Part shown: positions 1 to 41,802 of the stretch, piece by piece | How the letters are laid out: each line of letters begins with the position of its first letter | How positions within the stretch are numbered: position 1 is the stretch's first letter | Assembly: GCF_001194135.2 (NCBI RefSeq) | Contig: NC_068999.1 | Coordinates: 22,008,386 to 22,050,187 of the forward strand | Direction of reading: 5' to 3' | DNA length: 41,802 bases | Origin: Octopus bimaculoides | Taxonomy: Eukaryota | Notes under the pieces: model-generated | Database searches by the model: none | The model's input: only the letters and a program-made list of their open reading frames with translations | What the model was told of the DNA's origin: nothing | Translations under genes and position numbers: made by a program

Positions 1-67
1 CACCAAATATACAGTGCGTGTGTTTTTATTGGCTAAACTGGCAATATGACCATCCCCAAGTACAACA

Positions 68-113
<46 letters not shown>

Positions 114-272
114 CAAGCTTCCTTCAGTTTCTGTCTACCAAATCCATTGACAAGGTTTTGGTCAGCCATAGGCTATAGTAGAAGGCACTTAGCTAAGGTG
201 TCACACAGTGGGACCAAACCCAGAAACATGTCATTGAGAAGCAAGCTTCTTACCACACAGCCACACCTGCAC
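1..272 (-). mobile_element. tRNA-derived SINE family 1 (abundant octopus-type), 5' half plus (CA)n
   Basis: Reverse complement of the head/body seen at 37301-37703 (ccacacagccac, ctaccaaatcc..caagg..tggtc). Confidence 0.8.
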
Positions 273-734
273 TAATATATTACCTTTCTTGAGAAACAAT
301 ACAGAGTTGGTGATGGGAAGAACATTCAACAGCAGAATACTGTCTCAATAAGTCTCATCCAACTCAAGCCAGAATAGAAAAAGTAAGCATGAAGCTGCTA
401 TGCCATGGTTTTCTGTCACTTGGCAAAGTGCATTGTTCTGAAATAAGTGTAATTTCCACTTTATTAGTGAGTCATTAGCAAGAAAATCAGTATCCAAATG
501 TTAAAAATAAATTGTTCTATAAATCATATGCAAATATCCAAATTTTTTTAAAAGAGGCACTATTTATGATAGCATGCCAGTGCATCATTTCAAATTTAAT
601 ACTATAATTTTGAATACAGGCAACGTTTATGGTTCATTTGCCTATTTTTAAAAAGATTTAAAATCAATATTAAGTGCATAGAAATAACTCTTTTCTCTAA
701 TGGCTTGTACTAATAAAAGCAAACAAATTGCCAG

Positions 735-2245
735 CTATATTCAGTGAAAAATGGGATTTTTTTTCTTTTTTTTAACATATAAATACATAAGAAGTATCTT
801 ATTTAAAAAAAAGATTTGATTGGAGTTTCTAAAAGCTAAAATATAGAACACCACTGTTTGATCAAACATAAAGCACAGGAAAATTTGTTATATAAGCTAG
901 TATTGTTAAAAGAATCTTTATACAAACAGCAGTCATTTTTCAAAAGACATTAATAAAATGCTTCTGTAATTCAAGCAAGTTAGGTTGTGTGAGAGCAAAT
1001 TGCAAAGTAATTGAACCAGCTTATCAAAGTTGAGTGTGTGAAAGAGCGTATAGTTACTGTCATCAAGGAAGAGTCAGTTTGAAATTTATTTGTATCATGG
1101 ATGATCATTTCTGCCTATATTAAAGAAAAAAACATTGTTCAAGAATGTTTTATCAGAGCTCAGGAAATAATCAGGTTGCTTGAGAATTTTATCATGGTGG
1201 ACAATTTCAATATTGTTATTGATGTATCCTTGAAACAAGAAGCATCAGAATTAGTGTTTTATTCAATGGTTGTAGATGAGATTATATATATATGTATATA
1301 TATATATAAGCACAAGCATATCTGTGTGGTTAAGAAGCTTACTTTGCAGCCATGTAGTTTCAGGTTCAGTCCCACTTTGCTGCACCTTGGGCAAGTGTCT
1401 TCTACTATAGCCCTAGACCAACTAGTGGTGCCTTGTAAAAGAATTTGGTAAACTGAAACTGTTTGGAAACCCATTATGTGTGTATATATATATTTATATA
1501 TATATATGTGTGTGTGTTTGTCTCCCATCATCATTTGACAACCAGCGTTGGTTTGTTTGCAGCCCTCTAATTTAGTTGTTCAGCAAAATAGACCAACAGA
1601 ATAAGTACCAAGCTTTAAAAATAAGTGCTGGGGTTAATTTGTTCTACTAAACCTTTCAAGACTGCCTTGGCAAGGTCACTCTAATGACTGAAACAAGTAA
1701 AAAGCAATATATAGTAAATGTAACAGTTGGCTATATTTCCACATGCGATAACAGCTAACTTTTATAGTAAAAGACTTACTTTAAAGTTGTTGCATGGAAC
1801 TGCCAGAGGCAAAGATTTTTTTTTTTTCTAATATCTAATCAACAATAAGTGATTTCAGTTACCCATATCAAAAACTTAGTGGCATAATTAGGGATGATAT
1901 ACTATCTATAGTGAAGTTCCAAAATGCTTTTTTTAACTTTTATTGTAAAAGAATTGGAGAAGCTTCAACAGTAACTCTAATAGCTTAGTGTTATAGTCAT
2001 AGTCATCAGCAAAATTTATGCACACATTCTCTAATAATGAATGATGGGATGAAAGTGATACCAAAATGTATTCTCATCAGAATGGATTACACAACAGAAT
2101 TTTAAGAAATTTTGAATGCCCTTGAAGCAGAACAAGATGAAATTAAACTTCCAGTTATAGAATTAGAAAGTCAAAAAGGATTAAATGATTCAGTATTTTT
2201 AGTCAATGATTTAAATTTGAAATTACAAGAGCTTAATCAACTTAT
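735..2245 (+). mobile_element. Fossil hAT (Charlie/SPIN, GTF2IRD2-like) transposase, interrupted by a SINE
   Basis: Collinear decayed motifs: KNASVIQAS*VV*EQIAK, LKQEASELVFYSMVVDE, TLKLLHGTARGKDF, HQQNLCTHSLIMNDGMKVI, NGLHNR, VFLVNDLNLKLQELNQLI. Many stops and frameshifts. Confidence 0.75.
1308..1703 (+). mobile_element. SINE family 1, near full length
   Basis: ctgtgtggttaag head, ccttgggcaagtgtcttctactatagcc core, internal (TA/TG)n, ctgaaacaagtaaaa tail. Confidence 0.85.
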
Positions 2246-3020
2246 ACCCCTCCTAGGTTTGGCCTTGTTGAGGTGAAAGGTCTTATATGTTCCATAGATC
2301 TGAGAGACCATTACCATCTGAAGCATTGCTCCTGGTAAGGTGACCTTAGGCAGGATGCTCTCCCAGGAAAATTCCAGACTAATGGTGACCCATGACATGT
2401 TGGCTCATCACCAAGATAGTAGCCCCATCATCTGGCTATTCTGTAGAGGACCAACACCCTGTTATTGCATCCTCCAAAAGAAGAATCAGCTTATTCCTCT
2501 TCAAGAGCTTTGAATCACTGCTGCATTTTTCCATAACCCAACTGAAAAACACTGCAGCAATGGAAGCACAGAATATAGAACTGATGTTAGAATTTGCTGC
2601 AGTGTCTTTCAGTCATTTGGGTCTCTCAGATGTGAAGATCTGGCTGGTTTAAACATAAAGTAAGTAGAATATTTGGGTTACATATGGCCAATTGAAATGC
2701 TAAAAAGTTAATTCAAGTTTAATGTACGGTTGAAGTGACTTGCTCATCATAAAGTTAGATATATCAATGTAACTGATTTTTTTTGTTTTCATTTGTACTT
2801 AATTATAGTTATTGCTCTGATGTAAGATTTGACATTTCACACAAAAGAAGACTTGATTGTTTAGATGCTAATTTAAATGAAACACAAGATAAAAAAAAAA
2901 AGTCAAATACATTTGGGTTTCAATTCCTCGTCATACAGCAGGATATAGTAATAAAGAAATAACCTTTAAAGAAAAATTTAATTCTCTTTTGCCATATCAA
3001 AACTAAAACAAAAACTTATT

Positions 3021-3352
3021 TAGTTGTATGCTGTCGACTTAAGGTGACAGTCCCCTGAAGGGAATAATACTACTGTTGGTTAGACCCAGGAAGCTGCACT
3101 GCTTCCTGTCGGCCTTGACACATTTCCTGTGTCCTTATGTTTACAAGGGGGAGACAAGCACCTCCACCCAGCTAAGCCTGCATCTAGAGACATGTTTCTG
3201 AGTCTTTGCTCGTCATCAGTCTGGAGTAGCTTGTCTCCCCCTTGTAAACATAAGGAAACAGGGGACTGTTACTTTAAGTTGACAGCATACAACTACTTCA
3301 TTGTATCACTACTGCATAAATCTCTGAGAGATTTAGAAATGTATTATTTCTA
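3021..3352. mobile_element. Foldback/MITE-like element with nested inverted repeats
   Basis: Outer IR 3021-3057 / 3259-3295 (34/37), inner perfect 28-bp IR 3132-3159 / 3229-3256. A second partial copy lies at 33577-33741. Confidence 0.75.
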
Positions 3353-3413
3353 AAAAAAACTTATTTGTCTGAAACTTTAAAACCTGATTCTCTTTCATTA
3401 TTGGTCTTTTTAG

Positions 3414-3468
3414 AGTTGGTGCAAAGCTTATTTTTTGAAGAAGCTGTGGCTCTTCTACAAAAATTCAA
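3414..3468 (+). CDS. Candidate exon of an unidentified upstream gene (ELVQSLFFEEAVALLQKF)
   Basis: Pyrimidine-rich acceptor ggtctttttag, protein-like open frame, weak donor gtgata. No homology recognised. Confidence 0.3.
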
Positions 3469-4153
3469 GTGATACCATTCAGTATACTGAACATCATATA
3501 ATCAATCAAATTCAATTCAATATATTAATTCAGTATGTTACTAATACTTCATTTAGTATTTTCACAATTTCAACAGAAGGATGAAACTAAATTATTCAGA
3601 AGTTTTATCTTTTCTTCCAACTTGTTACCCTATTATTTATTATAAAAAGCAGCAACAGAAAAATGGTCAAATGACAGAAATGGTAGTGATAAATCAGGCA
3701 CTTGTGTTTTTTAAATTTTTTTTAATGTTCTTCTATATCAGGAGTCCAAAACCTGCTATTGTTGACTTTGTCTTTTATTTCTCAGCATAAATGTACTTCG
3801 GTTGATTCAAATGACTTAACCCTACCACTGCAAATTTATGGCCTTGTGCTAATGTAATAAGCCACTAGGAAGACACTAATAGCTGCAAGTTTGTAGACAC
3901 AATGTAGTGTCAGTATTAAGTTGCAACCTTATAAATTCTAAAAATCAATCAAAATAAGATCTAAGGAAAGATTTGCTTCCATATTATCAGATTCAATAAA
4001 ATGAGTAATGTGATACAATGAGATTCATTCAAGTAATTATTCCCACTTCCTCTGCAGAAATCTGGTCATGTATTTAAGTAAGAAATCAATAATGATATTA
4101 AATGTAAACAATTTCAAAAACAGAAAAGAAAATCAATCTTGTTTTCATCCTAG

Positions 4154-4294
4154 TTACTCAGAAATCATTTAGATGTGGTTAAAGGTCTAAATAAAGCCAT
4201 CAATCACTTCAGACCATTGTTAGATACTCAGTCAACACATCTGCTTGATAGCAATGCTCTGAAAGCTGTGTTGCATCTGATTCAGCTAAGTATC
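4154..4294 (+). CDS. Candidate exon of an unidentified upstream gene (LLRNHLDVVKGLNKAINHFRPLLDTQSTHLLDSNALKAVLHLIQLSI)
   Basis: Acceptor tcttgttttcatcctag, 47 open codons in AT-rich DNA. Ends at donor gtatga (4295) or stop TGA (4298). Confidence 0.4.
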
Positions 4295-4344
4295 GTATGA
4301 CAAGATTGTGTGGTATGATTTTAGATCAGATGAAATTTGTATGT

Positions 4345-4675
4345 CTTGTATGTTGGTCATGGATGACCATGCGATTGCACCTAGAAAGTTTCCCTCCAAA
4401 GCACAAGTCAAGGCAAGGTTGTTTAATGGAAGACTAGCAGTTGCCCCTCCATCCCAGCCTCTCCTCTCCATACCACCAATGTTGTCCAAGGGAAAGGCAA
4501 AAGCTGATACAGCTTGACACCAGTGGTGTCACAACTCATTTCTGCTGCAGAGTGTACTGGAGCAACATGGAATAAAGTGTTTTGCTCAAGAGCACAATAC
4601 ACAGCCTGGTCTGGCAACCAAACTCACTACCTCATGATTGTGAGCCCAGCACTCTAACCACTGAGCTATGCACCT
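4345..4675 (-). mobile_element. tRNA-derived SINE family 3
   Basis: Minus strand reads tagctcagtggttagagtgctgggctcacaatcatgagg.. (tRNA-like head), ttgagcaaaacacttt core and ..tgcaatcgcatggtcatccatgacc tail, shared with 41170-41278. Confidence 0.75.
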
Positions 4676-4925
4676 TCATGCATGTTGGTCATTGAGTACA
4701 CTGTAAATTAACTGCGTAAGGATTTTACATGGGTGCATAGCAGAATTAAAAATATAACTGGTCAAAGGGTGGGAAGCCTCTCCCTGAGAAGCTAGTGGCC
4801 AACCATACCTAGAATAAAGATAAGTATCACCAGATTCATGTCTATTGAAACATTTTTGTGTATCAATGGCCTAAGGAGATTTTGGGTGGATGTGTTGCCT
4901 TACAACAGCTTGAGCAAAGACATAG

Positions 4926-5522
4926 TATCTTTTACCTTTTACTTTCACTGGGGCACCACTTTGAAGGGTTTAGTTCAGTGGTTCTCAACCTGGGTCACTA
5001 TGGCCCTTGGGGATCCATATAAGATTTAGTTGTTAAAATTTATCTGCAATAAATTGGTTATCCTTCTTGCTGTACACTAAATATTTTTATACAATTCCTA
5101 ATAATATTTAATTATATAAATATAATTGGATTTTTTAAACATTGAATGGCTGGGAGAATCCATCTGAGTAAAATAAGAGCAAAAAATAGCCTATAGATAA
5201 AAACAGAAATACTGATTTAGTTGAACAAAGTAGCTCCAAAGCCTGGTACTTATTCTTCCAGTCAGTTTTGCTGAACAGCTAAATTATAGAGGCATAAACA
5301 AACCAACACCAGTTGTCAAGTAGTGGTAAGGGGAAAAACACAGACACACATGCACGTGTGCACACACATACAAGTTTCTTTCCATCAAATTTACTCACAA
5401 GGCTTTGGTTGGCCCAAGGTTATAGTAGAAGACACTTGCCTAAGGTGCCATGTTGTGGGACTGAACTTGGAACCATGTGGTTGGGAAGCAAACTTCTTAC
5501 CACACAGCCTCACCTATGCCTA
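4926..5522 (-). mobile_element. SINE family 1 split by a hAT MITE
   Basis: SINE tail at 4926-4975 resumes at 5223 (gaagggtttagtt|gaacaa), matching the uninterrupted copy near 24945. Confidence 0.75.
4976..5214. mobile_element. hAT-type MITE
   Basis: Left TIR cagtggttctcaacc, degenerate right end agaaatactg, 8-bp TSD gtttagtt/atttagtt. Confidence 0.7.
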
Positions 5523-5675
5523 TAGAATCTTGGTAAATCAAATTAATAAAGTTTCAATTCCTGCTAGCATGTTAGTGAATAAATCATTATCAATTAATAA
5601 AATAACTTTCTTTTAGATTTGGTATAAGACACTTATGTGTACAACAGTAGTACTATAATACAAGTCTTACTTCAG

Positions 5676-5778
5676 CCTAGTAGAAGATCTGCAACTAAAT
5701 ACGGCCAGTATATTTCTGGCTCAACAGAAGACTCCTAGCATTGGTGTACAAGATTATCAGAGATTGGGAGATATATAA
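5676..5778 (+). CDS. Possible terminal exon of the same unidentified gene
   Basis: Acceptor cttacttcag. Two frames are open (PSRRSATKYGQYISGSTEDS* or LVEDLQLNTASIFLAQQKTPSIGVQDYQRLGDI*); the frame is unresolved. Confidence 0.2.
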
Positions 5779-6361
5779 TTTATAACAATTCTGAAGGTTT
5801 TAGTAATGTGTTGCTCATGACTAGAAAGAGAGAATGATGTACAAGTCCATTTAGTTGGTATATGTAGTTGTTGTATGTTTGTAGTGTTCAGAGAAACAAA
5901 GTTACCCTATCCCCATTAAAGAATGTTCACAAAGTTTTGTATCTATCTCCAGGTTGGCCCTAATCAAGCAGACTGATAATGAAAGATATTCCAATTGCAA
6001 CCATGCCATCTTTATTTTTACAACAGAGTGTATATAAGAGTATTATCCAATGCTGCTTTCTTTTTTTTAAGAAGGTAGGGTTGTAATTTTGATAGAATTT
6101 ACCTGCTATGAAGTCAGGTCTAGGTTTTGGTCATTTGCCTAGCTGAATCATATGGTTCAGTGGTGTAACTTATTTCCTACCAAGAAATGCAGATGTTTGA
6201 GCAAGTAGCTGACTTGAAGTAACATAATGATTTAAGAGTGAGTAGAGTAGTGTGGTTAGTGATTATGAGGGTCATTGCTTTTAGATAATGAACAAAGGCT
6301 CTAATTAGTGCAGAATGGCAATAGCTGGTTAAAGGTTGCTTCAGAGATGCATAAAAGATGA

Positions 6362-6700
6362 AGAGAGGTGGAAAGGAGCCGAATCATGCAACCACACATA
6401 TGACCTTCCAGCAGCAACTTTCTCCAGCCAAAGATTGACTAGTCTCCAGCAACAACCCTCTCCATCCAGGACTTGACCACAGTCTCCAGCAGCTTCACAT
6501 CGTCATCTGAATTGAGCCTAAGGCCCTGTTCAAAGATGTAGGGATGAATTCCAGCATGTGGACTCAGTCAGAACACCAGCTGTGTTCCTTCTTACTGGCC
6601 ATGGCTTTGTAGTCTCTGTTGCAGCTGTCCATGTCTGTCTTACAGCCATTAGTGTGCACAAAGCATTGAGTAGCAGTCATGTCGGCATTTTGATGCCTGG
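6362..6700 (-). mobile_element. IS630-Tc1-mariner (maT/DD37D-like) transposase fragment
   Basis: Minus-strand peptides EQGLRLNSDDDVKLLETVVKSWMERVVAG and WLEKVAAGRSYVWLHDSAPFH (second catalytic Asp motif). Confidence 0.65.
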
Positions 6701-7629
6701 TATGAATCATCATGATACAAGTAACTTTTATCTAATATCACTTTAATATTTATGCTCCCCAACACTGTTAACTGTTCACCAATATAATTGAGTTGTTCTT
6801 GAAAAAGGAAGCATTAAAAAATCATCAAATTTAGCCCAAACACCCTGTATCATTGTATCTGCCAGGGAAATGGATAAGAATAGAACTGGATGCTAATTTG
6901 TGCAAACGTTGAATGGTAAAAACATGCTTTGTCCCCAATATGAGAGGTGTGTAACAGCCAGGAGGAAGTGTATGTTGGTGTTTGAAGGCAAGAGAGAGAT
7001 AAGATTAGATAGATATCATCAGGAAGTGAACTAGTTCAATAGTTGATAGCGAACAGAGGAGTTTGAAGATAAGTAGAGTCAACAGATGAATTTAAAGAAA
7101 TTGGGAAGAATAACTTGAAGCTGTATTACTGAGAGAGTTTAAGAAAGAGTGGATCCTGTATGCATAATGTTTGGAGCAAAGTTTACAGTGTTATTTAGAG
7201 ATCAAAAATGAGTCAGAAATAAGGGATGAGAAATTTATGTTTCAAATGTAGGACAGAATTTGTAGTTCATATGTTGTTTACCTCAGATGAATTTCAAGTA
7301 AATCTATGATAAAAAGCATTTCAGCCACAACCATCTGCCTTCTGAGGAGTATTTAGAACTACATTATCCAATGTTCTTTCCTTTTTCAACACAGTAAGTA
7401 TGATTTGTGGGAGATTTGTTTACTATTTTTAGCAGACTAGCAAAACATAAAGGAAAATGCAGTTGGGAGATATGCGTGAAGACACCATGTTATTTTCAAA
7501 CCAAAAGCCTAATGAAAGTGCTTGCAACATGATAAACTCTGCTAAAGGTATCCACAAACCAGATGATGGTATTAGAATGGGCATCTTGTTAGGCCTAATA
7601 CTATTTGTAATGTTGATGCCTTTTAATCC

Positions 7630-7983
7630 CTCAACACAAGGGTTCCAGTTGATCCAATCAACAGAACAGTCTGCTTGTGAAATTAACATGCAAGTGGCTG
7701 AGCACTCCACAGACACATGTACCCCTAACGTAGTTTTCGGGGGATATTCAGCGTGACAAGGCTGGCCCTTTGAATTACAGGCACAACAGAAACAGGAAGT
7801 AAGAGTGAGAGAAAGTTGTGGTGAAAGAGTACAGCAGGGTTCGCCACCATCCCCTGCCAGAGCCTCATGGAGCTTTAGGTGTTTTCGCTCAATAAACACT
7901 CACAACGCCCGGTCTGGGAATCAAAACCGCGATCCTATGACCGTGAGTCCGCTGCCCTAACCACTGGGCCATTGCGCTTCCAT
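7630..7983 (-). mobile_element. tRNA-derived SINE family 4, CpG-rich young copy
   Basis: Minus-strand head gcgcaatggcccagtggttagggcagcggactc..ggttttgattcccagaccgggcg with A- and B-box-like motifs. Confidence 0.75.
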
Positions 7984-8647
7984 ACATCCCAGAGTAGATA
8001 TGTGATATCTTACATATTGAATAAATGTTGAGATGATTGAAAAATGTCAGAGAACTGATATTTTAGATTTATTTCTATAAGAGAGGTCTGTCAATTTTAT
8101 TTGTTTTTGCTTTTTTAAAGGTAAATGATGAGTAAATTTGGAATCAAGACAAGAGTTAAAAAATTATTGACAGATTGAATATGTGACAAATTTTATGATC
8201 TGCTTAAAATTTGCCAATCAAATATGAACAATTATAAATTGATGACTTGTGACCTAACAAAAAAATACGATTGTTGATTCTAACAAAAATCCTTTTAATT
8301 ATAGACATCTGTCACAAAATTAAGTGCTTGCATCAAAAGAATGATGGAGCTTCAGAGCTAGCAATAATGTGTCATGGAAAATTGATTTGTGATTTTATTT
8401 TATTTATTTATTTATCTATTATTTTCAGAATTATTGTCTACATTCAAAGTACACATGTTATTCAGAAAAAAAAAAAACAAATCATAAAATTACAGCCAGT
8501 TGCAGAGTTTGAAATGGAGATTAAATCTAGAAGTTTTTAACCACCTATGTTTAGAATTTGAAAATAAGTGCAAAATGAAAAAGATACAATTAGTTACATA
8601 TTCCAAAACAAAGAAAGTAAGAGCTTAACAGCCATAAAAAAAAAAAA

Positions 8648-8835
8648 NNNNNNNNNNNNNNNNNNNNNNNNNNNNNNNNNNNNNNNNNNNNNNNNNNNNN
8701 NNNNNNNNNNNNNNNNNNNNNNNNNNNNNNNNNNNNNNNNNNNNNNNNNNNNNNNNNNNNNNNNNNNNNNNNNNNNNNNNNNNNNNNNNNNNNNNNNNNN
8801 NNNNNNNNNNNNNNNNNNNNNNNNNNNNNNNNNNN
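8648..8835. other. Assembly gap (N run)
   Basis: Run of N. Confidence 1.
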
Positions 8836-9295
8836 GTGGTGGCGGCGGTGGTGGCAGTGCATGCTTATTCTGAAACCCTATAAGGGGAACATTAATTTGG
8901 ATTTAGTGATATTGTGAAGATGTGTGGCTTAGTGGTTTAGGTGTTGCTCAGAAGATCATCATTGTGATTCCTGAACCAGGTGGAAGCATTGTGTTCATAA
9001 GGTGAATAATATAGTACTTGAATGCCCAAGCTTGAGTAAAATATATTGAAGCTGAAAAAACACTTTGTGAGAAGTTATTCAGCTTCAATAAAACTATATG
9101 CAGTGACGAAAAAGCTTTCTGGAATAAATAGAAGGAATAAATAAATGAATGAATGGAAATGTGCTATATTAAGGCACAATGCCTCTCCCAGACACAACAA
9201 AAATTGTTTCAACACATGAATTCACATAAGGAATCTTGCAAACCAGATACAAAAACAAAGTGTGTATATGTGTGTGTGTGTGTGTGTGTACAGTT

Positions 9296-9632
9296 GTTGG
9301 CACGGCTGTGTGAAAAGAAGCTTGCTTCTTAACCACATGGTCTGCTACTATAGCCTTGGGCTGACCAAAGCCTTGCGAGTGGATTTGGTAGACAGAAACT
9401 GAAAGAAGCCTGTCATGTGTGTGTGTGTGTGTGTGTGTTTGTCCCCACATCATCGCTTGACAACCAATGTCAGTGTGTTTACATACCTATAACTTAGCGG
9501 TTTGGCAAAACAGTCTGATAGAATAAGTACTAGGCTTTAAAAAAATAAGTCCTGGTGTCAATTTGTTCGACTAAAGGCTATGCTCCAGCATGGCCGCAGT
9601 TAAATTACTGAAACAAGTAAAAGAATAAAAGA
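9296..9632 (+). mobile_element. SINE family 1 with an internal deletion in the head
   Basis: aaccacatggt joined directly to ctgctactatagcc; normal body and tail. Confidence 0.8.
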
Positions 9633-9660
9633 ATACATACATACATACATATATACATGT

Positions 9661-10880
9661 ATCAGATCGTCAAGAATGAAATGTTCGATTTTCTTAAATA
9701 CCAAGTTTGATAGTCATTAACTCTAATGTTTTATCCTGACAATTCTTTCTTTTACAACATTGAAGAGTTACATCCTCACTTTTTCAAAATGCAATGCATG
9801 GCATCTGATTATATAGTGAGTTTTCTCTTGTTAATCAATTTTTGTGAATCCATGGATAGATAAAAAATTTGTGTTGTTTATGAATATGAGTTCCGTCCTG
9901 GAACCAATGCATCCCAGACAGCTCAAAGCATCAATGAGGTGTTTGGTGAAGATGTGGCAAATGAGTGCACTGTACGTCGATGGTTTCAGAAATTCCAGCC
10001 TTGTGACTTTACTCTTGAAAATCAGCCCCGTGGTAGACCTGAGACCAAAGTGAATAATGATGAGCTGGAAACTAGTGGAAGTGGATACATTTCAAACTAC
10101 ACATGAGTGAGCAACAAGGTTTGATCTTTCAATTCCAACTGTATTGGACCATCTGAAACAAATTGGCAAGGTAAAGAAGCTGTACAGGTGGGTACCACAT
10201 GAACTGAACAAGCATGAAATAACATGTCATCTTGAAACTTGTTCTTTGCTGTCACGACATAAAAACAAACCATTTTCACATTGTATTGTTACGTGTGAGG
10301 AAAAATGGATTCTTTTCAACAATAGCAAGTATTCTGCACAGTGGCTGGATAGAAACAAAGCGCCAAAATACAATCCAAAAAAGAATATTCACCAAAAAAA
10401 GCTAATGGTGTCTGTTTGGTGATCCAACACTGGTGTCATCTTCTACAGCTTCATGAGACCTGGTAAATCAGTTGCAACGAATGTGTACATCAACCAAATA
10501 GATGAAATGATAAATGAACTTACAATTAAACAACTGAGATTGGTCAATAGAGGCAGACCAATTTTCTTGTGAGACAATGCTTGACCACGTGTTACACAAA
10601 CAATGCTACTCAAGTTACAGGAACTGAACTTGAAAGTACTCTGTCATCTACCTTATTCACCTGATTTGCACCAACTGACTATCACATTTTCCAAGCATTA
10701 GACAACTTTTTGCAAGGAAAAAATTGAAAATTTGAAGAAGATGCAAAAACAGCCTTTTGTGATTTCATCACCTCTTGCTCTCCAGAATTCTTCGCTGCCG
10801 GCATAAATAAGCAACCGATAAAATGGCAAAATTGTGTTGATAATTTAGGTGCATACTTTGATTAATTGCATTGCTTTTTG
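9661..10880 (+). mobile_element. Degenerate mariner transposon, near full-length transposase
   Basis: YEFRPGTNASQTAQSINEVFG..TVRRWFQKF (HTH), WVPHEL, TCEEKW, KLMVSVW and PYSPDL-like motifs; stops and frameshifts. Confidence 0.9.
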
Positions 10881-10884
10881 TTAC

Positions 10885-11180
10885 GATCATCATCATTATC
10901 ATCGTTTAACATCTACCTTCCATGCTATCATGGGTGGGACGGTTCCACAAGAGATGGCTGGGCAGAAGCCTGTACCAGACTTCTGTGACTGTTTCGGCAG
11001 AATTTTTACAGCTGGATGCCCTTCCTAACAACAATCACTCAGCAGAGTGGACTTAGTGCTTTTTGTGTGGCACAAGCACAGGTGAGGTCAATTCTAAACA
11101 CCAACCACTTTACAGTGTGGACTGGGTGCTTTTAAGTGACACCTGCATTGACAGGGTCACCAAATACTTGCAAGGCTAAA
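10885..11180 (-). mobile_element. RTE LINE 3'UTR with (GAT)n-type tail
   Basis: Reverse complement of the gttaggaagggcatccagc..catggaa..gatgatga module also at 25900-26075. Confidence 0.65.
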
Positions 11181-12059
11181 AAAAAAAAACTTTCAAGAGA
11201 GGAGGGGGACATTGGAGAAGTTGATCTTGTGTCAGATGATGAATGGTTATAGTGAGACAGAGAGACAGAAACAGGTGTCTTACTGTGGAGGAAGTACAAG
11301 GTTACCTGGCTGGAGAGAGAATGAGATCAGGAATGAAGACAGAAACAGGTGTGCTACCACAAAAGAAATACATGGTTACCCAACCTGAGGGAAGTCCAGG
11401 AGAAGGAGAGAGAGAGTGGGAGACAGCAGGATGGAGATGGTGGCAAAATGTTAGGCATACTCACAAGGGATGGGGATCGGAATATAAATGGGATGCTTGA
11501 GTAAAGGAAAAGAGAGATATAGATGGTGGCAAGTGCCAGGGCATACCCTTGAGGTTCGAATGCCATAATATAAGTGGCAGGATATTGCAAAGGAAGTGTG
11601 GTGTGATTAAAGAGTGTCAAGGGGTAAGTGAGTGGTGAAAACTTGGGTATATATAGTCTAGGGGCTACTGAATAGCAATGATACTGAGGAACAGGATTGG
11701 AGAGTGAGAGCTAGGCATAGTGTATGAAGGAGAAAATGTAAGGAAGAGAACAAATGGGGAGATGTAGATTGGTCTGTTGGGGTAGGGTGAGTGAAAAGTT
11801 TTCTTGTTACATGTGGGTTGAGCACACAGGTCAGGTGGGTGGAAGACAGAGTTCAGGGGCTAGCGGAGAGCAATGATACCGTGGCACTAGACCAAGAGGA
11901 CAGGATTGGGGAGTGGGAGGTAAGCATAGTGCACAAAGGGGAAATGTGAGGAAGAGAAGAGATGTAGAGACATAGTTTGGTTTGTTGTGGTAGAGTGTGT
12001 GAGAAATTTTCTTGTTAAGTGTGGGTGGGACACACAATGCTTCTAGAATTCAGTTTCGC

Positions 12060-12325
12060 TGATGTGGGCAGGTCTCTAGAACTTCATATCGCCAGACATC
12101 TCAGTCCAGTACCATTTCCTCTGTGAAGCCCAACATCCTGAAATCGGTCCTTACCACTTCATCCCATGTCTTCTTGGGTCTCCCTCTTCTGTGGGTACCA
12201 TCCACTTTCAGTGATCAGCACTTCTTTATGCAGCTGTCCTCATTCATACACATCACATGTCCAAACCAATGTGGTCTTCTCTCTTGCATGCTACAGTTGA
12301 TTCCTCTTATACCCAACTTTTCTCT
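12060..12325 (-). mobile_element. RTE LINE ORF2 C-terminal fragment
   Basis: Minus strand WFGHVMCMNEDSCIKKC*SLKVDGTHRRGRPKKTWDEVV..GFTEEM. Confidence 0.8.
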
Positions 12326-12489
12326 CAAAAGTAAAATAAACTTTAAGTAAAATAAACTTTCAGTTCAAAGTCAGACATTTCATTCTTAATGACTTGATAT
12401 ATATATATATGGCTATACTTAGGAGATTGTATCACCAAAATGAAACTATTCAGCAATTTCTGCAAAAATTTTACATTACTTTAATATCT

Positions 12490-12962
12490 TTTCAGCTCTC
12501 ACATACACAAATATGCATGCATGCTCATAAACACATGCATAAATATACTTACATACACAAATATACATACATACCTACACACATACATACACAAAAAATG
12601 CATAAACATAAGTAATTTTTGAAAATATAAAGGGTGTATTTGTATTTATGTATGTATATGCATATGTATGTTTGTGTGCATGTGTGAGTGTGTGTGTGAA
12701 TGTGTGTTTGAGTGTTTCTCTGTTCAACTTGCTCATGGACATGAAAGACAATGGGAGTACGTGTGTGTGCGCGTGTTTTGTCCAGCAACCACTGCTTAGC
12801 AACAGGTATAGGTTTGTTTACAACTCCGTAACTTAGCAGTTCGGCTAAAAGAGACTGATAGAAAAAGTATCAGCTAAAAAAATTAAGAGTACTCGAGGCG
12901 ATTTGTTTGATTTAACTCATCATGTCGGTGCTCCAGCATTGCCGCAGTGCAAAGACAGAAAC
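12490..12962 (+). repeat. Compound (CA/TA/TG) microsatellite and 3' half of a family 1 SINE
   Basis: Low-complexity tract followed by ccgtaacttagcagttcggctaaaagagactgatag..gtgctccagcat. Confidence 0.75.
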
Positions 12963-13914
12963 TAGTTACAGAAGATGCGTGAATGCGTATGAATGTGTTT
13001 GCGCGCGCGAGTGTGCGTGTGCGTGTGCGTGTGCGTACATGTGCGTGCGTGTTTCAAAAAGCAGACGATGTAAACAAGTGGCATCTTTCTAACAATAGCG
13101 AACCAGGTTTGAGCATTTATGTAAATTATTAATGATCCGAGAATGTTGGCGAACGATCTCAATAACATTTATACACTGATTGCCTTTTTATTTTCGTTTC
13201 GCTGCATGATTTTCAGATAATAATGTTTCACCAATTTTACTAATTATTTCATTATGGATTCTTGAAAGACAGCACACATGAAAGACAAAAGTTAGATGCG
13301 ATGATAAATGATCCCATAATGTTAAGTTTAAAAGAAATCAAGATTTAAAAGATGATTTTATTTTTTTCTCTCTGATATTCGCAATGTTTTAAAGAGGAAA
13401 GACATAAAAACGTTTAATAGAAAATCTGGGCAAAATAAACTGGCAAATAATCAAAATAGGTTTAAATCTATGGCTTGTTGTTATTGTTATTTCTTGACCA
13501 GTTCTGATCGAGCAGGTTTATTGATCAAAGGCGTTCCAGCCCTGACCACATCATCTTGTATATCTCGAACAGACATAGGCAACCTTATTCGAGAAGCGGG
13601 TCGCATGGGATGGGACATGCTTCATCATCTAGCGAGCCACACTACTATAAAAATCCAAGAAAATATTTTGTTAGGCGTGGCATTCAGAAAGTTCCTCGGA
13701 CCACAGTTTACCATTGACTGATCTATGATCATTATCCAATGTCTTCTTCCTTTGTTTTTAATGACAGCACGATTGTAATTTGAGGTAAATTACTCTGTTA
13801 TATCTAACAGAGAGTGAGTCACCCCTTTGATATTTTTCAGTCTACAAGTAGAAAATATAATGATATATTGTTTCCTATTATAATGATAAATTTTTAAATT
13901 ACACTACATTTGAT

Positions 13915-14105
13915 TTTATCCTATTTATGTGGGCATACCTACAAAAGTAGGCATACCTACAAAATATCCTATTTATGTGGGCATACCTACAAAAGTGGGC
14001 ATACCTACAAAATATTCTATTTATGTGGGCATACCTACAAAATATCCTATTTATGTGGGGCATACCTACAAAATATTCTATTTATGTGTGCATACCTACA
14101 AAAGT
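13915..14105. repeat. Minisatellite, 7 copies of core GCATACCTACAAAA with 18- or 30-bp periods
   Basis: Cores start at about 13933, 13951, 13981, 13999, 14029, 14060 and 14090. Confidence 0.95.
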
Positions 14106-14809
14106 GTGTTCCCCCTCCCGACTTTGTTACTACATAACTTTTTTAAGAATGGATACTTTTTGGTGAAATTTTTTACTGATACTTTTCAGATTATATTGGA
14201 ATTTAGAGATTTTATTTGAAAAAAAAAAAAAAATACTGACCACAAATATTTACAAAATGAAAGTTGAAATTTTGAAAAGAATATTTGACGTGAGTCTCCT
14301 TATGTGTGTGTGCTTACCATTTTTTTTTTGTTTTACATTAAATTCCATTTCGCAATTTGAGCAAAATTTTATCAAAATTTTATCAAAAGCATGAATTTTT
14401 TCTGAAAGTTACGAGGAAATAAAATCGAGCTAACGGATGAAGTGAGCTTCTTACTTTTTCTCCTAATCTACAAATAGAAAATATAATGATATATTGTTTG
14501 TTATTGTTATGGTTACTCTTTGAATTATATCTAATTTTATTTTATACCATAAATGGGCAGGAACGTACGTGATACATGCGTATTTGGAATTTCAAATGTC
14601 TTCCATTTCTGAAATATTTTTAGCAGACGATAGCAACATTAGCCCACATACATTCATATACACACATATTCATACATATTTATACACACATTCATACATA
14701 TTTATACACACATACGCAGACACACTCATTCGCTTGCGCACACACGCAAACAAACATTCTCAAAGCCAAGCAAGTTTGTTTCTTTTATAAAGAATAAATC
14801 GTTAAAAGT

Positions 14810-14964
14810 TAGGAATGGCTGTGTAATAAGTTTGCTTCCCAACCACATGGTTACGTTTCAGTCCTACAGCATGATATCTTGGGCAAGTGTCATCTACTAT
14901 GCTCCTGGGCTAATCAAAACCCTGTGAGAAGGATTTAATGGATGGAATACGTCGTGTGTATATA
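14810..14964 (+). mobile_element. SINE family 1, 5' half, truncated at a TA by a mariner end
   Basis: Head and core present; ends in gtcgtgtgtatata directly before the mariner TIR. Confidence 0.7.
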
Positions 14965-16650
14965 CAAGGGGGGACCCAGAAGAAACCGGAATTTTGCAAT
15001 ATTATTTTATTCACTTAGTTTTATATTAAATTCAAATTACGATAAACGTAAACAAACAAATGAAGTTTGCTTTTAGAAGCGTTGGGATGTGATTTTAAAT
15101 TCTCAATCGCACTGTCATGGTATTAGCTGTCAGAAGTGAAAGTAGAAAAATCTGACAAGGAACGTTACTGCTGGTTTGAGTTGATTCTTTGGCTACTGAC
15201 TGGCCGGAGCTATCTTTCTGTCTGTCTGCCTGACTGGCCGGAGCTATCTGTCTGTCTGTCTGCTTCTGTCTATCTTTCACTCGTCCAACTTCGCTTGTTT
15301 CCGTAGAATTTAAACAAATGAAGTTCAGTTTAAAGTTTATAAATAAATATATTTCATTCCATATTGAGTTTAAACTTTATAAATAAATATATTTCATTCC
15401 ATGTTGAGTTTAAACTTTATAAATAAATATATTTTTGCATTATTCATTATTTGTTTTTAAAAACAAATCACATACACCCATCAGCCCCACCACTGCGCGT
15501 AAGTCAAAGTTCTTCACTTTGAAATCAACACGTGAAAAATTTAGTTGAAGGTTTTTCACTTTCGGATTTTTACTATGACTTCTGCATATCGCAGTGTAAA
15601 TGGAATTAATCACCGCGATATTGCCATCGCCACCGCCGCAATAGCAGATAGTATTAATTGGCTTAAGAGACATAGACTTTTAAATACCTAAAAAATATGC
15701 CCCTCGTGTGGCATGATGGAAGTAGCCAAAAATATAGCCTGAACAGGATAAACTACCCCTATGTTTATACTTTTACCGCCTTCAAAGTATTCTCCATTTG
15801 AAGCAATGCATCGGTCCAGACGCGTTTTCCACTGTTTGAAGCAGTCCTGTGCCATTTAACGTCTGTCGTTTTTTTTCTTCTCCTCTTCCACATCTGCGAA
15901 ACGTTTTTCCATTAAGGGCTTTTTTCATTCGAGGGAACAAAAAATGTCGCAGGGAGCAAGACCGAGTGAATAAGGAGGGGGGTCATGCCATTTTTGGTCA
16001 AAAACTGTCTCGCACTCAAGGCGGTGGGCACAGGCGCATTGTCGTGATGAAACCATCCCACTCCACTTTATCACTGGACAATTTTTTTTGCATCGATGAA
16101 ACAGATCATCATCATCTTGACATTGGACTACACTTGACATGCTTTTTTGGGGCGTGGTAACATTGAATGCTTCCATTAACTTGATTGCTATTTCGTTTCC
16201 AGGTTGTAGCCATAGCACCAGCTTTTGCCACCAGTGATGACCTTCGAAGAAAGGTCTAGATCAACTTCCAACTATTCTTTCAGTTCATGACATGCATTCA
16301 GTTGTGAATGCTTTTGATCTTCTGTGAGCAAGTGAGGCACAAATTTTGCTGCAACTTTTTTCATTCACAATTCTTGACTCAAAATTCATTGGCAGGAGCT
16401 CCAGGACACAGTAGTCATATCAACAAGGTCTTCAATTGTTCAGCAACAGTCCTCCAAGATCAGTTCATGAATTTTTGTGATGTTTTCATTGATTCAGGAG
16501 GTCAACAGTTACCTTGAATGGGGTTGGTCTTCAAGCAACTAATACCCATTCCTAAAGCGTGAAAACCACTCGTAAACTTGTGTTTTGCTTATGGCAGCAT
16601 CCTTGTAAGCTGTTTGAGACATGACAACTGTTTCAGCTGCCGTTTTCCCC
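14965..16650 (-). mobile_element. Mariner transposon, 5'-truncated, carrying a 700-bp insert
   Basis: TA plus TIR-like caaggggggacccagaagaaaccggaatt at 14965. Minus-strand peptides GKTAAETVVM..KTQVYEWFSRFRNG, PPYSLGLAPCD and QDCFKQWKTRLDRCIASNGEYFEG. Confidence 0.85.
15048..15746 (+). mobile_element. Merlin/IS1595(ISXO2)-like 5' fragment inserted in the mariner 3'UTR
   Basis: Flanked by GATAAAC direct repeats (15041-15047, 15747-15753). Internal 40-bp and about 30-bp tandem repeats. + strand peptide INWLKRHRLLNT*KICPSCGMM (CxxC). Confidence 0.45.
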
Positions 16651-17545
16651 ATAGAACCACATCTGGCCTCAGTGTTGTATGGATAATTTGGGGAAACTGC
16701 AGTCTCTCTCCTAGGCCCACTTTCATAACCTATGATTGGCCTCTCTCCTTTTTCATGAATTCATTGAACTTCACAATGATGTTTCTTGATCCACTCCTGC
16801 TTCAAGATGTAAGCAAGTGTTGCAAGCACTCTACCATGGTGCCACTTATATCTTCTTTGAAAAAGTGCTATTCTGCACCCTGGCAAGGTGTGTGCCAGCT
16901 TGCCCCTTTCTACGTAAAGTCTACACAGCTGGTCTTCCCTCAATCTTCACCCATGCAGGTTTGTTGGTGTTGGGAGTGTGTCATATACCATCTGCAGCAG
17001 GAGTGAGATGCAGAAAGGTTCCAGTTTCCACAGGTCTGTTCATGTGATCTTCTTAGGGAGGTCCCATTTAGTCCAGGCATCCTGAGATATCAGCTCCACA
17101 GCTCTTGACCTTCTTTCTTCCTCCTGGTTCTATACTTCTGCCTGGATCATGGCCCTCCTTTCCCTGATGTCTGCCTTCTTCCATTGTTGGAAACGGAAAG
17201 AACTGAAACCCTACATGTGACCTCTGCATGTAACTCCAATGATGTTATGTAGCTCCAGCATGCCTTCAGCCACAGGGACTGTGGTACTAGCTACCCACTT
17301 TCGCCTGGACCTTATTGTAATACCTACATGTCTGACAAGCTCATCCTGCAAGTTCCTGTACATCATTACAACTTTACATTTTGTGACTTTGAATTCTTCC
17401 ACTATGGATTACAGGGTGAGTTGTAGCTGTCTAGTTGTTATGCTTATTGAAGTGAAGCTTCAGGAACACCTAACCACCTTCGGTGGTATTTATTTACCTT
17501 CCTTTCCACCCTTGTCATTGGAATCTCATATTGTGTCAATAACCA
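16650..17545 (-). mobile_element. HERO/NeSL-type (R2 superfamily) non-LTR retrotransposon, C-terminal fragment
   Basis: YEIP..RKVNKYHRRWLGVP, EEFKVTK..RKWVA, VYDTLPTPTNLH, CRL..HTLPGC..YKWHHGRVL (zinc knuckle) and TTLRPDVVL (RLE PD motif). Confidence 0.85.
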
Positions 17546-17922
17546 TATGAGTCTTGGAAGCAGTGTGCGGTTAAGAAGTTCACTCTGCAACCATGTGATT
17601 TCACTGCATGGCTCCATAGCCCCAGTCCAACCTATGCCTTGTGAGTGGATTTGGTCAGTGAAAACTGTGAGGAGGCTCATTGTATATATCTATGTGTGTG
17701 TGTTCATGTTTATCTTTGTATCTGTGTTTGCACCCCTCCCCCATTACTTGGTATTGGGTCATTTACATCCCTGTAACTTCGCTGTTCATCAATGCAGACT
17801 GATGGAATAAGAAACAAATTTAAAAAGTAAATACTAGTGGTGGGGTGTGATCTGTATGACTAAAACTCTTTAAGGCAGTGCTCCAGCATGACTGCAGTCC
17901 AATGATTGAAATAAGTAAAAGA
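17546..17922 (+). mobile_element. SINE family 1
   Basis: Head, gtgagtggatttggt body, microsatellite and ctccagcatg..aagtaaaag tail. Confidence 0.8.
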
Positions 17923-18049
17923 AGACCTGCAATTACGGAGACCTCTGACGGGCCAAGTCTTTAAATTTGCCGAGAGAGCTTTAGTAATTTTTGCTTGCAT
18001 TTTTCACATATATGAAATTTGCATGTATAAAATTGAATTCAGTATTGTG

Positions 18050-19020
18050 TTATGTTGCAGATGCCATTTTCTAGACATACAACAACAACAAAAGAAACTT
18101 TAATTTGAGAACAAACTACACTACTTTGCATTTATAGATCTACAGAAGGCCTTTTGCACTCTCAAGTCATTTCAGCACTAAAGAAACTAAATAAAGATGA
18201 ATGCTCTATCAGAGCCTTGCAGGTCATATATGAGGGTGACTGTAGCAAAGTTAGGTTTGGGAGCTAGTTCAATGAAGTATATAATGAGTATCCAGGTTTT
18301 CATTGGGTTTCTGTTTCCTGAACTCTTCTGGTTTTCATAGTACAATTGCTTTATATGTAGGAAAGGAATAGGTAGGAACTCAATACTAAACACTCAGTGA
18401 AAATAAGGATGTTCAACAGATGCTATGGACTCTCTGTCAAGCTGGCAGTAAAACAGGACTTCAGATGTGTTAGATGCACAGTAGGTAGTCAGCTGTAGAA
18501 CTACAAATAAAAATGTGTCCCTGAACTCCTCAGATGGTTTATAAAACATTTATAATTTCTGTTTTGAAGATTATCTAATTAGTGCTTGAAGTAGTTGTGG
18601 TGAAAATATTGCCTGAGTAAGAGAGGTTGAAGTGCTTGGAACTGTTGTTTCTATTTGTAATGAAAGTTGTCTCTTTTCAAGTAAAAGACAAGGTATTATG
18701 AAGAATGTGAGAAAAGTGTAATGTTACAGAATGGTGGGACATAAGCACTGAATGAAGGTTTGTGGAAGATGGAGAGAAATGGCATGCTGGAAGGGAAATT
18801 TTAACATGAATGAAAAAGACAAAGCATAAGTGAGCCAAGAAAGCTGTCAGAGATGAAACACATTATTCATAGTGTGTTGGTGAGTTACCAGTGATGATAT
18901 CAACATGAGATGCAAATGGATGAAAGGTTAATGTGTAACATGGTAGTGAGCAATATCAGTGGTAAGTATCTCTAGGAAAGGAAGATGTGGGAAACATGTA
19001 GGATCATGGGATTCACAGGA
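18050..19020 (+). mobile_element. Highly decayed RTE-type reverse transcriptase remnants
   Basis: DAIF..LHYFAFIDLQKAF-like segment at about 18060-18155 and post-RT remnants at about 18620-18790. Confidence 0.5.
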
Positions 19021-19074
19021 CATTACATGTAGCCAGAGCAAGTAGTTACTTGCTACATGAATTCCTATCTAAGC

Positions 19075-19371
19075 CATGGGTTTTCAAACTGTGGTCCGCG
19101 GACCACAGGGGGTCCGCAAGGACAAGACAGGGGGTCCATGGACAGCAAATACTTTTTATGGGCAATTTGATTTTATATATGTTTTTTAATCGAAATCTTT
19201 TAATTGACAATAAACCTATTTGTTAAATACTGTTAAATAAATAAATGTAAAAATATATGTTATTTTAAGCAAATAATTATGTGTAAATTTCATAAGCGTT
19301 TATAAGGGGGTCCCTAAGGTAAAGCCTGAAATATAAAGGGGTCCGCAAGTCAAAAAGTTTGAAAACCCCTG
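19075..19371. mobile_element. hAT (Charlie-type) MITE
   Basis: TIRs catgggttttcaaact / agtttgaaaacccctg (15/16), 8-bp TSD atctaagc/atctaacc. Confidence 0.9.
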
Positions 19372-19407
19372 ATCTAACCATTTGAATATTAAAAACAGAT
19401 GTTAAAA

Positions 19408-19545
19408 NNNNNNNNNNNNNNNNNNNNNNNNNNNNNNNNNNNNNNNNNNNNNNNNNNNNNNNNNNNNNNNNNNNNNNNNNNNNNNNNNNNNNNNNNNNNN
19501 NNNNNNNNNNNNNNNNNNNNNNNNNNNNNNNNNNNNNNNNNNNNN
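19408..19545. other. Assembly gap (N run) about 250 bp upstream of the SHOC1 ATG
   Basis: Run of N. Confidence 1.
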
Positions 19546-19792
19546 TCTTTGAGCTAAAGTAAAATAATTTTTTAAAAAGTCTTTATTTTTAATGCTCCTG
19601 ATCTACTTAATTTTTAACATGTAAAATATTATAATTTTCAAATTTTGAAAAAGCCTGGGAATCATAATTATACAATTCTTTTGAATTCTAGACTTGAACA
19701 TGTGTTGAAAACTAGCAATCGATTTGAAAGACCTGCTAATGAACTGACATTTTATGATAATTGTACTTACTATTTTCTGACTGACAACTATT

Positions 19793-19828
19793 ATGCCTCA
19801 ATTCTTAGGAATTGATTATTTTCAACAT
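19793..19828 (+). CDS. SHOC1: SHOC1-like gene, coding exon 1 (MPQFLGIDYFQH)
   Basis: ATG at 19793, GTAAGT donor at 19829, phase 0. Resembles the SHOC1 N-termini as I recall them (human ..AIDYL.., Arabidopsis MRTRFLNIDYF). A possible upstream acceptor ttctag at 19691 suggests a 5'UTR portion. Confidence 0.75.
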
Positions 19829-20994
19829 GTAAGTAAATTTTTTTTTCTAATAAATTAATCTAAATAATTTATAATTATTGTTCATATATCATGAAAGAAG
19901 TGAAAAATATCTTAGATGTGATTGCTCTTTACATTACAACTGTAGGCGATAGTGAAACTCAAATTAAGTTCTTAACAATAATTTATTGATTTTTATTGAA
20001 GAAGGAGTAATTGCTTGTTTTTCAGAATATGAAACACTCAAATGAAATAGATATTTGTATGGGTTTAATTTGAAATCTTATACTTTCAAAACAGTTTATT
20101 GTTTAATCTGAAACATCCTGCTGAATCATGTATTGAGGTCTTAGGTTTTGATATATTTAGACAATATGTTTTAAATGAAAACAAGCACACTTTCTCAATT
20201 GATCAATATTGAAGGAAACTTACCTCATAATCATCAATATTTTGTGTTTCTTATATTTTTGTTTTGTGTCCTTTTTCTTTATGAACAGGACATTATTTTA
20301 AAGATTTAGGCATTTGCATATTGTCAGAGCAATTATTTTTGCAGCTGGCAGCGTGCCCTATTACCAACTATGAAGCAAATATGGAATCTGATAAGACAAA
20401 CTGTGGCCAGTACAGTTAGTTATATAAATTTCTCAGAAGCTTATTTTCTAACGAGAGTCACCTCCCAACAATATATTATACTATTTAAGGAAAGAAATAT
20501 TTACAGCATTATGATTTGACTGAATACTGGATAGTTAATAATCAAAGCAAATTATAAAAGTTCTTGAGGATATTATAATTAAAATATTGTTTTTGTAAAT
20601 GTTATATTTAGGTAATGTAGTGACCACCAGAGAAATCAAGTAATATAAGTATTTATATACTGCATACCTTGATATTGTATTTTGATTTTAAGTTTTGCAT
20701 TTTACATCTTTCTTTTTATTCTGTCACACTCTTTAAAATAGTTATATTTGTGCCATCATCTATTGTAAATGAAATAATTGGGGGAAAAAGTTCTATAAAT
20801 TTGTCCAAATATTTTAAATGAGTTGTTATTAATAAGACTATCATTTCTCAAACTTATCTGTAATGATGAAAAATTATTTGATATTTGCATCTGCACTGTA
20901 TTCTAATTGCTTGCATCAATGCCGTAGTGGATAAGAATGGTGTTACTATTAGTTTAGTAATTTTGATTCTTAGTTCACATTTGTATCTTGTGTA

Positions 20995-21150
20995 CAGGGG
21001 TGGAGTGAGCCATTGGTCAATCGGGCACTGCCCTAGGGTCCAGAACTCAGAGAGGCCCACACCCTACATGTTAACTCTACTGATATCAATGCTAAGGGGC
21101 CAGGTAAACAGTTATGCTCGAGGGCCCTTATTACTCTCAGTCCACCCCTG
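20995..21150. mobile_element. 156-bp hAT-type MITE in SHOC1 intron 1
   Basis: TIRs caggggtggagtgag / ctcagtccacccctg (14/15), 8-bp TSD cttgtgta/cttgtgca. Confidence 0.85.
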
Positions 21151-21467
21151 CTTGTGCACATCCAGTAATAATAATCTTAATGGTCAGAGTTTAAACTGAT
21201 CAAAATGTTTTGTGGATGTAAATACTGAAATAGTCAAATAGTTTGTTTATTGAGTCCCATAAAATGAATTTGTTTCAATTACAGATTTTAAGTTGAATAA
21301 ATGTAACAAAAGCAAAGTTTGAAGGAAATATTAGCCCTTTTTCTTACTTTCTAGGGGTAAGCAAAGTGGAAATAACAATTGCTACCCACAAACAAAAATT
21401 GTTTCACTCAGTATAATAGAGAAGTTTAATAAACTGAGGAATTTCAGTTGTTTTTATCATCCTATAG

Positions 21468-21602
<135 letters not shown>

Positions 21603-23414
21603 TAAAGTTATTTTACATCAAGTATTATTATAAATACTGATTTTATGTACTAAAATGTATGGTTTATCATTAACGTAATTATTTAGGATTTAATACCTAC
21701 CTTAGCATAATGGCATGGGTTAGACTGATTTCCTAAGATAACATACACATATATGTGTATCATATGTTAATCTGTTTGAGAAGACTACATTTCTTATGTC
21801 TTGCTTAGCTTATTTATACCAAGTTTTAATTACTCTATGTACTATGTTATTAAGTCAAGGAAGCTCTTCTGCCACCATGCATCATCTGTTCACATTACAT
21901 TTGCCTAAGTTACTAAAGTCTGAAAACTGAAGGAAAATAACAATTCTGAAAACCAAGTGCAGTAGTATCATGTAGATCCATACTTTCCTGTGTACTCCCT
22001 CAAATGTTTTAGAAAAGTCTGATCTTTGACATTACTAACCAGCACCCCCACTTCTCTAAACCACAGAACAGATTTAGAACACCACACTCAATCACTATTC
22101 TACTTACAAACCTAACAAGTGATGGTTTAAACAACAAAAATGCTCCTTTCTATCACAACATCAGCAAAGTTTATAACTCCATTTTGATCAGATTTTTGAC
22201 TTTTAGGTTTTAAATGAATTCTGTAATGAGAACAACATCATTTGCATGTTGACACTCTCATAAGTATATGTTCCTGAACTTATTTGTAATGACCTTAGTA
22301 GTAAAGATAAGAGAGATAGTTGAGAATTGATCACTAACAGACATTCATCTCTATCTTAAACTTCTTAATGATTACTGTAACTCTGCTTTTATCATTTATT
22401 ATACACGAGTTTAAAAGTCGCACTCTGTGCAGATTTTTAAGCTAGCTTCTATGGAGGGCTAATTGGGTCTGCAGCCCAAAACTGATGAGAGCCAAATAGC
22501 ATGACTATAGTATGTATATAATGATTATATATCCTGGTGGTGCTTGATCAGAGGTTAAGGACAGATGAGAATTAACTCTATAATGCAATCATTATATTGT
22601 TCCAGTCCCAAGTGGAATCCCAACTGTTGGCCAATTTGTTCAAAGTTCTTAACTTGATGTAAAATTAATTAAGTGAATATCATTTATCTCCCCCTTGATC
22701 TCTGACCCCCATCTGACAAATGTCAACCGAGGTGGTATGAATCAGCCAAGTTTTACCTGCTAAAAATAGCAACCCAAATGCTTTTAAATCAGATTCCAAT
22801 GCTGGATGTTCAAGAACTAAATGAAGAGCAGATTTTCAATTTTGGGATCATCCTGATTCCTAAAAGACATATGTCTATATAGAGCAAGTGTAGACTGAGA
22901 TACAGGGGTCCCAGACAGACAGAATTTCGCTTTTATCATTATAGATGACATCATGGAGTGGGTTTGGTCTCACTGTGAGAACATTGTCAGCTAATGGATG
23001 TTCTATGTTAGAGTTGTGAGTGAAATTAGTTGACAGGTGTGTGTATGTGTGTGTGTGTGTGTCTCTGCATGTGTGTCTGAGTGCATGCATGTGTTTGTGT
23101 GAGTGAGGTGAGTGAGGTTAACTGAGGGTATCCGCTTGGATAATATATCCTTCCAGTTTCACACACACACACATATTTAATCACTGTCATCATGTATATA
23201 TGTATGCATTTATGTATATATGTATGTACATACATATATATGTATGTATTTATGTATATATGTATGTACATACATACCTGTGTGTGTGTGCATTTGTGAA
23301 TAAATTTCTCTTGCTCTCCATAGTCATATATTCTATCTCAAAATACAGCACACATGCTTTAATATTAAAAAAAATATTTAGTTTCTTTATTCACAAATTG
23401 TTGCTTTTGTTTAA

Positions 23415-23534
<120 letters not shown>

Positions 23535-23672
23535 TAAGTATACTTTGAAAATTATTGATACAAATATTAATTGAAATCATGCATGTGTGTGTATGTGTGT
23601 GTGAGTATACATAATATTATCTCTCCCATCCCCTCACTGGGCCATCAGTTTCTGTCCTCATGCACCTACGCT

Positions 23673-23709
<37 letters not shown>

Positions 23710-24085
23710 TGCTTTCCTTTACCTTATCCAAACATGTCATCTCTCTCTTCTCCTCCCCATGTCAACTGTGTCGTCATTGCTATCCTGTTGCTCTTCTCTT
23801 CTTACATCTCTCTACTTCCTCAATTCAGGCACCATTGGCAATTCCCACCCCCACAGCCACCCTTCAACCCAACCCAGCTCAATCCTTACAGATGTTGCGT
23901 ACCTCCCCTTTTCCATTTCCTTCCATCTCTTCCCCACCATATATGTTTGCAAACCCCCACCTACTTCTTGTCTCTCTATCCCACTCACTTCTGTTCACCT
24001 TTTGCCTTGCGGTGTCATCTGGACACCTCATCACAATTTATTGATTTCTTTTCAGCTACTATTGGCTCATTCCCAACTCTTTTAA

Positions 24086-24312
24086 CCCTTCAGTATTCAG
24101 ATTACTCTGTCAAATATAATGTTGGTTTATTTATATTGTTCTGAATTAATCATGCATTATCTTGAGGTTTAGAGACTTCTATGATGCAACTGTTTAGTTT
24201 TAGAATGACATTGTAGGGTTGAGGTGAGAGGCCGGATCTGGCCAGTTTCAGATATTTAAAATTAAATATTTAAATATTTTTGCTTGATATGGCTGGTTTG
24301 AATGTTAAAGGG
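24086..24312. mobile_element. piggyBac-type MITE family A
   Basis: TTAA-CCCTT...AAGGG-TTAA; homologous to 35787-36029 and to a right-half remnant at about 2600-2712. Confidence 0.8.
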
Positions 24313-24887
24313 TTAAATGTGAGTAGCCCTGTAACTCCCTTACAACAAGATTCTACTCTGCCCCTGCTCCTTTCTGTCATACCTTAACCCACATCTGCTA
24401 GTATAAAATCCTTCCCCTTAGGTTTTGTAGGCTTGTAAGCTGCATAGCAACCTCATTAGTGCCAATGATATAAGAAAAGCACCCAATACACACTGTAAAG
24501 TGGTTGACGTTAGAAAGGGAATCCAGCTGTAGAAACCATGCCAAAGCAGACTCTAGAACATGATGCAGTCCATTATGGTAGATCTCTGAAAAGAGAGAGA
24601 GAGAGTCTAATGAGGAATGAAACTCTCTGTAGAGCACATAGTTTGAGGGTAAAGGAAGGAATATTGTGAGAAGTGGTTGCCTTAATTTAGAACGATCAGA
24701 GAAGTTTTGGCACTCGGCCACAATAAATGAGATGATGAGATAGGTGGAGTGGAGAAGAAGCAGTGAAGAGACACATGGAGTGGGGAAAAAAAGAATTATG
24801 AAGTTGAAAGCTTCTGCAAAAATTGGTGGAGACCTATTTGGTAAAGGTGCAGAAGATTCAGCAACAATTTGGAAAAAACTATATCTT

Positions 24888-25312
24888 TTATCTTTTACTT
24901 GTTTCAGTCTTTGGACTGCAGCTATTCTGGGTCACAACCTTGAAGGGTTTTAGTTGAACAAGTCGACTCCAATACTTAAGTTTTTAAGCCTGGTACTTAC
25001 TCTATCAATCTCTTATGCCAAACCACTAAGTTACCAGGCATAAACAAGCCAACAGTGGTTGTCAACTGATAACAGGGGACAAACACAAACACAAAGATAA
25101 ATGCATAGATATACATACATATGTATGTATATCTGTTACATATGTAGTAGACTCAATGGGTTTCTTTCAGTTTCCATCTATCAAATCCACTTACAAGGCT
25201 TTGGTTGACTCAGGGCTATAGGAAACTTGCCAAAAGTGCCATGCAGTGGAAGTGAACCTGGAGCTATGTGGTTGGGAAGCAAACTTCTTACCACACAGCC
25301 ACATTTGCACCT
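24888..25312 (-). mobile_element. SINE family 1 (antisense in intron 3)
   Basis: Full reverse-complement copy, CpG-depleted. Confidence 0.85.
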
Positions 25313-25784
25313 ATATTGATTATTTCAATATCATCTTAAATTCTTCTCTGAAAAATCATTCCACTATGAAGGATTTTTTCTTCAGTTTTATAATGCACAG
25401 GTGTGTTTAGCTATTAACAAACCTACCTACTTACTCCTTTCTATTCAGAGTTAAGCAATTATTCACCTTACATCTATTAGTCTTCATAAATTTCTAAAAA
25501 TATGAGCCTAGAAAAGAGCATTAGTACAGCTGCTCACTCTGCTAAAAATAATATCATAATATTCTCCCTGTCACACCTGCAGTCTTATGAAGTGGAAGGA
25601 CATATTGAATAATGTAGTCCTAAATATGTTATACCTGGAAAAAAGGATGTGATCATCTCAGCTAGAATGCTTTTTGATTGTAGGTCTGGTTGATCAGGGC
25701 TAACCTTGGCCATCTCAACAACTTCCTAAAATATAAAAATAATTATCAATGTTTTAGTTTTTATATAGTTGATAACAAGTGATT

Positions 25785-26075
25785 GGTGATATGCTGTGCT
25801 TGAGAAAACTTGTCAAGCCAAGTGAAATTGTAGTCATGGCTGATGCTGGTGCCACATGACTGGTACGTAAAAGCATCTGTGCCGGTTGGCACATTCAAAG
25901 CACCCATTACACTCTTGGAGTGGTTGGTGTTAGGAAGGGCATCCAACCATAGAAACCACGCCAGATCAGACTGGAAGTTAGTGCAGCTCTCTGGCTTGCC
26001 AGTTCCAGTCAAACTGTCCAGCCCATACCAGCATGGAAAGCAGATGCCAAATGATGGTGATGAGGATGATATTAT
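25785..26075 (+). mobile_element. RTE LINE 3' end (ORF2 end plus 3'UTR, GAT tail)
   Basis: gctgtgcttgagaaaac (AVLEK), gttaggaagggcatccaacc, tail atgatggtgatgaggatgat. A related piece lies at about 24455-24575. Confidence 0.7.
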
Positions 26076-26962
26076 CCCAATCAACTGTTTCTTGAATGAT
26101 AAAGGCATAAACCTTGAAGGGAAATAAAATGGACAACTAAAAAAAAGAAAAAAAAAGTTAAATAATATTAATAAGAAAGACCTCTGTTTCCTCTTGATAC
26201 CAATAAAGAAATATAATATGTAAATAAATTATATAGATGTCTAAATGAATGTGATAATTTGCAAGATAAGCCAAGAGCTTATTTGCTGAAGTAACTAAGC
26301 ATTGTAAAGAAACATTATGCCAGAAATATCATATTTCTTTATTTTGAGTGAAAGCTTCCCTTTATTGACAATAAAAAAATATTTTTCCTTCATTTATCAG
26401 ATACTATTGAATGCTTTATCCATATTTATGCTACTGCAACTGTCACCAAAATAAAAAATAGAAAAAACTCAGGAAATTTATACAGTATTGCTTGACCTAT
26501 TAGCAAAGCAACCAAATCTCCGTCATAGACATGCTATCATCTCAAGTAAAAAAAAAAGAACAAATTGAATAATGTAGTCCTTGATAAGCTTGAAAAAGAT
26601 AAAGGATATTCAGTCTCAAGTTTGCTCTATTAAACTGATCAGGGGTTAAATGACAGTAGGAACTGTATTACCATACATGTACTTAGACTTTAGATTTAAT
26701 CAATGTAAAAATATAAATAGATTTAAATAAAAGCGAAAGTGATATAGACTGAAAATAACCATCTCTTTCTTGATCAATGTACAGAAGTTCAAGCTGAATA
26801 TCAACTGCATCAATTGAACCCACAAATTTACGAAGGTCTTCAGAATCAAGAACACAACCTCTCCTTCCTTTGACTAATAAAAAAGAAAAAGATTCCAGTT
26901 TTTTTTTTTTTTTTTTAATTAGCATTATTAACATTACAATGAAAAAGTAACATATAAAAGAA

Positions 26963-27128
26963 CTGAGTTGTGGCTGCATGACTGGGAAGTTTTCTATGCA
27001 ATTCCAGGTTCAACCCTACTGTGTGGTACCTGGGGTAAATATTTTCCATTATCACCTTGATTTGACTAAAACCATGTGAGGGGAATTTGGTAGACAGAAA
27101 AAAGAAAAAGCATGTCATACATATATAT
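26963..27128 (+). mobile_element. SINE family 1, 5' half, ending at its microsatellite where U6 begins
   Basis: Degenerate head and core, gtgagggaatttggtagacagaa, then catacatatatat. Confidence 0.65.
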
Positions 27129-27219
27129 GGCAGTACGTATACTAAAATTGGAACAATACAGAGATTAGCATGGCCCCTTCACAAGGATGACACAAATTCG
27201 TGAAGCATTCTGTACTTTT
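27129..27219 (+). pseudogene. U6 snRNA retropseudogene (about nt 12 to the 3' end)
   Basis: ggcagtacgtatactaaaattggaacaatacagag-attagcatggccccttcacaaggatgacac-aaattcgtgaagcattctgtactttt aligns with the U6 consensus; 3-nt and 2-nt deletions and CpG decay. Confidence 0.93.
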
Positions 27220-27400
27220 ACTCACAGAGGAGATGACCAGGACTGAAACTCCTGGTGGTTTTCTGTGCTTGAAAAGACATGTGAAGCTGAGTAAAAGCAT
27301 GGGTGTTCTTGCATACAGGCCTGTCCCCTGCATCCCTCTCCAGCTGAACTCTGCTAATCTTATGAGCTCATGAGTGCTGGTGCCACATAAAAGGCACCCA
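27220..27400 (+). mobile_element. RTE LINE 3' segment fused to U6
   Basis: LTEEMTR(fs)D*NSWWFSVLEKTCEAE*; 27263-27296 matches 25794-25827 at 27/34; exact 14-mer tgctggtgccacat shared with 25844. Confidence 0.75.
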
Positions 27401-27402
27401 TA

Positions 27403-27850
27403 CAGATGACATGCCACTAAGGATTTCGCCCAGTGTACTAACAATTCTGCCAGCTCACCAATAATAATAATAATAATTTTAGTAATAATAATAATGGTTT
27501 CAGATTTTGGCTCAAGGCCAGCAGGGGGTAAGATGATTGCATCAACCCCAGTGCTCAACTGGTACTTATTTTATCAACCCTGAAAGGATGAAAGGCAAAG
27601 TCAACTGCAGCAGAATTTGAACTCAGAACATAAAGATGGATGAGAAGTAAAGTATAATAATAATAATGATAATGATAATAATGATTTTCAGTACTGAGAC
27701 AAAGCCATAAATCTATTTGGACTTTAGCTCAATACTACTACTTATTTTATCAATTCTAGATAGAAGAACTGTTATATAGATCGGTGGGATTTGAAAATCA
27801 GATGTAGAAGGTTACAGCTAAAAACTATAAGACATTTAGTTTAGTGCTTT
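27403..27850 (-). mobile_element. Stack of SINE family 2 copies separated by (AAT)n tails
   Basis: Head fragment 27403-27457, body 27459-27625, and a further decayed copy at about 27655-27850; homologous to the + strand copy at 34063. Confidence 0.65.
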
Positions 27851-27900
27851 ACTGTTCTTGTCCATTCACTGTTGTAATAATGACAACGACTATGTTTCAG

Positions 27901-28076
27901 CAGTACAGAGCCTTCAATACATGCTACTGATATAATTTACAACTCCTGTAGTTCAACAAGTTCCAATGAAATCATATGTATTCCACAAGTATCTCCTTTT
28001 GATTTATGTGAAACACAAGATCTTGAAAAAGAAGTTATAAAAAGCCAGTTTGAGATGAAAGCATCAGTTAACAAAG
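27901..28076 (+). CDS. SHOC1: SHOC1-like coding exon 4 ([58 protein letters not shown])
   Basis: Acceptor tatgtttcag, donor G|gttcgt, phase 2 to 1, 176 nt open. An alternative in-frame AG gives an exon start at 27952. Confidence 0.75.
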
Positions 28077-28223
28077 GTTCGTATGATTTCCTGTTATATA
28101 CTTTAGCACTAAAGCATTTTCTCTTTTTTCTTGTTTTTTCTGCTGTCATGTAACTGGGAGCAGAAGAGTAGGTAGTTTGCCTAAATAGACATAAACACAA
28201 ATAATGAAATATAAATTTCCATT

Positions 28224-28296
28224 CTTCCTGTAGTTCAGTCGATAGCACACTGGACTTCTAATTCAGAGCCTGTGAGTTTGAGTCCCACCAGGGATG
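28224..28296 (+). pseudogene. tRNA-Arg(TCT)-like pseudogene
   Basis: 73-nt cloverleaf remnant: anticodon arm ctgga-CTTCTAA-ttcag, T-loop tttgagt (decayed TTCGAGT), 3' acceptor cagggat-g; mismatches in the acceptor and T stems. Confidence 0.7.
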
Positions 28297-28307
28297 AATA
28301 CCTTATA

Positions 28308-28745
28308 GGACAGGTGTGGCTGTTGGGTAAGGAATTTGCTTCCCAACCACATGGTTATGGGTTCAGTTCCACTGTGTAACACCTAGGGCAGGTTTATTTT
28401 ACTATAGCTTATTATAACTCTTGGCTGACCAAAGTCTTGTGAGTGGATTTGGTAGACAGAATCTGAAAGTCTGTCTGTGTGTGTGTGTGTATATATACAC
28501 CATTTGTGTGTGTCTTTGTGTATATCTTTGCATGTCTTTATGCTTGTGTTTCTCCCCCACTATACAGCTGCTTAACAACAGGTGTTGGTTTGCTTATGTC
28601 CCTGTAACTTAGCAGTTTGGCAAAAAGACTGATAGAATAATACTAGGCTTAAAAAAAGTACTGGAGTTGATTTGTTCAACTAAAACCCTTCAAGGTATTG
28701 TCCCAGCATGGCCACAGTTTAATGGCTGAAACAAGTAAAAGATAA
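28308..28745 (+). mobile_element. SINE family 1, full length
   Basis: Head, core, (TG)n and tail ctgaaacaagtaaaagataag. Confidence 0.85.
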
Positions 28746-28990
28746 GATACAAATTTTCTTTTTAGATATACAATTATTTATTAATTACTTAACAGTTTTT
28801 GTAACAAAAAGATATTTTTTTCTAATCCTTTCATTACCATATTTCTATTAAAATTCAATGCCTTTGTTTCAATTAATTTTTAAAATAATGAAGAATTCAT
28901 TAAAATAACTTTGTCATTATTAAGCTGTTTGAAGCATAAATTAATATGGAATTTTGAGGGAAGATTTTCATTTAGAAGACTTTAAAATAG

Positions 28991-29212
<222 letters not shown>

Positions 29213-29570
29213 TAATTTATCATGTTCACATCTGCTTTTATATTCATTACCCGTTGTAAAGACAAAATGTTTTGAATTTCATGTCTATTTTCTTATTCTA
29301 CTTCACTGCATTTATTTTAAACTTCTAATCATGTATTTTTAACTTTCAATTAGGGTTAGGTATCAGATGTTTTTGTACATTCTTAAGATTTAAACATACA
29401 AACAAATGGTAATACCTCTTATTCTTTGTATGAAAATCTATTAGATACTTTGCTAGCATAGTCAGCAAGAGTCAGCTTTGCTTTGATGCCATGTATTATA
29501 AAATGTTATAGGTGATGTTTAATAGGTATACATGTTTCCAAACAAATCTTTCAAAACGAGGATCATTTGA

Positions 29571-29735
<165 letters not shown>

Positions 29736-29826
29736 TAATTAATCTATCTTCTTTTGGGCTTGTAAATGAAATTGATTTCCCTGTTTCACATCATGTTGCA
29801 AACACTGACTTTTGTAAATGATAATA

Positions 29827-29860
<34 letters not shown>

Positions 29861-29999
29861 GTGATTTCAAATTTTGGCACTAGGCCAGCAATTTTGGGGG
29901 AGGGGGTAAGTCAATTGCATCAGCCCTTCATATTTGGTCCATTACACTACTTCTTTCACTAAGGCTACTAGACACATAAATACTACCTGTTCTTCCCAG

Positions 30000-30860
30000 C
30001 AAAATAAAAGTGGCTGGACAGTCTTCACAATGGACTCAGTTGATTGCTGGACCCATCCTACATCTGACAGCAGGTGTTCGACATAACTCCATGAGTTAGC
30101 AATACTTAGGCAGAAACTTCATTGTTCTGTGTGCATCTTGGACAGGCTCAGCTGATGACACTTCTGAGCATGTAGAGTTTATCTTGAACCAGCAGTGTCC
30201 CTTTGTAGATTGTTAGACTAGGGATTTCTGGAAGTTGTCCCAGTCTGAAAGTCTTCCAGAACAGACTAGTAAGTTGATTTTTGTTGACATCCAGAGTCAT
30301 CCTGGGAATTCTCATTGTTCCTGTCTGCTATTAACCCTTGCCATGGTGGAACTTGCACTGATTGCATTGCCCAACTGGTAAAGGGTTGTAAATACCTGAT
30401 AATATTCCAGATGCCAAGCACTTTGTCTTGGTCTTTGCTTGATCCAGAACTGCAGCTCTGTCAAAGAAATGATCTGTGTGATAAACAACTACCACACCTG
30501 TTCACTGTCAAGAAACTGCTGGAGATATCATGTAGCCTCAATGCATATCTGCACACCATCAACCAGGCCATGCCTAATTCTTTACTTAGCAGACGATGAC
30601 AGCAAATAGAGCACTTGACCAGTGGAACTGGTACAAGGCACACTGGTCAAGTCATAATATATGATGGAGGCAATATGTGAGATTGGTTACCTTACAAACT
30701 TCCTCATTCCAGTTCTTCTCCACCTGGAGGTCTCATCCAAACTAGACACTAAACTATTTAACCAGCCCATCCATCAAGTATCCTACGATGCTGTTGCACA
30801 GCATAGACTTGCCACTCTAGGTGCAAAACTGTGGGTCCACTGACTTTTTATGATTGATTT
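30000..30860 (-). mobile_element. Decayed RLE-type (R4/Dong or NeSL-like) LINE fragment
   Basis: Minus strand KGTLLVQDKL..ACPRCTQNNEVSA*VL resembles the post-RT CxxC region; very degenerate. Confidence 0.35.
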
Positions 30861-30961
30861 TTGTTCCTGTCACTGCTTTGATATGTTTAGTGTTCAACAC
30901 TATGACAATAGTGTTGTACATATTTGCTGATAGGGTTCTTTTGTATCTTAGTTAGCAATAG

Positions 30962-31124
30962 ATGCCATGTGCATGGTTATGTGGTAAGAAGTTTGCTTCC
31001 CAACCACATGGTTCTGGGTTTAGTTCAACTGCATAGCACCTTGCGCAAGTGTCTTCTACTACAGCCCCGGGCTGATCAAAACCTTGTGAGTGAATTTGGT
31101 AAACAGAAACTGAAAGAAGCCTGT

Positions 31125-31177
<53 letters not shown>

Positions 31178-31455
31178 GTATGTATCTGTTTGTCTGTGTG
31201 AATGCATATGTGCGTGTGTGTTTGTGTGTGTGTGTACATGTGTGTGTGTGCTCATGTTTATGTTTACCCCCCCCACCATTGCTTGATAATGGGTGTTGGT
31301 TTGTTTATGTCCGTGTAACTTAGCAGTTTAGCAAAAAGAGACTAAATAAATAACTACCAGGTGTTTTACAAAAAGTAAATACTGGGGTCAATTTGTCTGA
31401 CTAAACTTTTCAAACCAGTGCCCCAGCATGGCCGCAGTCTAATGACTGAAATAGA
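30962..31455 (+). mobile_element. SINE family 1 with expanded (TG)(TA) microsatellite
   Basis: Head, core and tail ccagcatggccgcagtctaatgactgaaa. Confidence 0.85.
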
Positions 31456-31482
31456 CTACGAGAACATAAAACAACGTATATT

Positions 31483-31516
<34 letters not shown>

Positions 31517-31534
31517 TAAATATTATACTTGCAG

Positions 31535-31661
31535 AATTACTTGGAAATGATAATGACTCCAGTGTTGCACTCTGAACATACAGAACAAAATGAATCAATA
31601 TTTGATCAAGTAAAAGACTTATTCCCTTTGAAAGCAGAAGAAATAAACTTTGAGAATGATG
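31535..31661 (+). CDS. SHOC1: SHOC1-like coding exon 7 ([42 protein letters not shown])
   Basis: Acceptor tatacttgcag, donor G|gtatga, phase 0 to 1. Resembles the recalled human EFLIPPSL..SLSELKELL..PEIINY. Confidence 0.8.
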
Positions 31662-32049
31662 GTATGATGCAATTATTGTTTCTTACTTGAATTTATTGCT
31701 TCATAACTTTTTAACTGCTTTGATATTGATTTTTCTTGCATTGATATTTTCATCTTATTATACATCTTTCATTAGTTTGCACACATATATATTTTTAGGA
31801 GAATGTTTTCTATAGTTTAATGAATAATAAAAAAGAGATTTATAGATATTCAGCAATCATAAAAATGGACAATCTTGTTGACTTTCTGAAAATTGTCAAT
31901 GACTGCCCAAAGTTGATGTAGTGATTCAAGAAAAGTTTGTATCATTTTCTTGTGGTTTAAAAAATAGAGGCTTGTTCAGATTGGTTTGTAAATAAACTTG
32001 TAGGGGATATATCAGTTGAAATAACTTGTTTACATAAAGCTAAAACAAA

Positions 32050-33128
32050 AATCATGGTCACTAATGGTTTGCAGACGTGTGTGTTATATTTTGCATTTGT
32101 TGCTCCGTTGGTGGCTAATGAGCCCTGCTCTTGACAAGCATACACAACTGCAAACATTGCAAACCAAGCTTTCCCCATTCACTACACCAGCAGTACGCTT
32201 TCAAGCAGCACACTTAAGTTCTTCATGCAGAATACATGCTCTCTCAAAGGTGTCGACCCTCTCCTTAACCTGCTTCCTCCATCTGTGGTAATGACAGGCA
32301 TTGCTCACCCAGTCAGTTTCCTGCATATCACAGGCCTTTAATGAGGACTTGACACAGTCCTTAAATCACAGCCTTGGTTTCTGCAGGAGTCTCTTTCCAT
32401 TAACAAGTTCCCCATATAGCATCTGCTTAGGGATCCTGCTATCCTTCATTCTAATAAGGTGTCCAGTCCAATGTAACCAGTGCTTGTGCACCATTGCCTC
32501 AATACTCAAGATATCAGCTGTTCTCAGAACCTGTGTGTCTGGAGTTTTTAAGGTCCAGCCAACATTCAGAATGCGTCAAGAGTTCCATGTTTGCCAGTCT
32601 GTTCCAGCCCTGGCATTGAAATCGCCCAGTAGAATGACTTTATCAGAATTGGGGATTTTCCTAAGTATGGCTCTCAGCTGGGTATAAAAAATAGTTTTAT
32701 CTTCATCACAACTAGTCAAAGTAGCCTACCTTTCAGGTGCAATCGTAGAGTCATTAGATGTTCATTTAGAGGAAGCTCCTCTAACTTCTTAAGGATGTCA
32801 GATCGAACTGCAAAGCCAACATCAGCCTCTCTGCACTCCTCCTTCTGCCTCCTATTCCAAAAAAAGGTGTATCCACCTCTTACTTCCTGAAGCTCACCAT
32901 CATCTTCTGTACGAGTCCCTGAAACTGCAGCTATATCAATGTTATAGTGGTTCAGTTCGTGAGCAACAAGTGCAGTGCATCTTTCAGACCTACAATCATT
33001 CTTGTTATCCAACAGAGCGTGCATATTCCAACATGAAATGTTCGAGTTTCATCCAGATTTTGTAAATAAAAGTCTCTTTGTTTTTTTGAGTGCAGGGTGG
33101 ACATCTGTCAGTCGTGCTAAACTGACCA
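32050..33128 (-). mobile_element. RTE-clade LINE with the RT domain deleted
   Basis: APE: [45 protein letters not shown], joined at about 32578 to C-terminal RILNVGW..HWTGHLIRM..LYGEL and CNVC..RAGLISHQR. Confidence 0.85.
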
Positions 33129-33218
33129 GATATAGAAAGACAGGTAATTTTTGGTTCACCTTTTCTAGAACCTCCCTTTTCAAATATAGATTTACTGAAT
33201 TCTTACTTTTTTTGATAG

Positions 33219-33314
33219 TTATAGAAAATCTACTATTAAAAGACTTTAATACTTTTGAAAAATTTTCAACTTCACCTTGTACTGAAACTCAGCCTATGCA
33301 ACTGTTTTATCCAG
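33219..33314 (+). CDS. SHOC1: SHOC1-like coding exon 8 ([32 protein letters not shown])
   Basis: Acceptor cttactttttttgatag, donor CAG|gtatgt, phase 1 to 1 (96 nt, symmetric). Confidence 0.75.
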
Positions 33315-33576
33315 GTATGTAACAGCAGTTAACAATTAATTACTATTCTCAATCAACAAAAAAATCCATTAATTTGAAATATAATAAAAATGAATTTATA
33401 AATTAAAACAATACTATTTATCCTTATTTTCTACTTTGTACCTTCCCTTCTATCTTAGTACAAATTCAGATATTATTGCAATTCCTTTTCATTATATATC
33501 CTGATAGGTTTGTCAGTCATTCATGTAGTTTCCATTTCCATACTTAGCAGCATATTTTGATTCTGTATCTCTAATG

Positions 33577-33741
33577 GGAATGTGTCAAGGCTGACAGGAA
33601 GCGGTGCTGCTTCCTAGGGCTAAATAGCAGTAGTATTATTCCCTTCATGGGACTGTCACATTAGGTTGACAGCATACAACTACTTTATCACATCACTACT
33701 GCATAAATCTCTCTGAGAGATTTAGAAATGTATTATTTCTA
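33577..33741. mobile_element. Partial second copy of the 3021-3352 foldback element
   Basis: 33577-33672 is the reverse complement of about 3028-3127; 33661-33741 matches about 3275-3352 directly. Confidence 0.8.
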
Positions 33742-34062
33742 TTTTTATAAAAATCTTTAGTTGTGGAGTATAAATGATGTTGTTCAAATGACCATAACCA
33801 AGAAATAAATGTGATGCCAGTAGCTCCAATCTTTTGTTTGTTATACACACATGCTCACATATATATGTCTACATCTTTCACCAATGTATATAGATGAAGG
33901 ATGCAAATATCAGCAACACAAGTGAAAAATTGGTGATCTTCAAAAAAATTCTCTCATTGATGTTTATTCTGCATTAAGTTACACAACTCTGCACACCTTA
34001 ATCTATTTTCAAACAATTAAAATCTATAAGGTAAGGTTTTTTAATTTGACAGTAAACTAAAG

Positions 34063-34262
34063 TGGCAAGCTTGCAGAATCATTAGCATACCAGGCAAAAT
34101 GCTTAGCAGTATTCTATTTGTCTTTATGTTCTGAGCTCAAATTCTACCAAGGTTGACTTAGCCTTTCATCCTTTTGGAATTGCTAAAATGAGCACTGGGA
34201 CTGATGTCCTCAACTTACCCCTTCCCTGAAATTACTGGCCTTGTGCAAAAATTTGAAATCAA
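34063..34262 (+). mobile_element. tRNA-derived SINE family 2
   Basis: ggcaagcttgcagaatcattagc..gttctgagctcaaattc..gcctttcatcctttt..ggccttgtgcaaaaatttgaa. Fragments also at about 3760-3860 (+) and 29820-29925 (-). Confidence 0.75.
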
Positions 34263-34564
34263 TATGGTACAGGAAATTATGCTGAGGATAATACATCACT
34301 TTAATAATCCAGCCTACACCATAACTAAATCCCCACTGCTACACATCTCAGAGGACATTAGTATAAAACTGTATAATTCTCTCTCTTACAAAAAAGGCAT
34401 ACAGAAATATTATCAAAATATTATTTCCTGTGAAATTCACAGTCACACAGATTATGATATTGTTAATGTGTATATTCTTCATACCTTTCATCTTTTTAGT
34501 GAACAGATAATATCTGTATGATTTAACACATATTTCTATTTCCTCCACACAGTTATGCAATTAA

Positions 34565-34761
34565 TCCTTTTTATACTAACCTGCCTGAAACTGACCTTAG
34601 TTCTATGATGCAAATTCTTTGTTTTAATGTCATTTAAATTATAACCTTGCATCAAAATTTCACACTAATTTATATTCTGAATACCAGCTTAATGACAGTT
34701 ATTTACAAAATCAATTGAAACAAAGGCAGTGTATTTCAACAGAAATATGGTAACAAAAGGA
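34565..34761. mobile_element. piggyBac-type MITE family B
   Basis: TTAA-tcctttt...aaaagga-TTAA; a partial inverted copy lies at about 28825-28890. Confidence 0.65.
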
Positions 34762-34882
34762 TTAAAGGCAGAGTTTACAAACTGATATTCTTTTTCACTC
34801 TTAAGCTTAAATATCTTTATTTGAATTTGTCGACAAATATTGAAAGTGTTTTGAGGTTATCATATTGAATTTATTAACCTAG

Positions 34883-35055
<173 letters not shown>

Positions 35056-35786
35056 GTAAGTTATTTTTTTTTACTGCACATGATGATGGTATAAGTATCT
35101 AGAACATAGATTATGTTATAATATTAAGAATAATCAATAATGCAGTTTAGGTATCTAGCTAATATAATTAGTACAACATTTTAGTTTACAAAGACTTAAA
35201 GAAAAGCTTTGTAGTTTGATAGTAGTCAAACTAGTTACAATTCCCAACTGTAGATATTTCCCTTTATTTATATTACTATTGCCTTTGAAAAATACATAAA
35301 TGAAATACAAACCTTTTTTCCCTACTCTCCACAAGTCTAAGGATGTTTTGTAGCAATCTGGTTTCTGAAGTCACTAACAACTCTCAAAAATAAAGGATAA
35401 GGAAGAAAAAATTTATGTGTGTCACTACTTCAGTAATAAATTCTAGTTATCTGAGAATAACTTGGTGTCCTGATGCATGACTTCCTTTTGCAGCAATCTA
35501 TGAATTGTTTTTTCTTTCTTTCTCCCACCAGTTTCAGAGGCCCTGTTAAAGGGTTATATACACTTGCTACTCTGTCTTATTCATAAAAGATAAAAACGAA
35601 AATGTTTTTAACAAATTTTAAATGAATTGCATACATACAAGTTTGATAAGTCATAAAAGAAGGTGTCTCATGACATGAAATAACATTTAATTGACAAAGG
35701 ATTTTAAATGCTGTAACAAGTAGTTTTATTTCTAAAGCAAGAAATTGATTCTTTGTTTAATTTTCATTCTAAATATTTTCTTTTAA

Positions 35787-36029
35787 CCCTTTAGCATTCA
35801 GATTACTCTGTCAACTGTAACGCTTATTTATTCACATTGTTTTGAATCAATCATGTATTATCTTTTGGCCTCAAGATATTGATGATATGAGTGTATATTT
35901 TTAGAATGACATTGTAGAGTAGGTATGAGAGATAGGATCTGGTGAGCATAAAACAGGTAAAATATTTGGCTTAAATAAATTGTCCCGTTAGCATTATCCC
36001 TTTAGCATTATCCCTTAAATGCTAAAGGG
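35787..36029. mobile_element. piggyBac-type MITE family A
   Basis: TTAA-ccctttagcattc...aaatgctaaaggg-ATAA (12/13 TIR match). Confidence 0.8.
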
Positions 36030-36325
36030 ATAATGTTGTTGATAGATCTTTCTTAGGTGTAAGGCCTGTTTTTCTGAAGGTTTTTACATAACTGTAGAAT
36101 GCTTGTAAAGTTTGATTCAGTGTTCTGAAAGACAAAGCAAAGTTCTGGAAAATATTCTGTTATTCAATTATTTAAATTGTATCAAATTTTACCACCCCAC
36201 AAAAAATTTAACTTTGAAGTATCCATCTAAATAGAATAAAATTAATTTACAATTAGTGGAAATGACCTTAGATGAAATATTCCATCCTATATTTATTCAT
36301 CATACAATAAAATAACTGCAAATAG

Positions 36326-36517
<192 letters not shown>

Positions 36518-37300
36518 TAAAGTTGTCACATATTTGAAGTTGCTCTGCATATGAATATGAAATGCTGCATAATGACTGAATGGAACTTAATCAGTGGGTG
36601 ATAGAACTGGAAGAAGTAGAATTGGAAGAATGTTTTGTACAATATAGTTATGTCCATTAAAGTCACCAGCCATAACAAGATCTTTGTCATTTGTTACAGA
36701 TGTTGTCTGCAAAAAGGCTTTGTAGAAATAGTCTTTTTGTTCATTTATTGTGGTGCATGTGCAGTGGTGCATGTGCAGATTGTGGTGCATGTGCAGAAAT
36801 AACTCTTACTGTCATGTTGACCATGGCTGTTTTTAAACTTAATTATTCTTTTACATACTCTCTGAATATGTCAATTACTTCATCTTTACTTTACTCTCCT
36901 AGCAATATGTCTACTCTACTCATTCAGCACTGTGATTCATTAAAGACCAGTCTTGACATTGCCAATATTAGCTGGGATATATACAAATGTATATATCTAT
37001 GTGTGTGTGTTTGTGGTTGTTTCATACCATGGCTTGATGATCAGTGTTCATTTGTTTACATCCCTGTGGCTTAACAGTTCATTATAAGAGAACGATAGAA
37101 CATCAGGTTTAAAATAAAAAATAAGTACTGGGGTCGATTCATTTGACTAAAACCCTATGAAGTGATGCCCCAGCATGCCTGCAGTCCAATGACTGAAACA
37201 AGTAAAAGATAAAAGATATATATATATAAGATTTATATTTCAGGACACTATGTTCTGTAAGTGTAAACTAACTGGGAAGTAAAGTAAAACATTTTGTTGT

Positions 37301-37703
37301 AGGCTGCATGGTAAGTAGCTCGTTTACCAACCACATGGTTCAGGGTTCAGTCCCACTGCATGGCACCTTGGGCAAGTGTCTTCTACTATAGCCTCGGGCC
37401 GACCAAAGCCTTGTGAGTGGATTTGGTAGACGGAAACTGAAAGAAGCTTGTCGTATATATGTATATGTATATATATGTCTGTCTGTGTGTGTGTTTCTGT
37501 GTCTGTGTTTGTCCCCACAACATCGCTTGACAACCGATGCTGGTGTGTTTATGTCCCCATAACTTAGCGGTTCGGCAAAAGAGACTGATAGAATAAGTAC
37601 TAGGCTTACAAAGAATAAGTCCTGGGGTCGATTTGCTCGACTAAAGGCGGTGCTCCAGCATGGCCGCAGTCAAATGACTGAAACAAGTAAAAGAGTAAAA
37701 GAG
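37301..37703 (+). mobile_element. SINE family 1, youngest copy in the window
   Basis: Most CpGs retained (ctcgggccgacc, agacgg, gcggttcggc, gtcgatttgctcgac, ggcgg); tail aagtaaaagagtaaaagag. A decayed 3' half precedes it at about 36985-37215. Confidence 0.92.
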
Positions 37704-38899
37704 AGTATAGAGTGTGAAAACATGTGGCTGCCAAAAAAAAGGTTTATTGCTGTTGTTGTGCTGCCTTAGTATATGAGATACCTGTCATTGTGGAGTTTTA
37801 AAAAAATATTTTCCACATACTATCAGAAGGTAGAGTTCCCCTCAGTCCTAATAGTACTATAATTCAAGGTAGTTAAACAGTCTATGTTCTCACAAAGCTT
37901 GTGAAGTACAGGTTTGAATTGGAGTACTGTAAGACAGCAATGCGTATAATGAAAAATACATCAGTGCAATATAGTATTGCAATATTTAAAAGAAAAATTA
38001 TACAAAGCTGCAACATGGATGACCCATGTTAGCCATTTAGAAGCACACACAGATTGCTACCTTCACTTAAACATTTATTGTTTGCAATATGATGTCAAAG
38101 ATTTCATTGCTTGATACTGTGACCTGGTGATATGGACACCACCTTCCACACTGCAATCATTTTAGTTTCCAGACACAGTCTCAGATGAACTCATTTGCCT
38201 GGCAAGTGCACCTCTGCAAAATGTACATATAAAATCTTTTATTAATGTGTAGCTAATCAAATCTGGTTTAATTTCTGGTTGTAAATGTTTCCTTTCACGT
38301 ACGTTATTTTAAGCTGCTGAGAAATGCACATATAACACCTAGTTTCATTTCCCTATCACTGTAATCTTCATGCTTTGGACCAATATAAAAAATATTTTGT
38401 GATGATTTAGAAAGGAAAACTAGAATACTATCATTGATAAGCATGTTGGTAGCAGGATATAAATTCAATACTTTTGATAACAGCTGCTATGTTATCTACA
38501 TCCTGTCATTGATGTTAAAGGGTTGAATATTTCTGTATAACAAAACAAAGATCTTGATCCATATGGCCAATAAGAATCAGAGATAATAACCAGTACACTC
38601 TGAAACCAACTTAAGCTCAGTTTACAAAATCATAGATTGATCTATACCATTGTTAGTTCTTGTTTTGAATTTTTTTTTATTGTTTTATTTATTATCATTT
38701 TATATTGCAGTTGTGAACAATAGTACGAGGGTGGAGCGTTTTATGAGTTGAGGGGGTGCTTAGAAGATGAGAGAAATAGGAGGAACAGGTTTCTCGCTGT
38801 GGAGGAGCTATATGACTATTCACATTTAGAAAAGAGGATGAAAATGTTTGGTTGGAGCTGAAAAGAAATAGAATAGTGGTGATGAGGTATTCAGTTAGA

Positions 38900-39882
<983 letters not shown>

Positions 39883-40107
39883 TAAATGGATATAAATTGT
39901 CAGCTGATATTAGAATTTCCTTTGAAGCTAACTTCATTTGTCAAATATTTAGCTAACTAAACTAGGTACTTACAATGTTCATAGGTATACTTCTTTGTAT
40001 TATTTTGAAGAGTTTTAGATATTTAATGTCAATGTAATTAGTTTCACTTAAAATTAGTGTGTGTGTGTGTGTATGTGTTTGTATCTATGCATATATATAT
40101 ATGTATA

Positions 40108-40400
40108 TACTAGTAGAGATACCCGGCATTGCCCGTGTCACATGGAATTGAAGAATTAGACTTTTCTTTTATATTTTCTCTTATGAACTGGAATACCTAT
40201 GATTCGAATTTCATCAAAATTGCAGATGAAGAATTTTAATGAGTGTTCTTTCCCCTCTTTACACACCCTAACAAAAATTCAAATCATGACACATTTATCC
40301 CATACTACTCATCATTATACCCAGATTCCAAAATTCAAATCTTATGGAACCTATTGAAAGGTTTTTACTCCTGAAAAATAGAACTCATGGAGCTCTAAAA
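40108..40400 (+). mobile_element. Possible non-autonomous Helitron/HINE-like 5' end
   Basis: actagtagagatacccggcattgcccg start and gaatttcatcaaaattg motif, reminiscent of invertebrate rolling-circle derivatives; no 3' end found. Confidence 0.3.
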
Positions 40401-41169
40401 TGTGGGAGTTAAGGCTCCTATTTGGGGAAGGGATCTTAAAGTCAGCCAGAGAAGTTGAATTGCTGGGAACCTTTTTAACTTGGGTCTTATATCTTTTGTT
40501 CAAAATTCTTTGAAAGAGGAAATATATGTATGTTCACTGGGTTTGTAAAAGAGAGCAAAGCTACAGGAAACCAAAAGACGAATGATCACAATAAGTAGTC
40601 AGCTACCCTACCCTAGTCATTACCACTCCCCAATGTAGAATTCCTCACCATACAGGTAAGATGCATTACAGATGTATAGCAATTGGAAGGGCATGACCCA
40701 ACTCAAATAAACATTAACAACTGTGTGACGTGAGGCTAAAGGGAAACGAAAGTGTTACCTCTGGAATTTGCCAATGATCACTATGCCAATAGGTTACTGG
40801 ACAGAATAAATTTGCAATCTATAAATGTCTTTGAATAACCAGTCACTTATCTGGGAAGGCCTTGAAATCAATGTTACCATCTGGGGACTATCTCTGACCC
40901 AGTGATAATAAAAAGACTCAAAGGTCTGCAATCAAATAACTTTACTCAACACTTTGCAACTGAATCAATGGAGGCAAAGATACCTCTCATTTACTTGACA
41001 ATTTATGCACCACATTGCAGAAATCACAATCTAAGTATATCTCAATGCAAAGTCTTACACTGTTGAATTACAAATAACGCTCATCTTTTATGCTTGAGTG
41101 ATCCTACAGCTTCCAAGAGTACAACTGTTTTCATCTTTGCTTAGGAAAAATGACTAAATTGTGGGTGTT

Positions 41170-41278
41170 ATGCATGGCGACTGCTGGCCTTCCACAAACA
41201 AGCTTGCCCGGACTTGTGCCTCAGAGGGTAACTTTCTAGGTGCAATCCCATGGTCATTCATGACCAAAGGGAGTCTCC
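41170..41278 (+). mobile_element. SINE family 3, 3' part
   Basis: gcatggcgactgctggccttccac..ctaggtgcaatcccatggtcattcatgacc; inverse of about 4350-4450. Confidence 0.7.
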
Positions 41279-41802
41279 TATTTACATTGCAGAAGTATTT
41301 GTGAAAAGCATGAAATAAACAATCACACTCCTTGTTCCCTTTAAAATCGAAATTGAATTATTGCTGCTTGACTGGTCCCCCCCTCTCTCTCTTTATATAT
41401 ATGTATCTTTCTCTCGCCATGCCTCCGTCTATTCCTCTCACTCTAAATCAGTCTCTCTCTCTCTCTCTCTATCGTAGTTTCCTTAAGGTTTCAGGTTCCG
41501 GGTATATAAATAAGAAATCCCTTCTAAATTGTCTTAAATCTCTTCTCCGCTGACATACTATGACGAAGTCTCCACGATTATGCTGCAGATAAGATAGAGA
41601 TTTTTATTTATTTACTGCCTCAACATTTTCTCATACCTTTTTGCGCTTTAGTCTGTCCTCTATTATTTATCTGTTTCTCTCCATGAAATTCAATTGAACT
41701 CAGTTTTGTCTTAAATTCATACTTATTCATTTTCTAAGCTTAGCCATCTTTCCTTGCTCCTTTAAAAATTACAATTTATGCATTGTTGTCTCTCAAATAT
41801 TT

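What the first reader, a model, noticed from the sequence alone, without database searches (positions are those of the whole stretch)
27129..27400. U6 snRNA / RTE-LINE chimeric retrocopy, possibly a U6-headed SINE-like family
Seen: U6 from about nt 12 through its 3' U-tract is joined seamlessly to the end of an RTE ORF2 (LTEEMTR..WWFSVLEKTCEAE*) and 3'UTR sequence shared with RTE ends elsewhere in the window (25785-26075; ORF end also at 38900-39420). It sits at the microsatellite of a half SINE and is cut by another SINE. Established: U6/L1 chimeras joined at the U6 U-tract are known in mammals (template switching or RNA ligation); as I recall, U6/RTE chimeras were noted in platypus and U1/U2-derived SINEU in crocodilians. 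Inference: I know of no mollusc example. Many copies sharing this exact junction would mean an amplified U6-derived SINE; varied junctions would mean recurrent chimera formation by RTE machinery.
Basis: partly seen in the sequence, partly recalled or inferred. Interest (0 to 1): 0.8.

Follow-up and report, generated by a model that had tools for sequence, protein, structure and literature searches.

The report
Dead U6 snRNA–RTE chimeric retrocopy
A decayed copy of the spliceosomal U6 RNA is fused at its natural 3' end to the tail end of an RTE-type jumping gene. This kind of fusion is already known from vertebrates; here it is one dead copy in what looks like an octopus genome, and nothing shows that it multiplied.

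Summary
Window 27129-27219 is U6 snRNA nt 12-107 (Rfam 72 bits, E 1.7e-16), about 90% identical to canonical U6. It has a 3-nt deletion in the ACAGAGA box and keeps all five positions of the U-tract. One base later (27221) the last 24 codons of an RTE-type ORF2 begin, running to a TAA stop at 27292-27294. About 110 nt of RTE 3'UTR follow.

The RTE assignment rests on three collinear matches inside the window. It also rests on RTE ORF ends from metagenome contigs, one of which shares the exact 17-mer CTCACAGAGGAGATGAC.

The best reading is a U6/LINE chimeric retrocopy. Such chimeras were already reported for RTE-like elements in the anole lizard.

Two caveats:
- The RTE's own last ~190 nt and tail are missing. 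They are replaced, at a 3-nt microhomology, by the last ~58 nt of a different SINE plus (AAT)6.
- No target-site duplication is visible.

The U6-headed SINE family idea could not be tested, because no cephalopod genome was reachable. It is disfavoured: only one copy was found, the U6 head is 5'-truncated, and T4 runs lie inside the unit. Modest interest; a new member of a known kind.

The parts
26952..27128 (+). 5' flank: first half of the ~430-bp tRNA-like 'SINE-A'. Its 5' end is intact and it stops in its internal (TA)n tract. Its second half is absent downstream.
   Evidence: 75% identity to the full copy at 37302-37700 and 80% to 28304-28745. The RTE in contig L002 ends with the same ...agacagaaactggaagaagccc..(ta)n sequence.
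27129..27219 (+). U6 snRNA nt 12-107. The 5' stem-loop is missing, 3 nt are deleted in the ACAGAGA box, 2 nt are deleted at nt 78-79, CpG sites have decayed, and the 5-position U-tract is kept as CTTTT.
   Evidence: Rfam RF00026 72.2 bits, E 1.7e-16. 82 of 91 aligned bases identical to canonical U6. It is the only U6 match in the window.
27220..27220 (+). A single A between the U-tract and the RTE codons; origin unassigned.
   Evidence: L004 has G at this position (aagCTCACAG) where the window has ttttaCTCACAG.
27221..27294 (+). Last 24 codons plus stop of an RTE-type ORF2 (LTEEMTR..WWFSVLEKTCEAE*), with a 1-nt deletion near 27250.
   Evidence: BLASTP to P0002, E 4e-5. Exact 17-mer with L004 598-614. 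Matches 25784-25827 and 12160-12074 on the - strand.
27295..27404 (+). Partial RTE 3'UTR ending in the module gctggtgccacataaaaggcacccataca. The ~190-nt RTE terminus and (GAT)n tail are missing.
   Evidence: 27363-27397 matches 11090-11056 on the - strand at 80%. 27379-27404 matches L001 1232-1257. The RTE terminus occurs only at 10886-11084 (- strand), 24476-24552 and 25780-26080, never downstream.
27402..27459 (+). Last ~58 nt of 'SINE-B', overlapping the RTE piece by the 3-nt microhomology ACA.
   Evidence: Local alignment to the full SINE-B copy at 34265->34040 (- strand), score 48 against shuffles of 18.4 +/- 3.0, z 9.9.
27460..27477 (+). (AAT)6 tail. It is followed by TTTTAGT(AAT)4 and two more SINE-B copies (27490-27650 plus tail, and 27697-27890).
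   Evidence: Sequence; SINE-B matches.
10886..12330 (-). Comparator: a 5'-truncated RTE copy with ORF end (GRPKKTWDEVV..GFTEEMVLD*DVWRYEVLETCPHQRN*), a ~1.15-kb modular 3'UTR and a (GAT)n tail.
25784..26075 (+). Comparator: an RTE copy truncated to the last ~45 nt of the ORF plus a short 3'UTR and tail.

Best explanation
This is a dead chimeric retrocopy.

1. A mature U6 snRNA, ending in its 5-U tract, became joined head-to-tail to the 5' end of a broken RTE transcript. That transcript carried the last 74 nt of ORF2 plus 3'UTR. The join arose either by RNA ligation (RtcB-type, U6 2',3'-cyclic phosphate to a 5'-OH) or by a reverse transcriptase jumping from the 5' end of the RTE template onto the 3' end of U6.
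2. The cDNA was integrated by target-primed reverse transcription. Copying stopped at U6 nt 12, and the cDNA end was joined next to the (TA)n tract of an older SINE.
3. The copy has since decayed: about 10% substitutions, loss of CpGs, and a deletion in the ACAGAGA box. It has no function.

Shown: the anatomy and the position of the junction. Inferred: the mechanism.

The 3' side is unresolved. The RTE terminus is replaced by a SINE-B 3' end plus (AAT)6. One reading is that a 5'-truncated SINE-B inserted later, with a target deletion that removed the RTE terminus. The other is that the cDNA was primed on SINE-B RNA and switched templates twice. I rate these two about equally likely.
For: - U6 homology is gap-free up to and including all five U-tract positions, and RTE codons start one base later.
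- Both parts are on the + strand.
- There are no U6 nt 1-11, no promoter region and no U6 3' gene flank; a SINE lies upstream instead.
- The RTE identity has independent support from the window copies at 25784 and at 12330 (- strand), and from contigs L001, L004 and L005.
- This architecture, including 5'-truncated U6, is what is described for U6/L1, U6/L2 and U6/RTE chimeras (PMC4476161).
- Mature U6 ends in a 5-U tract with a cyclic phosphate that RtcB ligates to 5'-OH RNAs (PMC6789731).
Against: - No target-site duplication was found. The only repeat is a 6-nt CATACA lying inside the elements.
- The RTE 3' terminus, which a stringent RTE enzyme should need to start copying, is absent.
- Only one copy is available, so the junction cannot be compared across copies, and no empty site is available.
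- Assignment to the RTE clade rests on the C-terminal motif and the tail type, not on an RT phylogeny. Pfam gave nothing for the C-terminal fragments.
Confidence: 0.8

Rival explanations
1. Multi-template chimera made by a non-RTE enzyme. The cDNA was primed on SINE-B RNA at an (AAT)n target. It jumped after ~58 nt to an RTE transcript at the microhomology ACA, then jumped at the RTE fragment's 5' end onto U6. A further jump onto SINE-A RNA at its (TA)n tract is possible. On this reading RTE and U6 are both passengers. The enzyme would be SINE-B's partner LINE; the (TAA)n-type tails suggest a Dong/R4-like element, which is my own knowledge and was not tested.
For: - The RTE terminus is absent anywhere downstream.
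- There is a 3-nt overlap at the RTE/SINE-B junction.
- All four pieces have the same orientation.
- SINE-B copies sit head-to-tail in (AAT)n at this locus.
- Dong-R4 is abundant and recently active in O. vulgaris (PMC13282606).
Against: - The locus is a SINE-B insertion hotspot, so an independent truncated SINE-B insertion with a deletion is equally easy to imagine.
- The SINE-A half is more diverged (75%) than U6 (90%), which suggests it is older and not part of the same event. The SINE-A reference may be a different subfamily, so this is weak.
- No TSD brackets the composite.
Confidence: 0.4
2. One copy of an amplified U6-headed, RTE-bodied SINE-like family. It might correspond to the single 'SINE/U' family auto-annotated in Octopus vulgaris.
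For: - snRNA-headed SINEs without internal promoters do exist, namely SINEU (PMC4494074).
- RTE fragments do form SINE bodies, including in cephalopods (PMC5786205).
- The O. vulgaris annotation lists one SINE/U family covering 369,490 bp and one SINE/U-L1 family covering 52,753 bp, without naming the snRNA.
Against: - Only one U6 match was found in the window and the five ENA contigs L001-L005.
- Nothing turned up for the junction-spanning antisense ORF in 5.8 billion and 1.84 billion protein sets. Nothing turned up for the junction in JGI metagenome or viral contigs. No cephalopod RTE was found in those two DNA collections either, so these are weak negatives.
- The T4 runs CTTTTA at the junction and GTTTTC at 27258-27263 would stop Pol III.
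- The head lacks nt 1-11.
- The LINE 3' terminus needed for mobilisation is missing.
Confidence: 0.08
3. U6 and the RTE piece arrived independently: an in-situ U6 gene or pseudogene next to which an RTE copy landed. Alternatively, the adjacency is an assembly artefact or a chance resemblance.
For: - No TSD ties the two parts together.
- The U6 3' end (GTGAAGCRTTC) happens to resemble RTE coding sequence (GTGAAGCACGACCTTC) about 30 nt upstream of the junction codon.
Against: - U6 fits 27200-27219 without gaps (16/20), whereas RTE needs two gaps.
- The U6 E-value is 1.7e-16.
- The junction falls exactly at the RNA's mature 3' end, not at a random point.
- The orientation is the same.
- U6 lacks its first 11 nt and any gene flanks.
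- The only N run in the window is about 18 kb away.
Confidence: 0.05

Closest known systems
U6/RTE-like chimeric pseudogenes of Anolis carolinensis (U6 + RTEX-2_Acar), and TSD-less U6/RTE_Mdo and U6/RTESINE1 candidates in opossum (Doucet et al. 2015, PMC4476161)
   Same: U6 is fused at its 3' end to a 5'-truncated RTE-clade element in the same orientation. In the opossum cases U6 is 5'-truncated and no TSD is seen, as here.
   Different: The host appears to be a cephalopod mollusc. The RTE 3' terminus is missing and is replaced by the end of another SINE. Only one decayed copy is known.
U6/L2 and U6/Mon-1 chimeras of platypus (PMC4476161)
   Same: Almost all have a 5'-truncated U6 upstream of a short LINE 3' piece from a 'stringent' LINE with a microsatellite tail. 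TSDs are tiny or absent.
   Different: The LINE clade differs (L2 versus RTE). The platypus chimeras keep the LINE 3' end.
Human U6/L1 chimeric pseudogenes (RtcB ligation model, PMC6789731; template-switch model, PMC4476161 and PMC11838501)
   Same: The junction lies at the U6 5-U tract, the orientation is sense, and the LINE is variably 5'-truncated.
   Different: In L1 chimeras U6 is usually full length, there is a poly(A) tail, and clear TSDs at the L1 endonuclease motif are present. None of these is seen here.
SINEU (U1/U2-headed SINEs of crocodilians, PMC4494074) and SINEs with RTE-derived bodies (PMC5786205)
   Same: An snRNA-derived 5' part is followed by LINE-derived sequence, and internal oligo-T is present.
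   Different: Those are families with many copies that share one junction and carry a functional LINE 3' tail. Here there is a single copy, the head is U6, the RTE part is ORF end plus 3'UTR rather than 5'UTR, and the tail belongs to another element.

Membership tests
U6/LINE chimeric retrocopy | U6 sequence runs to its natural 3' U-tract and is joined directly to LINE sequence | tested here: met
   U6 nt 12-107 occupies 27129-27219, including all five U positions. RTE codons start at 27221.
U6/LINE chimeric retrocopy | U6 and LINE are in the same orientation, and the LINE is 5'-truncated | tested here: met
   Both are on the + strand. The RTE piece starts 74 nt before its stop codon.
U6/LINE chimeric retrocopy | No U6 promoter or gene flanks, so it derives from RNA rather than from the gene | tested here: met
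   Upstream lies a SINE-A half and (TA)n. U6 nt 1-11 are absent, and RTE sequence follows directly downstream.
U6/LINE chimeric retrocopy | The LINE part extends to the LINE's own 3' end and tail | tested here: not met
   RTE homology stops at 27404, about 190 nt short of the terminus seen in L001, at 25897-26075 and at 11040-10886. It is followed by a SINE-B end plus (AAT)6.
U6/LINE chimeric retrocopy | Target-site duplication around the whole chimera | tested here: inconclusive
   No direct repeat of 7 nt or more was found between the 5' flanks and any candidate 3' end. The flanks are microsatellites, and RTE/L2-type insertions often lack a TSD (PMC4476161).
snRNA-headed SINE family (SINEU-like) | Many genomic copies sharing the same head/body junction | not testable with these tools
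   No cephalopod genome is in the searchable collections. One copy was found in the window plus five ENA contigs. Junction searches gave 0 hits.
snRNA-headed SINE family (SINEU-like) | 3' tail derived from, and recognised by, the partner LINE | tested here: not met
   The RTE terminus is missing, and the tail is that of SINE-B.
RTE clade of non-LTR retrotransposons (for the LINE piece) | ORF2 C-terminus and 3' end homologous to RTE elements, with a short microsatellite tail | tested here: met
   - The C-terminal motif is shared with P0002 and P0097 and with the window copies.
- Relatives of P0002 carry RVT_1.
- (GAT)n tails are present in L001, L004, L005 and the window copies.

RTE clade of non-LTR retrotransposons (for the LINE piece) | RT-domain phylogeny places the element in RTE; single ORF with APE + RT | not tested
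   Only the last 24 codons are present here. The comparators are 5'-truncated, and Pfam found no domain in the C-terminal fragments. The clade name rests on motif recognition, which is my own knowledge.

The most novel reading that the evidence does not exclude
The unit is one member of an amplified U6-headed, RTE-bodied SINE-like family in octopus. It might be the unexplained 'SINE/U' family (369 kb) of the O. vulgaris annotation. That would be the first U6-derived SINE and the first snRNA-headed SINE in an invertebrate.

A second, more likely reading is less striking: a three- or four-template chimera (SINE-B / RTE / U6 / possibly SINE-A) that records serial template jumps by a non-RTE reverse transcriptase. 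I put its probability at about 0.4 and its interest at about 0.4.
Probability: 0.08. Interest if true: 0.65.

Novelty: new member of a known kind. Interest (0 to 1): 0.3.

Why it matters
U6/LINE chimeras have been used as markers of which LINE enzymes can switch templates or use ligated RNAs. So far they have been documented in vertebrates, for L1, L2 and RTE. A mollusc example would extend the phenomenon to protostomes. It would also suggest that joining of the U6 3' end to LINE RNA is ancient.

Octopus genomes are rich in RTE, Dong-R4 and SINEs with claimed brain activity, so knowing which enzymes make chimeras is of some use there. A single decayed copy adds little by itself. Its value would come from a genome-wide census of such junctions.

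Tried and rejected
1. Homology search with the 85-aa antisense ORF spanning the junction: one candidate, no hit.
2. HMMER search of the same ORF against 1.84 billion representatives: three hits, all repetitive and unrelated proteins.
3. Exact-pattern scans for the U6|RTE junction and for the RTE ORF end in JGI metagenome contigs: 0 hits each.
4. Scans of viral contigs for the RTE tail and for the junction: 0 hits each. These two collections (JGI metagenome contigs and viral contigs) appear to hold no cephalopod DNA.
5. A pseudo-protein made from the decayed RTE at 38950-39600 found only two ENA proteins. Re-searching with one of them, P0002, gave 950 RT-linked relatives. Only P0001, P0002, P0003 and P0097 (plus the partial P0019 and P0084) are close to the window's RTE. 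Their contigs L001-L005 served as RTE comparators but contain no U6.
6. The idea that 27405-27459 is the true tail of an RTE subfamily, rather than SINE-B, was rejected for now. Similarity to the L001 and L002 3'UTRs is at shuffle level (z 1.2 and 2.6), against z 9.9 to SINE-B.
7. The idea that 27200-27220 is RTE coding sequence (GTGAAGCA..TTC resemblance) was rejected, because U6 fits without gaps.
8. A marginal second 'U6' hit at 32570-32592 (E 0.14) is a chance match inside another LINE.
9. Pfam on the RTE C-terminal fragments found no domains.
10. TSD search found nothing of 7 nt or more.
11. A literature search on Dong/(TAA)n returned nothing useful, so that point rests on my own knowledge.

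Full report
**What is there.** Rfam's U6 model hits the window once, at 27117-27219 on the + strand, at 72.2 bits against a gathering score of 44 (E 1.7e-16). Aligned to canonical metazoan U6, real homology starts at 27129, which is U6 nt 12 (GGCAG...). It runs without interruption to nt 107, with 82 matches, 9 mismatches and two deletions.
- One deletion removes 3 nt of the ACAGAGA box.
- Several differences lie at CpG sites.
- All five positions of the terminal U-tract are present, as CTTTT.
- The first 11 nt of U6, the 5' stem-loop, are absent.

The copy cannot be functional. It is roughly 10% diverged from its source.

**The junction.** One base after the U-tract (27220, an A of unassigned origin), RTE coding sequence begins at 27221. 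It reads LTEEMTRTETP, then after a 1-nt frameshift WWFSVLEKTCEAE*, with TAA at 27292-27294. This is the C-terminus of an RTE-type ORF2, on four lines of evidence:
- The peptide aligns to residues 185-206 of P0002 (LKLTEEMTGDRAEWRSAVLERT, 12/22 identical, E 4e-5). P0002 is an ORF from an ENA metagenome contig. Its 950 relatives include proteins with the RVT_1 reverse-transcriptase domain.
- Contig L004, which encodes P0002, contains aagCTCACAGAGGAGATGAC, an exact 17-mer match to 27221-27237.
- Inside the window, 27253-27296 matches the ORF end and stop at 25784-25827 (77%, z 10). 27222-27246 matches the ORF end of a 5'-truncated RTE on the - strand at 12160-12074 (z 5). The UTR module 27363-27397 matches 11090-11056 of that same copy (80%, z 7.7).
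- Contig L001 carries a cleaner, cephalopod-type RTE 3' end. It has the ORF end GLTMEMTRDRDLWKYAVREKTRQD* and a long modular 3'UTR. Its last module, ggtggcacataaaatcacccactacac, matches 27379-27404.

The three matches are collinear, so the RTE piece is real. It spans 27221-27404.

**What is missing.** In L001 and in the window copies (25897-26075; 11040-10886 on the - strand), that last module is followed by about 190 nt...ctcggagtggttggcgttaggaagggcatcc..., ending in (GAT)n. This terminus is absent here and is not found anywhere downstream in the window. Instead, 27402-27459 aligns to the last ~58 nt of a different SINE, which I call 'SINE-B'. A full copy lies on the - strand at 34265->34040. 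The alignment scores 48 against 18.4 +/- 3.0 for shuffles (z 9.9).

(AAT)6 follows at 27460-27477, and then two more SINE-B copies lie head-to-tail in (AAT)n. The RTE and SINE-B homologies overlap by ACA (27402-27404). I also tested whether 27405-27459 might be the genuine tail of another RTE subfamily. Similarity to the L001 and L002 3'UTRs is at shuffle level (z 1.2 and 2.6), so SINE-B is the supported identity.

**The 5' side.** 26952-27128 is the first half of a ~430-bp tRNA-like SINE, 'SINE-A', with full copies at 37302-37700 and 28304-28745. Its 5' end is intact and it ends in its internal (TA)n tract. The second half is not downstream. The RTE in contig L002 ends with the same sequence as this first half (...agacagaaactggaagaagcccgccatatatat...). 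The 'half SINE' may therefore be a complete, shorter RTE-tailed SINE rather than a broken one.

It is only 75% identical to the young copy, against 90% for U6. This hints that it is older than the U6 insertion, although the reference may be a different subfamily. No target-site duplication of 7 nt or more links the 5' flanks to any candidate 3' end.

**Interpretation.** The junction lies exactly at the mature 3' end of U6. Orientation is shared, and there are no U6 gene flanks. This is the signature of U6/LINE chimeric retrocopies. Doucet et al. 2015 describe these for L1, L2 and RTE-like elements:
- three U6/RTEX-2 chimeras in Anolis;
- two TSD-less, 5'-truncated U6/RTE candidates in opossum;
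- U6/L2 and U6/Mon-1 chimeras in platypus that are almost all 5'-truncated, with tiny or no TSDs (PMC4476161).

Moldovan et al. 2019 show that mature U6 ends in a 5-U tract with a 2',3'-cyclic phosphate that RtcB ligates to 5'-OH RNA (PMC6789731). Template switching is the alternative mechanism. The five retained U positions fit either one.

I considered whether 27200-27220 could be RTE coding sequence, since RTE has GTGAAGCACGACCTTC about 30 nt upstream of the junction codon. U6 fits without gaps and RTE needs two, so the resemblance is coincidental.

**The 3' side has two readings that I cannot separate.**
- (a) A normal U6/RTE chimera with a full RTE terminus was later hit by a 5'-truncated SINE-B insertion. 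The 5' end of that insertion was joined by microhomology, with deletion of the RTE terminus and perhaps of the second half of SINE-A.
- (b) A single cDNA was primed on SINE-B RNA at an (AAT)n site and switched templates to RTE RNA and then to U6. In that case the enzyme was SINE-B's partner, not RTE. The (TAA)n-type tails and head-to-tail arrays suggest a Dong/R4-like element. That rests on my own knowledge and was not tested; Dong-R4 is abundant in O. vulgaris.

Reading (b) explains the missing RTE terminus without an extra event. Reading (a) fits a locus that is plainly a SINE-B hotspot.

**The SINE-family idea.** I could not test it properly. The DNA collections I could scan by pattern (JGI metagenome and viral contigs) hold no cephalopod DNA; the RTE patterns themselves gave 0 hits there. 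The junction pattern gave 0 hits. The antisense ORF spanning the junction found nothing meaningful in two very large protein sets. There is one U6 in the window and none in the five ENA contigs.

Structure argues against a Pol III-driven SINE. The head lacks nt 1-11, metazoan U6 promoters are external, T4 runs sit at the junction and at 27258-27263, and the LINE terminus needed for mobilisation is gone. SINEU shows that promoter-less snRNA heads can still amplify (PMC4494074). The 2026 O. vulgaris annotation lists one 'SINE/U' family of 369 kb whose snRNA is not named (PMC13282606). A family therefore remains possible at low probability.

**Host.** I did not verify the species. The repeats match what I recall of octopus SINE and RTE sequences. 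Literature searches found no report of U6 chimeras or U6 pseudogenes in molluscs.

**Verdict.** The SINE-family extension is unsupported. This is a new member of a known kind, possibly the first mollusc example. It is single and decayed, and of modest interest.

Noticed in passing
L002 1180-1269 versus window 27085-27128 and 37430-37470: An RTE-type element in an ENA metagenome contig ends with the same sequence as the first half of SINE-A (...agacagaaactggaagaagccc..(ta)n, then (cat)n). The first half of the ~430-bp SINE therefore carries an RTE 3' tail. The long SINE may be a composite of a shorter RTE-mobilised SINE plus a second module.
   Followed up: partly
window 28223-28297 (+): A tRNA-Arg(TCT)-like sequence (Rfam tRNA 41 bits; ARAGORN) lies 6 nt upstream of a full SINE-A copy (28304-28745). 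It has several non-canonical pairs, so it is probably a pseudogene or a SINE-related head rather than a working gene.
   Followed up: no
window 27460-27890 and 29827-29926: SINE-B copies sit head-to-tail inside (AAT)n tracts (27490-27650, 27697-27890, 29853-29926). This suggests microsatellite-targeted insertion by their partner LINE.
   Followed up: partly
window 10886-12330 (-): A 5'-truncated RTE copy has an unusually long (~1.15 kb) 3'UTR built of repeated modules. L001 shows the same modular UTR with tandem 'ggcacctgtgtcggtggcacataaaaaacaccatccgagcgtggcc' units.
   Followed up: partly
window 31900-33100 (-): An internally deleted LINE of another type has an endonuclease N-terminus ([38 protein letters not shown]...) joined to a C-terminal part ending in a Cys/His motif (CNVCSCVCLSRAGLISHQRS). 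Pfam gave no hit on the N-terminal ORF.
   Followed up: no
window 27200-27220 versus L001 690-720: The U6 3' end (GTGAAGCGTTCCATATTTTT) resembles RTE ORF sequence (GTGAAGCACGACCTTCAGACGTTAGGT) just upstream of the junction codon. I judged this coincidental, but it could in principle favour pairing between U6 and RTE RNA or cDNA.
   Followed up: partly
window 27110-27118 and 27406-27414: A 9-nt inverted repeat, GCATGTCAT / ATGACATGC, brackets the U6-RTE unit. It is at chance level for the window (blastn-short E about 6).
   Followed up: partly
window ~8640-8840: A run of N (an assembly gap) shows the window comes from a scaffolded assembly. It is far from the finding.
   Followed up: no
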